A DNA stretch of 64,000 bases from an uncultured virus (IMG/VR IMGVR_UViG_3300030503_000396). Lineage: Duplodnaviria; Heunggongvirae; Uroviricota; Caudoviricetes. How positions within the stretch are numbered: position 1 is the first letter of the stretch; the number at the start of each line of letters is the position of its first letter. Positions 1-64,000 of the stretch are shown here, in pieces. The position numbers were made by a program, and so were the translations under genes. The stretch is taken from the IMG/VR virus record IMGVR_UViG_3300030503_000396. One strand, written 5' to 3'. The notes under the pieces are model-generated. The model saw only the letters and a list, made by a program, of their open reading frames with translations, did no database searches and was not told the origin of the DNA.

Positions 1-190
1 CAACGCCGGGTACTACAACGCCGGGAACGACAACGCCGGGTACTACAACGCCGGGAACAGAAACGCCGGGTACTACAACGCCGGGAACAGAAACGCCGGG
101 AACGACAACGCCGGGAACAGAAACGCCGGGTACTACAACGCCGGGAACAGAAACGCCGGGTACAGCAACGCCGGGAACGACAACGCCGGT
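1..190 (+). repeat. 15-bp coding tandem repeat AACGCCGGG-N6, at least 12 copies
   Basis: Directly visible; the variable hexamer is TACTAC, AACGAC, AACAGA or TACAGC. Confidence 0.97.
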
Positions 191-514
191 GCCTTTAATA
201 ATTTGCAAGCAAATTATATGCTTTTCAATAAGCCGTCTAATTGGACTTATGAAGATTTTATTAATTCTACCGCATTCGGTTATTTACAACAGGTCAATAC
301 CACTATATGGGTTTCATCGTATCAAATGACGGATGAAGAAAAAAAATCATACCCATACCATGTAACAACTGGTGGATTTAATCGGGTATTGCCTTACAAA
401 GAAGCATTTAAAAATTCGTGGAATAATTGGAGTGAAACTGCCAGGCAATCTTTTAAAGATTTACCGAACTTTGACGCTCTTGTATTTGAAGAAATTACAG
501 GTATATCCGTGTAG
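2..514 (+). CDS. Pentapeptide (NxGxx) repeat protein, 5'-truncated by the window edge
   Basis: Frame is open from base 2: (NAGxx)x12-NAGAFNNLQANYMLFNKPS, continuous with track ORF 203..514; the C-terminal LPNFDALVFEEITGI ending is typical of phage pentapeptide-repeat proteins. Confidence 0.85.
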   Translation, partial: NAGYYNAGNDNAGYYNAGNRNAGYYNAGNRNAGNDNAGNRNAGYYNAGNRNAGYSNAGNDNAGAFNNLQANYMLFNKPSNWTYEDFINSTAFGYLQQVNTTIWVSSYQMTDEEKKSYPYHVTTGGFNRVLPYKEAFKNSWNNWSETARQSFKDLPNFDALVFEEITGISV

Positions 515-583
515 TTTTGATCTTCTATTCGGGGAATGTCATTGGCGCTTAATTGCGCCTTTGGCGGTAAAAAGCTAATTATT

Positions 584-730
584 ATGACTGAAATAAGAAC
601 AGATCTATTAAGAATAAAAACCTACGCCGATAAGATTAAAAAAAGCACAACCCATGTTTACCAATTAGCAAAAGAGGGTAAATTAACTATTGTTGTTATC
701 GATAATATAAAGTTTGTTAAGGTTGCCTAA
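584..730 (+). CDS. Small excisionase-like/HTH DNA-binding protein
   Basis: IKTYADKIKKSTTHVYQLAKEGKLTIVVIDNIKFV resembles a MerR/Xis-type winged HTH; ATG at 584. Confidence 0.55.
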   Translation: MTEIRTDLLRIKTYADKIKKSTTHVYQLAKEGKLTIVVIDNIKFVKVA

Positions 731-770
731 GTTTTAGGCTGTTTATTTTTTTAACTTTCAAACTTTATAT

Positions 771-2075
771 ATGTCCGATATTCAACACCCTATTAATGCC
801 TTTCCCGAGCCAATGCAAGAGATTATAAATCATTTTGCAGATGCTAAAGGATACCCTCATGAGTATTATATTACTGCCGTTTTGGGTGCTTTTAGCACAG
901 CAGTTGGTAGGGCTGTTACTCTTAATACTGGTAACTATATATCAATAGCAAGCGTTTGGGCTGCGATTGTTGGTAAAAAGGGTTTTACAAAATCAGAACC
1001 ACAGGCAGATGCTTTTAAGCCGATTAAAAAGGCTCAATCGGCTCTTTATAAAAAATACATTAATGAAAAAATAGAATTAGACCAATTTAAGGTTGATAAC
1101 CCAAAGGCTAAGGTAGCTGAATTACCTATGCACCCTATTTACGTTTTAAATGACGTTACCCCCGAGGCTTTGGTAATAACACTTGCAAATAACCCAAAAG
1201 GATGCGGGATTGTTTACGATGAATTAGCAGGATTTATAGGCCGGTTCGATAGATATAAAGCTGGTGCAGATGAAGAAATGTTTTTGAGCCTTTTTAATGG
1301 TGATGGCATTAATAGAACACGTGTGCAGTCTACATCAAACGCTTATATTGAAAATTCATATTTAACAATTATTGGTACTATTCAACCAGCTGTTTTAAGA
1401 GCTGTTTTTTTTGGAAAATCAGAAAGTGGCTTTTTTGACAGGTGGTTAATTTGCTGTCCTGATAACGTGAAAAAACAATATCCAAACCAATTTGGGGTTG
1501 ACCCAAATATTGAAAAAAAGTATGCTCACTTTATCTATAAGTTATTAAATCTTGAATACGAAGAACGTGAAGAATGTTTAATGTCTTATGCGAAAGAAAG
1601 CTATAAAATAATTAATGATTATCAGCGGTCAATTATCGATGAAGAAAACGAGACCGATAACGACGATTATAGGGGTGTTTTAGCTAAGATTGAAATTTAC
1701 GCACATAGATTTGCCCTCTTACTCCAGTGCATGGAATTTGCATGCTCAATCAATACCGATTGGAATTTAATATACAAAGTTTCTGAAAATTCAGCAAATG
1801 GTGCTGTTATTCTTTGTAAATATTTTATAGCAGAGGCCATGAAAGCAAGGATATTAAACCCTGTCGAAAGCCTTAAAGACAATTGGGTTGATATTTATAA
1901 TGCACTACCATCACATGGTAAATCATTTGACAGGTTGCATTTTATTAAAGTGTGTGACAAATTTGGGATTGCGTCCCGGAGGGCTGATACATTTTTAAGG
2001 GATAATTCAGATCGTAGCGAAAGCAAACTATTTTATAAAGTAAAACATGGGGAGTACAATAAAAATTTATTTTAA
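771..2075 (+). CDS. DUF3987/YfjI-like replication protein (P-loop-related)
   Basis: VGKKGFTKS, DVTPEAL, YDELAGF and IIGTIQP motifs. Confidence 0.8.
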   Translation: MSDIQHPINAFPEPMQEIINHFADAKGYPHEYYITAVLGAFSTAVGRAVTLNTGNYISIASVWAAIVGKKGFTKSEPQADAFKPIKKAQSALYKKYINEKIELDQFKVDNPKAKVAELPMHPIYVLNDVTPEALVITLANNPKGCGIVYDELAGFIGRFDRYKAGADEEMFLSLFNGDGINRTRVQSTSNAYIENSYLTIIGTIQPAVLRAVFFGKSESGFFDRWLICCPDNVKKQYPNQFGVDPNIEKKYAHFIYKLLNLEYEEREECLMSYAKESYKIINDYQRSIIDEENETDNDDYRGVLAKIEIYAHRFALLLQCMEFACSINTDWNLIYKVSENSANGAVILCKYFIAEAMKARILNPVESLKDNWVDIYNALPSHGKSFDRLHFIKVCDKFGIASRRADTFLRDNSDRSESKLFYKVKHGEYNKNLF

Positions 2076-2263
2076 TGATAACTAAAATTGAATGTCCTGC
2101 CTGTAAACAGAGTGCTAAACTTGTCAATGATTGGATTGATGAAATTGCAAAAGTAGATTTAATATACTATTTTAAGTGTAGGTATTGCCATGTTAAATTA
2201 GGCTCAACATTATCTTATCATGGATTATTATGTATTTGGGAAAAATCTAAAGAGGAAAAATAA
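2075..2263 (+). CDS. Small zinc-ribbon protein
   Basis: CPAC...CRYC; TAATG coupling on both sides. Confidence 0.6.
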   Translation: MITKIECPACKQSAKLVNDWIDEIAKVDLIYYFKCRYCHVKLGSTLSYHGLLCIWEKSKEEK

Positions 2264-2562
2264 TGGAAATACAGTTTAAAAAATGGATATGTGATTTAAA
2301 ATTTGCATCATATTTTAATGAGAATATAGCTATAAAATTACTTGATACCGAAACAGGAGAACCGATTGCAATATGTACAATTAATTTACCTGAATTAAGA
2401 ACTGATGAACTGGCTATTAAAGATTATTCTGAAAATAATGGAATGTATCAAACATTGCTTGATTATAAAATAATTAAGCCAGCGCATAGATTTACAAAAA
2501 GTGGTTTTATTGACAATATCCCTGTTTGTTATTTAAATATGGAGGCTGGTTCTTATGATTAA
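2263..2562 (+). CDS. Hypothetical phage protein (DUF4313-like)
   Basis: GEPIAICTINL...IKDYSENNG...SGF pattern. Confidence 0.55.
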   Translation: MEIQFKKWICDLKFASYFNENIAIKLLDTETGEPIAICTINLPELRTDELAIKDYSENNGMYQTLLDYKIIKPAHRFTKSGFIDNIPVCYLNMEAGSYD

Positions 2563-3412
2563 TTTATCAACTAAATGTACATTCTATAAAAACATAGACG
2601 AACATAATTGGCCTAAGCTGAAATACGCCGGCAAAATAGTGCCTATAATTGACTTGCTTACAAATGAGCGTTACACCAATGGCACAGTATTAAATAATAT
2701 ACGTCAAAGTGGTTATAAGAGCGACTTTTATAATGAGAACAAGGTAAGGCTATCAGCCGCTTGTTTTAGCAGCGTACAGGATGATTTAACGGTTGATAGA
2801 AATGATAAAAACCATTTATTTCATACTGGATTTATAGCATTTGATATTGACACCGATAAAAATCCTTACCTGTTAACGGACGGGGAAAGTATGCGGGATT
2901 TTATGATTGAAAAAATACCTTTCATAGCCTATTTGGGTAAATCAGTTTCAAATTTAGGCTATTGGGGATTGTTACCCATACTTAATAAGGATGACCACTA
3001 TGGGCATTACGAGGCTATGAAAGATTTATTTGCTGCACATCAAATAATACTCGATAAAACGTCCGATATATCCAGGCTTAGATTTTTAGCTTACGACCCT
3101 GACCATTACTTAAACCATAATGCTAAAATATTCCATGACAGCAAAATAACAGAAGAAACGATGTCTACTTTAGATGAGTACGAGCGAACCCCTACGGATG
3201 CTTTATTTATCGCAGCTTGCAGGTGGGTTGAGGCGAAATACGAAATTAAATTCCAAAAAGGGTGTATTCATAATTACCTATTATATCTTTACGCAACGCT
3301 AAGAGCATGCCATATAAGCCGGGCGCAAATACTAAATTGGATTTATAATAACCTGATTGATGAAAGCCAAATAACTACAAATTGCTTAGACGAGCCAAAA
3401 TGGAAAAAATAG
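2555..3412 (+). CDS. BT4734/BF3469 (VirE N-terminal) primase-like protein
   Basis: HTGFIAFDID, KSVSNLG and DKTSDISRLRFLAYDP motifs. Confidence 0.75.
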   Translation: MINLSTKCTFYKNIDEHNWPKLKYAGKIVPIIDLLTNERYTNGTVLNNIRQSGYKSDFYNENKVRLSAACFSSVQDDLTVDRNDKNHLFHTGFIAFDIDTDKNPYLLTDGESMRDFMIEKIPFIAYLGKSVSNLGYWGLLPILNKDDHYGHYEAMKDLFAAHQIILDKTSDISRLRFLAYDPDHYLNHNAKIFHDSKITEETMSTLDEYERTPTDALFIAACRWVEAKYEIKFQKGCIHNYLLYLYATLRACHISRAQILNWIYNNLIDESQITTNCLDEPKWKK

Positions 3413-3710
3413 CGTGCAATATCTGCAATATCAAATCAATAAAAAATATTAAAAAATGCCATTTAAACAACGCAGTTAGGGAAATTGCACAAATTGCACA
3501 AATTGTTAAGGCGGTTTATAACCCTACTAATCTCTCCCATGTGTACTCATTTTTGGATATTAATTATTAATTAAATTATTATAGTAAATATTAATATGAT
3601 TTGTATTTATATATATTACCCAAACAAAATATGCAATTTGTGCAATATGGCTTTAAACGGTATTGTTAAGGCTGTTTTTTCATTGCATATCTTTGCACAA
3701 ATTGCACAAC
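3411..3710. repeat. Iteron-like TTGCACAAA/TGCAAT repeats around an AT-rich core; candidate replication origin
   Basis: TTGCACAAATTGCACAAATTG at about 3485, inverted TGCAATTTGTGCAA at about 3632, TTGCACAAATTGCACAA at about 3693; immediately after the primase-like gene. Confidence 0.55.
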
Positions 3711-3714
3711 AATT

Positions 3715-4140
3715 ATGAACTACATCCCCCTTAAACAACTACCCAAAAATGCCAGCGAATTGCAATTACAGGGTGCAGCGTGGAAATATCTTGTTAATAC
3801 TTGGCCGGTATTATATGGGTTACTCTTTCACGTGCCAAACGGAGGGTCAAGGAACGGTATAGAGGGCAAACAATTACAGGGTGCAGGTGTAACACCTGGT
3901 GTACCTGATCTGCTTCTCATTTGGAAAGGCACAACACATGCAATCGAAGCAAAGATTTGGGATAAGAAATTTGAGCCAAAGCAAGGCCGTTCCCCCGAAC
4001 AAATCGCTATTCATACTAAATGGAAAACGCAGGGAATAAACGTGGTTATGTGCTTTAGTGCAGAGGAAATAGTTGAATGCGTGTTGGCGATTACTGGGTT
4101 AACATTGGCTGATAGCGAATTGTACGCACCTCTAAAATAA
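3715..4140 (+). CDS. VRR-NUC domain nuclease
   Basis: FHVPNGGSR...GVTPGVPDL...IEAK...SPEQ. Confidence 0.85.
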   Translation: MNYIPLKQLPKNASELQLQGAAWKYLVNTWPVLYGLLFHVPNGGSRNGIEGKQLQGAGVTPGVPDLLLIWKGTTHAIEAKIWDKKFEPKQGRSPEQIAIHTKWKTQGINVVMCFSAEEIVECVLAITGLTLADSELYAPLK

Positions 4141-4147
4141 AGGAATT

Positions 4148-4336
4148 ATGAAAAAGGAAAAAATGAACGATACAATATACCGGCTTAAGCGAAACCAGTT
4201 GCAATCATACCTGTTAGCGAAAGAAAAAGATTACGATAAAATAGCGGAATGGACGAGGGTAATCAGGCTATATGAGAAAATTAAAGGATACCCTGATATA
4301 AGTAAACCTTTACGACGTGCAAAAAAAATTTCCTAA
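4148..4336 (+). CDS. Hypothetical protein
   Basis: ORF directly after VRR-NUC. Confidence 0.5.
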   Translation: MKKEKMNDTIYRLKRNQLQSYLLAKEKDYDKIAEWTRVIRLYEKIKGYPDISKPLRRAKKIS

Positions 4337-4738
4337 AGTGAAAAAAGTTTTGTAGTCCCCTCACCTCCCAAAATATTTTATAAAAGTTTGGGAGGTAAAT
4401 AATGATTAGTATGCCATAATTACACACCTCGTAAACCTATTACCTAACTAAGGGAGCATTTTCCAGTACAGACTCGTACCCCCTATTCATAACCAAACAC
4501 ACCCAAATGCGCCTCTACTTACAAAAAATGGTGTAAAAATGGGGTTTTTTGTTGTTGTTAATCCTATCACCCATGCTATATTGCCACAGAATAGTATTTT
4601 AAGGCTATATGATGACACATATCAACGTAAGTGGTATATTGGTATGTCTGATGATATTATCGTTCAATACAAGTCTTTATTTAAGGTTTAAATATGAAAA
4701 CAAAGTACTTTGGATTTCAAAGTGGATAAGTAGGACAC

Positions 4739-4767
4739 AAAAAAGCCCGGCTTATTGGGTCGGGCTG
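4739..4767 (-). terminator. Intrinsic terminator of the leftward small-gene operon
   Basis: Minus strand AGCCCG-N-CGGGCTTTTT just after the last stop codon. Confidence 0.7.
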
Positions 4768-4774
4768 TGGGATG

Positions 4775-4924
4775 TTAGAGCATCTGCGAGATTCCATTTA
4801 CTACGGCAAAGGTTAACATGACTATTGCGGCGGTGCAGTAGATACTGGCGAAGATTAACATTGGCCAGTCGATTGTCTCAGAGAAACGTTTGCGGGTTGG
4901 TTGTGGCGTGAAGTGATTTTTCAT
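4775..4924 (-). CDS. 49-aa single-pass membrane protein (not in track)
   Basis: MKNHFTPQPTRKRFSETIDWPMLIFASIYCTAAIVMLTFAVVNGISQML; ATGA overlap with the upstream gene. Confidence 0.65.
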   Translation of the reverse strand: MKNHFTPQPTRKRFSETIDWPMLIFASIYCTAAIVMLTFAVVNGISQML

Positions 4925-5220
4925 TGTGCTATGTATTTATATATTGTTACACGTTTGCCGTTTATAGCCTCAAAATGATCAGGCTTGCGGAGTTTGTTTA
5001 GTTTAGCGTTGGTATCGCGAAGCATGGCAAAGGCAGTATTATATGCCCGTTTGGCGTTTAACCATTCGGGCGTTTTATCTTCGTCAAGCGTTAAACCCAT
5101 ATCGCCGCGCCTGGCTTTGTCTATGATTGCGCCTAACTGGTCGAGTTTTGCCTCTATGTTTGCTTGATGGGTTAATAGTTCAGCGGCTTGAGGGGTCGGT
5201 GTTGGTTGGTAGGTTTTCAT
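4921..5220 (-). CDS. Hypothetical protein
   Basis: Part of a tightly packed leftward operon. Confidence 0.7.
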   Translation of the reverse strand: MKTYQPTPTPQAAELLTHQANIEAKLDQLGAIIDKARRGDMGLTLDEDKTPEWLNAKRAYNTAFAMLRDTNAKLNKLRKPDHFEAINGKRVTIYKYIAQ

Positions 5221-5225
5221 AATGG

Positions 5226-5438
5226 CTAATTTAAGTGTTTGCCTGTCAAATAAAACTCTGTTAATAAAAAGTTAGATATTCTAACTTGCTGGCAATAATC
5301 TAAATTAAACCCGGCTTCTTCGTTTTTAATAACTTCTTTACAGTTGTTTATATATTGATCCCTGTGTAATTGTATCATATCAGGGTGAAAATTATTGGCT
5401 ATCTGCTCAATAGTTTTGCCGTTATATAGTCCGTTCAT
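5226..5438 (-). CDS. Hypothetical protein
   Basis: Operon packing, ATGA overlap. Confidence 0.6.
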   Translation of the reverse strand: MNGLYNGKTIEQIANNFHPDMIQLHRDQYINNCKEVIKNEEAGFNLDYCQQVRISNFLLTEFYLTGKHLN

Positions 5439-5635
5439 CCTTTTAATTTTTTAAGTTGTTTGGTTAATAATTCGATTTGCTCCGCTTGCTGCTCATACTT
5501 CCCGCCTTTGGTTAGTAGGCGGATGGCGGCGGAGAGGCCGTTGTGACGTGTCTTGATGTAGTTGAATTCGCTGTCCGTCATTCTTAATGACCTCACTTGT
5601 AGCGACTCTTTTGGTTGATCTGGGCTATGTTTCAT
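5435..5635 (-). CDS. Ribbon-helix-helix-like regulator
   Basis: VRSLRMTDSEFNYIK...GLSAAIRLL. Confidence 0.5.
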   Translation of the reverse strand: MKHSPDQPKESLQVRSLRMTDSEFNYIKTRHNGLSAAIRLLTKGGKYEQQAEQIELLTKQLKKLKG

Positions 5636-5713
5636 GTTAATAAGTTATTACAAAGGCGATAATACTTGCAACGCCTAAAGCTATGCAAAGTATTACGCCG
5701 GTTAGGGATGGGG

Positions 5714-5929
5714 TTATGCGTGGCATTTATTCAATTCCTTTCTAAATATAACACGTGTTAAATAACCTGTTAAACGATATTCTTTTAAATCGTGCCTAAG
5801 TAAATCACGTGTTTCTTTGTTAATTGATAAGCCATTACTCATAGCAGCATACTCGCTATTATCTTCCCAACCAAAACCATAATTCTGTTGGATAACATTG
5901 ATGTAGTTGAATTTGTTAGTTTTCATCAT
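5714..5929 (-). CDS. Hypothetical phage protein
   Basis: IQQNYGFGWED...LKEYR; lies just downstream of the ribozyme. Confidence 0.65.
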   Translation of the reverse strand: MMKTNKFNYINVIQQNYGFGWEDNSEYAAMSNGLSINKETRDLLRHDLKEYRLTGYLTRVIFRKELNKCHA

Positions 5930-5949
5930 ATTGCTTTGTTTAATTGTAT

Positions 5950-5999
5950 GTTTAAGACGCTTCGCAGCGTTTCGGCTAATTAAGCCTCGTCAGTTAAAC
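5950..5999 (-). ncRNA. Type I hammerhead ribozyme
   Basis: Minus strand GUUUAA-CUGACGA-GGCU(UAAUU)AGCC-GAAA-CGCU(GCGA)AGCG-UC-UUAAAC: complete catalytic core, three perfect stems, GUC cleavage triplet. Confidence 0.93.
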
Positions 6000-6266
6000 T
6001 AAATCTTTCGGGTCTAATTCATACGCAAGATGCATTTCACCATACATATAAACGGGCATATAATCGCTGTTGCTTTCCATATCTTCAGTATCCCAAAACT
6101 CACTATCAACGGCTAATTTTTCCTCATGATACATAATAATAACAGTGTATTCATCGCCTTTAATAGGATGCTCAACCAAATCAAATGATTGACCCAGTGT
6201 GTTTGTAACGGTGCAGTAAACAGTTGGTTTAAGAGCCATTAAACGATTGTAATTTAGAGTTGTCAT
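5994..6266 (-). CDS. Hypothetical protein
   Basis: First gene of the leftward operon; its stop codon lies in ribozyme stem I. Confidence 0.7.
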   Translation of the reverse strand: MTTLNYNRLMALKPTVYCTVTNTLGQSFDLVEHPIKGDEYTVIIMYHEEKLAVDSEFWDTEDMESNSDYMPVYMYGEMHLAYELDPKDLV

Positions 6267-6748
6267 AATTGCTAAGTTTTTTAGTTATTGCTTATTTTGT
6301 TGTCCCTTTCGACACTGCAATAGTAAGTATTACTTTTAGTATTACAAAATATATTTTAACATTCCGACTTTTTGACCAATTATTCCGTGTTATTGACTAA
6401 TACTACACACCTATACTACCTAACCGATAGGGTAGGGGAGGGGTTTGATTTACAGTATAGTAAACAAGACAGGTAACATAATATACACTATGAGACAAGA
6501 TGTAGCAACACGTATGTTATACCATTTAATGTTTAAACACTATAGTTTTCTAACCTTTCCATGCGCTGCGATCCGTTTCGGTTTATGAAGTGTTAGGCAA
6601 TCTCAAAAAGTATTTCGAGCCAACCCGGTTGAAAGAAAGTTGTCCATCTCGGGGGCGGTGGGTCGTCGTCCATTAGGGGTTAATCCCTCTACCACACAAA
6701 CACAAAACTTTTTTTTGCAATTCCCAAACCAAATAACTACGTTTGATT

Positions 6749-6991
6749 ATGGCAAAGACAGTAAAAAAACCAACAAGTAAGGTGAGTCCTGCGAAAAGGG
6801 ATACGACTAATTATAGTGTGTTGAAGGCGGGTGGCCAAGTACCGACTAGGAAGATTGACAGTATGAAACGTGCTAATCCTAATTTGGGTCGGGTAATTGG
6901 GAAACCAAGTACAGGAAGCGGAGGTATGAAGACCTACGGCGATAATGCGAGTGATGCTATTAAGGCTGGGTTGAAAGGGAAACGCAAATGA
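6749..6991 (+). CDS. Small Lys/Gly-rich basic protein
   Basis: MAKTVKKPTSKVSPAKR...KGKRK. Confidence 0.65.
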   Translation: MAKTVKKPTSKVSPAKRDTTNYSVLKAGGQVPTRKIDSMKRANPNLGRVIGKPSTGSGGMKTYGDNASDAIKAGLKGKRK

Positions 6992-7260
6992 TAGATTTAC
7001 CAGACCTGATTGCTGCCGAACATGGGCGGCACGTATGCGAGCTGGCGGCTATTGACAGGTTTTATGAGTTTTGTCGGGGGCACTGCTCACCTAACGGCAA
7101 GTGGCACGTGGATGAGGTGGAGTATGAATTGCATGGGTTATCGGTGTCGAACCTGGTACTTTCGCTAAGACCTGTTCTTGGCGGGAGGGATTACTTCTTT
7201 GATGCTCATAAGAAACAGGAAAGCCGCCCCGATGTGGAACGGCTCGCTGGTAATATTTAG
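6988..7260 (+). CDS. Hypothetical protein
   Basis: ATGA overlap with the previous gene. Confidence 0.45.
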   Translation: MIDLPDLIAAEHGRHVCELAAIDRFYEFCRGHCSPNGKWHVDEVEYELHGLSVSNLVLSLRPVLGGRDYFFDAHKKQESRPDVERLAGNI

Positions 7261-7270
7261 GATGGTGATA

Positions 7271-7780
7271 TTACCCCAGTATAGCATAGTTTACAGTTGA
7301 TACATCTGCCACATTGATTGTACCTGCTGCAACGTTCGCACGAAGCGTTAGTGTGTTTGTGGTACAAACCGCCTGATAAGTAACAGTAGATGAGCCCGTG
7401 TTGGAGGCTACCAAAGATATGAAGCCGAGATTTGAACTGGTAAGCCCTGCGATAGTGATGGCTTTTGTGCCAGATACGAGGGTTGTTTGCCCCGATGTTC
7501 CTAAACCAACTACGCCTGCGTTGGCAGCAACAATTAAAGCTGCGATTTGAGCGGGTGTTGATGAAGAAAGTATCTCTTTTGTTCGTGTTGAAGCAGCTTG
7601 AACATCCTCGATGTAGATGATTTGGGATAGCGCAGATGGGAATGCTGCGATTTCGCCTGCTGAAGCTGCGGTGTAGCTTTGAATTAAAGCCGTGTTGAGA
7701 TTTGCTGTCGTGCCGGATGCGGAACCATTCCTGTCTACCGCCACCACAGGTACTGTAATAAATACTGGTGCTTGTGCCAT
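7271..7780 (-). CDS. Ala/Thr/Ser-rich putative virion decoration or fibre protein
   Basis: SGQTTLVSGTKAITIAGLT...DVSTVNYAILG resembles fibre C-termini; A-rich start context TTTTAAAACAATG. Confidence 0.55.
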   Translation of the reverse strand: MAQAPVFITVPVVAVDRNGSASGTTANLNTALIQSYTAASAGEIAAFPSALSQIIYIEDVQAASTRTKEILSSSTPAQIAALIVAANAGVVGLGTSGQTTLVSGTKAITIAGLTSSNLGFISLVASNTGSSTVTYQAVCTTNTLTLRANVAAGTINVADVSTVNYAILG

Positions 7781-7840
7781 TGTTTTAAAATTAGTGGTAT
7801 GTGGCGGAATTGCCAAATCCGATGTGAAAGTAAAAAATAG

Positions 7841-7983
7841 TTTGGATATATGGAAATGTTTTGTAACTTAGTCGGAGCAATACACAAGATACTGAATTTT
7901 GGGCTTAAAAACATTAAAACATTCCCGGTAAGTACCATCCACAATTCAGTTGTATTGCTTCACCTTTATTGGGTGCTGCCGGG
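7841..7983 (+). promoter_or_regulatory. Bacteroidota-type promoter followed by a structured leader with alternative pairings
   Basis: TTTG(7841)-N19-TAACTTAG(7864); helices 7874-7884/7951-7961, 7891-7898/7943-7950 and 7924-7936/7972-7983. Confidence 0.55.
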
Positions 7984-8047
7984 TTTATTTTATGGAAGTT
8001 ATCGACCGACTGTTAATAAATATTGAAATCTTAATGAGTATAGTGAG

Positions 8048-8173
8048 ATGAACATCCTCTGCCTATTCCTACCCCACAAATGGCTACGCTACCGTTTCGC
8101 TAACAAAAGGATATGCGAAAGGTGCGGTCGTAAACAAATATTAACTAAATTTGGATGGAGGAGGATGAGATGA
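8048..8173 (+). CDS. 41-aa Cys/His zinc-binding protein (DUF1660-like; not in track)
   Basis: MNILCLFLPHKW...ICERCGRKQ; ATGA overlap with the next gene. Confidence 0.6.
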   Translation: MNILCLFLPHKWLRYRFANKRICERCGRKQILTKFGWRRMR

Positions 8174-9129
8174 GAACTACCAACAACCGCATCGTAGTCA
8201 TATTCGACCCGAAACCCGAAACCCCGCTCAACCTGATTATTCCTGAAAGGTACAATGTACACGAAGAAGAAGACGAGGATGACGAGAATGGCACACGGCA
8301 TGCCATAACAACGGACAGGCGGTTGATTAACCCGCAGACCGTTACGGTGGTACATGACAATGGGTATTGGTTGGATACGGTGAGAGATAACTATCCCGAA
8401 CAGGAAAGGGATGAAACTTTACGTAGCTGTCCCCGAATATATGCAGGTAAAAAGTACTTCGTTTACTATGGTGCATACGAAACCGCAAGCTGGCTATCCG
8501 AAACAGAAGCGATTATTGATGCAAAATTCGTATTTTTTCAGCTCGACCCTGTTGTTATGTTGCCCGGTATCTACTTAGGCGATGAGGTGTTTGACAATGG
8601 AGAGCGTACAAATAGCGGTATATGGTTGCGGGAAGAGCGTAAGGATGGGTTGAGGGTTAAATTAACACATGTGCCGAAGGGAGGTTCATATAAGGTGGGG
8701 CAAACCGTAATAACTTACAACGATAAGAACTACTGGTTGAGGTATGGCGGTCATAAACATTTGAAGATTACAGAGGATGTGGTTGTTGGAATAGAACAGG
8801 ATGGACAGACATGGTCGGTTGGTAATAACCTTATTGTGGAGTACCTGCCCGATGAGGATGCCAACGAACGGTTGGCAGAGAACGCCCGTCGGAAAGAACA
8901 ACTCGACTTCTTTCTTCGCCTCGGCTGCCACATAGAACCTGGAACCTGCGACCCATTGCCCGAACCTAAGGATGTGGAGGCGATTGCTACCCTCACAGGT
9001 CAGCGTATGAAAGTATGGCGAAACGTTGGCGTACCACTACCTAATAACCAATGGATAATAAACAAGGACACAATAATTTGGAAATATGGCGGGGAACTGG
9101 CAGAAGGGGCAGAAGCAGGTAGGGGGTAA
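8170..9129 (+). CDS. Multi-domain GroES-like co-chaperonin
   Basis: NRIVV start, ERTNSGIWL mobile-loop-like motif, KVGQTVI...GHKHLKITEDVVVG; position upstream of terminase. Confidence 0.55.
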   Translation: MRTTNNRIVVIFDPKPETPLNLIIPERYNVHEEEDEDDENGTRHAITTDRRLINPQTVTVVHDNGYWLDTVRDNYPEQERDETLRSCPRIYAGKKYFVYYGAYETASWLSETEAIIDAKFVFFQLDPVVMLPGIYLGDEVFDNGERTNSGIWLREERKDGLRVKLTHVPKGGSYKVGQTVITYNDKNYWLRYGGHKHLKITEDVVVGIEQDGQTWSVGNNLIVEYLPDEDANERLAENARRKEQLDFFLRLGCHIEPGTCDPLPEPKDVEAIATLTGQRMKVWRNVGVPLPNNQWIINKDTIIWKYGGELAEGAEAGRG

Positions 9130-9721
9130 TTTCGGGCCAATAGACCCGAGGATAGTTTTGGAACGTCAGCGAAAGACCATAAAGCGGCTAACACAAACTA
9201 TCTACCTGATGAAAAAGTTTCCGCCCGAACCATTACCCGAACAGGTTAGGCTGATACAAAAAGAACCGAAATACTATTGGTCGATTGTGGGGTTTACCGT
9301 GTTTACGGGCTGGTATAATAAGAACAACCTTACTTACTTACAAGGGCAAGCACTAATTATCATGTCGTACCAAAACATGCTGTTTAGGGAGGATTTAAAG
9401 TTTTGGGGAATAGGGGCAAGGCACTTGTCGATAATGAAATTGGTTGAGAAAGGGTTGGTACAAAAGATTAGGGTAAATAGTACCAAGGCGGCAAAAAAGA
9501 GAATAGCCTACATACTCACTCCTGTTGGCAGGGAGAAGGTCGATACTTATGAGGAATTTTTTAATCAGCGAATGGATGATTTTAATAGTAAAATGGATAA
9601 TTTGAAGATTATTGAAAAAGGAGATTTTTTACAGCCCGATAAGCATATTACACGGGTGATACGCAAGAGTGTCAGGGAAGAGTTATATCAGAAAGGATTG
9701 AGGGAGAGGAAGGGGATATGA
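9086..9721 (+). CDS. Winged-helix (MarR-like) DNA-binding protein
   Basis: IMKLVEKGLVQK...AYILTPVGRE. Confidence 0.55.
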   Translation: MAGNWQKGQKQVGGNFGPIDPRIVLERQRKTIKRLTQTIYLMKKFPPEPLPEQVRLIQKEPKYYWSIVGFTVFTGWYNKNNLTYLQGQALIIMSYQNMLFREDLKFWGIGARHLSIMKLVEKGLVQKIRVNSTKAAKKRIAYILTPVGREKVDTYEEFFNQRMDDFNSKMDNLKIIEKGDFLQPDKHITRVIRKSVREELYQKGLRERKGI

Positions 9722-9722
9722 A

Positions 9723-10100
9723 ATGAAACTAAAGCAATTTCTTATGAAGTCTGATGTTTTAAAATTTTCAAAAGAAGCAGATTTGGCTATCAAGAATGGG
9801 AGGGTAATAATAAATGGATTAATTGTAAGGGAGGATATGGAAATTGAATTTACAGGCGAATATAAACCCGAATCTGATTTTTGGTATGATTGGTTTAAAA
9901 ACCATAACGAAGAATATACACAAAACGAATTGTTTATGCTAACGTTCCTATATCTGCCAAACATTCAATGGCTGTTCGACACTACCGAAAAATGGAATGA
10001 AGATATTTACATTAAATATAAATCAATAATAGACCATTGCTCTAAATATATTAGTTTATGGGTAGGTAAAAAAAAGTTTATTTTAACTAAATCTATATGA
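9723..10100 (+). CDS. Stand-alone S4-like RNA-binding protein
   Basis: LKQFLMKSDVLKFSKEADLAIKNGRVIING (S4 motif) and KYISLWVGKKKFIL (TyrRS-S4-like ending). Confidence 0.6.
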   Translation: MKLKQFLMKSDVLKFSKEADLAIKNGRVIINGLIVREDMEIEFTGEYKPESDFWYDWFKNHNEEYTQNELFMLTFLYLPNIQWLFDTTEKWNEDIYIKYKSIIDHCSKYISLWVGKKKFILTKSI

Positions 10101-10339
10101 AAAAGGAAGATATATATTATTGGGAAAGTGGCTCAATGAATGGTCGAAACTCAATATATCAATATGGCGGATGTTTAACGCTTTCAGATGGACAGAAAAT
10201 ACAACACCTTGTTTCGCATCCAGTGTCTCTAAACGAACCTAAAGAATGGTTTGATTTATTTAAGTCAAACGCAAAAGAAGAAATTGAACGGGTAATTATG
10301 GAGAAGTATGAAAAGGCCAGAGATAGAAATAACGGATAG
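10097..10339 (+). CDS. Hypothetical protein
   Basis: Operon packing. Confidence 0.55.
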   Translation: MKKEDIYYWESGSMNGRNSIYQYGGCLTLSDGQKIQHLVSHPVSLNEPKEWFDLFKSNAKEEIERVIMEKYEKARDRNNG

Positions 10340-10637
10340 AGAAGAACTGGTATCTTATATTGCATATCAGGATAAAATACTTAACGGAGTTAGCAACCTG
10401 AAAAAACAAATATTGTTATTGGCCGATGCAATAGCAAAGGAACTTGAAAGCATTAACGAGGGTAAGGATGACCCGCTAAAAATATTAAAGGGCGATGAAA
10501 AGCTATTTGAACGCATAAGCCTATTGGTTAAAAACAAAGCAGATTGGATGAGTTTGACCATAACCGAAGAAACAGAAACAACCACCGTTAAAAAAGTCAA
10601 GAGTAATATTCAAGACTTTGTTGTTAAGCCAAAATAA
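10308..10637 (+). CDS. Helical protein, candidate terminase small subunit
   Basis: Size and position immediately upstream of the terminase large subunit. Confidence 0.4.
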   Translation: MKRPEIEITDREELVSYIAYQDKILNGVSNLKKQILLLADAIAKELESINEGKDDPLKILKGDEKLFERISLLVKNKADWMSLTITEETETTTVKKVKSNIQDFVVKPK

Positions 10638-10652
10638 CATTACATTTGGCTA

Positions 10653-12698
10653 ATGAACAGGGAACAATGTAAATTAGCTATTGAAAAGTTTGAAAGGTCA
10701 AGGGTTATTGGCGAAATAACCGTTTATCTTCCTGAACCCCCACGATGGAACGAAATAGCTAACTTTAATATTCCCGCAGAAAAGCAATTTTTTCCTTACC
10801 CCGACGTTCCAAAACAACTTACAGAAGATTTTTTACATCAAGAGGTAGCCAAACTCGCCGAAACAAACGGTGGGTTTTGGTTTTTTAATGCGGGTAGGTT
10901 AGAGTTTGTTTCAGACATTCATTACCTTTTACTCGGATACTGGCGTGATAAAGGCAAAAAAATGCTATTTATTGATGCGCAGCGTGATGTAATGCTATGG
11001 TGGAGGCAGATAGAGTTAATGCCGAACATGGCTGGTGGAAACTTAGCTACTAACAGGCGCTTTGGTAAATCAAATATAGGGAACTGCATTCTTTATAAGA
11101 GAACCGCATGGGGTACATATCGCCGTGGGGGCATGCAGTCAAAAACAAATGAAGATGTAAAAACCTTATTCAAAAAGTTAGTTTCATCATGGACGCAGCT
11201 TGAAGACTTTTTAAAGCCAGTCGATAGCGGCGAAACACGACCTGCTACCATACTTGAGTTTGCAGAGCCTCGTAAAAGGGCGCAAAAAGACGGGGGTAAG
11301 ATTTACGGTGAAGCACTAAATTCGTCAATAGACCACAGGTCAAGCGTAGAGGAGGCGTATGATGGTGAAGAGTTATACACTATGCTTGACGATGAGTGCG
11401 GCAAAACTAAGGAAGTAAATACCGACACCCGTTATTATATATATCGTTTCTGTTTGCAAAAAGGTTCTGCTATAACAGGCAAGTGCTTGCGTACTACTAC
11501 CGTAGAGGATATGGAGAAAAAAGGGGGCGCTAACTTCAAAAAAACCTGGGATGCAAGCCGAATGAACACTTTAAATCCAAAAACAGGCAGGACTGAAAGT
11601 TATTTAACAAACCTACTTATCCCAGCAGATTATGGATATGTAGGCTCACACCCTGTAACAGGGGTTAAATTTGTTGATGACCACGGTTATTCAAACAGGG
11701 AAGCAGCGCGAGAATTTATATTATCATTATGGGAAAATTTAGAAGGGTCGGATTTAGCTAAGGCACAACAGAAAGACCCGTTATCGGAACGGCACATGTG
11801 GCAGGCTAAAAACTTCGGTGGTTGCTTCGACAACGAGGTGCTTCAAAACCAACTTGACTATTTAGAGTGCAACAATGATAGACCCGAAGATAACGCACCG
11901 TCAGGGTTACGAAGGCGGGTAACTTTTTACAGGGAATTACAAAAATCAACAGACCCGAACGCCGAACCCGTAACAATAGTAAAGTGGCGAGATGATAAAA
12001 ACGGAGCTTGCGAGATGGTTTGGGATTTTGATTTACCCGAACAAGCGAATAAGAAAAAAGTCATATATAGCGGCGGTCTTGCGCCGGGTAATGAAGAAAG
12101 TTTTGCCATTGGAGTTGACCCTATTGGCGCAACGCTAACAACAGGAACGGAGAAGTCGCAGGCGGTCGCATACGTTTATAGAAAAGGCGACCACAACGAC
12201 CCCGAAAATAGTGGAATGATGGTGTTGAGATTTGCACCCCCTCGCCACACCATAAGGTTTAAGCGGGATTTCCATAAATACGTAATGATGCTTTGCGAAT
12301 ATTACGGGTGCAAGGCTAATTATGAAAACAACATTGATGATTATTACGAAACGTTCATCGATGAGGGATATAAACATTATGTCATGTGGCGACCTAAAGC
12401 TACCATTGACCCGATGAGGAAGAAAAAATTGTCAGAGAAGTATGGTACACCGTCTAACGACCCTTTTGCCTTACAAAAACAGACTGATATAGCCGATGAG
12501 TATATAAAAGTAAGGTGGCATAAGATTTATTTTATACCGTTAGTAAAGCAACTTATTGCATTTGACCAGTCCGACCGTACTCACTCTGATGAATGTATTG
12601 CTTTTTTTATGGCTTTAATTGGTGGTACAGAGCGAAAACAAGACAATAAACCCAAGATTTCGGGCATGTCAATTTTACCAGTAAGAAGAAGTGCATAA
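10653..12698 (+). CDS. terL: Terminase large subunit
   Basis: Walker A NRRFGKS, Walker B LDDECGK, nuclease motifs IGVDP, YENN and HSDECIA; crAss-like layout. Confidence 0.92.
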   Translation: MNREQCKLAIEKFERSRVIGEITVYLPEPPRWNEIANFNIPAEKQFFPYPDVPKQLTEDFLHQEVAKLAETNGGFWFFNAGRLEFVSDIHYLLLGYWRDKGKKMLFIDAQRDVMLWWRQIELMPNMAGGNLATNRRFGKSNIGNCILYKRTAWGTYRRGGMQSKTNEDVKTLFKKLVSSWTQLEDFLKPVDSGETRPATILEFAEPRKRAQKDGGKIYGEALNSSIDHRSSVEEAYDGEELYTMLDDECGKTKEVNTDTRYYIYRFCLQKGSAITGKCLRTTTVEDMEKKGGANFKKTWDASRMNTLNPKTGRTESYLTNLLIPADYGYVGSHPVTGVKFVDDHGYSNREAAREFILSLWENLEGSDLAKAQQKDPLSERHMWQAKNFGGCFDNEVLQNQLDYLECNNDRPEDNAPSGLRRRVTFYRELQKSTDPNAEPVTIVKWRDDKNGACEMVWDFDLPEQANKKKVIYSGGLAPGNEESFAIGVDPIGATLTTGTEKSQAVAYVYRKGDHNDPENSGMMVLRFAPPRHTIRFKRDFHKYVMMLCEYYGCKANYENNIDDYYETFIDEGYKHYVMWRPKATIDPMRKKKLSEKYGTPSNDPFALQKQTDIADEYIKVRWHKIYFIPLVKQLIAFDQSDRTHSDECIAFFMALIGGTERKQDNKPKISGMSILPVRRSA

Positions 12699-12740
12699 AA
12701 ATATATCAAAATAAAATATATATTTGTTACAAAAAATACT

Positions 12741-15158
12741 ATGCTCCCAATAACGTCCCTAACAGCCAACCCGCTATCTTCGGATAGTGAGAAAAATACC
12801 GAAGAGTTCGGTTTGAAAGTAATGCGTGGCTGTTATAACCGTTGGAGGGCAGGGTATGGTGGCGAAACCTATGTAGCTCGTATTGCAAGGATAATGAAGA
12901 ATAGACTGTATGCAATGGGTAAACAACCTTGCGAACAGTTTCGGGATCAGGTAAAAGTAGAGGGGCAAATCGTAGTTGTTAACCTGGACTACTCCCCATT
13001 GGCGATAGCCGTTCCTTTGCTAAACGCCAAGATTGACCGATATATGCAGCGTGAGGAAAAAATATCATGCAAGGCATTTGGCCCTGTAAGCCAAAATAAG
13101 AAAAAGAAAGATAAAGACGAGGCTAAATTCAAAATGAATTACGGGCCAGCGGTGCAGCAATTACAACAGTCGGCAGGGTTGCAGTTAGAGGAATTTTCAG
13201 ATAGCGACCCCAAATCAGAGCAGGAGCTTAATATCAAGTTCAAAACCACCTATAAGCAAAAAGAAGAAATTATCATGCAAATGGGCATGGAGATGGTATT
13301 CGACCAAAACGAATGGCAGGACGTGATAAAGTCTAAATTGCTAACCGATATTTTCTGCGCAGGATATTCAATTACACAGACCGAACTTAACGGCAATGGA
13401 TGGATAAAAACTCCATGGGTACAGCCTGAAGCATTCATCACCTCTTATTCAGAATTTGACGACTTTAGAGATTGGCAATGGCAAGGTCAGAAGCTAACAA
13501 TGGCGATTACCGAAATACGTATGCGTTACCCAAACAAGTATACAGAGGACGAACTTTGGGCATTGGCAAATAGGTTTAAGGGTAAATACGGTAACTCGTC
13601 TGATTGGTTTGTAGAGTGGGATACTTATTACACTACTGCAATAGCACGGCCTTATGACCAGGTAAGCTGCGAAGTAGTGGACTTATACTACAAAACGCTA
13701 TATAACCTGAAAAAGTCGGTTGTAAAGAATAAATACGGCCGTGAGGCTATACTGGATACCACAACCGACAAGTCGGCAACCGAACTAAAATCGCCGCCAT
13801 ACTATGTAGCCTATCATGGGGTATGGATATGTGAAACAGACGAGGTGTTGGAATGGGGGTTGGCTAAACACATGCTGAAACCTAATAATAATTTGGTAGA
13901 GATACGCTCGCCGTATTCGGTACACATGTATAGCAACAATAAGTGCAGGAACACCCCGCTTGTAGAAACCATGATACCGCTTATTGATTTGATGCAGAAT
14001 ATACATTTGCAAACTCAGAAAATCATAGCCATGACCGCCCCTGATGGGTTTAATATCGATATTTTAGGGTTGTCAAATATGGATATGGGCGAAGGGGTTG
14101 GAGTAATATCACCCATGCAGGCGTTTGGTATATATCTCCAAACAGGTAATCAGTATTACCGTTCTAAAGAACCCGATAGCGACGAACAATCACAGCCGCC
14201 TATACAACCACAAAATAATCAATATTCCAATAAGATTGAGCAGTTAGATGCGCAGTGGTGGAGTGCTTATAAGAAACTGCAAATCATTACGGGGGATAAC
14301 AATCTTGCCAGTGGGCAGATAACTAACGGCGCAACGGCTAACAGCACGTTGAATGATGCCCGTGAAATAGCCGATAATGCCTCTAACTATGCCTACAAAT
14401 CATACCTGCAAAACTTCAAGGGCTGCGCTAAGAACGTGGAATTGTTGTTATTGGATAAGTTCATGGGATTAGATAACTCATTCGACGGGTATAATCTTGC
14501 CCTCGGTAAAGAGGATATAGAGTATCTGAAAAATATGGACGACGAAGATTTGGCAAGCCTGATGTTTGATACGAAGATTGAAGTTGTGCTTGATAGTGCC
14601 GATAAAGCACGATGGGATCATTTCATTGGTATTGCGCTGGAGAAAAACCAAATCACCACGGCTGATGTGGCTATGCTCGATATGATAAGCGACCAAACTT
14701 ATCGCTCGTTCTTATTGGCGCAGGCTGTTAAACAAAAGCAAGCCGATGATATGAAGATTGCTAAACAGAACAGCGATAACAATATTGCCGGTCAGAAAGC
14801 AAGTGCGCAGGAAACAGGGGCGCAGGCTATGGCTTTGGATGCTCAAAACCATAAGAATAAGCTTGAGCAGATACAGAAAGAGCAGGATGGTAAAGCAATG
14901 ACGGCTGATATAAACACAGCGGGAGTGTTAAAGGGTAAGATAATAGATGCTGTGCTATCAGACCCGACAGCTACTTTGGATAAAATACCTGCCTTTATTT
15001 GGCAGACTTTGCATATTACAGATACAGCGCAGCAACAGTTTATATTGCAGAGCATGCAGGCAGCGGCACAGAAACAGCAACAACCCATGCAACCACAGGG
15101 GCAACCTATGCCTCAACAGCAGGGACAAGGGCAACAGCCGCAACAAGCCGCTGCTTAA
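12741..15158 (+). CDS. Portal protein
   Basis: 805 aa after terL; NRLYAMGKQ, NLDYSPL and YLQTGN motifs of crAss-like portals; Q-rich tail. Confidence 0.88.
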   Translation: MLPITSLTANPLSSDSEKNTEEFGLKVMRGCYNRWRAGYGGETYVARIARIMKNRLYAMGKQPCEQFRDQVKVEGQIVVVNLDYSPLAIAVPLLNAKIDRYMQREEKISCKAFGPVSQNKKKKDKDEAKFKMNYGPAVQQLQQSAGLQLEEFSDSDPKSEQELNIKFKTTYKQKEEIIMQMGMEMVFDQNEWQDVIKSKLLTDIFCAGYSITQTELNGNGWIKTPWVQPEAFITSYSEFDDFRDWQWQGQKLTMAITEIRMRYPNKYTEDELWALANRFKGKYGNSSDWFVEWDTYYTTAIARPYDQVSCEVVDLYYKTLYNLKKSVVKNKYGREAILDTTTDKSATELKSPPYYVAYHGVWICETDEVLEWGLAKHMLKPNNNLVEIRSPYSVHMYSNNKCRNTPLVETMIPLIDLMQNIHLQTQKIIAMTAPDGFNIDILGLSNMDMGEGVGVISPMQAFGIYLQTGNQYYRSKEPDSDEQSQPPIQPQNNQYSNKIEQLDAQWWSAYKKLQIITGDNNLASGQITNGATANSTLNDAREIADNASNYAYKSYLQNFKGCAKNVELLLLDKFMGLDNSFDGYNLALGKEDIEYLKNMDDEDLASLMFDTKIEVVLDSADKARWDHFIGIALEKNQITTADVAMLDMISDQTYRSFLLAQAVKQKQADDMKIAKQNSDNNIAGQKASAQETGAQAMALDAQNHKNKLEQIQKEQDGKAMTADINTAGVLKGKIIDAVLSDPTATLDKIPAFIWQTLHITDTAQQQFILQSMQAAAQKQQQPMQPQGQPMPQQQGQGQQPQQAAA

Positions 15159-15648
15159 TGTATAAACTGTGTGAATACTAAAAACCAACCAAAGATTGCT
15201 AATATAATAGCAAAACCTCTAAAGCCCCATGCGTATGGTGCGGTATTTGGATAGCTAAACGCTGCTAACGTAAATACGATCGTGGATATGATTATCCAAA
15301 TTTCGGTAATGTTCATAAGGGGTAAACGGTTGGGGGAGGGGATTGTTTTAATAAAAATAATATGTTCGGGTTAAGGAACCCTCCTATCATTTTATCAAAT
15401 TATACTTGTTTATTTTTGGAGCGGTAATTAATCATGGTTAACATTACCTCACGTTAGAATAGCTAAATCTTCCGAATAAACTCGCACAATATCTTTACTT
15501 CTTTTTATCAATTTAACTTCCAAACCCATTTCCCGCCATTTACTAACCCCCTCGCCATTATCTTCCCATTGTTGGCTAAACGGGTTAAAGAAATGCCATT
15601 TGTATTTTGAGCCACGTTTCATCTTACCACCGATAACATCCCAAACAG

Positions 15649-15960
15649 TTATGCACCTTCACGAAAAGTTATGCCAACAATAATTAAACTAATTGGCGTT
15701 TTATAAAATCCGTTAAATTGCATTTTGCAATTCTGTAATTTATTACGACCAACAGCCATCCAACTATTACCATTGTCGTCCATAATAACAGAACCTACCC
15801 GTAAATCTTCATTTACTTTTAGAAACACATTTCCTGAACTGTATGGGTTTTCTAAAACATAAGTTTTTTTAAATTTTAATAGCCCGAATAAATATGTTTT
15901 AACAACAACTTCCGTAAGTACGTCGTTCATTGTTGTTATTTGCTCGTTTAGTATTTTCAT
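15649..15960 (-). CDS. Hypothetical protein
   Basis: In the inverted AT-rich island between portal and scaffold. Confidence 0.5.
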   Translation of the reverse strand: MKILNEQITTMNDVLTEVVVKTYLFGLLKFKKTYVLENPYSSGNVFLKVNEDLRVGSVIMDDNGNSWMAVGRNKLQNCKMQFNGFYKTPISLIIVGITFREGA

Positions 15961-16317
15961 AATATTCCGTATAGGATGCCGATTAGGAGAGGGAGGGTCA
16001 TGGGTTAACTTTTATTTTTCGGTAATTAACTCCGTTTTTAAAACGAGGGTTGTACCGCTCTATTTTTGGTTTCTTTTCAGATCTTGTTAACTCTAAAATT
16101 ATTCTATCCAAAGTTGGTAAATTAAAAATGTATGGTTTTTCGTTTTCGTCTTTCATAACTAATTAACGTAATAGTTTATTAAGTCTTTTCATTTCGTATT
16201 TGACTTTCATAAAAAACTTTTTAGCTTCTTTATCATTGTCAAATGCAATAGCATCTTTAAAACCAAAAGTCCCATTAGCTTTTAGGACGTATTCTCGAGC
16301 ATTTATACCTGATGCTT

Positions 16318-16521
16318 TCATATCCAATTAAATCGTTTAAAATTCCTAAATGGCAAATCTACAAGTTCATATAACAACTGACCCCTAAACTCAAAAAGTA
16401 TTCTATATTTAGTCGGGTCAATCAATTGCTGTTTAGCATTGGCGGCGCACTCTTTTACCATTAGTGTCCTGCGTTGGCTCACCCACTTCTCGTGGGCTAT
16501 TTTGTTTGATATGGTGCTCAT
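16318..16521 (-). CDS. Hypothetical protein
   Basis: Inverted island, overlapping start/stop. Confidence 0.5.
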   Translation of the reverse strand: MSTISNKIAHEKWVSQRRTLMVKECAANAKQQLIDPTKYRILFEFRGQLLYELVDLPFRNFKRFNWI

Positions 16522-16715
16522 AAAATTTTAGTAAGGGTTATTTCAACTTTGGTATAACCTCTTCGCATATCTTCGGACACCATATTTTGTATATCAATTG
16601 ATACTTTTATTGGAAATTCACTATCCCCAAGTTCATTTAAGGCTGCATTTAATTCTTTTTCAGCGGTTCTTATTAGCGACACTATTTCTTGTTCATTAAG
16701 GTTCATTTTTTTCAA
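16518..16715 (-). CDS. Hypothetical protein
   Basis: Inverted island. Confidence 0.5.
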   Translation of the reverse strand: MKKMNLNEQEIVSLIRTAEKELNAALNELGDSEFPIKVSIDIQNMVSEDMRRGYTKVEITLTKIL

Positions 16716-16729
16716 TTTTTTAATTTTGT

Positions 16730-16927
16730 CTATAATTCGGTTAACCCCCCATATCCATTTTCAATCAACCATCGATCGTATTCTGGTAAACTACCCATAA
16801 CCATAAATCCACTGTTTTCAAGCATGTATAATTGTCCAAAAGGTTGGAGTATCCACATTTCTGCCCTATACCCCAAATACTCCTTAAACAAGTCAAGTCG
16901 TTTATCTATTTTTTCGAGGGTTGTCAT
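16730..16927 (-). CDS. Hypothetical protein
   Basis: Likely start MTTLEK at 16927. Confidence 0.5.
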   Translation of the reverse strand: MTTLEKIDKRLDLFKEYLGYRAEMWILQPFGQLYMLENSGFMVMGSLPEYDRWLIENGYGGLTEL

Positions 16928-17113
16928 ATTAAAATAATGGGAATAGCATTTTATTAAACACACGAATAGCATTATCTAAATCGTTTTTTAACTTTTTAGA
17001 CTTAATTGATTTTTCTTGCTGCTCTTTTTGAAATATTTTCAATTCTTTTTTAGTCATTGTATCTGCAATGGTCATTAGGTGAATTGGTTTGTTGTTTTTC
17101 ATGGATTTAATTT

Positions 17114-17257
17114 CTATTCCTCCAATTTCTTCAACCCGTCGATCAAAATCCGCCTAATTAAATTAGATACAGTCCGTTTCTGTTTAGCTGCCTCTTTAAT
17201 CAATTTTGCATGTTCGTCCGATGTTATTACCGATTGCACCCTACTAACTTTTGTCAT
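17114..17257 (-). CDS. 47-aa ribbon-helix-helix (CopG-like) repressor (not in track)
   Basis: MTKVSRVQSVITSDEHAKLIKEAAKQKRTVSNLIRRILIDGLKKLEE; TACTACGA direct repeat upstream. Confidence 0.75.
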   Translation of the reverse strand: MTKVSRVQSVITSDEHAKLIKEAAKQKRTVSNLIRRILIDGLKKLEE

Positions 17258-17347
17258 ATATAATACTACGATTTACTACGAATATAAGTACAATAAACCA
17301 TATATCAAAACATTCGATATACTTTTATACCAAATTAAAATCAATTT

Positions 17348-18481
17348 ATGGCTTACGAAGAAGTAATTGACAGTCAGGACGAGGGTTTAAGGGACGCATT
17401 TGCAGCGGCTTTAGACGGTAAATTGGGTTATGAAACACCCGTAGTAGAGGATATAGTGGTTGAAACGCCACCAGTTGTTGAAACACCGCCTGCCGCAGAA
17501 ACACCCGCCCCCTTCGACTTCGCCATCGCATCAGATGGTTACATAAAAGACGAAAACGACTTTAAATCAACCATTCAAAAAGCTAAGGAACGTGATGAAC
17601 TGGAAAGCCGCCTGAAAGAAACAGAAGGCAAGGTTATCAACTTCTCCAATGACGAAAGTAAACGTATTTACGAACTTATCGCATCGGGTAACGAAGCCGC
17701 CGCAGCCGATTACCTAACCGAAAAGCGCAGGGACTACAAAACCATGTCGGATTTAGATGTGGTGCGTACTGCATTGCAAAAAGCTAACCCCAACTGGTCA
17801 GGCAAGGATGTAGAATTAGAACTACGTGCCGAATATGGTAAACAGTTGGAACTTATCGACCTGTCAACTATTGACAAGGAAGATGAACCCGACCAGTTCG
17901 CAAAGGCAGAGGCGCATAACGAGCGTGTAGAGGAAAACCTTTTACGTCTGCAAAGGGCAGCCCGTGATAGCAGGCTTACCCTCATTGAACAACAATCAAA
18001 AATAAAACTACCCGAAATAAAACAGGAAGCCGTACAAGCACCCGCAGCGAACACCCCCACAACAGAGGAGATACAAGCAGCAGAGGCAAAATGGCAAAAG
18101 GACGTTGATGAGGCGTTACCAAAATTAGGCAGTATCAAACAGGTTATAGACGACAAGGAGGTGGAATATAGCTTTACCGATGCAGAAAACAAAGATTTTG
18201 GCGATTACATGAAAACGTTTAACCTGTTAAATTTTGCTAAAGAAAGCGGGTGGTATAATGCCGATGGCTCTACCAATGTTGCTAAACTCGCCGAGGATGT
18301 GCGATATATGCGTAACAAGGATAAGATAAACAAAGCATTTGCCACACAGTTTAAAACCGAAACCACTAAGAAAGTGATAAAGGAAATTAAGAACATCGAC
18401 CCGCCTAAACGTGGCGCAGGCGATGCGACCCCGCAATCAATCGAAGAGGCATACTGGGATGCAAGAGATAAATCGGCGTAG
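17348..18481 (+). CDS. Capsid scaffolding-like protein
   Basis: Acidic, coiled-coil, immediately upstream of the major capsid gene. Confidence 0.75.
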   Translation: MAYEEVIDSQDEGLRDAFAAALDGKLGYETPVVEDIVVETPPVVETPPAAETPAPFDFAIASDGYIKDENDFKSTIQKAKERDELESRLKETEGKVINFSNDESKRIYELIASGNEAAAADYLTEKRRDYKTMSDLDVVRTALQKANPNWSGKDVELELRAEYGKQLELIDLSTIDKEDEPDQFAKAEAHNERVEENLLRLQRAARDSRLTLIEQQSKIKLPEIKQEAVQAPAANTPTTEEIQAAEAKWQKDVDEALPKLGSIKQVIDDKEVEYSFTDAENKDFGDYMKTFNLLNFAKESGWYNADGSTNVAKLAEDVRYMRNKDKINKAFATQFKTETTKKVIKEIKNIDPPKRGAGDATPQSIEEAYWDARDKSA

Positions 18482-18517
18482 AATATCAATTCACCCACTA
18501 TTAATTAAAAACAAAAA

Positions 18518-19864
18518 ATGGCAACTCAACCGGTTTCAACACCCAATGCGTTCTCCACCTCCGGGGTTACGAGGGGCGGGACACTCATATCGCAATTAAA
18601 CATCGTAGTACCACGTACTTTGATGGAACTGTTTAAAAAATACAGGTTCACTTCTTACATGCTGTTAACGCAGTTAGAGGGCGGTATATTAAAAATTTCA
18701 AAAGAAAGCGAAAATAAACTCTTTTATCACTACGAAGATTATGGTAGGGATATGGGCTTTGTTACCGCTTCGGCTAACTTTACCTCATCAGGCGCTGGTA
18801 CAGCAGCTACCTTTACTATCGGCACAGGTTCGTATTCCAATTCAGGTACAACCTCATTGCCCGATATAGGTGGTATTTGGTATAATGCCCGTACAGGCGT
18901 GGAAAGTCAGGTAACAGCTATCAACAAAGCAACCCCTAACGCACATACCGTTACTGTTGTCCCTGTCGTTTCTACGCAGGATGCAGCAGGTAATGCTAAT
19001 GATGTTATGCAGTTCTTAGGTTACAAATACGTTGGCGAAAGCTCAACCTACACCACTACCATTGTTAAGCAAATCGCTAAATACACTAACTATTGTACCG
19101 CTCACCGTAAGGATTGCATCCTTTCTGATTTGTCTACAATGGAGCGTATCGATTTTCCTTACAACGGTCAAAACTTCTATTCTTACAAACAAATGGACGA
19201 TGATGATAATGCGTTCATGCAGGAAGAAGAGTTGTTGCTGTTACGTTCCAACTTAACCAACAACCTTGCTAACGGCGATCCCGGTACATTAGGTATGATT
19301 AACTGGATTCAGGCGAACGGTATTAACAAAACATACGCATCATTCAATGTACAGTCTACATTCTCTGATATGGAGCGTTCATTTGATTATGAAGGTGCGC
19401 CAATGTCAATGGACTGGCTGCAAGATACCAATCAGAACTTAGACGTGCAGAACGCTTTAGGTAATGAGTTCCAGAACGGCGCGATACTTTACGACCCCGA
19501 AGACTTACGTCGTGGGTTTAAGAAATTCAGCCCGTACGGACGTGAGTACACCTTTATCCGTTACACTCCGTTTACGGACCCTCGTTTCTTTGGTTCATCA
19601 GCTACAAACAGCTTGACCAATAACTTCGGTGTTTGCGTACCTACTGGTAAACGTGATTTGAACGGCGATATGTCTAAAAATGATATGCCGCAGCTTATCC
19701 GCCGTTACCAACAGGTAAAAGGACAACAGGTTTACGCATGGGAAACAGGTGCGCTATCGGATAGCGGTAAAACTACTACCATGAACTTAACTTATTCTAT
19801 GCAGTCATATCCAGGCTTAACCCTGCAAGGTTCAAACCAGTTTATGATTATCAATAAAGGATAG
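18518..19864 (+). CDS. Major capsid protein (crAss-like HK97 fold)
   Basis: 448 aa; EEELLLL and GTLGMINWIQANG motifs; followed by a strong terminator. Confidence 0.88.
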   Translation: MATQPVSTPNAFSTSGVTRGGTLISQLNIVVPRTLMELFKKYRFTSYMLLTQLEGGILKISKESENKLFYHYEDYGRDMGFVTASANFTSSGAGTAATFTIGTGSYSNSGTTSLPDIGGIWYNARTGVESQVTAINKATPNAHTVTVVPVVSTQDAAGNANDVMQFLGYKYVGESSTYTTTIVKQIAKYTNYCTAHRKDCILSDLSTMERIDFPYNGQNFYSYKQMDDDDNAFMQEEELLLLRSNLTNNLANGDPGTLGMINWIQANGINKTYASFNVQSTFSDMERSFDYEGAPMSMDWLQDTNQNLDVQNALGNEFQNGAILYDPEDLRRGFKKFSPYGREYTFIRYTPFTDPRFFGSSATNSLTNNFGVCVPTGKRDLNGDMSKNDMPQLIRRYQQVKGQQVYAWETGALSDSGKTTTMNLTYSMQSYPGLTLQGSNQFMIINKG

Positions 19865-19879
19865 TTAGACATAATACTG

Positions 19880-19906
19880 GGGCGGTAATTTAGCCGCCCC
19901 TTTTTA
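19880..19906 (+). terminator. Intrinsic terminator after the major capsid gene
   Basis: GGGGCGG-N-CCGCCCC-TTTTT. Confidence 0.85.
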
Positions 19907-19917
19907 ATTACATAAAA

Positions 19918-20991
19918 ATGCCAAGAGGATTTCCAAAGGCGGCTGCACGACCTGCGCTGCCTGTCATTCCGACGAACTCGAATGACAATGACACACTCGA
20001 CTTTCTGCCGCCAGCGCAGGAGATTTATGCACCGGGCAACATAGCCGCTACCAAAGCGGTAGCAAGCACATTCAGGCGCAGAACTACCACACCACGAATT
20101 TTAGAGGAAGACAAGGTGTATGAGTTTGAACTTATACAGTCTTACACCGCAGGTAAGCCAGTTGATAAAAAGACAGGCAAAGCACTCGGACACCCCTATC
20201 CGCCACGTTCAGGATGGCCTAACGAAGGTATTGCCTTTGATGAGGACTACAAGGATGAGAACGGAAAGTCAAAACCACAGGCAAGGCAATGGCGGTATAT
20301 AGAAGGGCAGCCGTCTATATGGGTCGATGAACAGGATGGTTTGATGGGTATGGACAAAGACCAAATCAACGAACTTTTAGGGCAGGAAGAAAACCAAATA
20401 TGGTTTATTGACGGTAAATTGCGTGTCAGGGGTATTGAAAAGTTAAAGCTTCAAGCCCTTATGGTACAAGATTATTTCGAGGGTAAAAAAAGACAGTATA
20501 GGGTTAAGAACCGTACCTACCGATTGAATAATCCCGATGCAATCATTGCCGACCAAATGTCACATATCGAAGCTGAATACTATGCTAAGAAACAGGCAAT
20601 GGAATGTACTATTGAACAAATGGTGGAATGTGCTTATGTGATGGGGATTGATATATCAGACCAAACAGATGAAGGAATACGCAGGATCAGGTTACAGTTT
20701 TTACAAAAAGCTACTTTTGATGCTAAGAACCCTAAACAGTTGGAATGGTTTACATCAATAGTAAACAACCCCGCAACGCACGTTACTTATGTTTTCGGAC
20801 AGGGTATTGCACAGGGTATCATATCAGGAAATCAGCAATTAGGTAAGTTAACATGGGCGAAAGCAAATCAGCCGATTATGGATATTAATAGCAATACGAA
20901 TATCCCCGATCAGTTGGTAGCAATGTACCTTGACGATGATCCTAAAGTATTTAAATTACTTGACGAAGTAGAAAAACAATTGTATATTTAA
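19918..20991 (+). CDS. Capsid-adjacent conserved protein
   Basis: RYIEGQPSIWVDEQ...IWFIDGKLRV pattern recalled from post-capsid genes of crAss-like/Flavobacteria phages. Confidence 0.6.
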   Translation: MPRGFPKAAARPALPVIPTNSNDNDTLDFLPPAQEIYAPGNIAATKAVASTFRRRTTTPRILEEDKVYEFELIQSYTAGKPVDKKTGKALGHPYPPRSGWPNEGIAFDEDYKDENGKSKPQARQWRYIEGQPSIWVDEQDGLMGMDKDQINELLGQEENQIWFIDGKLRVRGIEKLKLQALMVQDYFEGKKRQYRVKNRTYRLNNPDAIIADQMSHIEAEYYAKKQAMECTIEQMVECAYVMGIDISDQTDEGIRRIRLQFLQKATFDAKNPKQLEWFTSIVNNPATHVTYVFGQGIAQGIISGNQQLGKLTWAKANQPIMDINSNTNIPDQLVAMYLDDDPKVFKLLDEVEKQLYI

Positions 20992-21006
20992 CATTGTTAG
21001 ATAGTT

Positions 21007-21369
21007 ATGGCAAATTCACAAGATACTACACCAACACAGGATAGTCCTGAAGTTGTACCTAATCCGATTGTTGATGTAAATCAAAATACGGAGATCGAAC
21101 CCACACCTGAATTGGTTGAGGTTGATCCTACTATTACAGCAGACCCAGAAGCAGGCACAACACCTGTACCGGAGATTGTACCTGTATTCAACCCTGCTAC
21201 ATCGGCACGCAATGTAAACGTTACACCGCATGCACCTGACCCAATGACGGCAGAAGATTACGCGGATAAGTACAAACGTTTACTGAATACGTTTAACTTC
21301 ATCATGGAAAGACACACGTTCGATGCGGCTTTAGTAAAGCAATATCGTAACATGGCAGGGGTAGAATAA
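21007..21369 (+). CDS. Pro/Thr-rich hypothetical protein
   Basis: ORF followed by a terminator. Confidence 0.65.
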   Translation: MANSQDTTPTQDSPEVVPNPIVDVNQNTEIEPTPELVEVDPTITADPEAGTTPVPEIVPVFNPATSARNVNVTPHAPDPMTAEDYADKYKRLLNTFNFIMERHTFDAALVKQYRNMAGVE

Positions 21370-21394
21370 GGTTAGTTTAGGTTTCATAAAGGCG

Positions 21395-21428
21395 AAAGCG
21401 GGGATAGTAAAATATTCTCGCTTTTTTT
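21395..21428 (+). terminator. Intrinsic terminator
   Basis: AAAGCGGGGATA-N-TATTCTCGC-TTTTTTT. Confidence 0.75.
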
Positions 21429-21469
21429 ATTGGAAAAAAGTTATATTTGGTAAGTAAAAAGCACCCGAA

Positions 21470-22627
21470 ATGTCCTATAATATCAATGATGTGTATGCCC
21501 TTGTTAAAAAGCAAGCCAATCAATCGGGTGCATCATCTAATATTACACCCAATCAGTTCAATGAATTTTGGAAACGGGCGGAATTAAAGTTTTTCAATAA
21601 CGAATACGAACGGTACGCCGCAAGTGAGGTTATATCCGACAGTATATCAAAATGGATGTCGCCGCCCTTGCTGATACCCATTGATGCAACTGGAAACTAC
21701 ACATTTTTTAACGGTATGAATTTGCTGCACGTTGATAGCGTTTCAGCGTTCTTAACCTCAACTGGTACATCAATAGCAACATTGGGTAGTAATTCAGGCG
21801 GTGCAGGATATACAGACGGAACATATACAATTCCATTAACAGGCGGTACAGGTACGGGCGCAACGGGTAGCGTAACCGTGCTTAACGGTAATATACAATC
21901 TGTATTGCTAATCAAACAAGGTAGTGGGTATGTTGTTGGCGACACGCTCAATGGCACTATTACAGGCGGAACATTTACCGTTCAGGTAGCAACCCTAACA
22001 GGTAGCACTATACCACAGGATATTAAACGTGTCGAAAAAGATAGGTGGGCAGCAAATATATCATCGTCTTACGATGCGCCAACACAGGAATTCGGCATAT
22101 ACACACAATTTTCAAACTCACTCTTATTTGCTCCCGCTAACATGGGCTTTGCCTCGTTAATATACCTGCAGCAGCCAGTAGCCTCTTATTGGGGTTATAA
22201 CATGCAGGGGTGGATTTCTACTTTGACGGGTTTGGTTGGTGGTAGTGCGTATACCAATGGAACTTATACTAATGTGCCGTTAACAGGTGGATTAGGTAAT
22301 GGGGTTTTAGCAACAATAGTTGTGGCGGGGAACGTAGTTACTTCTGTTACGGTTACAGCACAGGGTAAGTTATATGCTATTGGCGATGTATTGTCAGCTT
22401 CGGCGGCTAATATTGGTGGTACGGGGACAGGGTTTACTATATCTGTTTCGAGTTTGGTTGCGGGTACGATAAGGGCGGTTTATAATCCTGAAACGTCTGT
22501 ACAGCCTTTGTGGAATGACTATGATATAGCTACGATAGTCGTATATGCCTTAGAAATGGTTGCCATTAAAGCCAGAGACAGCGAATTACAACAGTATGCA
22601 CAAATGCAGAATAAAGAGCAACAATAA
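21470..22627 (+). CDS. Tail ring/adaptor protein with two Gly-rich inserted domains
   Basis: NITPNQFN N-terminal motif; two GGxxYTxGTY...PLTGGxG...GD repeats. Confidence 0.7.
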   Translation: MSYNINDVYALVKKQANQSGASSNITPNQFNEFWKRAELKFFNNEYERYAASEVISDSISKWMSPPLLIPIDATGNYTFFNGMNLLHVDSVSAFLTSTGTSIATLGSNSGGAGYTDGTYTIPLTGGTGTGATGSVTVLNGNIQSVLLIKQGSGYVVGDTLNGTITGGTFTVQVATLTGSTIPQDIKRVEKDRWAANISSSYDAPTQEFGIYTQFSNSLLFAPANMGFASLIYLQQPVASYWGYNMQGWISTLTGLVGGSAYTNGTYTNVPLTGGLGNGVLATIVVAGNVVTSVTVTAQGKLYAIGDVLSASAANIGGTGTGFTISVSSLVAGTIRAVYNPETSVQPLWNDYDIATIVVYALEMVAIKARDSELQQYAQMQNKEQQ

Positions 22628-22800
22628 TGGGGAATATTAATTGGGTAGAAGATGATGGGGTAAAAGCACCAGACGGGGCTAAATACTACCATTTGATAAT
22701 AACTCCATCAAAAAATAGAACATTTATTGACTTTATAGCATTTGGTTATATTTGGAGATATACATATCATTTTAGGTTACAAAGATTAATTAAAGTATAA
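22627..22800 (+). CDS. 57-aa hypothetical protein (not in track)
   Basis: MGNINWVEDDG...QRLIKV; TAATG overlaps at both ends. Confidence 0.6.
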   Translation: MGNINWVEDDGVKAPDGAKYYHLIITPSKNRTFIDFIAFGYIWRYTYHFRLQRLIKV

Positions 22801-23441
22801 TGGCAGGAGTAGGGTTAGACACGTATCGCAAACTTAGTGAGTTTATCCTCAATCAACATTATGATGGATTTCCTCAGCCTGAACATGCCATAACCCAAAG
22901 GCATATCGCAGAACGTATAGCTATGAAGATAGCTAAATACGCAAAGATTAATGCATTTGAAAGCGGACAGAGCGGGGACACCGCATACGCAAATGACCAA
23001 TTCGTTAGCGTATTTTATTCCCTTCCATTACTTACCGATAGTGTAACCAGCGAAAAATACATCGATTTACCTGCTATGCCTGCGGGATTGCCTAAAAATA
23101 CAGAAATTGTACAGGTATCATTTACAGGCAGTCCAAATGCGCAAGTCATACCTATGCAACAAAAGGATGCGTTTATGGAAAGTTTATTACCGCCGTTACC
23201 GCCGTCATTGGTACTTTATAAAATAGAGAACGGAAATATCGTATTCCCTAACCTACCTAAAATAATTAACTCACCTGTTAACCTTAAAATGATAGGAACA
23301 GTACCGGGAGATATGTTGTTAGATAGCATACTGAATATTCCAAAAGATTACGAGGATGATATAGTGTTAACTATCTTACAAGAATTGGCTCAGGAATACG
23401 GGAATCCACCTAAAATTATTGAGAAAGGAGAACCTAATTAA
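22800..23441 (+). CDS. Tail ring/structural protein
   Basis: Position; LNIPKDYEDDIV C-terminal motif. Confidence 0.65.
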   Translation: MAGVGLDTYRKLSEFILNQHYDGFPQPEHAITQRHIAERIAMKIAKYAKINAFESGQSGDTAYANDQFVSVFYSLPLLTDSVTSEKYIDLPAMPAGLPKNTEIVQVSFTGSPNAQVIPMQQKDAFMESLLPPLPPSLVLYKIENGNIVFPNLPKIINSPVNLKMIGTVPGDMLLDSILNIPKDYEDDIVLTILQELAQEYGNPPKIIEKGEPN

Positions 23442-24226
23442 TGGCAACGCAACAACCACTTATAGAAATTGTAGCTGAGTTATTAGATTCCGCCGACCGT
23501 TCAAGCCATCATTTTCGTAGGCTTTACCGAATTGCAGTTTCGGCAGCACGTAAGTTCAACATGGACATTTACGGACAATTCCGTTCTGTCCTTATCGATG
23601 TTCAACCAAACGGAACAGTAGCATGGCCTTGTGATTACTTAGACTATTCTACATTGGGTATTATTAACCATGAAGGCGAAGTTGTTCCATTAAAACATAA
23701 CGAGGGGTTGAGCACACTACGCCAATCATACCTTGCTTCTCAAAACGCTTTGGTGCAAGTTCCGAAAATACCCAACATGCTTGGCTTTGGTCCAGTAGAT
23801 GTTACGGGTGTACCTTTCTATTGGCTAAACTATAATTCAGGTGCTTATGGATTTATGCATCTATATGGATTTGGCGGAGGTTCGCCTCGCATTGGTGAAT
23901 TCACCGTAGATGCGGCTAACAAATGCTTTTACGTTCCAAATGGCTATCCATATACGTCACTTATGCTTGAATATCTATCCGATGGGTACGATATGGGATG
24001 CAATGATTATATGGTGGACATTTTTGCGGTAGAGGCAATTAAGAGGTATATTATGTGGCAAAGTATGTTGGACTTACCAAAGAAATACAGCATTAGTGAA
24101 AGGCAATATCAGAAGCAGGAATTTTTAATTGCACGCCGTGATGCGAAGGTGCGTATCAATAAGGCTCGTATCAATGAAATGCAGGTAATATATAGAAGCT
24201 CAGTTAAACTAACCGCAAAAGCATAA
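23441..24226 (+). CDS. Tail ring/structural protein
   Basis: PCDYLDY, LEYLSDG and EAIKRYI motifs of crAss-like ring proteins. Confidence 0.7.
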   Translation: MATQQPLIEIVAELLDSADRSSHHFRRLYRIAVSAARKFNMDIYGQFRSVLIDVQPNGTVAWPCDYLDYSTLGIINHEGEVVPLKHNEGLSTLRQSYLASQNALVQVPKIPNMLGFGPVDVTGVPFYWLNYNSGAYGFMHLYGFGGGSPRIGEFTVDAANKCFYVPNGYPYTSLMLEYLSDGYDMGCNDYMVDIFAVEAIKRYIMWQSMLDLPKKYSISERQYQKQEFLIARRDAKVRINKARINEMQVIYRSSVKLTAKA

Positions 24227-27200
24227 TGGCATTAGGCGACGAAAATAAGTTACTCGCTGGTTCTACCATGAACCAAGATGACGCTCCCGAATTTGTCGCC
24301 AAGACAGGGGGTATTGTTTCACGTACAAACATGCGTGTCACAGGTACTTCAGCCCAACAATCAGGTTACGGAACAAATATAGAAAGCACATTAGCTTTGT
24401 CAGGCTCACTTATTCCCGGCATTAACGATATTATTGGTGGGGAGAAATTCGAGGACATAGGCGCAATAATAGGGTTCAGATACAATTCAGCAGGGAATAA
24501 TCAAATTGTACGTTATGACTACTTATCGGGCGCATATACTGTCATTTACACCGACCTTACCGATAGTGCAGGAATTGCATTACTCCCTCTTAATCCACAG
24601 AATATAGTCAAATGTATTTTAGTAAACAAACTATACCTGATAGCGTGGGCAAAAGACCTGAACCCCATATACACCAACCTAACAACCCTTACAGCAGGTG
24701 GGTACGGAACGGTAACGGCGGAAGACCTATCCCTACTTAAACCACAATGCCTTATTCCGCCAACAGGAACGTATGGTAGTTTCGCAGGGCAACCCGCCAA
24801 TTATTGGTATTCCAACCTACCTGTATTCAATGTGCAATACGTAAACGCAGAGTACAATTATTCAGCATGGAGCACACGTAGTAAACGCATAGTCCCATAT
24901 CAGGAAAACACGCCCATACTTGGCGCAGATGTTGGACAAAATAACTATATTATCATTGGCGTAAACATCGGGTCTGAACGGGCAAGTACAATTAATATTG
25001 GCAGACAAATTGGGGATGAAACGGTATTTTCGATCATCAAAAGCGTGGATAGGACATACGTGCTTGCACTACCTAACACCGCCGTATCGGTCGAAACAGA
25101 AATTTATGAAGCTTATGACCCTGCAACCAATACCTACTACTACGCTTCGTTAGGCAATGAAATACCTATTCCCGTTGCACCTAACGAAACTGCATTAGAC
25201 TACGATTATATATGGCCGTCAAATGCAGGTGGTTTACTTAATGGCAATATAGCTGCTTTAGGCGACTTTAGTACGCTATACGCCCGTCCTGCTATCTCTG
25301 TGACAGTTGGCGCAGCGGGGTATAATCCAAATATATCTATACCAGCGGGTACGTACCCTAATCAGCTAACCATGACAAACCGAAATACCGGTTCATCAGG
25401 TAGCGGAGCAGGAAACCATAAGCGGGTAATGTCATTTACATTATCAGGTACGCCAAGTACGGGGGATACGATCGTTATTATAGATGTTGATATTAGGAGC
25501 GCCGTATCTACACATAACTATTCGTATACCGTACCGTCTGCTCAAAATGGGAACCTATCGGCAGTTGTTGCATCTATTTCTGAAAACTTGCCAAACGGAT
25601 CATACATAAATAATGGAGGCGGATTTTACACGATTACATGGATTGATGCATCTTATTATGGCGGACAAACATTTGCTATAGAGCTATTTTACGAAGGAGC
25701 AACGGTTAGCAATTCTATACCGTCGTGCCTTGACAACACTTCATATCAACTCGCCCTGTCCATCAGGGATGGCGGCGAAAACTTTGTAGGGGGGCGTTTC
25801 TTTCCGCTTGATACCGATAATACCTTTGTTGTTAATACCCCATCTTATGCGCAGGTCTTGGGTAACGCCATTGAAATACAATGGCAGATAACCAACCCCG
25901 TAGCACCTGTTGGAGCTATTGATTACCAATGGTTAATTACAGCCCCACAGGTCATAAAAGTGCTTGATACGATTGCTACACCATTGCAGTATTTAGGTGG
26001 TTGGGACGCCGCAACTAATACGCCTACACTAGCCGTTAACATGATTGGGAAAAATGTTGGCGCAACATATCAAATAACGACCCCCGACGCACCCGCAGAC
26101 ACGGCAAGGTATACTAACCTAGGGAATGAAGATACGTACAATACAGGTGATTATATCACATATAACGGGCAATCATGGAGCGTATTGCCAAAAGCATTTG
26201 GCGACCTGACTAGTACGGGTAATATATTAGCTTTTTCGCTAAATCCGTTGAAGCTATTTAACGATAGCTATTCTCAGGTTGGCGTATCAACTAATCTAGT
26301 TTATGATTTTGCTGTAGGGGATAGGTGTACGTTGCATTACTACCTTACAGGAACGACCCCTACCTATATCAATGATCCCTGCGTAAATCTATCGGTTATC
26401 GGGTATGATGCGGGAAACTATATAGTTAAGGTGGAGAAACCTAATCCCGCTGACTTTGATGATAGCGTGCTTAACGGTAAAAACGTTTTCTTACGCCTAT
26501 ACTCACCACAACTCATTACTCAGGCTAATTCAACCACTCAACAGGATTTAGAATGGTTTGAGATCGGCGAGCGTTTCCCTATAGTTGATGGACAGTTTAG
26601 CGTATTACAGGGTAACATAGTAGACGGCGGTGTGTATTATAAGACAAGGCAGTTTGATGATGCTTTAAAGCCATATACAAACACCCCTATTCAAACCTTA
26701 GCTACCGATTTTAACTATTCAGATTTTTACCCGTCTGCTTATAATAGTTTTGGCAGGGCAAGGACTTACGATGATGAGTTGGTGCAAACCGAAAGAATGG
26801 CGGATATTATACCGTCACAGACGTACATACTCGGTAGTAAAAACAATGGTCTAACCAGATTCTACCCAGATGATATATATGGTGACGGTAATGGTCAGAC
26901 ATCATCAAGCAAGGGGGCTATACAAATATTAGAGCAGCGGGGAGATGTGTTATGCGTTGGACAGGAATTGGATTGGTTTTATATTCCCGTTAACTATGCA
27001 TGGACAATATTGAATGACCAGCAAACGGGGCTATCCATTTCTGATAAATTACTCAACAATGGGCGTTATTCGGCAGAAGGAGTTGGTATTGGGCTGGCTA
27101 AAGAAAGTTTTTGGCGTAGGTTAGATAGGATGGGTTTTATATCCCCTCAAAAATCAGAACCATTTGAGATAACGCTATCTGGAATTGATAGCATGTCTGC

Positions 27201-28950
27201 CAAGATGAGTAAGTTTTTTAAGTCTACTTTACAGGTCGCTTATTCAGCAGGTAAGAAGTTATTCATGTTTTATAATGACTATTACGAAGAACCAATATTA
27301 TGCATACAGTCTGTTGCGGGGATACTCGTACAAATACCTTTCGGTGCAGATTGGCAGGTAAATAATAACTATATCATAACACCTTCGGATGTATCAGCCA
27401 CCCCAAACGGGGCGCATTGTACCGCTTCGTATGATGACACAACGGGATTGGTTACTTATACGCCTACAGCAAACTATGTCGGGTCAGATACGACTACATT
27501 TACCGCCAATAACGGGTCTGGTGCCATAACGCCGAATATATGCCTGCAATGGGTGGGTGGCGATACGACAGTTAATCCATTCTCATTTGCGCCTTTGGTA
27601 GGGCAACCATTAAGCACTGAATTGCAATCTAATACGATTGGGGTTACCGGCATAAATATTGCTGTACCAATATCGATTACGGATGGTATGTATAGCATAA
27701 ACGGTGGTGCATTTACAAGCGCAGCGGGGATGGTTAATCTATACGATAACGTACAGGTTGAAGTAGAAAGTTCGGGGAGTGAAAACACATCAACATCGTG
27801 TACGTTAACCATATCGGGTACAACAGGAACATTTACTGTTACGACAGGTACGACAGCGGTTAGCCCATTTGCCTTTACAGCGCAGACAGGACAACCGTTA
27901 AGCACGGAAATAATCAGTAACTCCATAACAGTTACAGGTAATACTATTCCTGCACCAATTTCTATTACAGGCGGTTCGTATTCAATAAATGGAGGTGCAT
28001 TTGTAAATACATCGGGTACAGTTCCCTCAGGCGCAACGGTACGTGTCGAAGTGCTAAGTTCTGCCTCGTACAATTCCATAACCGATTGCGTACTATCTGT
28101 TGATGGGCAAAGCGGGACGTTTACGGTAACAACAGCATTTGTAGATGCATTTAGTTTTGCACCGGTAAACAACGCTCCGTTAAGCACATTAGAAACTTCC
28201 AATAGTATAACCGTGGCAGGGTCAGACGTTGCGCCATACCCAATAAGTATTACAGGGGGACAATATAGCATTAATGGCGGTGCATATACATCTTCGCCGG
28301 GTACAACTAATATTGGTGATGTTATTACCGTTCAGGTAACGTCAAGCGCATCGAACAGCACAATCACCTCGTGTATACTTACCATACTTGGCGTTTCGGC
28401 AACATTCACCGTAACAACACTTGGAGTTGAGGCGGCAACAGGTATATTGGTAATTGACATATTCGATACTACTACCATAAACGTTTATGCCTACGTGAAT
28501 ACACCGGGGGCAATTATTCCATACCAACAACCTGTTTATACTGGGCATAACTTTTACCCAACAGGCAGCACCGATGCAGCAAACGCATGGGCGCTGTCAA
28601 GCGACCTTAACCCTCCGCAACCTACAAGAAGGTTTGAATTTAATTTACAAAAACTAGCCGCAACATACCCCTCTCAACCTACATTTACAATTGTAGTAGC
28701 AGGCAGGGATGTCACTTCGGGCACGATGCGGGGTTCTTATGTAAATCAATCTGCTTCGGATAGTAATATGATAATGACAGGCTCGCCGGGTACTTATTTA
28801 CCGTCAGTTAGTGGAACGGAGTTAAGTTCTACGCCTTATAGCGGTTACGCCGTTGTAGGTGGTGCAGATGGAACTTATGGTATTGGAGTAGGGGCAGTAA
28901 TTACTACATTTGTTTATAATGTTAGTGCGATGACTATAACACAAAGTTAA
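24226..28950 (+). CDS. Tail stabilisation (muzzle) protein, N-terminal part, with C-terminal Ig-like repeats
   Basis: MNQDDAP N-terminus, SKNNGLTRF, GVGIGLAKESF; three repeats of about 94 aa (PLST...SINGGA...FTVTT). Confidence 0.75.
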   Translation: MALGDENKLLAGSTMNQDDAPEFVAKTGGIVSRTNMRVTGTSAQQSGYGTNIESTLALSGSLIPGINDIIGGEKFEDIGAIIGFRYNSAGNNQIVRYDYLSGAYTVIYTDLTDSAGIALLPLNPQNIVKCILVNKLYLIAWAKDLNPIYTNLTTLTAGGYGTVTAEDLSLLKPQCLIPPTGTYGSFAGQPANYWYSNLPVFNVQYVNAEYNYSAWSTRSKRIVPYQENTPILGADVGQNNYIIIGVNIGSERASTINIGRQIGDETVFSIIKSVDRTYVLALPNTAVSVETEIYEAYDPATNTYYYASLGNEIPIPVAPNETALDYDYIWPSNAGGLLNGNIAALGDFSTLYARPAISVTVGAAGYNPNISIPAGTYPNQLTMTNRNTGSSGSGAGNHKRVMSFTLSGTPSTGDTIVIIDVDIRSAVSTHNYSYTVPSAQNGNLSAVVASISENLPNGSYINNGGGFYTITWIDASYYGGQTFAIELFYEGATVSNSIPSCLDNTSYQLALSIRDGGENFVGGRFFPLDTDNTFVVNTPSYAQVLGNAIEIQWQITNPVAPVGAIDYQWLITAPQVIKVLDTIATPLQYLGGWDAATNTPTLAVNMIGKNVGATYQITTPDAPADTARYTNLGNEDTYNTGDYITYNGQSWSVLPKAFGDLTSTGNILAFSLNPLKLFNDSYSQVGVSTNLVYDFAVGDRCTLHYYLTGTTPTYINDPCVNLSVIGYDAGNYIVKVEKPNPADFDDSVLNGKNVFLRLYSPQLITQANSTTQQDLEWFEIGERFPIVDGQFSVLQGNIVDGGVYYKTRQFDDALKPYTNTPIQTLATDFNYSDFYPSAYNSFGRARTYDDELVQTERMADIIPSQTYILGSKNNGLTRFYPDDIYGDGNGQTSSSKGAIQILEQRGDVLCVGQELDWFYIPVNYAWTILNDQQTGLSISDKLLNNGRYSAEGVGIGLAKESFWRRLDRMGFISPQKSEPFEITLSGIDSMSAKMSKFFKSTLQVAYSAGKKLFMFYNDYYEEPILCIQSVAGILVQIPFGADWQVNNNYIITPSDVSATPNGAHCTASYDDTTGLVTYTPTANYVGSDTTTFTANNGSGAITPNICLQWVGGDTTVNPFSFAPLVGQPLSTELQSNTIGVTGINIAVPISITDGMYSINGGAFTSAAGMVNLYDNVQVEVESSGSENTSTSCTLTISGTTGTFTVTTGTTAVSPFAFTAQTGQPLSTEIISNSITVTGNTIPAPISITGGSYSINGGAFVNTSGTVPSGATVRVEVLSSASYNSITDCVLSVDGQSGTFTVTTAFVDAFSFAPVNNAPLSTLETSNSITVAGSDVAPYPISITGGQYSINGGAYTSSPGTTNIGDVITVQVTSSASNSTITSCILTILGVSATFTVTTLGVEAATGILVIDIFDTTTINVYAYVNTPGAIIPYQQPVYTGHNFYPTGSTDAANAWALSSDLNPPQPTRRFEFNLQKLAATYPSQPTFTIVVAGRDVTSGTMRGSYVNQSASDSNMIMTGSPGTYLPSVSGTELSSTPYSGYAVVGGADGTYGIGVGAVITTFVYNVSAMTITQS

Positions 28951-28951
28951 A

Positions 28952-29857
28952 ATGTACAGTGCAGTTGAAAATACGCCAATAGTTGTAGATCTTGTTGCGG
29001 CATCCCGTGACACGGGATGGACTGTAGATGGAGTTACGGCTTATCACTCGTCTTGTAATGCAGGCAGCATTCCAAATGCTTCTTTCCCCGTAACCGCCAA
29101 CCAAACTTACGAAGTTTCATACTCTATATTATCCATATCAGCAGGGTACGTGCAAATGCAATCGCCGGGCAGTAACGGGGCGGAATACACAACATCGGGC
29201 GCAGTATTAGAAACGATTACTCCGACATCAAATGGTTACGTGTCTTTCTACTCCAATGCCATTTGCGCCATAGAATCATTCAATATTCATAATATTTCGG
29301 ACAACGTTGGCACAACCTTAGCCTATTCGATGGAAGATAAAGGATGGTCTGATTTCCGAACTTTATACCTTGATTGGGGCTGGTCAATATTTGATAGGGT
29401 AATTGTTGCCTCAAATGGCGCTTTGTACGCCTCAGAAAATGGCTCATCTAACACAAATAACTTCTTTGGCACGAAATATCAGTCCTCTATTAAGGTTGTT
29501 TTTGCTAAAAACCCTACAATTATTAATACATACGAAGTATTATCGTACCAAGCAAATATGCTGTTAGTATCTACGGTGTCGGGGATAACTACACCAACGG
29601 GACAGGTGACGACTTTGATCGAGAGCGATTTTTTAAAGGAAACGTTAACGGATGGGACGACTACTGTTATTTCGTACAACAATGATGGGGTATATAGTGC
29701 AAGTTTTAAGGGGGATGAATTGGAAAGTACAATCGAGGGTTCGCCAATGAGGGGCAACTACATTACGGTGGAATTGGTAACTGTAGACGGGAGTACCCCG
29801 CTTGAATTGTTTAGTTTGGCGGTTAAGACCGCTCGTACGTGGGTCGGAAATAGGTAA
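28952..29857 (+). CDS. Tail stabilisation protein C-terminal part with an N-terminal carbohydrate-binding-like domain
   Basis: TLAYSMEDKGWSDF...EGSPMRGNYITVEL...ELFSL matches muzzle C-termini. Confidence 0.65.
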   Translation: MYSAVENTPIVVDLVAASRDTGWTVDGVTAYHSSCNAGSIPNASFPVTANQTYEVSYSILSISAGYVQMQSPGSNGAEYTTSGAVLETITPTSNGYVSFYSNAICAIESFNIHNISDNVGTTLAYSMEDKGWSDFRTLYLDWGWSIFDRVIVASNGALYASENGSSNTNNFFGTKYQSSIKVVFAKNPTIINTYEVLSYQANMLLVSTVSGITTPTGQVTTLIESDFLKETLTDGTTTVISYNNDGVYSASFKGDELESTIEGSPMRGNYITVELVTVDGSTPLELFSLAVKTARTWVGNR

Positions 29858-29858
29858 C

Positions 29859-30371
29859 ATGGAAGAAATAGAAGCAGGCAAACTATTAGATATATTTTTC
29901 AATCCTACCAAAGCTAACCAAAAATGGGACGCTATAAATAAGGTTGAAGAACATATTTCATCGTTACCGGACAAGGTATGGGGCGATTTGGTTGAAGATG
30001 CCACTCCGGGTCTTTACATACGGCAAATTACGCTCCCTAAAGGCACTTTGCTTACCAGTCGAATACATAAGACCTGCCATCCGTTTGTTGTTACTAAAGG
30101 GGCTATTACTGTCTACAATACCATAGGCGATACACAGGAATTATACCACGCAGGGCATAAAGGTATCACATATCCCGGAACACGAAGAGTACTATATACA
30201 CACGAGGAAACTACATGGACTACATATCATCCGACCAACCGAATTACCAATGATTTTTTTAATTTGGAAAGTGAGGAAAAGCAAGTTATATTTGATAGTA
30301 TAATGTCAGATATAATTCAAGAGTATTATAATCCATTATTGATTAATTTTGACGAGGGAATATTTATATGA
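29859..30371 (+). CDS. Cupin-fold protein
   Basis: PGLYIRQITLPKGTLLTSRIHKTCH...PGTRR...HEETTWTTYH. Confidence 0.7.
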   Translation: MEEIEAGKLLDIFFNPTKANQKWDAINKVEEHISSLPDKVWGDLVEDATPGLYIRQITLPKGTLLTSRIHKTCHPFVVTKGAITVYNTIGDTQELYHAGHKGITYPGTRRVLYTHEETTWTTYHPTNRITNDFFNLESEEKQVIFDSIMSDIIQEYYNPLLINFDEGIFI

Positions 30372-31051
30372 GCGCAGTTTTTATAGGTGGTGCTACTGCG
30401 GTAGCAGGATTGGGTTTAAAAGCATACGAGGGTCTACACCAAGACCACGAAGCTAATCAAATTCAAAAAAATCTCAAAGACCCGACCTACAATATCCCCG
30501 CCGAGTTTCTTCAAAATAAGAATATTGCAGCACAAATGGCACAAATTGGCATGCCTCAACAGCAATACAACAACGCCACCAATCAGATACAAGCAAATCA
30601 GGCAGCGGCAATAGCAGCGGCAAGTAATTCCAATAACCCAAGTGGCGCAATAGCCAAGATACAAGGGCAAACCAATGCAGCTACTGGAAACCTAAACGCA
30701 GAGGACGCAGCGGCAAGGCAGAATAATCAACGTTATTCATTACAGCAAAATGCAGCCTATGGCGATCAGGAATTAGCTAAACAGCAAAACGATGTGTTCG
30801 ATAAGTATACCCGTAATTTCAATTTAATGCAGGCTTATCGTGGTGCAGGAACACAAAACTTAATGGGTGCTGCAAGTGATGCTACAAGCTTGGCAGGAAC
30901 GGCTATATCGGCTTATGCAGGACAGGGTCAAACTCCTACTTTCGGGCAGGCTTATGGGCTACCTAATTTGCAAGCATCTGCCCCTCAATTTACGCCGCCT
31001 GCCTCTAATCCGCCACAAGGAACTATCCCTTATTATCAAATTGCACAGTAA
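30368..31051 (+). CDS. Internal virion/ejection protein (pilot-like)
   Basis: Hydrophobic Gly/Ala N-terminus and Q/A/N-rich helices. Confidence 0.65.
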   Translation: MSAVFIGGATAVAGLGLKAYEGLHQDHEANQIQKNLKDPTYNIPAEFLQNKNIAAQMAQIGMPQQQYNNATNQIQANQAAAIAAASNSNNPSGAIAKIQGQTNAATGNLNAEDAAARQNNQRYSLQQNAAYGDQELAKQQNDVFDKYTRNFNLMQAYRGAGTQNLMGAASDATSLAGTAISAYAGQGQTPTFGQAYGLPNLQASAPQFTPPASNPPQGTIPYYQIAQ

Positions 31052-32544
31052 TGGGTGTAGGAAATCTTCATATAGGCGAAAATATTGGGGGCGCACAAAT
31101 ATTCCCTCAATCTCCCGGTGTACAACAATTCGCTAATATCGTAGCTACGCAAAAAGCGAAGCGTGATGCAGATAATAAGTACCTTAACGACACACTCGCC
31201 TCATTCGACCCGACAGGCTTACGTAACGATGCGGACAGGCAGGATGCGTATAAACAATATTCCGATTGGAAACAACAGGCTATTGATGCGGAGAACGAAC
31301 GTGATCCACGTAAAAAGGCTATGGCAATTGCGCAGGTTAGGGACGGGATAGGAAGGTTAAATGCTTTTGTTGGGCAGAGTAAGAAACAGGGGCAATTAGA
31401 GCAATCTATTGGTTTAGACCTGATGAAAAATAGGCATAATTATTCTGATGACAGCATTGATAAGTATAAACAAAGTGTACAGTCGGGTATCAATAGCGGA
31501 AGCGTGATTACATCCCCCCTTGATATTGAGCGAAAAGTTGATCCAGATAAAATGGATGCTGATTATAAAAAGTTCAAAGAAAGCGTTATCGCACCAACAC
31601 AATGGGACAATGGCAAACTTGTAGGTACACAAAATCTACCTGATGGACGTTCGGTATATCATACCGAACAGAATCGTGGCGTACTTATGGACGGAGAAAA
31701 TGGGGCATTTCATAATATGCTAAATTACACATCTGCCCATGATGACTTTAAAAAAGGTCTACAAGATAGATACCCGCAATTGCAAGGCAATAGCGAAGCC
31801 GAAACGAATGCGATGCGTGTCAGGCAGTATATGACCGATATGGGGGATAGTAAAGGCTTTCAGGATAAACCCAAACCGGGAAGTTATGAAAGTCCTGCAC
31901 CGGAAAGACCTGTTAGACCGTCATTTGATGATATACAGTACCATAACAAATATGGCACATGGCCTGTAAAAACAGATACAAGCCAACCAACACCTGCACA
32001 GCAGTTGATACAAAATATGCAAACAGGGCAGGCTGGTAGCGGAGAGAAGTTGTTGGATTTAGCCCCTAAAGGACAATACGGGACTAATAAACCACATATA
32101 ACTATTGACCCTAACACAGGTGAACATGTATTTAGTTTCCCTGCCCATATAGACCAAAAAGCGGTTGCTGAAAATGCTGATAAAAAAGCAAAATGGGCTA
32201 AAGAAAATCCGGGTGAGCCTTATGATGAAAATGACGGCGGTAAATTAAAACCTGAAACCATTGCACCTGCTAAAGTTTATAAAATAAATCCGGCAGGCAA
32301 TGACTACGCAGCACAAACAGCGCAAATGGCGGCAGAACAAAATATTAATTTGGATAGGTTGAATAAGATTGAAAAGGGACAGCAGGGAAATGTGAAACCT
32401 GCTAAACAATCACAACACACCGAACAGCAACAAAGCGGCACAAAGATAAATTTCAAGACAAAAGACGGAAGGATATTCGCTATACCATTTAACAGGCAAA
32501 GGGAGTTTAGACAACAATTTCCTGATGCACAAATACAACAATAA
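31051..32544 (+). CDS. Internal virion/ejection protein
   Basis: Position and composition. Confidence 0.6.
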   Translation: MGVGNLHIGENIGGAQIFPQSPGVQQFANIVATQKAKRDADNKYLNDTLASFDPTGLRNDADRQDAYKQYSDWKQQAIDAENERDPRKKAMAIAQVRDGIGRLNAFVGQSKKQGQLEQSIGLDLMKNRHNYSDDSIDKYKQSVQSGINSGSVITSPLDIERKVDPDKMDADYKKFKESVIAPTQWDNGKLVGTQNLPDGRSVYHTEQNRGVLMDGENGAFHNMLNYTSAHDDFKKGLQDRYPQLQGNSEAETNAMRVRQYMTDMGDSKGFQDKPKPGSYESPAPERPVRPSFDDIQYHNKYGTWPVKTDTSQPTPAQQLIQNMQTGQAGSGEKLLDLAPKGQYGTNKPHITIDPNTGEHVFSFPAHIDQKAVAENADKKAKWAKENPGEPYDENDGGKLKPETIAPAKVYKINPAGNDYAAQTAQMAAEQNINLDRLNKIEKGQQGNVKPAKQSQHTEQQQSGTKINFKTKDGRIFAIPFNRQREFRQQFPDAQIQQ

Positions 32545-34625
32545 TGCCACAAGACGATTGGAGTCAATACGAAGTAAAAACACCTGCTAAAACTGCACCA
32601 CAGCAGAATGATTGGGATCAGTATGAGGTAAAAAAAAAAGCTTCTACACCCGTTTTACCATCTACGCCTCCCTCATCCATCAATGGCTTAAACAATTTCC
32701 AAAATTTCCCCCCGCTTACTAATTCCCCTGTTACCGACCCAAAGGAGCGAGGTAGGTTAAACGAACAGGATAACGCCTATGCGCAAGCTCAACAGCAGCA
32801 CAGGGATGAACTATCGGCACGTTTAGATGAAAATATAAATCAACTCAACCCGGAGGCTAAAGCAGCTATGCAAAAGGCAAAGGATATTATTGCCCCATCA
32901 GCCGAAATATTTCAAACTCCCAAAGATGTAGAAGACCATTATAAGTTCATGCAAACACCGATGGGTAAAACGTTAGGCACCGTAGCTTATTTGGGAAGCA
33001 AGGCAACCAAAGGCTCATTAGATGTTTTAAAGGGTGCTGCACATTTAGCTAATTTAGCTACTAATCCATCAGGGGCAATAACAGGCTTCGACCCAACAAA
33101 AGATACGTTTGACAAACTTGATAAATTAGCTAATTACGGGCTAACGCAGGCCGATCAGGATAGGATGGAGAAAGGTACGGGTGGGCGCATATTGTCTACC
33201 GCAGGCATGATGGCAGAATTTGCCCCGGCTGTTGCAGGTGGTGAAGCCGCAGATGCGCCAAAAGCTATGATGTATTTGCAAGGTTTGGGTCAGGGTAGTG
33301 ATTTGGCTAATAAACTTAACATATCCAATCCTGTTGCCAAAGAAGCATTAATACAAGGGTCAGGTGTGGTAAACCTACTATTAACGGATGTTTTTAACGG
33401 GGCTAAGGTACCAAATGCAGCAAAATCGACCATTGTGTCAGGAATAGCGGCAGATGCCTTAAAAGATGCGGCGGGGAAGGATATGGAAGTGGGTGCTTTT
33501 AAATCGCTGCTATCAGGTAAGGCGCAAGAGTTCGCCCAAAAGTTTGAACAAGCGCCTATTGAGGCTATGTCACATCACCTTGAAACAGCGAAGACTTTTA
33601 CTAAACTAAATGTAGCTAACTTCGGATTGCATAAAGCAGTTGATGCTTTGAACGACAAGCCCGTATTCAATGAGAATATAGGCGACCTTGCAAGTGGTGA
33701 AATGAAAGCATTAACACAAGATGCACCAATATTTTCTGCTTTGCCCGCTATTGGCGCATTAAGTAAACTATTTCCAAATTCAGGTTATAAAAACGATGTG
33801 GCTGAATCATTAATGAATGACCCATCGGAAAAGAATGTTTCAGACCTTAAGCAAAAACTAACCAAACACGCTCAACAAAATGAGTGGACACCTGAACAAA
33901 CGGATGCTACGTTAAAACATGTTGATGCTATTGCGGATGCAGCGAAAACATTGCCACGCAATATTGCACCCGATAAAAAAGCAGATGCGGTTGATTTGGT
34001 AATGAACCGAAACGACTTACAGGATAGGTTGGCTAAGGTGCAGGCTCAAAAAGAAACCCTCGACCCATCCCTCGCAGACCTGCCAAACGCACAGGAAACT
34101 TATTTATCCGATAAAATCGAACAAGCAAACGATAAATTGCGTAATATTGTTACAGGAGAGCGGACTACATACTCAAAGGGAACAGGTGAAGAGGATGGTA
34201 AGTTTTTCAAAACAACGAATGGCCAGCGGGAAGAAATCGACCCGACCAGATATGAATTAGAAAATTTAGAACGTACATCAAAAACAAATCAAAATGAAAG
34301 TAAGAACACTGGGCGGGAAAGTGGACAGTCCACCGAAGCTGAAAATGAAGGTAAAACCGGGCAAACCGTCGGGGAAAATGAACCCGCAGTACAAGAAAGC
34401 GGGAGCGATGATGAAGGGCGGAAAGAGCTGAATTTAACGGGCGGTGATGAGCCGCCTGTTGTTAAACCACAAGATAATGCCATTCAAGAGCCAAAATATT
34501 CAGACCTTTTTGAAAAATCAGATCCTAAAGATTTATCAAGATTGAAGGACAATTTAAATACGGTAAATATTGAGGCTTATTTGCGTAAATTAGAAAAAAG
34601 TGGTATATTAAAGATTAATTGTTAA
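32544..34625 (+). CDS. Large internal virion/ejection protein
   Basis: DDWSQYEVK N-terminal repeat, Ala-rich helices, acidic linker. Confidence 0.65.
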   Translation: MPQDDWSQYEVKTPAKTAPQQNDWDQYEVKKKASTPVLPSTPPSSINGLNNFQNFPPLTNSPVTDPKERGRLNEQDNAYAQAQQQHRDELSARLDENINQLNPEAKAAMQKAKDIIAPSAEIFQTPKDVEDHYKFMQTPMGKTLGTVAYLGSKATKGSLDVLKGAAHLANLATNPSGAITGFDPTKDTFDKLDKLANYGLTQADQDRMEKGTGGRILSTAGMMAEFAPAVAGGEAADAPKAMMYLQGLGQGSDLANKLNISNPVAKEALIQGSGVVNLLLTDVFNGAKVPNAAKSTIVSGIAADALKDAAGKDMEVGAFKSLLSGKAQEFAQKFEQAPIEAMSHHLETAKTFTKLNVANFGLHKAVDALNDKPVFNENIGDLASGEMKALTQDAPIFSALPAIGALSKLFPNSGYKNDVAESLMNDPSEKNVSDLKQKLTKHAQQNEWTPEQTDATLKHVDAIADAAKTLPRNIAPDKKADAVDLVMNRNDLQDRLAKVQAQKETLDPSLADLPNAQETYLSDKIEQANDKLRNIVTGERTTYSKGTGEEDGKFFKTTNGQREEIDPTRYELENLERTSKTNQNESKNTGRESGQSTEAENEGKTGQTVGENEPAVQESGSDDEGRKELNLTGGDEPPVVKPQDNAIQEPKYSDLFEKSDPKDLSRLKDNLNTVNIEAYLRKLEKSGILKINC
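34294..34431 (+). CDS. Nested +1-frame 45-aa basic protein
   Basis: MKVRTLGGKVDSPPKLKMKVKPGKPSGKMNPQYKKAGAMMKGGKS, preceded by AAAAACAAATCAAA. Confidence 0.55.
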   Translation: MKVRTLGGKVDSPPKLKMKVKPGKPSGKMNPQYKKAGAMMKGGKS

Positions 34626-34627
34626 AA

Positions 34628-35353
34628 ATGTATTTCGTATATAGGCATATTAGACTTGATAAAAATGAACCATTTTATATAGGAATTGGCACAAGACGCT
34701 TTAGGAATAGTTTTGAACAAGATTATCAAAGGGCTTTTAAAAAATCACAACGTACAAGCCGATGGATAAATATTATAAATAAAACTCAATATCGAGTTGA
34801 TATATTAATAGAGAGTGATAATTTGGAGTTGATTTTTCTGAAAGAAAAAGAATTTATAGAACTGTATGGTCGGTCGGATTTAACTAAAGGAACTTTAGTT
34901 AATTTAACAGATGGTGGCGATGGTGGGTTTAATATGGGCACTGAACAAAAAACGGCTATTTCTAATAAAATGATTGGAAATAAAAACGCAGTCGGTTATA
35001 TAGTAACTAACGAACAAAAAAAGATTGTTAGCGAAAGATTTACAGGGAATACAACTTGGAAAGGGCGTAAGCATAAGAATGCTTCCAAATTGCTAATATC
35101 AGAAGCAAAGAAAAATGTTCCACTATCAAAATCTCATAGGGAAAACACTTATAACACAAAGCCACATTCAAAACAAGTGCTTTGTATAAACAATAACATA
35201 AAATATAATTCTATATGCGAATGTGTTCGCCAATTATTTAATTGCCACGAACTGGCGATTCATAAAACATTCAGAAATTATAAACACCAAATTAGTTTTA
35301 TTTGCAATAATAAAAAGGAAAGTTATAAAGGGTATAATTTTAAATTTGTATGA
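34628..35353 (+). CDS. Free-standing GIY-YIG-like homing endonuclease with NUMOD domains
   Basis: YFVYRHIRLDKNEPFYIGIG, EKEFIELYGR, LVNLTDGGDG, KGRKH, KQVLCIN...YNSI...YKGYNFKF; AT-rich. Confidence 0.85.
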   Translation: MYFVYRHIRLDKNEPFYIGIGTRRFRNSFEQDYQRAFKKSQRTSRWINIINKTQYRVDILIESDNLELIFLKEKEFIELYGRSDLTKGTLVNLTDGGDGGFNMGTEQKTAISNKMIGNKNAVGYIVTNEQKKIVSERFTGNTTWKGRKHKNASKLLISEAKKNVPLSKSHRENTYNTKPHSKQVLCINNNIKYNSICECVRQLFNCHELAIHKTFRNYKHQISFICNNKKESYKGYNFKFV

Positions 35354-38139
35354 GTTGCACCGTAAAATATGCAGGTGAGGAAATACCTAAAGAAAAGTTC
35401 ATAAAGGATTTAATATCTAATTTGGATTTATCTGATGAACAGGAAAAAAATAATCAAAAATATCTTAAATCAATAGATTATGCCTTTCAAAAGTCGAGCG
35501 CAGAGAGTCTACCTGTACAGCCAAAAGCCGAAGATAGCGAAGGAGTTTCAAAAGGAAACTCCGAAAGGGAAGAAACTGCCAGTACGGGTGAAGAAAAAGA
35601 AGAAAGACTAACGGGCATCCGAAATGCCGATGTAGCGGAAGAACGGGATGCAAACATAGCCCGTGAACGTAAATCATTTGCCGATATTGACAAAGAGGGC
35701 AAGCGCATGGTTGATAGCGGTGAAACAGACCCTAACGACCTCGCAAAAGATATTATTTCAGGTAAGAAAAAATCCGTAACCGCAGAAGACGAGGCGGCTT
35801 TGCTATATCATAAAACACGGTTGAATAACAGACAAAATGCTATATTAAACGATACCGACCCAACACATAACGCCGAAAATCAAGCCGAATACTCACGTAA
35901 CGAAGACCTACTTGAACAGAACCGAAAGGCTACTGAATTAGCGGGTAATGTTGCAGGGCGGTCATTGGCATACAGGCGACAACTGATGAAATCAGATTAT
36001 TCACTTGCTACACTACTTCGCCGTGCCAAATTATTCAATGGTGGGGAAGATGTAGATGAAGCGACTAAATCCAAATTAGCCGAACACTCAAAACGCATTG
36101 CCAACCTTGAAAATCAACTTGCCGACCGAGAGGAACAAATACGTAAGCTATCTGATAAAAATACCATATCAGAGGTTAAGCGAAATGCCGAATTTGAGGA
36201 TAGGAGAGCCAAGCGAACCACCACCAAAGCATCACTACGTAAAGAACGGGAAGATTTGGTTGCCGAATTGCATACAATCGCACGTAATAGCCTAAAGACG
36301 GCAGGGGCTAATAAGATACCCATTGAGATGTTGCCAACACTTGCTAAGCTCGCCCGTAACTACGTTATGGATGGCGCTGTAAGCATTGCGCAGGTAGCCG
36401 ATAAAATATATAATGAACATTTTAAAGATAAATACGACGGCATACACAGGGACGATGTAGAGGATGCTATTAAAAACGAATTTGATAAGTACCTGCATGA
36501 AAAGAACTTCGAACGGCTTTCCTCAGCAAAGAAACGGCAGGAAACGAAACTTGCCGACCTGAAATCGGGCAACTATGAGAAAAAGGTTTACTCCAAAATA
36601 CAGGTTGATAATGACTACCTGCATATTCGTGCAGAGATAAACAGGGAACAGGCGAAGTTGAATAAGCGGATGGAAGATATTGCCAACTCTAAAAAGGGGG
36701 CTGCTTCAAAAATAGGCAACCTTATTGTAAAATATGGCAGACAGGCAAAGTTGGCATCTGTTACTGTGATTGGTAAATTGGGTCTTGCTGGACTTACAAC
36801 AGCTGGGTTAGAGCCAGTTCAAGAGGGTGTAGGTTGGGGATTTAGCAAGGTATTTAAGAAAATAGCTGATAAATCTTCCTATGAAGGCTCTGTATCTCGA
36901 AAAGAAAATAAGGCAGCAAATGAAATAACAGAGGGCAAATCTGTAAAGAATTTTACCCAAGCCTATGCGAGGGCGGCTACACAAGGGATGAAAGATGCTT
37001 ATGATGAAATTCGTTCATCAAAAGGAAAACAATCAGACATATCCGCATTGTATGGAAAAAATGGCAAACTTCCCGCAGAGGCAGCCGAATTTTTTGGACA
37101 TATCCACTCTGCTATTAAAGCGCCTGTTAAGCGATTTATTTGGGAAAAGTCATACGCCAAAAGACTGGCTAAGGGCATACAGGCTGGCGTGGACATCACA
37201 GACCCTATCATTGATGCAAGATATAGACTGGATGCTTATAAAGATGCGGAAAAGGCTATTTTTATGGGCGACAACCATTTATCAAACGCCTATGAACAAT
37301 CGGTTAAATATTTAGAAACGAGAGATAACCCATACTCTAAGTTTGTTGGAGGGTTGGCGAGGGTTCTATTCCCATTTGTTAAGGTTCCATCAAATATAGC
37401 AGCAGAAACTTTAAGATACTCATTTGGGTTAACAGCAGGGTTAGCCAAAGTCGGGCGCGTATATGCCTCATCGGCTCTAAAAGAAGCAGGTGCTATTAAA
37501 TTAGCGAAATTCATGCATAAGGGTATGGGCGAATTAAGTCCCGACGAGGCTGATATAGTCCTAAAAAATTTAAAACGGGGGAGCGTAGGGGGAGCGGCTT
37601 TAGCGATTGGATTTTTTGCTCCACCTAAAAATATTGGCGGCTATTATCAAAAAGGATATAAAGAAAGCAAGAGCAAAGCTAATCCTGACCAATTCATGAT
37701 AGGAGATGCTAAAATACCTATATGGATGACAGAGCATCCCGTTTTTCAAGCTATGCAAATTGGTGCTACATTTAGGAAATTATTAGATAAAAATTTGAAC
37801 AAGGATGATAGGTTTGAAAGCGCATTTTTAGGGACAGCAAGTGGGGTATCTGAAAACATACCATTAGCAGAAGGCGCTAAACAAATATCAGATGCATTAT
37901 TAAGTGGAAGATCAACTGCTTTTAATAAGTATGTTGGCGATGTTGTAAAAGGGGAAGTAACCCCATCTTTTTTAAATCAGCTTGCAGAGGTTACAGATAC
38001 TAAAAATGGCAGTCCTATAACATTCAGACCCATGAACCAAAATACCCGAAAACCAAATAACAAACAAGGTTTAGGCAAATACCTTAAAGAAGATTTGGAA
38101 ACCGGCGTACCGGGATTAAGGGAGAAAGTGAGCAAATGA
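35350..38139 (+). CDS. Large internal virion/ejection protein
   Basis: 929 aa helical protein; LFPFVKVPSNI motif typical of large ejection proteins. Confidence 0.7.
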   Translation: MSCTVKYAGEEIPKEKFIKDLISNLDLSDEQEKNNQKYLKSIDYAFQKSSAESLPVQPKAEDSEGVSKGNSEREETASTGEEKEERLTGIRNADVAEERDANIARERKSFADIDKEGKRMVDSGETDPNDLAKDIISGKKKSVTAEDEAALLYHKTRLNNRQNAILNDTDPTHNAENQAEYSRNEDLLEQNRKATELAGNVAGRSLAYRRQLMKSDYSLATLLRRAKLFNGGEDVDEATKSKLAEHSKRIANLENQLADREEQIRKLSDKNTISEVKRNAEFEDRRAKRTTTKASLRKEREDLVAELHTIARNSLKTAGANKIPIEMLPTLAKLARNYVMDGAVSIAQVADKIYNEHFKDKYDGIHRDDVEDAIKNEFDKYLHEKNFERLSSAKKRQETKLADLKSGNYEKKVYSKIQVDNDYLHIRAEINREQAKLNKRMEDIANSKKGAASKIGNLIVKYGRQAKLASVTVIGKLGLAGLTTAGLEPVQEGVGWGFSKVFKKIADKSSYEGSVSRKENKAANEITEGKSVKNFTQAYARAATQGMKDAYDEIRSSKGKQSDISALYGKNGKLPAEAAEFFGHIHSAIKAPVKRFIWEKSYAKRLAKGIQAGVDITDPIIDARYRLDAYKDAEKAIFMGDNHLSNAYEQSVKYLETRDNPYSKFVGGLARVLFPFVKVPSNIAAETLRYSFGLTAGLAKVGRVYASSALKEAGAIKLAKFMHKGMGELSPDEADIVLKNLKRGSVGGAALAIGFFAPPKNIGGYYQKGYKESKSKANPDQFMIGDAKIPIWMTEHPVFQAMQIGATFRKLLDKNLNKDDRFESAFLGTASGVSENIPLAEGAKQISDALLSGRSTAFNKYVGDVVKGEVTPSFLNQLAEVTDTKNGSPITFRPMNQNTRKPNNKQGLGKYLKEDLETGVPGLREKVSK
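35480..35611 (+). CDS. Nested +1-frame 43-aa basic protein of the MPFKS type
   Basis: MPFKSRAQRVYLYSQKPKIAKEFQKETPKGKKLPVRVKKKKKD; resembles small phage proteins of pattern MPFKSxAQR...P.AKEF..TP..K.LP. Confidence 0.75.
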   Translation: MPFKSRAQRVYLYSQKPKIAKEFQKETPKGKKLPVRVKKKKKD

Positions 38140-38303
38140 GACTAACCATCGAAACCATCTATTCCATCCACGAAGCAGTAGCATTCACAGAGTTCCCAAA
38201 CGGAGAGCGATTAATCACTATTGCCACCGATAAACAAAAGGCTGTTGTAGATAGTATTTATGAATTATTAAAAGTAAATTTGGGAGATGATGAAAAATCC
38301 TGA
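38136..38303 (+). CDS. 55-aa hypothetical protein (not in track)
   Basis: MRLTIETIYSIHEAVAF...GDDEKS; ATGA overlap. Confidence 0.55.
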   Translation: MRLTIETIYSIHEAVAFTEFPNGERLITIATDKQKAVVDSIYELLKVNLGDDEKS

Positions 38304-38409
38304 AGATTATGAACCAGATGAGGAGTTTAGTGTACCAACAGAGGGGATAGATACATTGGACGACGAATTATGGAGTGACGATGAAACAAGCGATGAATTT
38401 ATGAAATAA
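38287..38409 (+). CDS. 40-aa acidic peptide (not in track)
   Basis: MMKNPEDYEPDEEFSVPTEGIDTLDDELWSDDETSDEFMK; TAATG overlap with the ATP-grasp gene. Confidence 0.6.
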   Translation: MMKNPEDYEPDEEFSVPTEGIDTLDDELWSDDETSDEFMK

Positions 38410-39677
38410 TGGATAAAGTTAACCTTAAGACGAAAGTAGTATGCGTGTATGACGCAGGTTTATTCATGTTCATTTGTGAACGTTTGGCTCGTGACTTCAA
38501 GCATGTATACCTTTTTACAGACTGGAAAAGTGATTACCCAAAATCGCAAGATGATATGATTGGTACTGGCATACCGAATGTAACAAGGGTATCTGATTTT
38601 TGGGAGATAATAGATGAGATAGATTTGTTTGTGTTCCCTGGTCTTTACAATGGGGATATTCAGTTACATCTTGAAAAGTTAGGTAAACGTGTATTCGGAA
38701 GCAGGCAAGGTGACAGGATTGAACGGTTTAGGGGAGAAGCCAATGAGTTATTTAAAAAGTTAGGACTATCGAGGCCAGAAGTAAAAACTGTTATTGGTAC
38801 AAAAGCATTACGTAACCATTTAAAAGAACATGATGATAGGTACGTTAAAATAAATGAGTATCGGGGGGATCACGAAACTTGGCACTCCAAAACATACGAA
38901 GAAAGCGAAGAAACTTTAGATAAAATAGATCAGAAATTAAGTAAATCAAAGCATGATTATGAATTTTTGATTGAAAGTCCTATCAGTGGTAAGGATGTTG
39001 TTGAGTTTGGGTATGATGGGTATTCAATAGATGGGCAGTTCCCTAATAAAACAGTTGTTGGATATGAGAAAAAAGACGTAGCATGGGCTGGTAAGGTAAA
39101 AACATATAAAGAATTTTCACCGCTTATAAAAGAATTTAACGATAAGATATCAAAAACGCTTGCTGATTTTAGATATAGAAATTTTTTTCATACTGAGGGG
39201 AGGTGCGGTAAAGACAAAGATGCTAAGATAATAGACATAACTTGTCGATTTGGTTCTCCACCAAGTGAGGTTATGTGCGAAATGCTATCAAACCTCGATG
39301 AAATAATGTGGTATGGTTCTGAAGGCATACTTATACAGCCTGTATATGAAGCACGATATGGTATCGAAATAATGATCGATAGTTCGGATGCTGAGAATAC
39401 TTGGCAGTCTGTTCGTTATCCAAAAAGTATTAACCGATGGGTGAAGCTAAGGAATTACGCCATTATTAATGATATTCATTGTGTTATACCCAAATACCCA
39501 AACTTTGATAATGTAGGGGCGGTTGTGGCAATAGGGGATAGTTTGGACGATTGTATAGAGAAAGTAAAAAAATATGCAGATCAGGTAAGTGGTAGCAAGA
39601 TTGAAATAAATACTAAATGTATAGGTGAAATTAAAGAGGTTATTGATAAGGGTAAAAAAATAGGCATAGAATGGTAG
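38409..39677 (+). CDS. PurD-like ATP-grasp ligase
   Basis: IDLFVF...VFGS...IER, YVK, FLIESPI, EFGYDG, IIDITCRFGSPP (compare PurD EFNxRFGDPE), VVAIGDSL. Confidence 0.8.
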   Translation: MDKVNLKTKVVCVYDAGLFMFICERLARDFKHVYLFTDWKSDYPKSQDDMIGTGIPNVTRVSDFWEIIDEIDLFVFPGLYNGDIQLHLEKLGKRVFGSRQGDRIERFRGEANELFKKLGLSRPEVKTVIGTKALRNHLKEHDDRYVKINEYRGDHETWHSKTYEESEETLDKIDQKLSKSKHDYEFLIESPISGKDVVEFGYDGYSIDGQFPNKTVVGYEKKDVAWAGKVKTYKEFSPLIKEFNDKISKTLADFRYRNFFHTEGRCGKDKDAKIIDITCRFGSPPSEVMCEMLSNLDEIMWYGSEGILIQPVYEARYGIEIMIDSSDAENTWQSVRYPKSINRWVKLRNYAIINDIHCVIPKYPNFDNVGAVVAIGDSLDDCIEKVKKYADQVSGSKIEINTKCIGEIKEVIDKGKKIGIEW

Positions 39678-39738
39678 TCATTTTTACTCTTGGAATTTCA
39701 TTTTAAATATTTATCTTTATCAAAAAAAGGAGGCAACA

Positions 39739-40068
39739 ATGAATATTTTAGTAGGTCAAAAGAACAATATTTATGTTGCTGCCTTTACGGCATCTACCAA
39801 AACACTTACGATAAGTAACGTTATTAACTTTTCTTTAAATAAGGAAAATCTTGTTAGCGTATATGATTTAACGACATCGGCGGCTTTCAACTTTGAAACG
39901 ACTACTTTTAGCTATGCTTACGTACAGGGACTGCCCGTTTACTCATGGGTATTCGATCAGATACCAGCAGGCGCAGCAAATAGCGATACGCTTAATATCA
40001 TTATCTCTATTCCTGACATATATGCAAACTATAGCGTTCTTCAATATATAGCGGGGGCAACAGTATAA
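39739..40068 (+). CDS. Putative structural protein
   Basis: Beta-rich, T/S/N-rich. Confidence 0.55.
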   Translation: MNILVGQKNNIYVAAFTASTKTLTISNVINFSLNKENLVSVYDLTTSAAFNFETTTFSYAYVQGLPVYSWVFDQIPAGAANSDTLNIIISIPDIYANYSVLQYIAGATV

Positions 40069-40547
40069 TGGCAAGCACACCATCAGGGACAGTAACCCAG
40101 TACGGGCTAAACGGAGGGCAGGCGCTATACACTGATACGGGCAGCTATGGCACAGTTTCATCTCGTGTGTTAACTGTATATGACTTTAATGGTAATGTTC
40201 TTGAAACGTTTACTATGGGTGCTTCATTAACTCAAATATACACTTATACAGCAGATGCATGGTTTCATTTTCAATGTGTTGTTACTGATAACGTTTCAGG
40301 CAGTCCGTGGATTACTGATGTGTATTGGGTTTCTCAAGGGTTTTATTGGCAAACATACCAGCTTGTTTACAACGCCTCTAACTGTGGCTGTGTGAATAAC
40401 AATTTAAACTTGGTTATCAGCCAACTTGCTTTGGCAGATGCGTTACGTGCTAACTTAGCAGGACTTGAAGGAGCAGCACAAGCCAATAGGGCTATAATTG
40501 CAGCCAATGTATATGTTAATCAATCCGCAGTAATACAATTAGTATGA
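40068..40547 (+). CDS. Putative structural (tail/collar) protein
   Basis: CGC motif; translational coupling. Confidence 0.55.
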   Translation: MASTPSGTVTQYGLNGGQALYTDTGSYGTVSSRVLTVYDFNGNVLETFTMGASLTQIYTYTADAWFHFQCVVTDNVSGSPWITDVYWVSQGFYWQTYQLVYNASNCGCVNNNLNLVISQLALADALRANLAGLEGAAQANRAIIAANVYVNQSAVIQLV

Positions 40548-40548
40548 T

Positions 40549-41103
40549 ATGGCAGTACCCCCTAATGTATCGGAACAGATTTTAACCGCACAGTTGAAAT
40601 TAGCCAATATGGTTGATGCTAATATTGTATCATTGCAAGGCGGTTCTTTATTTGCCGACTGGATACCATCAATAAAAGCATGGGTCAATATAAACCTTGT
40701 TTCATGGCTTAATGGTATTGGCGATAATTCGTCAAGTAGCTTTCAATCCGCTTATTCATGTATGAACTATTTTGTCGGAACATACGCAGGCGGCACAATA
40801 GACCCTAATGCTCAAAATCCAGGGGTGGTGATAGATGTAACCGAAACGGTAATTGCCTCTACTACCGCCCGCATAGCTTTTACTGATACGTTAACAATAA
40901 ACTGGCAGACCGATATTGTGCCAGAGTATACCAAAACTTATGCCTCGTTATTTGGAAACGGATTGCCAATATACTCTTTCTATTCATCTTCATCGGGTGA
41001 GTATGATGCTAATCAACCGCAGTTGGCTTTTGTTACCGCAGGGGGGTTAATTACAACGGCTACTTGCAACCAACCAGGCACATGGCTCTTAATATTGAGT
41101 TAG
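40549..41103 (+). CDS. Putative structural protein
   Basis: Operon continuation. Confidence 0.55.
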   Translation: MAVPPNVSEQILTAQLKLANMVDANIVSLQGGSLFADWIPSIKAWVNINLVSWLNGIGDNSSSSFQSAYSCMNYFVGTYAGGTIDPNAQNPGVVIDVTETVIASTTARIAFTDTLTINWQTDIVPEYTKTYASLFGNGLPIYSFYSSSSGEYDANQPQLAFVTAGGLITTATCNQPGTWLLILS

Positions 41104-41266
41104 GGGAAGGGGGTGGAAGTATTTTTTGCTTTTCTCGATGCTGCTTAATTAAAAAAATAGCGTACTCTACATCTGATAAAAACTGTTTTGTTTTAACGGG
41201 TGGATTTGTCAGCATGTCTTCTAAAGATAAAAGCGGGTCTTTCATAATAAATCTTCGTATGGTGTG

Positions 41267-41590
41267 TTAAGTTGTTTTAGGGGGTTGTGGTAGGGCATCA
41301 GCAACCAGTTTTATAGCCCTTATAACCAAATCCAATTCATTAGGAGTTTCATTGCCCGTAAGTACGGAATATCCGGCTTGTAGGGCTTCCTTTACCACTT
41401 CACCCATGCGCTGTTTGTGGGCGTTGTAGCCAGCGATGTAGTCAAAATAGCGGGTTGTATACTTTTCTTCATCGTTTGGATTAACGCAACAAGTTTCAAG
41501 GTGCGAAATTGCTAATTTATGCCATTCGCTGTTTAATATCTCCTGCTCCTGACTGGTTTCTTCCTTTTCGGGTGTTGGGTTATTTTGCAT
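41267..41590 (-). CDS. Hypothetical protein
   Basis: Leftward accessory operon. Confidence 0.6.
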   Translation of the reverse strand: MQNNPTPEKEETSQEQEILNSEWHKLAISHLETCCVNPNDEEKYTTRYFDYIAGYNAHKQRMGEVVKEALQAGYSVLTGNETPNELDLVIRAIKLVADALPQPPKTT

Positions 41591-41601
41591 GGTTAGTTAA
41601 G

Positions 41602-41964
41602 TTAAAGGGATAAAAAATTAGGGCTTGTAATAAAATCTATCACTGCATTATATGTAGCATCAATCAAAGTTTTGCCTTCATATACAGGGCATCGATTAAA
41701 CCTAACTAAAAACTTGCCGTCTATTGTTGATTTACCAAATGTTCTTAAATATGCATGATCTTCACCATTATCGTACTCATGTGTGATTATCTTCTCAACT
41801 ACCGGCATTAATGCGTTCCAGGAAGTGTCGTATATAAATGAATTGATACTACACCAATCTTCGCTCTTTTCATAATGCTCATTAGTAAATTCATTTTCAG
41901 AAGTAGGAACATATACCCAGCCGTCGAACTCCGCTATAATCCTATTACTTTCTTTCTTTTCCAT
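41602..41964 (-). CDS. Hypothetical phage protein
   Basis: NRIIAEFDG...YDTSWNALMPVVEKI...YNAVIDFI pattern. Confidence 0.7.
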   Translation of the reverse strand: MEKKESNRIIAEFDGWVYVPTSENEFTNEHYEKSEDWCSINSFIYDTSWNALMPVVEKIITHEYDNGEDHAYLRTFGKSTIDGKFLVRFNRCPVYEGKTLIDATYNAVIDFITSPNFLSL

Positions 41965-41989
41965 AATTTTATTACCGATAATGGTTAGG

Positions 41990-42346
41990 TTAAATAGGTT
42001 TAATTATAGTGCTTTGCATAGCCTTTAATTCTCTTAACTTATCTTCAAGCGAAGCAATACGTTTTTGAGTTTTGGTCTTTAGAAATTCGGTTCGACTTTT
42101 AATCGGAACTTCAAAGTCTTTTTCATTTGGAAGCAAGTCCGTTGGAAGCACATTTAACGCCTTTGCTATTTTCAATAAAACCATACATGTAAAACCATGT
42201 TCCCCACTCTCCATGTTGGCTATACTTACACGTGTTAACCCAACTGTAAAAGCTAAATCATCTTGTGATATACCCGCCATGTTTCTTAACTCTTTTAGGC
42301 GCTTTGCCATGTGTATTTGCAATTCTAAATCTTTATGACTTTTCAT
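41990..42346 (-). CDS. XRE-family HTH regulator
   Basis: LKELRNMAGISQDDLAFTVGLTRVSIANMESG; likely start at 42346. Confidence 0.85.
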   Translation of the reverse strand: MKSHKDLELQIHMAKRLKELRNMAGISQDDLAFTVGLTRVSIANMESGEHGFTCMVLLKIAKALNVLPTDLLPNEKDFEVPIKSRTEFLKTKTQKRIASLEDKLRELKAMQSTIIKPI

Positions 42347-42368
42347 CCTCTTTATGCCGTTTATGGGG

Positions 42369-42887
42369 TTAGGAAAGGTTAAAAGGTATTGGTTGAATAT
42401 CCGATTTGCAATAAAGCGGGTGTTTTGGGCTACCGTTCTTATTGATAAATAAAGCATAGGCATTCGGGAATAGTTTTTTAATTTCTTCATCCCTGCCAAA
42501 TACGTTAAAATTACCCCAAGCAAATATTACTTTATCGGATTGTTTAGCAGTATCAATCAGCCAATTATCGGCATTATGTACGTTACCCTGTTTGATATTT
42601 AGCTTTTTAGGGTCGGTTGATATGAATGTAAACAGATTCATCATATACACGCCTCCGTAACCCCATGACTTAGCCATTGATTGAACACGCCTAATTGTTG
42701 GATCGTTAGATGTTTCATTGGCAGTAGACGGGTTTAAACCTATAAACATCACTCTCGGCTTTTCTTTATCCCAAATTCGAGATAACCAAATTCTATGCAC
42801 CCTATCTGATGAAAATAAAGCATTATCTTCTCTATTAAATAAATCACTCATATCATTTAACCCACTTTTTAAATATATTCTGTTCAA
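42369..42887 (-). CDS. DUF1643 family protein
   Basis: FIGLNPSTA...DPTIRR...NLF...AWG...PKHPLY. Confidence 0.9.
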   Translation of the reverse strand: MNRIYLKSGLNDMSDLFNREDNALFSSDRVHRIWLSRIWDKEKPRVMFIGLNPSTANETSNDPTIRRVQSMAKSWGYGGVYMMNLFTFISTDPKKLNIKQGNVHNADNWLIDTAKQSDKVIFAWGNFNVFGRDEEIKKLFPNAYALFINKNGSPKHPLYCKSDIQPIPFNLS

Positions 42888-43086
42888 TATCGCCTTTAAC
42901 CATTATGCAGGCGTAGTCTACTCTCGGTCGGTCAGCAATAAATTTGCATATCTTAATGGCATCATCGTAGCTAAAATAAACGCTATCGTTTCCTTCCGAT
43001 AATACAAAACCATGGTTATCGTGGTGTTCTAAGTGCTTGCCCATATCAATGTCAAGTACTTCTATTTTGGTTAATTTATCGCCCAT
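42853..43086 (-). CDS. Hypothetical protein
   Basis: Operon packing. Confidence 0.5.
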   Translation of the reverse strand: MGDKLTKIEVLDIDMGKHLEHHDNHGFVLSEGNDSVYFSYDDAIKICKFIADRPRVDYACIMVKGDIEQNIFKKWVK

Positions 43087-43092
43087 CTTTTC

Positions 43093-43500
43093 CTAACTTT
43101 TTGCAGTAATGTTTAATTGGTTGATAAGGGCATACAATTCAGATAACTTAATGTACTCGACTTTCCAATCTGTTGAGTTGCCATAATACTCATGTTCCGT
43201 CTCGTTATTGTCATGTATAAGCCCTGTTATTGCTCTGTAATGAAGATAACTTATGTTAGGGCATATTTCAGCCAAAACCAAATCAAGAACTTTCATTCTG
43301 TCAGATGGTGGTTCTTCATTATATGGTTGCGGGTCGCTATCATCCCAACAAGAACCGCCACTATAGCCACCTGTTTCATATCGGCAATAAATAACCTTTT
43401 CTTTAATTCCAATAGGTATACCGTATGGTTCAAAGAATATGCCTTGATTATAAGGACATTCGTTATTGATCTGTTTTATTTGCTCTTCTGTTAATTCCAT
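43093..43500 (-). CDS. Hypothetical phage protein
   Basis: ETGGYSGGSCWD...EYYGN pattern. Confidence 0.7.
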   Translation of the reverse strand: MELTEEQIKQINNECPYNQGIFFEPYGIPIGIKEKVIYCRYETGGYSGGSCWDDSDPQPYNEEPPSDRMKVLDLVLAEICPNISYLHYRAITGLIHDNNETEHEYYGNSTDWKVEYIKLSELYALINQLNITAKS

Positions 43501-43519
43501 TTTCTCTTTTTTCTTAATC

Positions 43520-44161
43520 TTAAAATAACCGCCCGTTAGGGGGTGTTAAAATCATGTAACCTTTTTCGAAATAAAAATCTTTAATAACGCCCCTGTTAAC
43601 CATGCCCATTAAACTACTATTAGCACTGGTTAATGAGCCATAATGATGTTTAACAATGGATAAAACATTTTTAGATAAATCCTTACCTTGTTTCCTTTGC
43701 AAGTGCTTTGTTATCTCTGTGACCGTATTGCTAAAGGCCGTTATACGACCAGATTGCACACCTGCTGTATTTTCTTTTTGCCATTCTGCCAATTTTGGTT
43801 TAATTATTTTACGATTTAATTTGGGGGCAAGCGTTTCATAAGGCTGTCCCATTTCACCATCATTCATACATAAAACCTCAATTATACCTATACCATATTC
43901 TTTACATATTTGATATGCGAATGAGCGACTTTTTGTTCTTGGTATCAGTACATAAGAGTAATTGGCAAACATTTTGTTTTTAACAGCTTGCTCTATAACA
44001 TCAAAACTAAAAGAAGTTTTAGCCTCAAAAGCTGTAATAATATTATGTTTAAGTGTAACAATATCAATAATACCACCACAAGGCACTTCTTTAAACACTT
44101 CATGATCTAAAAGATATTTATCAATAAAATGGGTAGCTAAAGCACTTTCTGATTTCTTCAT
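43520..44161 (-). CDS. PD-(D/E)xK nuclease-like protein (MmcB-like)
   Basis: EV...IDIV...FEAK...QA...ANYSY...YGIGII. Confidence 0.7.
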   Translation of the reverse strand: MKKSESALATHFIDKYLLDHEVFKEVPCGGIIDIVTLKHNIITAFEAKTSFSFDVIEQAVKNKMFANYSYVLIPRTKSRSFAYQICKEYGIGIIEVLCMNDGEMGQPYETLAPKLNRKIIKPKLAEWQKENTAGVQSGRITAFSNTVTEITKHLQRKQGKDLSKNVLSIVKHHYGSLTSANSSLMGMVNRGVIKDFYFEKGYMILTPPNGRLF

Positions 44162-44235
44162 ATATTTTTTTTTCCTTTTTTATCCTCCAATTAAAGGGCG
44201 GCTTTGCCTTGCGCTACACCGCCCTAATGTTTCTG

Positions 44236-44528
44236 TGGAGATGGAGGGATTCGAACCCTCGTCCAGTCATAGTAACAACAATGTATTTCTTACAGTTTAG
44301 CTATTTAGAGCATAGCTGCTTATTAAAGGGTCAACCGATTAGGGTTGAGAATCCACCAACCTGTTTTAAGTTCAGGTAAACTATTGATTGTCGCTTCTTG
44401 CCTCTTAGGCTGCCATGCGATACTCGTTAGAGTTATCGATTATTATTTGGTATACATTATAAGCACTATAATACCATTGTGCTACTGTAACATTATCATT
44501 CTCTATCCCGTCAATTCCAGTCATCCCC
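44236..44528 (-). ncRNA. ssrA: tmRNA (293 nt), tag peptide (A)DNSNEYRMAA
   Basis: 5' GGGGAUGACUGGAAUUGAC; 3' GACGAGGGUUCGAAUCCCUCCAUCUCCA; G3:U pair; pk1 AGCAC/GUGCU with UGGUAU/AUACCA; tag ORF 44437-44405. Confidence 0.95.
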
Positions 44529-44533
44529 AAATT

Positions 44534-44780
44534 AAGCCTGCCGTCACTATCGCAGATCGGGCAGGCTATAAACCTAAACTATCACCTTATCATATGCAGA
44601 ACGCATATTGGAATCGAACCCAAGAACTACCATAGTCTTTCAGCGCATCCGCTTACTTTTCCGATTCGAACGGCATCCGTATATCTACGGGAGAAACCTT
44701 TACTCACTGCTTTCACCACCAAATGCCTAAGTCCCGAAGAACGTTAGGCTAAACCGAGGCGCGGTAGTATTCCCCACCAG
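44534..44780 (-). ncRNA. Candidate structured RNA with two T-loops upstream of the tmRNA
   Basis: Serial hairpins, cUUCGg loop, CCGUUCGAAUCGG and UUGGGUUCGAUUCCAA. Confidence 0.55.
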
Positions 44781-44789
44781 ACAATTTGG

Positions 44790-45134
44790 TTATTTTTTAA
44801 TAGGTATCAACAAGTGTTCTATTTCGCATTCACCACGTAAATATTCAAGTCCTGACATTCCAGCGAGCCATAAATCATGCAATTCCATATCCTCTTCATC
44901 TTCTTCATTTGCTGATGGGTATTTGGAATACACATAATCTTCTGAACGTTTATTTTTAATGGTGTCAATTCTAACATCATGTTTAGCCCAATTATCAGAG
45001 CCAAACATATTGTAATGTTTACACTCCGATTTATTGATTTCTAATAATTCAACCGCTTTTTCTATTTCAGAATCGGTACGTTTATATATTTCTGTTTTCA
45101 TATCTATTTGATTTAATTTATATATTTCTCCCAA
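44790..45134 (-). CDS. Hypothetical protein
   Basis: Start probably internal (MKTEIY). Confidence 0.6.
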   Translation of the reverse strand: MGEIYKLNQIDMKTEIYKRTDSEIEKAVELLEINKSECKHYNMFGSDNWAKHDVRIDTIKNKRSEDYVYSKYPSANEEDEEDMELHDLWLAGMSGLEYLRGECEIEHLLIPIKK

Positions 45135-45267
45135 AACTCTTTATCTTCCGTTGCACCAAAGCGTTATGCAATTTCATATACTTAAAGAACATTTTCCAGT
45201 CGCCTGCTTCAAAAGCGCAATCAGCCATGTAGATTGATTTGTCGAATAGTGGTTGATAGTTCATTGG

Positions 45268-45588
45268 TTATGAATTAGCGGTTATGTAATCTGTTAAAAC
45301 AAAATCAGTATTATCAGCTAAGTACTCAAAAGGGTTAATATAACGCTCATCCATGCCATCGCACTCGGGGTTTTGCATACGATAATTGATAAATGTTTCG
45401 TGGTTTAGCTCATTTTGTACAATGTGATTAACCAATGAATCCTCACTAATCTGCATAGTAACATTATTTTCGTTTTCACATGATTCATCCCAATAATCAA
45501 CGGTATAAGTACTGCCTTTTTTATTTACCGCTAAAATGTCTATTTGTGCTGTTTTCATAATACTTGTTGTTGATTGTGATGTAAACAT
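45268..45588 (-). CDS. Hypothetical protein
   Basis: Start probably MKTAQID. Confidence 0.6.
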   Translation of the reverse strand: MFTSQSTTSIMKTAQIDILAVNKKGSTYTVDYWDESCENENNVTMQISEDSLVNHIVQNELNHETFINYRMQNPECDGMDERYINPFEYLADNTDFVLTDYITANS

Positions 45589-45614
45589 ACATGTATATTT
45601 TAATATACCAAATA

Positions 45615-45794
45615 TTATTGTAAAATAATTTCAATTTTTTTTATTTCATCAGCATTTAGCTTACGCCCATGGGCATTCCTTAGCTTGCTGCTTAGTTTTG
45701 CCATAGCTGATTTTATAGGCAAATTAGGGTAAAGCCTTTCCGCTACCCATTTTTGGGTAAACTTTCCGTTGATTAGGTTTTGTATTTCACTCAT
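45615..45794 (-). CDS. 59-aa Cro-like HTH protein (not in track)
   Basis: MSEIQNLINGKFTQKWVAERLYP...LSSKLRN...LNADEIKKIEIILQ. Confidence 0.65.
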   Translation of the reverse strand: MSEIQNLINGKFTQKWVAERLYPNLPIKSAMAKLSSKLRNAHGRKLNADEIKKIEIILQ

Positions 45795-45797
45795 ATG

Positions 45798-46275
45798 TTA
45801 TTTATTATACTTAACGTTCAATAAATTGAACCCCCATGTTTTTATTAGTTGAATATAAAAGAATTCCCAAAAAGAGGGATAGTTCATCGTCTACTATATC
45901 TATTATTTCAAATAAGGGAGTTATATTTTGAGATTTTAAATAAAAAATTTCATTAGATATGGGAGTTGAATTCGGGGTATTAAAGTGGCTTACTTTCCTA
46001 TTATTAGGATCGTGTGTTTTAGTTTTACCTATGTATATTATTTGTTTAGAAACAGGATTAGATATTGTATAGATATATGTTTTTATACCCTTAATGGTTT
46101 TCCAATCTTTATTTTTTTTGTTTTGACACTTTTTACATATCCAGTGCAGCCCTGTGGTTATATTTTGCTTATTCAATGAATATGAAGCAATTGGCAAAGT
46201 CTGCTTACAAGCCGTACAATACTTTCTATGTTGCAGTGGCTGATAGGTTATATTGTTTAATATTTGCGTAACCAT
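45798..46275 (-). pseudogene. Zn-finger plus GIY-YIG endonuclease, frameshifted at a T5 run (45869-45873)
   Basis: CTAC..CKKC, YIY..YIGKT; removing one T restores WEFFYIQLIKTWGFNLLN. Confidence 0.7.
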
Positions 46276-46280
46276 TTTAT

Positions 46281-46577
46281 TTATTTTTTTGGCGAGTTGC
46301 TCAATTTAATTGAAGTGTAATGCCTATGCATGTCAATAGCTTTTTTAAGCGAGGCGTAACCACGTGGTAAATTACCGCCGCCGCTTGCGCCAGTTGGCAG
46401 GCTATAAAATATAGTTTTTAATTGTAGCATGGTGTAGTCTTTAAATAAGACGTATTCATCATCTATAAAGTCGTTTTGGTATTGCTCTAAAATTTCATTC
46501 ATGTCGTTGTGGCTATTTGCTTCTTTCATATTTCCATTTGTATACGCAAATATACGTTTTATATATCGTTTTTTCAA
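46281..46577 (-). CDS. Hypothetical protein
   Basis: Start uncertain. Confidence 0.4.
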   Translation of the reverse strand: MKKRYIKRIFAYTNGNMKEANSHNDMNEILEQYQNDFIDDEYVLFKDYTMLQLKTIFYSLPTGASGGGNLPRGYASLKKAIDMHRHYTSIKLSNSPKK

Positions 46578-46591
46578 ATTATCTTTAAGCC

Positions 46592-49500
46592 ATGTTTAAG
46601 CGATTAACACTTTTCATCCTCCTATGCATCCCGTTCGCTGTAATGGGGCAGACAGATCCGACACCGACCGCCCCCGTAGCTAAACCTGTAACGTCCTATC
46701 AGCAAGTCCTAAGTGGCGATACTACTACATGGGCATATCAAAATACAAAATGGTTCGAGTTAGTTAACAGGGCGTGGCTGAAGAATAATTATGTGTCTTT
46801 AGCGGATAGTAATGTGTTATTCCCTACTATAACGTACTTTAATACGCATCCGGGCATAGCAGCTACCCATTACGCTGATAGCCTAAGCGCATTATCGCCA
46901 CGTTTATTAGGAAATAATTTTTTTACAGGCAACCAAAATGTTAATGGAACAGTACAAGCCACACAATTTGAGTCGGGATTTAGTACTACGAGTGCTAACA
47001 CTTACAATTTTTTGATAGCGGGAAGCGATAATATTTTAAAATATACCCCCAATGTATTTGTAAGTACTGGAACATTAGATGTTAATTTACCAGTTCAATT
47101 TTCAGCCGAGGTCGCCGGGTATTCAACTCCGGTAAATAATAACGATTTTATTAGATTGATTGATTTACCTAGCGGTATAGTGGGGGGTACAGTAGTTAAT
47201 TCGGTAACAGGCACAGCAAATGAAATAATAGCTTCTTCGGCAACTGGATCGGTGACTTTAAGCACACCACAACCGATAGGGCTATCATCAACACCAACAT
47301 TTGGTGCCACGTATCTTAGTAACCAAACCGCTATTCCGGCTACCACCGGATCAACGGGCACATATTTATTTAGCTATAACAACCGAATGTCATATAAGAA
47401 TTTGGCAACTGGATATACCCGTAGCGAATATTCAAATTATCCCGGGACGGCGGTTTATAAATTTCCTTATTTGGCTGCTTCGACGCTGGCGGATAGTGCA
47501 AGCGTTCAATCAAAAATATACATCAATGTTGGCGATTATCTACCAGTCGGATATGTAGACAGTGTTACCGATGTTACAACGGCCATAAATAGCGCCTTAT
47601 CAGCCGTTCCCGCTGCAGGTGCAACAGTGTACTTTCCAAGTCATAAATATATTATATCGGGGGCGCTGAATGTCAATCCGTTTACCCATATTCTTGGTAA
47701 CGGCGGTTTAGCCCCGTATTCCGGTTCGGTTGGCACAAGCCCGGTAGGTGTATATGCGGGGGGTACATCTGTTATTATTCAGACAAGTCCAACAGCAAAC
47801 GCCTTTTATATAGCCAACGGCAGAGGTGTAAGTATAGAGGGCATAACGATAAAAAATGCAAGTACTACAACGCCTACGGCGGGTGCAGGTGTCTATATCG
47901 CTGCAAACGGTAACTCATTCCGAATGAATAATGTTTTTATTGGATATTTCTATGACAATTTTTATACGCTATCCCTTAATGAAAGTCGTGTAGAAGGCTG
48001 TCAGTTCGTAAATGATATACAGTATAATATGTATCTCTCCAATACTATAAACGACGAGGGAGATAACGATATTGACGATAACTGGTTCAACAGTTCAAGA
48101 TCATCTACCGCCGATGATATTTATGGAGCGTTTATAGGGGGGTTGAGAATTAAGAACAATAAATTCCATATTGGCGTGGGGGAGCGTGGAAATGGATATA
48201 AAGCCAACGCTATTGTTCTTGTATCAAACTCAACTACAGCCGATGTTCAAATCCAAAATAACAGTATTGAAGATTTTAAAAATAATGCAATAAACATATC
48301 CAATGCTTCGGGATTTACATTGGCTAACACGTTAATACAGAATAATCAAATATCGCGTGATACAACCGATAACGCTAATGATGTAGTGATAACCGGATTT
48401 GCTGCCGGAAACATAAACAACGTTAACTTCACTGGGAATACAGTAACGAACGTTGGTACTTATGCCAGTTTTAAAGCAACCAATGTAAATGGAATAAAGT
48501 TTGATGCGGTAACAAACACATTCAATAACCAAACCGCTATACTTGACAGTTTAGTAACCTGCACTAACTACGGTAATGTGACGCCATATTTAAGTTTTGC
48601 CAGTAGCGAAGCGGCCTTCCCAAGTGGGTTACCAATACCTATTATATATTCAACGCTGGCATCAGGCGTTTCCTATCCTTTTTTAACCGCAGGTAATTTA
48701 GAGTTAGAAAGTAGATCGGACGGTACAGCCCGGGATATTGATTTTGTTACTGGTACAACCCCTACATTACGGGGTGCGGTTACAGGGACTGGGCATTTTC
48801 TATTTGGAACAAGTACCGACAATGGTGCAGATTTGGTACAGGTGAATGGTAACATAAACACCACTTCTGAAACTATTGGTACAACGGCTACTTTCTCCTT
48901 TGGGGTGTCTGCATTTAACACCACATCCACCACACCATTGATATACGGGTCGGCAAGCTCCGGTAGCGTATACCCATTTCTTACAGCAGGCAATCTTGTT
49001 TTACAGAGCAGGGCTACAGGTGCAAATAGGGATATTGTATTTGTCGGCAACACTACACCAGTGGCGCAGGCTGAAATTTACGGAGCAACGGGTGATTTTC
49101 AAGTAGGTGGCACGGCCGGAACGGATGCAGGGTATGGTGCCTACATCGGTAAGAACGGCATTAATGGATATTTTTATGGGAGTCCCAATGTAAGTATTAA
49201 TACAAGTGGCAATCTTACATTAGGTGGTATTCCAACGGCTCCAACAGCCGCAGTAGCAACCAATACAACACAAATAGCAACAATGGCTGCTATACAGGCG
49301 GCTATCGCTTTAACACCACAGATAAAAGGAACGGCAGATTTAACTTCTCAAAGTGCAGCAGGTAATATAACCACATTCACTGTAGGGGCTTCCACGGCTA
49401 CTTTTGATGTGTCGGGGTATATAAACGTTACTGCGGTTACAACTGATGTTATAGAGGCTCAAATAACCTACACAGATGAGAATAGCACTGCTCAAACAAT

Positions 49501-49654
49501 AACATTAAGCAGCATAAGCGCAATAGGAAATAATTCATTTAGCAGTGGTAAAATCAGGTGTAAAAATGGTACTGTTATTACAGCTAAAACAACATTAACA
49601 ACTGGGATTGGTAGTATAACGTTTGATGCCGGTGCAAGAATTGTAATGTATTAA
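46592..49654 (+). CDS. Beta-helix (pectate lyase-like) tailspike/depolymerase-like protein with N-terminal signal peptide
   Basis: YINVGDY...TDVTTAINSAL...VYFPSHKYII, N-rich beta-helix turns, PTAPTAAVATNTTQIAT fibre motif; MFKRLTLFILLCIPFAVMG signal. Confidence 0.75.
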   Translation: MFKRLTLFILLCIPFAVMGQTDPTPTAPVAKPVTSYQQVLSGDTTTWAYQNTKWFELVNRAWLKNNYVSLADSNVLFPTITYFNTHPGIAATHYADSLSALSPRLLGNNFFTGNQNVNGTVQATQFESGFSTTSANTYNFLIAGSDNILKYTPNVFVSTGTLDVNLPVQFSAEVAGYSTPVNNNDFIRLIDLPSGIVGGTVVNSVTGTANEIIASSATGSVTLSTPQPIGLSSTPTFGATYLSNQTAIPATTGSTGTYLFSYNNRMSYKNLATGYTRSEYSNYPGTAVYKFPYLAASTLADSASVQSKIYINVGDYLPVGYVDSVTDVTTAINSALSAVPAAGATVYFPSHKYIISGALNVNPFTHILGNGGLAPYSGSVGTSPVGVYAGGTSVIIQTSPTANAFYIANGRGVSIEGITIKNASTTTPTAGAGVYIAANGNSFRMNNVFIGYFYDNFYTLSLNESRVEGCQFVNDIQYNMYLSNTINDEGDNDIDDNWFNSSRSSTADDIYGAFIGGLRIKNNKFHIGVGERGNGYKANAIVLVSNSTTADVQIQNNSIEDFKNNAINISNASGFTLANTLIQNNQISRDTTDNANDVVITGFAAGNINNVNFTGNTVTNVGTYASFKATNVNGIKFDAVTNTFNNQTAILDSLVTCTNYGNVTPYLSFASSEAAFPSGLPIPIIYSTLASGVSYPFLTAGNLELESRSDGTARDIDFVTGTTPTLRGAVTGTGHFLFGTSTDNGADLVQVNGNINTTSETIGTTATFSFGVSAFNTTSTTPLIYGSASSGSVYPFLTAGNLVLQSRATGANRDIVFVGNTTPVAQAEIYGATGDFQVGGTAGTDAGYGAYIGKNGINGYFYGSPNVSINTSGNLTLGGIPTAPTAAVATNTTQIATMAAIQAAIALTPQIKGTADLTSQSAAGNITTFTVGASTATFDVSGYINVTAVTTDVIEAQITYTDENSTAQTITLSSISAIGNNSFSSGKIRCKNGTVITAKTTLTTGIGSITFDAGARIVMY

Positions 49655-49672
49655 TCCTTTAAAAAACATATC

Positions 49673-49789
49673 ATGGCAAAGAAAAAAACAACAAAAGTCG
49701 CACAACCGAAAGAAAACCCACCTCCGAAATGTCCGCAGGGACAGGTATGGAGTCAATCATTACAGAAATGTGTTGATGACGTGGGCTGA
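49673..49789 (+). CDS. 38-aa peptide with a CPxGxxWxxxxxxC motif (not in track)
   Basis: MAKKKTTKVAQPKENPPPKCPQGQVWSQSLQKCVDDVG; start context AAAAAACATATC. Confidence 0.7.
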   Translation: MAKKKTTKVAQPKENPPPKCPQGQVWSQSLQKCVDDVG

Positions 49790-49793
49790 TAAT

Positions 49794-50162
49794 ATGAAAT
49801 GGGGTGTTTTAAGCCTACTTGCACTCTTGATTAATGTGGGGGTGTATGAAGTATATCTATACGAATTATTCTTTGGTACGTGGGAGATGAGGGTTATTAA
49901 GGGTCTATTCTACCTGACAACGGCAATCATTTTGTCATTCCTGACTTATTTTGATATATTTGGTTATAAATCATGCTCTCAATTTGAGATCAATACCATT
50001 TGTAAATTCTCTTTGATTATAAACTTTTTATTTTTTGCTCTAACACTATATGATATTTTGCCCAACCATAGATTATATTTATACACCTTTAACGGCACGA
50101 TATTGGTAGCATCAATAGCAATCTTATATTTTGGCGTTAAATATGAAACTTTCGAGGATTGA
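49794..50162 (+). CDS. Four-TM membrane protein
   Basis: Four hydrophobic segments. Confidence 0.65.
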   Translation: MKWGVLSLLALLINVGVYEVYLYELFFGTWEMRVIKGLFYLTTAIILSFLTYFDIFGYKSCSQFEINTICKFSLIINFLFFALTLYDILPNHRLYLYTFNGTILVASIAILYFGVKYETFED

Positions 50163-50166
50163 TACA

Positions 50167-50463
50167 ATGACAGATACACCACCTCCACTCTTTGATTGGT
50201 CTACGCTAATAGAGGTGTTTACACCGTGTATAACCATTTTGATAGCTTTTTTTAAGTATATTGATGTTTACTTTAAATCCAAAAAGGAGGAAAAGACGGA
50301 ATTTATAGAAAAGATTGCGGAGGCTTCTGTGAACAAAACTTTAGATAAGGTATTTGCAGATCAAAATAGCAAAATTAGCACGTTGTTTGAATATCGTGAG
50401 AGTGATAGAAAGCATTGGGATGATAGATTTGATGGGATTATGAATAAATTAGGAAAATTGTAG
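50167..50463 (+). CDS. Single-TM plus coiled-coil protein (holin/antiholin-like)
   Basis: N-terminal TM segment, charged C-terminus, lysis region. Confidence 0.5.
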   Translation: MTDTPPPLFDWSTLIEVFTPCITILIAFFKYIDVYFKSKKEEKTEFIEKIAEASVNKTLDKVFADQNSKISTLFEYRESDRKHWDDRFDGIMNKLGKL

Positions 50464-50619
50464 TAGGTCTTATACCATGAAACCAAAACACAACATCAGA
50501 ATTTTAATAGCAACGGGATATTTCTAACACATATAATCTCCAAAAATGATAGCTATAACTATAATTGTTTTAGTGTTATTATGCTCTGCCACACTATTTA
50601 TGAGTAACGGTAAAAAACC

Positions 50620-50817
50620 ATGAAATCACTTGTCAGACTGATTTTCATTACGATTTTAGTTTGGCTTGCCCTTGTGTTAGGCTTGCATTATTTGGCTGGG
50701 ATGAAAGATATTAAAACACGAAAATCGCACATTTGGATATATAAATATTTTCATAGAATTGGATTTAAAGAATATCTTTGTTTTATAAATTACGTAAAAA
50801 ATGAAAAAACCACTTAG
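50620..50817 (+). CDS. Small membrane protein
   Basis: N-terminal TM segment. Confidence 0.4.
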   Translation: MKSLVRLIFITILVWLALVLGLHYLAGMKDIKTRKSHIWIYKYFHRIGFKEYLCFINYVKNEKTT

Positions 50818-51400
50818 AATAATCTGCCAACTTATTGCTTGGCTTATGCTTATTATAAATGCTGAATGGTGTAATGGGCAGCAAGTCAAACACGTATATC
50901 CCGGCTTCACAACCTACTGGAACACAAAAACACTTATCCCTGATAGTGTGGTATATTTTGCTAAACCACATAAGAAAGTTGCACCCCGTTTGCCCTCATT
51001 CCACGTTGTTGGTAATATGGTTAACGAAGATAGGGATTATGCCAAATCGGGCTACGATCAAGGTCATTTATGTAACGCCTCGGACGAAAACGGGTCGGTA
51101 ACCGATGAATACAACTCATTCGGTCAAGACAATATATTCCCCCAAACACCACAAGACAACCGATTAACTTGGCTTGCTATTGAAAATTACGTAAGGCAAT
51201 TAGCTGTTAAATACGGTTCAGTAAAAGTTAAGATATATTGGCAAGGCATTGAGGGTTATATGGGAATTGATAGGGTAACAATACCTGCTAACTGCATTAA
51301 AGAAATTTGGTACTCAAATCATTATGAAAAATGGGTCGTGCCTAACACCACAACCGTTAATAGTAAACTTTTTACGACCTATGAGGTTGTTAAGAATTAG
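50801..51400 (+). CDS. DNA/RNA non-specific endonuclease (NucA-like) with signal peptide
   Basis: YAKSGYDQGHL, NIFPQ...NRLTWLAIENYVR. Confidence 0.88.
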   Translation: MKKPLRIICQLIAWLMLIINAEWCNGQQVKHVYPGFTTYWNTKTLIPDSVVYFAKPHKKVAPRLPSFHVVGNMVNEDRDYAKSGYDQGHLCNASDENGSVTDEYNSFGQDNIFPQTPQDNRLTWLAIENYVRQLAVKYGSVKVKIYWQGIEGYMGIDRVTIPANCIKEIWYSNHYEKWVVPNTTTVNSKLFTTYEVVKN

Positions 51401-51504
51401 CGAACATACGATATGACAACAATGGGGATATTTATAGTAAAGCTTGATTTCGGAACTATAACTATTAAAACGGGTAAATGAACCGTAAATTTAAGACATA
51501 AAAC

Positions 51505-51885
51505 ATGCAGGTCACAGTGAATAGGTTAACCCAAACCAAAGATGATACAATTAGTGCAGTTGAAATAAATGGTAGATTGAAATATTACGGCCTTGAAATT
51601 CTTAAATGTATTCCGCCCGGCACCTATCCCTTAACCCGTTATTTTTCACCTGATCATAACTTTTACGTACCACTTGTTAATAACGTTCCCGGTTTTGAGG
51701 GCATAGAATTACATATAGCAAACACCGTAAAAGATGTAAAAGGTTGTTTAGGATTAGCCGATAATATAGAAAGTTTAGAAGACATAACAAATTCATGGGT
51801 GGCTGTAACCGAATTTTATACGGCTTTTTTTGCTGATTGTGCCGATGGGATTGAAAGTACAATAACTTATGTAGATTTATTTTGA
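51505..51885 (+). CDS. DUF5675 family protein (putative endolysin)
   Basis: CIPPGTY...NVPGFEGIELHIAN...GCL. Confidence 0.75.
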   Translation: MQVTVNRLTQTKDDTISAVEINGRLKYYGLEILKCIPPGTYPLTRYFSPDHNFYVPLVNNVPGFEGIELHIANTVKDVKGCLGLADNIESLEDITNSWVAVTEFYTAFFADCADGIESTITYVDLF

Positions 51886-51908
51886 ACAGAAAATTTAGAA
51901 ATAAACTT

Positions 51909-52457
51909 ATGGCAAACTTTAACGAAGCGCAGGCAATAACAGGTAAAACTGAATATGGGTATAATCCGGGTATTGGAGAAGCGCAAACAATAAATGGGGT
52001 TGACAGGTCGCAAAATCCTAAATGGCAGGGATGGACTATTGTTGACAATATATTGAATAGATGCCCACAATTAACGCCACATCAATTAAATCTTATTTTT
52101 GATGCCGATACCGAACTACAAAACATGATACTATCTTTCTTTAAGGTAAATTACTGGGATGTTTTATCACTGGACGAGGTGAACGATCAACAAGTCGCCA
52201 ACACATGCTACGATTGTTCAATTAATCAAGGATCAGGAATTGCAGCACGTTTTATGCAGATTGCTTGTAACGCATTGCATGTACCTGTAATTGTAGATGG
52301 ACAAATAGGCAGTAAAACACTTGCGGCCATTAACTCAATCAATCCTGTGGCTTATTACGACGAAATAAATACTTTACGTGAAGCGAGGTATAAAGCAAGT
52401 AACAATAAAGAATGGATTGCTGATTGGCTCTCCCGCCTCACTCCCTATATTTCCTAA
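51909..52457 (+). CDS. GH108-family endolysin
   Basis: MANFNEA..., FFKVNYWD, DCSINQG, VDGQIGSKTLAAIN, WLSR. Confidence 0.82.
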   Translation: MANFNEAQAITGKTEYGYNPGIGEAQTINGVDRSQNPKWQGWTIVDNILNRCPQLTPHQLNLIFDADTELQNMILSFFKVNYWDVLSLDEVNDQQVANTCYDCSINQGSGIAARFMQIACNALHVPVIVDGQIGSKTLAAINSINPVAYYDEINTLREARYKASNNKEWIADWLSRLTPYIS

Positions 52458-52489
52458 AAAAGCCGGAATATCCGAAGATAGACCGGCTA
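52456..52489 (-). terminator. Intrinsic terminator between convergent genes
   Basis: Minus strand AGCCGG-UAUCUUCGGAUA-CCGGCUUUUUU. Confidence 0.75.
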
Positions 52490-52514
52490 AGAACCGAAAG
52501 GCACAACCACGAGC

Positions 52515-53153
52515 CTAATCGGTGGTTTCTTTTGGCTTACCTATCAATCCCATCAACTCATCACACAATAATTCAGGCATTTTGCTGCGTTCGTAACTGC
52601 CTTTTTTACCTTGTGTGCCTGTTTTGCTTCCTCTTGGAGCCGGTTGGTGGTGACAGCCCTTATTTCCATTATGGCAAACAGGCTTTGGTGTCCAGTCTAA
52701 ATTAGTCCATATATCGGTCGGCTTTGCCCTATCATCTCCGTATTGGCAATACCAAATTGTATACCGAGGCAATGGCAACATGAATGGCATTTTACGAAGC
52801 ATACCACGAGGATTTTCAATTGTGAACGTTATATTAGGATTTAGCTTTTGGTAATATTCAATTAGTTTTAACACATTTTGATTAACTCTATCACATTTTT
52901 TAGCATAATCACTTTTAGGTTCTATGTCATTCCTATGTGTGCTTATTGCTGCTATGGTATAGGTGGTGCAATCAAACGAGGCGTGGATATGGTCAGGAAC
53001 AAATTTTATTAGATCTGGAGTTAAATATTCAATATCTATTTCCATATTAATATCTTCGTATGCAGTCCAATCTACGCTAAATACTTCGTGACCTAATTTT
53101 TCGGCTGCTTTACCAATACACCGAGAACCGGCGAATAATTCTAATACTTTCAT
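52515..53153 (-). CDS. Short C5-cytosine DNA methyltransferase-like protein
   Basis: VLELFAG (motif I), ASFDCTTY (motif IV), IENP (motif VI), YCQYG..RAKPTDIW. Confidence 0.75.
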   Translation of the reverse strand: MKVLELFAGSRCIGKAAEKLGHEVFSVDWTAYEDINMEIDIEYLTPDLIKFVPDHIHASFDCTTYTIAAISTHRNDIEPKSDYAKKCDRVNQNVLKLIEYYQKLNPNITFTIENPRGMLRKMPFMLPLPRYTIWYCQYGDDRAKPTDIWTNLDWTPKPVCHNGNKGCHHQPAPRGSKTGTQGKKGSYERSKMPELLCDELMGLIGKPKETTD

Positions 53154-53198
53154 TTTTGTGGTTGTTTTAAACCCCTAATCTACAAAATCCTTTTCAAA

Positions 53199-53231
53199 TT
53201 TGCAAATGTGGGGGGATGGGTGGTATATTTG
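53199..53231 (+). promoter_or_regulatory. Bacteroidota primary-sigma promoter
   Basis: TTTG(53199)-N21-TATATTTG(53224). Confidence 0.7.
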
Positions 53232-53235
53232 CAAC

Positions 53236-53386
53236 AAGCATGGGTGCTGAAACGGGGCTATGTATTACGGTACACCTTTTAGTAGGCACTTAGCACCACA
53301 CACACACACCAAAGCAACGGCGGCTAAACCGTAAAGGCTGTGTAAATTAGCGGTTATGGGTACTTGGCGTACACGACCGCTTTTTT
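53236..53386 (+). ncRNA. Candidate small RNA of about 150 nt with a (CA)6 tract
   Basis: Own promoter, GGUGCUGA/UUAGCACC stem, terminator AGCGGU/ACCGCU plus U tract. Confidence 0.55.
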
Positions 53387-53414
53387 ATTTCGGGATAATT
53401 TTGTAGGTTTGGGG

Positions 53415-53717
53415 ATGAAACAATCATGGCTTGCAGATAACATTAAGAGCGTTACAGGGCTTATAATAATTATAGGTGTAATTGTTTACCTTTTTATGGT
53501 AACGTTAATCACAACCGATACAACGGTTCATAGCCAGGCTTTAATAGCCATGGTATCTTTGGGAACTGCGGTTGTATCATACTACTATGGTTACTCTCAA
53601 GGCGCAAGTAAAAAAGACGATGCAGCAGCCAATTTAGCGGCAAACAGCCAAACCACAACAACCGCCACCACGGTTACGCCTGTTAACCAGCCTACTGATA
53701 ATGCGCCGACGGCTTAG
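53415..53717 (+). CDS. Two-TM holin-like protein
   Basis: Two TM segments followed by VVSYYYGYSQGASKKD. Confidence 0.7.
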   Translation: MKQSWLADNIKSVTGLIIIIGVIVYLFMVTLITTDTTVHSQALIAMVSLGTAVVSYYYGYSQGASKKDDAAANLAANSQTTTTATTVTPVNQPTDNAPTA

Positions 53718-53721
53718 TGAG

Positions 53722-54348
53722 TTAAGGCATAGTACCGAGGGTAGCTATTTCAATGGCTATTTTATTGGCGTTCTTAATTTTACGCTGTAACTTAACCAAT
53801 TCATCTGGGCTAACTTCCATTAATCGGTAATTAAGGAATTGTATATAGCTATGTAGCATCAAGCCGCCTTTTTCTTGGTTACATTCAAAGCAACAAGGTT
53901 TTATTATTTTACCGCCCTTACTTTTTGGTATAACATGCTCACGTGTTTTATGGGTAGGGTCTTTGATATGATTATACGTTAATTGCACCTCGCAATAACA
54001 ACAGCGCCCATAGTCTTTTTGGTAATTTACTTTTTTAGGGGCTATATAAGCAACCGATAATTTAGACTTTATCTCTTTTATTTCATTATTAATCGCTATT
54101 TTATGAACCGCCCTATTTGGCCTGCCTATACCTAAAAACTCAACATCATGGTGCATTTTAAGTATGGCTAAATCCTGCGATGCTTTGAAGTACCACTTCT
54201 CTCCGTCAACTAAATATACAAACCATTCATCTAATTCAACTGGCTGCGTTTTGCTAAATAGCTTATTTCGCCTATCCTCATTGCGCTGGGCTTTGTTTTT
54301 AGGTTTGAAAGCAGGTATATTGTCAAAAAGTCTTTCTATATCGCTCAT
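53722..54348 (-). CDS. HNH endonuclease
   Basis: CCYC...TREHVIPKSKGG...PCCFECNQEKG. Confidence 0.88.
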   Translation of the reverse strand: MSDIERLFDNIPAFKPKNKAQRNEDRRNKLFSKTQPVELDEWFVYLVDGEKWYFKASQDLAILKMHHDVEFLGIGRPNRAVHKIAINNEIKEIKSKLSVAYIAPKKVNYQKDYGRCCYCEVQLTYNHIKDPTHKTREHVIPKSKGGKIIKPCCFECNQEKGGLMLHSYIQFLNYRLMEVSPDELVKLQRKIKNANKIAIEIATLGTMP

Positions 54349-54667
54349 AGTTTAGTTTTTTCTTTAAAAAGCCGCCCCTTTCGGAACGGCTTAAAAAGTG
54401 TGAGGGTAAGGGTCTCAATAAACAGCGCCAAGTACAATGCCGCTTATAGGCTTTAAATGGATTTCCGCCCATCCTGTTTACCCATCCATAAAATAACGCA
54501 TCCTTACATGCTGCACTCGCTGAATTGCTTCGTGGCTGTACCATTTTACTTTCGGCACTTTTGTTTTTTAAAAAAGGGCATCCATCGCAGACTTTACTGC
54601 CAAAACGTTTTAACTTACCATTGTATGGTATATGGATGCCTTTTTATCTTACTTCGCCAATATCGGC

Positions 54668-55147
54668 TTAACCCGCAGAAAACAACGGTTTAACCAAATC
54701 CAAATAAACGTATTTTACCACGTTCATGGCGATAGTTATTTCATTGCCGCCATTTAATATGGTTGCGGCTATACTTGCACCTGCGTTGCATATATCAGCC
54801 CAATAACCGCCTAAGCCGCCTAAATATCCTTGCAAGGCAGTTAATAAAGCCGTGCCGCTCGATGTGTCTGCAATGGCTATATTAAAGGCTTTGGCAAGCC
54901 CCGCCATTACACTGATAACATCTGCTTCATTTATGCCAAACTTTGCTGTAATGGCAGCTAATACGGTTGCATAGGGGCCAGTTAGGTCTGCATTAATTGT
55001 GGCAAGTATGCCCGAGCCGTTTTTTAATGCCGCCTGTACTTCGGGGCTAAGTTTTTTGTAGGCTGCTTCTGCCTTGTTAAAAATTGATGTTACATCTTCT
55101 GCCAGTTCTTTAGGCAGGTCTTCGATGAATGTTAGTACGTTGCTCAT
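54668..55147 (-). CDS. Ala-rich amphipathic hypothetical protein
   Basis: ORF with an A-rich start context. Confidence 0.65.
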   Translation of the reverse strand: MSNVLTFIEDLPKELAEDVTSIFNKAEAAYKKLSPEVQAALKNGSGILATINADLTGPYATVLAAITAKFGINEADVISVMAGLAKAFNIAIADTSSGTALLTALQGYLGGLGGYWADICNAGASIAATILNGGNEITIAMNVVKYVYLDLVKPLFSAG

Positions 55148-55182
55148 TTTATTTTTAACGGCTACCTATACGCCGATGGGTG

Positions 55183-55389
55183 TTAGTTAATGTAAATTGT
55201 TTTGATAGCTTTTGGTAATGTTTGAATTAGCTTATAAGCTTCTTGCCTATCTGCTCGTTTTTGTGATTGTTTTTTAACTTTATCGTTCTTGCCTTCGGTT
55301 TCTTTTAGCAATGATAATATAGTTATTTCAATTCCACTCGGTATTCTGCCTGCTTTGGTTAATCGCCCTGTATAATGCGCAACTTTCAT
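55183..55389 (-). CDS. Hypothetical basic protein
   Basis: ORF. Confidence 0.45.
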   Translation of the reverse strand: MKVAHYTGRLTKAGRIPSGIEITILSLLKETEGKNDKVKKQSQKRADRQEAYKLIQTLPKAIKTIYIN

Positions 55390-55753
55390 ATTCTTTATAA
55401 CCGCATTTTCAGGCGGTCGGCTGTTTTTATGTAAAGTTAAATATTTATTTAATGATTTGTAACCGCCCTTATGCTATCAACCCTAATCACACTATCCAAA
55501 CTCTTTTCAAAGCGGTCGGTTACAGGTTGTATCGGCTGATATTTCGGATGATACTGTAACCATACCGCTAAACAGCATATTAGGATTGCCATTAGGATCA
55601 AGGCGTTTTTGTTGGTGAAGATGCGGGAATTGTTCATTTGATTAATATGGTTAGTAAAGCAAACAGATTTAATATTGCTAAAATAAAGGATAAAAAAAAT
55701 AAAAATGATTTTAACAGCTACTGTTAATAAACGGTCTAAAGTGGTAAAATGGT

Positions 55754-55951
55754 TCATATCAATTGGTTTAATTCGTTTAACAATATCTTGGCTTGTAAGA
55801 GGCACCGACTAATTGGTATATATCCTTCTGTTTCTTCGTTTTCAGTATATGCTTCATCAATCAGTGCAATCACCGAACTTACCCTATCATTCAAAGTCGG
55901 CACCTTGGCTTTTACTATTTCGCCGTTTATTAGTTTGGAACCTTTTTTCAT
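55754..55951 (-). CDS. Hypothetical protein
   Basis: Leftward operon. Confidence 0.5.
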   Translation of the reverse strand: MKKGSKLINGEIVKAKVPTLNDRVSSVIALIDEAYTENEETEGYIPISRCLLQAKILLNELNQLI

Positions 55952-56205
55952 TTTATTGTATCAGGTAAAATTAAAGTTGTTCCATCAATATATAATACTG
56001 CACCATCTTTGGATGGTAGTGTTAAATCATGCGTGTAGGTTACGCTTCATGGTTTAATTCTTTTAAAGTTGGTAAATAGCCGAATTGTATTCTTACAAAT
56101 GGAAGTATAATGTTGTGAGTGTAACCACCGGGTATAACCTCGTAAACATCTTTCCAGTAACCTATCCCGATTATTGGAGCTAATTTTATGTGAAATGTTT
56201 TCATT

Positions 56206-56448
56206 TTAAGCGTTCTCCTCCATTTGTTTTACAAAGGCTTCGTATTCATCATCGGTTAATTGTAATAACGTAATAGATATGCGAGGTCTGCCATATTCAG
56301 GCTCAAAGTTCGGCTCGAAATGCCCCCATTCATCCTCGATAGCCTCTAATTGGCTTTTAATATCGCTAAACTCACAAATAGTCCACGTGTATTCTAAAGC
56401 GCAATTGATAAACTTTATTCGGGTGTAGTTTTTGGTTTCTTCGCTCAT
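56206..56448 (-). CDS. Hypothetical protein
   Basis: Leftward operon. Confidence 0.55.
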   Translation of the reverse strand: MSEETKNYTRIKFINCALEYTWTICEFSDIKSQLEAIEDEWGHFEPNFEPEYGRPRISITLLQLTDDEYEAFVKQMEENA

Positions 56449-56705
56449 ATCTTTAATTTTAAAATGGATTGTTTGTCGACCTGTATATTATCAGCACCCG
56501 ATTGATGGTGTTTAGTTGGGTAATTATTCTTGGTGTATCCGTCATGGTAGACCATTGTTGCGCTCTCCGCAGCATCTTCAATAGCCCTGTTGTATGCAAG
56601 TTGCATGGCTGTGATAATCTCATCATGTGTGTAAGAACGGATACTTTTATAACCTAACCTATCCTCCAACAACTTTTCTATTTTCTCTTTCGGTGTCATA
56701 ATCAA
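56445..56705 (-). CDS. Hypothetical protein
   Basis: AIEDAAESA...VDKQSILKL pattern. Confidence 0.6.
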   Translation of the reverse strand: MIMTPKEKIEKLLEDRLGYKSIRSYTHDEIITAMQLAYNRAIEDAAESATMVYHDGYTKNNYPTKHHQSGADNIQVDKQSILKLKI

Positions 56706-56909
56706 ATTAGATCGGTGGTATCAGGGTGTTCAATACATAATTCATGTCCAAACATTTGCATAGACTCAAAATGGTTTAATCGGTTAATTTTAATGGCACA
56801 ATCGGGGCAGTACCATTTACGGGTAGAAAAGTTATAATAACTCCTACTGGTTTTTGACAATCAGTTCGGTTGCAATTACCGTCCTTTTGCCCTTTAAGTT
56901 TTTTCGCTG

Positions 56910-57116
56910 TCATAATTGTTTGATTTGTGTTAGTAAGTCCGTTAAGTCCGATGCCAAAACTAATACGTGAGTTCTGTCTATGGTTGATTGCACTGCTTTT
57001 AGCACATTCTCAATCGTTTCTGCTTTTGTTTGGTCGCAAGCCTCGGCAACTTCATTTTTCGTAAACAGGGTTATTTTACCATGTTCAACTATACCTATGC
57101 GTTCTAAACCTTTCAT
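56910..57116 (-). CDS. Hypothetical protein
   Basis: Leftward operon. Confidence 0.5.
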   Translation of the reverse strand: MKGLERIGIVEHGKITLFTKNEVAEACDQTKAETIENVLKAVQSTIDRTHVLVLASDLTDLLTQIKQL

Positions 57117-57484
57117 ACTTTATTTTTTAAATATGTTGTTGGGTTGTGAGGCTCGAAATAATTGGAACAATAAATATTTGCCTCTCTTTCAACCGTGTCT
57201 TGATTTACCTTTTCTATTATCGCCAAAACTTCATCATCCGTATAGAGCCTTTTAGCCGCTTCGTTATAGCCTGAAAAATGCTCTTCCATTGCATTGTAAA
57301 TGCTATCGGTAACACCATTATCTTTTTGCCATTCATGGAATGTTCTATCAGGATTTGTTCTACCAGTATGAAATGCACCGAACAACGTATTGTCAATTAT
57401 ATTCCAATATGCTTGTTTTTCTTCCGCCTTTTTCTGTGTTTCCATGTTGGGGTTATTTGGTTTTACGGGCGATGTACTTGTCAA
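57113..57484 (-). CDS. Hypothetical protein
   Basis: Start probably METQKK. Confidence 0.55.
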   Translation of the reverse strand: MTSTSPVKPNNPNMETQKKAEEKQAYWNIIDNTLFGAFHTGRTNPDRTFHEWQKDNGVTDSIYNAMEEHFSGYNEAAKRLYTDDEVLAIIEKVNQDTVEREANIYCSNYFEPHNPTTYLKNKV

Positions 57485-57623
57485 TTTCAGCCTCGGCTAT
57501 TTTAGTCATAGGCATACGGTCGGCTTTGCATAGTTTGTTAAATTCATCATATTTAGCACTTGTCATATAAACAGGTAGCGATACAATATCAGTTGGTAAT
57601 TTTTCTTTTTTGTTCTTTGCCAT
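57453..57623 (-). CDS. Ribbon-helix-helix-like regulator
   Basis: SLPVYMTSAKYDEFNKLCKADRMPMTKIAEAEI. Confidence 0.55.
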   Translation of the reverse strand: MAKNKKEKLPTDIVSLPVYMTSAKYDEFNKLCKADRMPMTKIAEAEIDKYIARKTK

Positions 57624-57691
57624 AGTATTATCTTTTACCACCAAAGGCTATCCGAAGATAGCCAATAGTAGAAAGAATAGAGTAGTCAAAA

Positions 57692-58702
57692 CTATTCAGT
57701 TTCTTTTGCCTTACCGTCAACCAACTTGTAATACGTATCAGCTTTTATTTTTTTGCCATCAACCTTAAAGGCTTTAACATCTATAGGTTTCCATAATTCG
57801 TAACCTTTGTTATCGTCTACGTATTCAGCTAAAACAATAAAAGATCCTAAAGATGCTTTTGCTTTTCCGTTAGCGTTTAACGCTGCGGAAATACAACCCT
57901 CGCCCGATGTTGCGCTGTTTGCACCGTAGCCTGATGTTGCGCTGTTTGCACGGTCGCCCGATGTTGCGCTGTTTGCATATCTGCCCGATGTTGCGCTGTT
58001 TGCACCGTAGCCTGATGTTGCGCTGTTTGCACCGTAGCCCGATGTTGCGCTGTTTGCACCGTAGCCCGATGTTGCGCTGTTTGCACTGTAGCCCGATGTT
58101 GCGCTGTTTGCATATCTGCCCGATGTTGCGCTGTTTGCACTGTAGCCCGATGTTGCGCTGTTTGCATATCTGCCCGATGTTGCGCTGTTTGCACCGTAGC
58201 CTGATGTTGCGCTGTTTGCACGGTCGCCCGATGTTGCGCTGTTTGCACCGTAGCCTGATGTTGCGCTGTTTGCACCGTAGCCCGATGTTGCGCTGTTTGC
58301 ACCGTAGCCTGATGTTGCGCTGGAATTTTCTGTTACTTCTTTAGCTTTAGAAAAAATGAACTTAACAGCACCATTAATTAATGATGACATACTAACTTCT
58401 AATCCTATTTCTATTTTAGAGGTGGCAACCTTACTATCATCTGTATGATAGGAGAATTTATCTTTACCAATTACTTCGGTAAACCTGTTACCATTAGTTG
58501 GCGCATAATAATTAAACACATCTAACGGATTTTCACAATAATGAAACCCATTATTACAAGTCGATGGCTCACCTTGTTCCTCGAATTCTTTGCCTATTTC
58601 ATATTGAAAATTACGGCACTTTAAATCTTTGTCAAAGCCTTTATACCCTTTGACTGTTTTTTCTTCTTTTGCTTGATCTGCAACTTCTTTTTCTTTTTTC
58701 AT
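57692..58702 (-). CDS. Phage protein with a YKGF..CRNFQYEIG N-domain and a 9-aa solenoid repeat
   Basis: GYKGFDKDLKCRNFQYEIG, GFHYCENPLDV, (ANSATSGxx)n, VDGKKIKADTYYKL. Confidence 0.85.
   Translation of the reverse strand: MKKEKEVADQAKEEKTVKGYKGFDKDLKCRNFQYEIGKEFEEQGEPSTCNNGFHYCENPLDVFNYYAPTNGNRFTEVIGKDKFSYHTDDSKVATSKIEIGLEVSMSSLINGAVKFIFSKAKEVTENSSATSGYGANSATSGYGANSATSGYGANSATSGDRANSATSGYGANSATSGRYANSATSGYSANSATSGRYANSATSGYSANSATSGYGANSATSGYGANSATSGYGANSATSGRYANSATSGDRANSATSGYGANSATSGEGCISAALNANGKAKASLGSFIVLAEYVDDNKGYELWKPIDVKAFKVDGKKIKADTYYKLVDGKAKETE
57902..58321 (-). repeat. 27-bp coding tandem repeat, about 15.5 copies
   Basis: GCAAACAGCGCAACATCRGGC-N6 on the minus strand. Confidence 0.97.
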
Positions 58703-58880
58703 TTTGTTTGACTACTTTTTAATTTGTTAAAAATAAGCAGGTATTTGAACTCGCTTCGCATACCTGCTTTAACCTAAACCTTATCACAATGTAGCGGTTG
58801 CTACGTACCACCTAATCCCCGCTATGTTGTAGCGGGGTAGCAGACCCTGAAACGTTTATCAAGGCAAATCAGAGTGTTTT

Positions 58881-59120
58881 TTAAATAGGCTTAAACCTAT
58901 GATTATTTTGTATAATAGCAATTGGTTTGTTACCCCTGTAACAGGTAATATAGTCTATACGCCAAGATGAACCAGTGCTTACAACCTCAACAACTTTTCC
59001 TACGTAGTCAAAAAGAATATTTGATTGAAATTTAATGTGTTCAAATTTAACAATGCCGCCTTTTCTTACAAGGCGTTCACCACTAAACAAAGACCCCTCG
59101 CTACCTCTTTTATCTGCCAT
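58881..59120 (-). CDS. Hypothetical protein
   Basis: ORF. Confidence 0.55.
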   Translation of the reverse strand: MADKRGSEGSLFSGERLVRKGGIVKFEHIKFQSNILFDYVGKVVEVVSTGSSWRIDYITCYRGNKPIAIIQNNHRFKPI

Positions 59121-59201
59121 GCTTATTGCCTATATAAATTAATAATAAACCAATTGGTAAACATAGTATCATAAACCATATAAATATAGATTGAAGCATG
59201 T

Positions 59202-59576
59202 TTAACGTTTTAATATTTCTTTAATTCTACTAACAAATATTTCTTTAGTATAGCTATCCGATGTGCTATTAATTTCTTCAAAAGTATTTCTATTAACCCG
59301 TTTAGCTAAAACAAATGGATTATAGCGTTCATCAGACGGGTGATAATGCTTTATACCAACCTTATGCACCTTATATGTAAATTCAGTTCCCATAGTAAAA
59401 ATAGTACCAACGCTTATTTTATTATCTACTAAATACATAAAACAATGCTCCATCTTAGAGACAAGCAGTCTTTTATTCGCTATAATATCATCTTCTAATT
59501 TATCTTCAATTGATAGATATTTTTCGTAATCATCAAAGACTGCCTGTTTGATTAAATCACTAACTTTTTTGCTCAT
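59202..59576 (-). CDS. Hypothetical protein
   Basis: ORF. Confidence 0.6.
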   Translation of the reverse strand: MSKKVSDLIKQAVFDDYEKYLSIEDKLEDDIIANKRLLVSKMEHCFMYLVDNKISVGTIFTMGTEFTYKVHKVGIKHYHPSDERYNPFVLAKRVNRNTFEEINSTSDSYTKEIFVSRIKEILKR

Positions 59577-59781
59577 TTGGATTTATATAATATTTATCAG
59601 GCTGTATGTAGTGACCCTGATTGTTATACCCGCTACTTGTTGAAAGCCTAACTTCGTTGTCTTGTTGTTTTGCTATTTTTACAGCATCAGACCAAGATAT
59701 TACACCTAAATAGGTTTGCGGTGTTTCACTCCATGGTTGATATGGAACTTTAACCGTCATGTAAGTTGCTTCTTTTTTCAT
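59560..59781 (-). CDS. Hypothetical protein
   Basis: First gene of the leftward operon. Confidence 0.6.
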   Translation of the reverse strand: MKKEATYMTVKVPYQPWSETPQTYLGVISWSDAVKIAKQQDNEVRLSTSSGYNNQGHYIQPDKYYINPNEQKS

Positions 59782-59926
59782 AATAACGTTTTTTTAATTT
59801 GCCTTGATTGACAATACAAGTATAGGGAGTATTTTTGATATTAAGAAATTTATTTGTAATTTTTATTATTTTTATTTTAAATATAAAAATAGTATATTTG
59901 CACGTAACAAAATAAAAAATATAATT

Positions 59927-60403
59927 ATGACTGTAATTTATGAAATAAAATGTCCAAAAACTGGATTCCTGTTATATGTAGGAAGATCTATTAGTTTTGA
60001 GGGAAGAAAAAAAGAGCACATGCAGGGGTGCTTTGGATATATTGGTAAGTATATAAAAGCCCTTACATCTATTGGTGAAGATCCTATTTTTGGGCAACTT
60101 GAAACATGTGAAGATGAAGATGCCAACGAGAGGGAAGGGTTATGGATAGAAAAACTTTCTCCGTTGCTAAATATAGCTACATCTGGCAATGTAAGCGTAA
60201 AAAGACGACACAATAAGATAAGAAAAACAAAATATCCATTCAATAGCATAAAAGTTGGTGATACGTTTGAAATAAATTCAGAAGATTTTAATTCGATGTC
60301 TACATCGTTGCGTGGGTTCAACTCGAGACATTCTACAAAAATTCAACTTTCAGCAAGTGATAGTTTTACAGATGGTAATTTAATAATACAAAGAATAAAA
60401 TAA
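59927..60403 (+). CDS. GIY-YIG nuclease-like protein with a C-terminal KYPF domain
   Basis: VIYEIK...LYVGRS...R..EH...E..WI...PLLN; TATATTTG promoter at 59893. Confidence 0.7.
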   Translation: MTVIYEIKCPKTGFLLYVGRSISFEGRKKEHMQGCFGYIGKYIKALTSIGEDPIFGQLETCEDEDANEREGLWIEKLSPLLNIATSGNVSVKRRHNKIRKTKYPFNSIKVGDTFEINSEDFNSMSTSLRGFNSRHSTKIQLSASDSFTDGNLIIQRIK

Positions 60404-60482
60404 TTTTTTAAAATAAATTTGCACATCTCATTCCTACCCCTTACCTTTACAAAACTTTAAACGAAAGAAAAACTTAGCGATT

Positions 60483-60848
60483 ATGAGAGACAAAGAAAAA
60501 ATTAACCACTGGCCTTTAATAAATAAGGCTATTAATATTTCAGTTAAAATTCAGAACAAAGGATTAGCAACTGTATTTTTTGATTTTAGTGGTCACGTAA
60601 ACAAAATATCTTTTAGGATTTATGAGCCTGTTTATTATGACGGAGCTTCGTATGAAACCATTGAATGCTATGTGGGATATGAAGATTCGGAAAAATACAT
60701 ATTAAATATAATATCACGCCTGCAATCTATATGCAGGAAAAGAGCTATTGATGAAGTTAAGCAAAAACAAATTGCCGCTAAGCTAATATTAGATACTAAA
60801 AAAGCGCAATACGAACGGCTTAAAAAAGAATTGGAAGAAACTGTTTAA
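60483..60848 (+). CDS. Hypothetical protein
   Basis: VFFDFSGHVN motif. Confidence 0.65.
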   Translation: MRDKEKINHWPLINKAINISVKIQNKGLATVFFDFSGHVNKISFRIYEPVYYDGASYETIECYVGYEDSEKYILNIISRLQSICRKRAIDEVKQKQIAAKLILDTKKAQYERLKKELEETV

Positions 60849-60938
60849 GTTCTGCTAAGTCTTTAGCAGTCGGATTAGCCCACCGTAACGGGTTTTTACA
60901 TAACCACCCTCATTTCGCAGGGAAAAGAAAAAAGAAAG

Positions 60939-61346
60939 ATGAAACTTGAAGCGAAGCACTTTGCAAAAGATAGGTTCTATGTACCAACGCATAGTTCAAG
61001 GCAAGTAGGTTTATATAAGCTACTAATTAAAAGCCGCGGTATTGCACCTGAAATAGTGTGCGAATGCTTAGATACATATTTTGACTTATATCTTAAAAGC
61101 CAATTCGCGCCCGAAAGAATGAGCAATAGTGAAAAGAAATATTATACACAACGTAGGATTAAGGCTTACACAATTGAACATGCAAGCGGAGATAACTTTG
61201 ATAAATTTTTAAAAATTGTTACTGAAAAAACAGGACAGACATTTAAGACCAAATTCAAGAAACGCAGAAACGCTTATGATGATTGGTATGCCGAAGCATC
61301 AATGGATGGAACGCTTGCATATTCAGGAGTAACAGACGATTTTTAA
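60939..61346 (+). CDS. Hypothetical protein
   Basis: ORF. Confidence 0.65.
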   Translation: MKLEAKHFAKDRFYVPTHSSRQVGLYKLLIKSRGIAPEIVCECLDTYFDLYLKSQFAPERMSNSEKKYYTQRRIKAYTIEHASGDNFDKFLKIVTEKTGQTFKTKFKKRRNAYDDWYAEASMDGTLAYSGVTDDF

Positions 61347-61393
61347 CCCCCGCCAATTAATTGTATTGGCGTTAAGAAGAAAAAATTAAAACT

Positions 61394-61606
61394 ATGGAAA
61401 ATATAGAAGATAAAAAATATAAACTAATTATGGCTCTTCAAAAAGAGCGTGATTGGTTTGCTGAAAAAGGTAAAAGTACATGGGATCACGATTATTCGAT
61501 ACATTATTTAAGGACAGGTGAAATACATGGGGACTTAGAAAAATGCGAAATATTAGATGCTGCAATTAATGATTTTGATTGCCTTTACCACGACTATTGT
61601 AATTAA
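61394..61606 (+). CDS. Hypothetical protein
   Basis: ORF. Confidence 0.55.
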   Translation: MENIEDKKYKLIMALQKERDWFAEKGKSTWDHDYSIHYLRTGEIHGDLEKCEILDAAINDFDCLYHDYCN

Positions 61607-61628
61607 CCTAAAAAATCAGAGCGCAAAA

Positions 61629-61925
61629 ATGAAAAAGACAGGGAGTGACACATATACAGCATTACGGGTTGATAATGGATTTAGAGTAGCCGGATATTAC
61701 GTATTCAGCCGAGGGAAACACTACATTCTTGAATCATATAACGATAATGGTTATGATGAACGTTGGGAAACCTCTGAATGGATAGAGGTTAAAGAAGAAA
61801 GCGTAATTAACTTCAGGGCTAAAGAACTCGAAACCGTATTAACCACCATTAAAGATAACGTATTGGTTAATTATAAAAAGGACAATACCATGTATAACTT
61901 GGCTTATAACACCCTTAAAAACTAA
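61629..61925 (+). CDS. Hypothetical protein (YopX-like N-terminus)
   Basis: ALRVDNGFRVAGYY...IEVKEESV. Confidence 0.5.
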   Translation: MKKTGSDTYTALRVDNGFRVAGYYVFSRGKHYILESYNDNGYDERWETSEWIEVKEESVINFRAKELETVLTTIKDNVLVNYKKDNTMYNLAYNTLKN

Positions 61926-62294
61926 CCCCCGCCATTACTTTTGTTGTATTGGCACTAATTGAAAAGAAAGATATGAAAACTTACAAAGTATCACCAATAG
62001 CATATCACAAATTACGTGTAATGCTTTCAGGTTTGGTTTTTCACAGAGTTGATGAACTGAACAATCATTTTATAAAACCGTTCAAATCGGTAGAAAAATA
62101 TGTAAAACTTGCAGGAGGGGTTGAGGTATGTTAAATGCTACGTACGACCTAACAGAAAAAGATTTGGCGGTTTTAAGGTATCGTCAACTCCAAAGCGAAC
62201 AAGCCGCCTGGAACATCCAAAGGCAACAACGCAACCCGAATTATAAGCCGCTCTTTAGTTGGCGGAGGGTGAATATAGCGAGGAGGGTTGTATA

Positions 62295-62618
62295 ATGGGA
62301 GAAATAGCAGACATGATGCTTGACGGCATATTAGATGCCAATGGCGAATATACAGGGCGTAATTATGGGCATCCTGTTTACCCTAAAGGGTGGTTTGGGA
62401 AAAAGAAGTTTGTAAATTCTGCACCGGCTGTTTTTAAGGTACAAAACTTTATGTCACAGCGTGGCATCCCTAAAGGCGAACAACAAAAGCAAGCACTTGA
62501 AGATTACAAGTCACATGTAGGTTGTGAAAGACCTACTAACCACACTTATAGTAATTGGCCTATATTCAAAGCATTTATAGATGGCAGGATTGGATATATT
62601 AAACCTTCGAAACTTTAA
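62295..62618 (+). CDS. Hypothetical phage protein
   Basis: MGEIADMMLDG start motif. Confidence 0.65.
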   Translation: MGEIADMMLDGILDANGEYTGRNYGHPVYPKGWFGKKKFVNSAPAVFKVQNFMSQRGIPKGEQQKQALEDYKSHVGCERPTNHTYSNWPIFKAFIDGRIGYIKPSKL

Positions 62619-62622
62619 AACA

Positions 62623-63015
62623 ATGGAAAATAAAACAGAAAAACCGATAGCGGTAAAACTAATTAACGAAAGTGAATTTGATGTATTTAAGGCTTATTAT
62701 GGTAAAAAATCGTATTATGTAGGCGATATTGAATCGTATAATCCTTTATACCCTTTGTTTTATTTTAGCGGGAAAACAATACAATGCGCTTCAATCGATA
62801 GTGGGATTGGTAAAAGTTCAGTAATACTAAGTTTAGAAAACATTTCATCTTTAACAGGCATTCAATTACCTAAAAATGGGATAGAGTTAGATTTGTCTGG
62901 CATGAAAGCCATAGTCAAAAAAAATGAAGTTACATTTGAACTTCACGGTCATAAACAATTATTGTTTAAAAGCGAAATTAGTAAGGTTATGGCTGCCTTT
63001 GCATCATTTGGCTAA
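62623..63015 (+). CDS. Hypothetical protein
   Basis: ORF. Confidence 0.55.
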   Translation: MENKTEKPIAVKLINESEFDVFKAYYGKKSYYVGDIESYNPLYPLFYFSGKTIQCASIDSGIGKSSVILSLENISSLTGIQLPKNGIELDLSGMKAIVKKNEVTFELHGHKQLLFKSEISKVMAAFASFG

Positions 63016-63192
63016 CTCCCTTTAACCCTTTTCAGGGGTTGAAAGGTGTGGGAAAGAAAAAAAGAAAGGAGGTTAAGGCAAAAAAATACTTTAAAGTGCT
63101 ATTGATTAAAGTCGCTATTTTAAGACAAAAAATATCAATGCACTCATTAATGATTAATTAACTAATATTTCAAATAATAAAAAAACATTAAA

Positions 63193-63996
63193 ATGAGTAA
63201 TTTAGAAAAAATCACAAGTAACGCTACAATAATAAAATTACAAGATAGCGTTTCATCCGTAGTATTAGCGGAACAATTGCAGGGCTTTGAAAAAGCATAC
63301 CTTGTTGCAAGCGCAGCAGGGGAACTTAAAAAACTTCTTAATGATGAATACATGAAGCCTATAATGGCTTTACAAGGGAATCGTTTAGGCTTTAAGACAG
63401 ACAAAGATAAGACCGGCGGATACTCTTTAGAGATAGTTAAAAATTGCTTGATAGAAGCCGTTTTAATGGGTGTTCAGCCTTGCGGAAACCAATTCAACAT
63501 TATACAAGACAATTGCTATCTAACAAAAGAGGGGTTAGGTTATTTGCTTAAAAAAATTCAAGGTTTATCTTATGATATTACGTTTGAACTACCACGGGTA
63601 AACTCTCAAAAAGATGGAGCTGCTATTAGTGCTAATATAGAATGGACTCTTAACGGAATTAAAAAAACAAAAACATTTGAGATACCGGTTAAGATGAATT
63701 CTTTTATGGGCACAGATGCTGTAATTGGTAAGGCTACACGCAAGGCTCGCAAGTGGTTATATGATACAATCACAGGGTCTGAAATTCCTGAAGGGGATGC
63801 TTTTGACCCGGAAACCCCAAAAGGGTTTAATACTTCAAGAGAGCAAGCCCCGGAAACAGTTGCAAAGGAAAACGAACGTTTTGCCTTAATGGTTGATGAC
63901 TGTAAAACGTTAGCCGAATTGGAAACTTTGCGGGATAGTATCAGCAATGATATTCAGAACGATTTGTTTAACCAACAACTTAACGCTTTATCCTAA
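63193..63996 (+). CDS. RecT/Red-beta-like single-strand annealing protein (putative)
   Basis: LIEAVLMGVQP..NQFNII..NCYLTKEG core, KATRKA, disordered linker and helical C-terminus. Confidence 0.5.
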   Translation: MSNLEKITSNATIIKLQDSVSSVVLAEQLQGFEKAYLVASAAGELKKLLNDEYMKPIMALQGNRLGFKTDKDKTGGYSLEIVKNCLIEAVLMGVQPCGNQFNIIQDNCYLTKEGLGYLLKKIQGLSYDITFELPRVNSQKDGAAISANIEWTLNGIKKTKTFEIPVKMNSFMGTDAVIGKATRKARKWLYDTITGSEIPEGDAFDPETPKGFNTSREQAPETVAKENERFALMVDDCKTLAELETLRDSISNDIQNDLFNQQLNALS

Positions 63997-64000
63997 TGAA

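What the first reader, a model, noticed from the sequence alone, without database searches (positions are those of the whole stretch)
35480..35611. A recognisable basic mini-protein (MPFKSRAQR...) overprinted in the +1 frame inside an ejection-protein gene
Seen: within the 929-aa gene, the acidic low-complexity linker (YAFQKSSAESLPVQPKAEDSEGVSKGNSEREETASTGEEK) reads in +1 as a complete 43-aa ORF, MPFKSRAQRVYLYSQKPKIAKEFQKETPKGKKLPVRVKKKKKD. Recalled knowledge: this resembles small stand-alone phage proteins of pattern MPFKSxAQR...PxxAKEF...TPxGKxLP. Inference: a real nested gene, with the host-frame linker shaped by it. A polycationic peptide encoded inside a virion core gene could condense DNA or be co-packaged and ejected. 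Standard gene callers would miss it.
Basis: partly seen in the sequence, partly recalled or inferred. Interest (0 to 1): 0.85.

Follow-up and report, generated by a model that had tools for sequence, protein, structure and literature searches.

The report
Small basic gene nested in virion gene
A 43-codon gene for a small, very basic phage protein really is embedded, one base out of frame, inside a large virion-protein gene, and the same out-of-frame arrangement recurs in many uncultured phages, where annotation would usually miss it.

Summary
An alternative-frame ORF of this length is not unusual in itself. Its homology is far beyond chance: 39 small proteins at E down to 1.9e-12 in 5.8 billion sequences, and hundreds of loci in viral and metagenome contigs.

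In 53 of 160 related loci the gene also lies in the +1 frame inside a longer ORF, 35 times inside a giant ORF. In those loci the small frame is under purifying selection (pN/pS 0.28-0.39), while the host frame shows pN/pS above 1. Host-frame synonymous change collapses over the overlap. Shine-Dalgarno motifs precede the nested ATG more often than expected.

In the window, the host frame must be read across the small gene. The conserved host domain starts at the small gene's stop, and no start codon lies in between.

The nested gene is the older partner, and the acidic host linker is the derived reading. A GIY-YIG homing endonuclease has split the window's host gene. The closest relatives lack the small gene. 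Function is untested: the fold is a two-helix hairpin with a basic tail, and the domain usually sits at the N-terminus of longer phage proteins.

The parts
35480..35611 (+). Nested small gene: 43 aa, an N-terminal two-helix hairpin and a Lys-rich tail, in the +1 frame relative to the host ORF.
   Evidence: ORF. Homologues. All family-invariant residues present. Only full copy in the window. AlphaFold2 gives pLDDT 81 with helices 6-15 and 17-26.
35350..38139 (+). Host ORF, 929 aa: the C-terminal piece of a split giant virion-module gene. Residues 44-87 are the acidic linker read across the small gene.
   Evidence: It aligns to the C-terminal ~850 aa of 1440-1807-aa proteins. No Pfam or PHROG family. 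The predicted C-domain is all-alpha with no fold match.
35611..35706 (+). Start of the conserved host-frame module (TGIRNADV...). It begins at the last base of the small gene's stop codon. No canonical start codon lies between 35422 and 35707 in this frame.
   Evidence: Near-invariant T88, N92, E98, K118 in alignment A2. Start-codon list.
32544..34625 (+). 693-aa ORF: the N-terminal piece of the same giant gene.
   Evidence: It matches the N-terminal ~600-650 aa of 11 of 11 proteins (P0041-P0051) whose C-terminal parts match the 929-aa ORF.
34619..35353 (+). Free-standing GIY-YIG homing endonuclease gene that separates the two pieces. Its TGA overlaps the ATG of the 929-aa ORF (ATGA).
   Evidence: phrog_314 homing endonuclease, E 9.4e-21. 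Sequence. No intron or other Rfam family in 34300-36000.
34462..34490 (+). Relic of a second copy of the small gene's 5' end (+1 frame MPFKSQ, then unrelated; host frame DNAIQEP). It forms a 29-nt imperfect direct repeat (23 of 29 bases) with 35465-35493.
   Evidence: Local alignment. HMM positions 1-12, E 0.03, second best of 1760 segments. This site aligns with the intact module of P0048 and with the intact nested gene of L115.

Best explanation
The 43-codon +1-frame ORF is a real protein-coding gene. It belongs to a large, unnamed family of 35-60-aa phage proteins. These have a conserved N-terminal helical hairpin (MPFKSxxQ..P..A..F/W, then TPKGxxLP) followed by a Lys/Arg-rich tail.

In this phage the gene lies wholly inside the linker of a large virion-module gene. 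That host gene has also been split in two by a homing endonuclease.

Shown: the homology; the full nesting; purifying selection on the small frame in nested relatives; and reciprocal constraint between the two frames.

Inferred: ribosomes start independently at the small gene's own ATG inside the host message and stop at its own TAA, while other ribosomes read the host frame straight through.

Inferred history: the small gene is the older partner. Large neighbouring genes have repeatedly read through it in the -1 register. This turns its Lys codons (AAG AAx) into Glu codons (GAA) and yields an acidic, stop-free linker.

Function (inferred, about 35%): the hairpin is an N-terminal module that docks or targets virion-internal proteins in the head. 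In the stand-alone 43-aa form its only 'cargo' is a polycationic tail that could bind DNA.
For: Homology. 39 hits among 40 candidates at E down to 1.9e-12. 382 and 305 tblastn-confirmed relatives.

Start codons. All 160 fetched loci have a start at the aligned position: 158 ATG and 2 GTG.

Stand-alone status. In 101 of 160 loci the host-type frame is closed by a stop. In the first sample 30 of 47 such loci use TTT at Phe3, which makes TAA in that frame. So the small frame's conservation does not depend on a host gene.

Nested status. 53 of 160 loci are nested, always with the same +1 offset. 35 of them have at least 470 open codons on each side.

Selection, codons 2-27, all pairs. Nested set 1 (27 unique sequences): small frame pN/pS 0.39, host frame 1.44. 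Nested set 2 (25 unique): 0.28 and 1.64. Stand-alone sets: 0.35 and 0.27.

Synonymous suppression. In hand-picked pairs of homologous giant ORFs, host-frame pS over the overlap fell into the lowest 1.7% or less of same-size windows in 19 of 24 pairs. Examples: L047/L058 0.037 against 0.70 outside; L144/L188 0.056 against 0.52.

Initiation signal. A Shine-Dalgarno match of at least 6 nt lies at -18..-4 of the nested ATG in 5 of 18 giant-ORF loci, against 0.43 expected (simulated P about 2.5e-5).

Reciprocal constraint. Third positions of nested copies carry 4% T against 20% in stand-alone copies, and 49% G against 33%. Lys AAG share is 72% against 50%. The host-frame reading is 24.5% Asp+Glu against 13.8%.

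Window. The only canonical host-frame starts are 35350 (ATG) and 35422 (TTG), both upstream of the small gene; the next is 35707. Conserved host residues T88-K118 lie at 35611-35706.

Function leads. AlphaFold2 gives a two-helix hairpin (pLDDT above 90 for residues 1-20) and a disordered tail. Stand-alone copies often sit beside terminase, portal or scaffold genes. 1283 longer proteins carry the domain; in 113 of the 120 listed it is at the N-terminus. 7 of those 120 have a Pfam hit, including Phage_lysozyme2, InPase, DUF5661 and DUF6782.
Against: There is no direct evidence of translation of either frame, in the window or anywhere else.

The window has no Shine-Dalgarno motif before the nested ATG. 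13 of 18 giant-ORF loci also lack one.

The five closest complete relatives of the host gene (48-51% identity) have no detectable copy anywhere in their records (the positive control found it in 5 of 5 handles, two of which are the same record). Only 3 of 24 relatives of the host gene carry a nested copy. So the gene is dispensable for that host-gene lineage.

The window holds a decayed copy about 1 kb upstream, so copies of this gene do decay.

The pairwise selection statistics use related sequences and hand-picked pairs that share loci. They are descriptive, not phylogenetically corrected. 5 of 24 pairs gave no clear signal: L049/L073 ranked 0.128; L007/L023, L064/L011 and L169/L171 showed none and are probably misaligned; L171/L191 had no aligned overlap codons.

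No nested copy was found in a cultured phage.

The functional reading rests only on gene position, fusions and charge.
Confidence: 0.8

Rival explanations
1. The window's copy is a captured but silent relic. The small gene was swallowed when its large neighbours fused. It is no longer translated and looks intact only because the event is recent.
For: The closest host-gene relatives have lost it. By eye, L086 and L087 show decayed +1-frame remnants at the same site. The window itself carries a decayed copy. There is no SD before the window's ATG.
Against: The copy is full length with every family-invariant residue, while decayed copies are easy to recognise. In pairs where nesting predates the split of the two phages, the small frame stays conserved while the host gene has diverged to 23-81% identity. 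Nested copies show the same pN/pS as stand-alone ones.
Confidence: 0.08
2. The +1 frame is used by programmed frameshifting rather than by independent initiation. Either host-frame ribosomes shift +1 and end in the basic tail, or ribosomes starting at the small ATG shift -1 in the Lys run and continue into the large C-terminal module.
For: The tail is an A-rich run (AAG AAA AAG AAG AAA). In-frame fusions of the domain to large proteins exist: L008 at 1152 aa and 1283 longer proteins.
Against: The start codon is kept in all 160 loci. In-register X XXY YYZ heptamers are rarer in nested copies (8 of 54) than in stand-alone copies (33 of 101), and the window has none. SD spacing fits initiation. 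Nested ORFs end after tails of the same length as stand-alone genes.
Confidence: 0.05
3. The small gene is stand-alone here too. The 929-aa ORF really starts downstream of it, and its first 87 codons are a chance extension.
For: The conserved host module begins exactly at the small gene's stop. In A/G-rich, T-poor sequence a second frame stays open fairly easily: it is open in 6 of 53 non-nested loci of sample 1.
Against: No ATG, GTG or TTG lies in the host frame between 35422 and 35707, yet the near-invariant residues T88-K118 are encoded at 35611-35706. Residues 10-43 of the ORF have homologues in the unsplit relatives P0042, P0047 and P0048. The ATG at 35350 overlaps the endonuclease stop.
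Confidence: 0.04
4. The conserved element is nucleic acid, not protein: an RNA structure, a recombination or homing site at the junction of gene halves. The open +1 frame would be a by-product.
For: Upstream and downstream halves of host genes are recombined at this point: 18 upstream against 13 downstream BLAST clusters, with mixed pairings. L115 shares the window's N-half but not its C-half. A homing endonuclease sits beside it, with a 29-nt repeat.
Against: Change is concentrated at the small frame's third positions (0.43-0.62 differences per site against 0.20-0.24 at second positions) and amino-acid replacements are conservative. Stand-alone copies occur in unrelated contexts. No Rfam family matches.
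Confidence: 0.03

Closest known systems
Lambda Rz/Rz1 and other same-strand nested phage genes (recalled, not tested here)
   Same: A short gene lies wholly inside a longer gene on the same strand in the +1 frame. The inference is that both are translated from one message.
   Different: Here the nested gene is the older, widely distributed partner, and the host reading over it is a derived low-complexity linker. The same cassette recurs in at least 13 BLAST-unlinked host contexts. No functional link between the two products is known.
phrog_1375 (PHROGs v4, unknown function)
   Same: It is the only library family that matches the peptide: E 0.0015, residues 3-36.
   Different: The match is weak and the family has no annotation. 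Most members found here are unannotated. Copies are unannotated in Synechococcus phage S-CBS2 and phage C75C1. In Streptomyces phage FlowerPower, gene 48 is called 'hypothetical protein'.
Pfam DUF3008 (PF11450)
   Same: It is a lead only. The nearest named ESM-Atlas cluster (score 0.85) has DUF3008 on 15% of its members. I also recall a similar MPxKSxxQ start.
   Different: hmmscan of the peptide and of all 40 members of A1 gives no DUF3008 hit at E up to 1. It is not filed as a member.
T4-type capsid targeting sequences on internal head proteins (recalled; papers seen only as search listings and abstracts)
   Same: A short conserved N-terminal module sits on many unrelated 'cargo' proteins of the virion: 113 of 120 longer homologues carry it at the N-terminus.
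   Different: This module is about 35 aa and folded, not about 10 aa. Neither cleavage nor packaging has been shown. It also exists as a free mini-protein.
Homing-endonuclease 'genes in pieces' (recalled: the Aeromonas phage Aeh1 nrdA split)
   Same: A free-standing GIY-YIG gene sits inside a gene that is continuous in relatives.
   Different: This concerns the host gene, not the nested gene. Whether the two pieces still work is unknown.

Membership tests
MPFKS small basic phage protein family (unnamed; phrog_1375-like) | Sequence profile: N-terminal MPF(K)S..Q, P17, A20, aromatic residue at 23, TPKG..LP, then a basic tail; 35-60 aa. | tested here: met
   E down to 1.9e-12. All invariant columns of A1 are present in the window peptide. 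HMM score 89 bits (the model includes the window sequence).
MPFKS small basic phage protein family | Own start codon at the aligned Met and a stop after the basic tail. | tested here: met
   ATG at 35480 and TAA at 35609. 158 ATG and 2 GTG in 160 loci.
Pfam DUF3008 | Match to the Pfam model. | tested here: not met
   No hit at E up to 1 for the peptide or for 40 family members.
Same-strand nested (overlapping) gene pair | The short ORF lies wholly within a longer ORF that must be read through it. | tested here: met
   for the window. 35 giant-ORF loci.
Same-strand nested (overlapping) gene pair | Purifying selection on the nested frame, and suppressed synonymous change in the host frame. | tested here: met
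   Met in relatives. Not testable for the window's own lineage, because the only close sequence (L081/L084) is identical.
Same-strand nested (overlapping) gene pair | Both products are made. | not testable with these tools
   No expression data were examined. SD enrichment (5 of 18 against 0.43 expected) is indirect.
De novo overprinted gene (new frame born inside an older gene) | The nested frame is the younger one, with a narrower distribution than the host. | tested here: not met
   The nested gene has stand-alone homologues in unrelated contexts and hosts. The host reading over it is not conserved as protein (pN/pS above 1).
Programmed -1 frameshift cassette | An in-register slippery heptamer, enriched where the two frames must be joined. 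| tested here: not met
   8 of 54 nested against 33 of 101 stand-alone copies; none in the window.
Capsid-targeting or virion-delivery N-terminal module | N-terminal position on diverse cargo proteins. | tested here: met
   113 of 120 listed longer homologues. Partner domains were found in 7 of 120.
Capsid-targeting or virion-delivery N-terminal module | Presence in proheads or virions, or cleavage by the head protease. | not testable with these tools
   No proteomic data were examined.
Polyvalent / DarB-like giant virion protein (host gene) | Match to known giant-protein families. | tested here: inconclusive
   Host ORFs of L011 and L023 match phrog_10089 (DarB-like). L049 and L053 match phrog_32588. 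The window's 693-aa and 929-aa ORFs match nothing. They lie after tail-fibre and virion structural genes.
Free-standing GIY-YIG homing endonuclease splitting a gene | Endonuclease family match, with the flanking ORFs continuous in relatives. | tested here: met
   phrog_314 at E 9.4e-21. 11 of 11 relatives are single proteins of 1440-1807 aa. No intron family.

The most novel reading that the evidence does not exclude
The small gene and the acidic linker read across it form a dual-coding junction cassette. Under this reading, an ancient gene for a head-targeting (or DNA-binding) mini-protein has been read through again and again by giant virion 'cargo' genes. Each giant protein would then be co-expressed with a free basic peptide made from the same stretch of message. 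The highly conserved nucleotide module would also serve as the breakpoint at which N- and C-terminal halves of these giant proteins are exchanged between phages, and here as a landing area for a homing endonuclease.
Probability: 0.2. Interest if true: 0.85.

Novelty: new variant of a known kind. Interest (0 to 1): 0.7.

Why it matters
Nested genes are textbook in small phages, but three things here are unusual.

- The same conserved mini-gene sits out of frame in many non-homologous large genes.
- The direction is reversed: the large gene overprints the small one.
- Both frames leave measurable marks on each other. The small protein fixes first and second codon positions. The host frame selects its third positions to avoid stops and to encode Glu.

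In practice, a widespread phage protein family is being missed or mis-modelled by annotation. It is unannotated in two cultured phages. The domain marks more than 1000 longer proteins that may be virion-delivered.

The cassette also offers a simple natural system for studying internal out-of-frame initiation and how giant multi-domain phage proteins are assembled.

None of the six literature searches returned a paper on this family or this arrangement. Only listings and abstracts were read, and subscription journals are not covered.

Tried and rejected
- **Family libraries.** Pfam, NCBIfam and PHROG scans of the peptide and of family members gave only phrog_1375, weakly.
- **PDB profile search.** Searching with A1 gave 'Cake' and 'Bagel' designed propellers at E 1e-9. 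These are sums of nine or so repeats scoring about 3 bits each, so I rejected them as artefacts.
- **Fold search of the 43-aa model (BFVD).** It returned only uncharacterised homologues, none at E 0.001 or better.
- **Host C-domain.** The AlphaFold2 model has pLDDT 70.6 and is all-alpha. Foldseek against the PDB gave nothing at E 0.001 or better, with TM about 0.1. The profile search against PDB sequences gave no credible hit.
- **Cultured phages.** tblastn of the window peptide found nothing at E 1e-3. At E up to 10, and with a second family member as query, it found only stand-alone copies.
- **DNA similarity.** Only the endonuclease region of the locus matched cultured phages, at 67% identity to Flavobacterium phages.
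- **tblastn of the window's large proteins against the first 80 loci.** The only match was over the overlap region of L049. So the giant hosts elsewhere are not detectable homologues of the window's host gene.
- **P0048.** Its own DNA was not found. The only hit was the module-less relative L195, which is the same contig as L085.
- **Rfam.** Only two sub-threshold snoRNA rows.
- **Earlier findings of this scan.** None.
Full report
**1. The observation**

Searches confirm the coordinates. An ATG at 35480 opens a 43-codon ORF that ends with TAA at 35609-35611. It lies on the + strand, one base downstream of the frame of the 929-aa ORF 35350..38139.

An ORF of this size in an alternative frame is not remarkable in itself. 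I counted 9 same-strand alternative-frame ATG-ORFs of at least 43 aa in 19,002 nt of long genes of this window. The case therefore rests on homology and comparative evidence.

**2. The peptide belongs to a large family**

- A search of 5.77 billion proteins returned 39 hits among 40 candidates. All are 40-64 aa, with E down to 1.9e-12 and 55-83% identity.
- The 40-sequence alignment A1 has invariant M1, P2, F3, K4, S5, Q8, P17, A20 and L33. Near-invariant are T27, P28, K29, P34 and K39. The window peptide has all of them.
- The only library match is phrog_1375 (unknown function, E 0.0015).
- Pfam and NCBIfam give nothing.
- The ESM Atlas places the peptide among unnamed 40-43-aa clusters (score 0.95-0.96). 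The nearest named cluster carries DUF3008 on 15% of members. That is a lead only, and hmmscan does not confirm it.
- Pattern scans plus tblastn confirmed 382 relatives in viral contigs and 305 in metagenome contigs. I kept 80 loci from each.
- No locus of the second sample is identical to one of the first over 150 nt around the gene.

**3. Stand-alone and nested forms**

For each locus I measured how far the frame that starts one base before the small ATG stays open. This is the host-type frame of the window.

| Sample | Total | Frame closed (stand-alone) | Giant ORF, at least 470 open codons each side | Nested near the 5' end of a longer ORF | Mid-size ORF | Open to contig end | Short open stretch |
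|---|---|---|---|---|---|---|---|
| 1 | 80 loci | 47 | 18 | 9 (plus the window) | - | - | 6 |
| 2 | 80 loci | 54 | 17 | 3 | 4 | 2 | - |

- So 53 of 160 loci are nested, and the offset is always the same +1.
- All 160 loci have a start codon at the aligned position: 158 ATG and 2 GTG.
- Phe3 is TTC in 28 of 28 nested copies of sample 1. TTT would create TAA in the host frame. Stand-alone copies use TTT in 30 of 47. This shows that stand-alone genes do not maintain the second frame, so their conservation is their own.
- In a further 30 loci an upstream gene of about 120 aa ends 65-137 nt inside the small gene, in the same register.
- Cultured phages hold stand-alone copies. These are unannotated in Synechococcus phage S-CBS2 and phage C75C1. 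In Streptomyces phage FlowerPower the copy is annotated as hypothetical gene 48.

**4. Which frame is under selection where the two overlap?**

I used Nei-Gojobori counts on codons 2-27, over all pairs of unique sequences.

| Set | Unique sequences | Small-frame pN/pS | Host-frame pN/pS |
|---|---|---|---|
| Nested, sample 1 | 27 | 0.39 (dN/dS about 0.20) | 1.44 |
| Nested, sample 2 | 25 | 0.28 | 1.64 |
| Stand-alone, sample 1 | 47 | 0.35 | - |
| Stand-alone, sample 2 | 53 | 0.27 | - |

Nesting could have arisen recently and many times. I therefore also compared pairs whose giant host ORFs are homologous along their whole length, so that nesting predates their split.

- Host-frame synonymous divergence over the first 36 codons of the overlap fell into the lowest 1.7% or less of same-size windows in 19 of 24 pairs.
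- L047/L058: 0.037 against 0.70 outside the overlap.
- L039/L045: 0.039 against 0.55.
- L144/L188: 0.056 against 0.52. Host-frame pN over the overlap is 0.186, higher than the 0.103 outside.
- Five pairs gave no clear signal. L049/L073 ranked 0.128. L007/L023, L064/L011 and L169/L171 showed none and are probably misaligned there. L171/L191 had no aligned overlap codons.

The pairs were chosen by hand and share loci. These figures are descriptive.

**5. Signs of independent initiation**

In 5 of 18 giant-ORF loci of sample 1, a match of 6-8 nt to the Shine-Dalgarno sequence lies 4-18 nt before the nested ATG, inside the host ORF. From all positions of the same ORFs, 0.43 such loci are expected (simulated P about 2.5e-5).

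The other 13 loci, and the window, are A/T-rich there and have no such motif. That is what one expects of hosts that do not use Shine-Dalgarno pairing, but this is an inference.

In-register slippery heptamers are not enriched. They occur in 8 of 54 nested copies and 33 of 101 stand-alone copies, and the window has none. This argues against a frameshift link between the frames.

**6. The host frame leaves its own mark**

| Measure | Nested copies | Stand-alone copies |
|---|---|---|
| T at third codon positions | 4% | 20% |
| G at third codon positions | 49% | 33% |
| Lys encoded as AAG | 72% | 50% |
| Asp+Glu in the host-frame reading | 24.5% | 13.8% |
| Lys+Arg in the host-frame reading | 7.9% | 15.5% |

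Mean G+C of the loci is similar (0.40-0.44 against 0.45).

So the small protein fixes the first and second codon positions. The host selects among the small gene's synonymous codons for a stop-free, acidic linker.

**7. The window's own anatomy**

- The 929-aa ORF has 1834 homologues among 1.84 billion representatives. The best (P0041-P0053, 46-63% identity) are proteins of 1440-1807 aa in which it aligns to the C-terminal ~850 residues.
- The upstream 693-aa ORF matches the N-terminal part of 11 of 11 of these that I tested.
- Between the two pieces lies a GIY-YIG homing endonuclease gene (phrog_314, E 9.4e-21). Its stop overlaps the ATG at 35350.
- No intron family is detected. So the host gene is a gene in pieces.
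- The conserved host module (TGIRNADV...) begins at T88, base 35611, the last base of the small gene's stop codon.
- In the host frame the only canonical starts are 35350 (ATG) and 35422 (TTG). The next is 35707. So the conserved residues T88-K118 can only be made by reading across the whole small gene. The nesting is real, not an artefact of a long 5' extension.
- The surrounding genes are tail-fibre and virion structural genes.
- The host gene matches no Pfam or PHROG family and no solved fold. The label 'ejection protein' is therefore unverified.

**8. Presence and absence**

- Only 3 of 24 viral relatives of the host gene (L095, L096, L103) carry a nested copy, at the equivalent site.
- The five closest complete relatives have no copy anywhere in their records (0 of 5). 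The same search found the gene in 5 of 5 control handles, two of which are the same record.
- By eye, L086 and L087 keep a decayed +1-frame remnant at that site.
- The window has a second, truncated copy about 1 kb upstream. Six codons (MPFKSQ) lie inside a 29-nt imperfect repeat (23 of 29 bases) at 34462-34490 and 35465-35493. The endonuclease gene lies between the repeats.
- That upstream site corresponds to the intact module of P0048 and to the intact nested gene of L115. L115's host shares the window's N-terminal half (32% identity, E 2e-51) but not its C-terminal half.
- Across nested loci, 300-aa upstream flanks fall into 18 BLAST clusters and 500-aa downstream flanks into 13, with mixed pairings.
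- The module therefore sits at a point where halves of these genes are exchanged. The small gene is accessory and can be lost.

**9. What the protein may do**

- AlphaFold2 on A1 predicts two short helices (6-15 and 17-26; pLDDT above 90 for residues 1-20) and a disordered basic tail. Fold searches return only uncharacterised homologues.
- Stand-alone copies often lie in the head and packaging module (portal confirmed for L074 and L060):
  - between the large terminase and portal genes (L028, L080);
  - before or after the terminase gene (L036, L054, L055, L037);
  - after the portal gene (L062, L070; and L060 and L074, where the small gene is nested in the gene that follows the portal gene).
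- Other neighbours are tail fibres, HNH endonucleases and unrelated enzymes.
- A search among longer proteins found 1283 with the domain. In 113 of the 120 listed it is at the very N-terminus, followed by diverse sequence.
- Only 7 of those 120 have a Pfam hit. These include a phage tail lysozyme, InPase, DUF5661 and a putative metallopeptidase.
- An N-terminal module shared by many unrelated phage proteins resembles a virion-targeting signal. That is my preferred reading (about 35%), with simple DNA binding by the tail as part of it or as an alternative. Nothing here tests it.

**10. Verdict**

The arrangement is a variant of a known kind, same-strand nested genes, with three uncommon features. 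It recurs in many unrelated host genes. The nested gene is the older partner. Both frames show measurable constraint.

Six literature searches found no description of the family or the arrangement (listings and abstracts only). No supplements were opened.

Noticed in passing
window 34619-35353, with 32544-34625 and 35350-38139: A free-standing GIY-YIG homing endonuclease gene splits a giant virion-module gene that is a single ORF of 1440-1807 aa in 11 of 11 relatives. Its TGA overlaps the ATG of the downstream piece. No intron family was detected.
   Followed up: partly
window 34462-34490 and 35465-35493: A 29-nt imperfect direct repeat (23 of 29 bases) brackets about 1 kb that contains the endonuclease gene. 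The upstream copy keeps only the first six codons of the small gene, at the site where P0048 and L115 have an intact module.
   Followed up: partly
L019, L025, L048, L056, L120-L181 (30 loci; e.g. L025 3718-4086): A conserved upstream gene of about 120 aa (starting MATLKRLEKR...) ends 65-137 nt inside the small gene in the same -1 register. Its acidic C-terminal tail is encoded by the small gene's 5' half. It has no PHROG match.
   Followed up: partly
L082 6001-6111 (Synechococcus phage S-CBS2); L083 5001-5105 (phage C75C1): Stand-alone 35-36-aa members of the family lie in unannotated gaps of two deposited phage genomes, beside other small, very basic ORFs.
   Followed up: partly
L008 4001-7459; proteins P0190-P0309: The domain is the in-frame N-terminus of many longer proteins (1283 hits; 113 of the 120 listed). 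One is a 1152-aa protein, and a few have lysozyme, InPase, DUF5661 or metallopeptidase domains.
   Followed up: partly
nested loci of both samples: Upstream and downstream halves of the host genes cluster differently. For example, L018, L148 and L186 share the common upstream family but have a different downstream one, and L125 and L137 show the reverse. This suggests exchange of halves at the module.
   Followed up: partly
L086 and L087, about 50 aa before the TGIRNADV motif: The +1 frame of module-less relatives reads ..LFNNPKMTALEMLEK.. and ..MYNAPKMTKRQ... By eye these resemble the middle of the small protein, but without its start. They are too weak for the HMM.
   Followed up: no
L023 994-7782: The giant host ORF has a sub-threshold Pfam row to the ATLF domain (20.4 bits against a cut-off of 27.4), beside strong DarB-like PHROG matches.
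   Followed up: no
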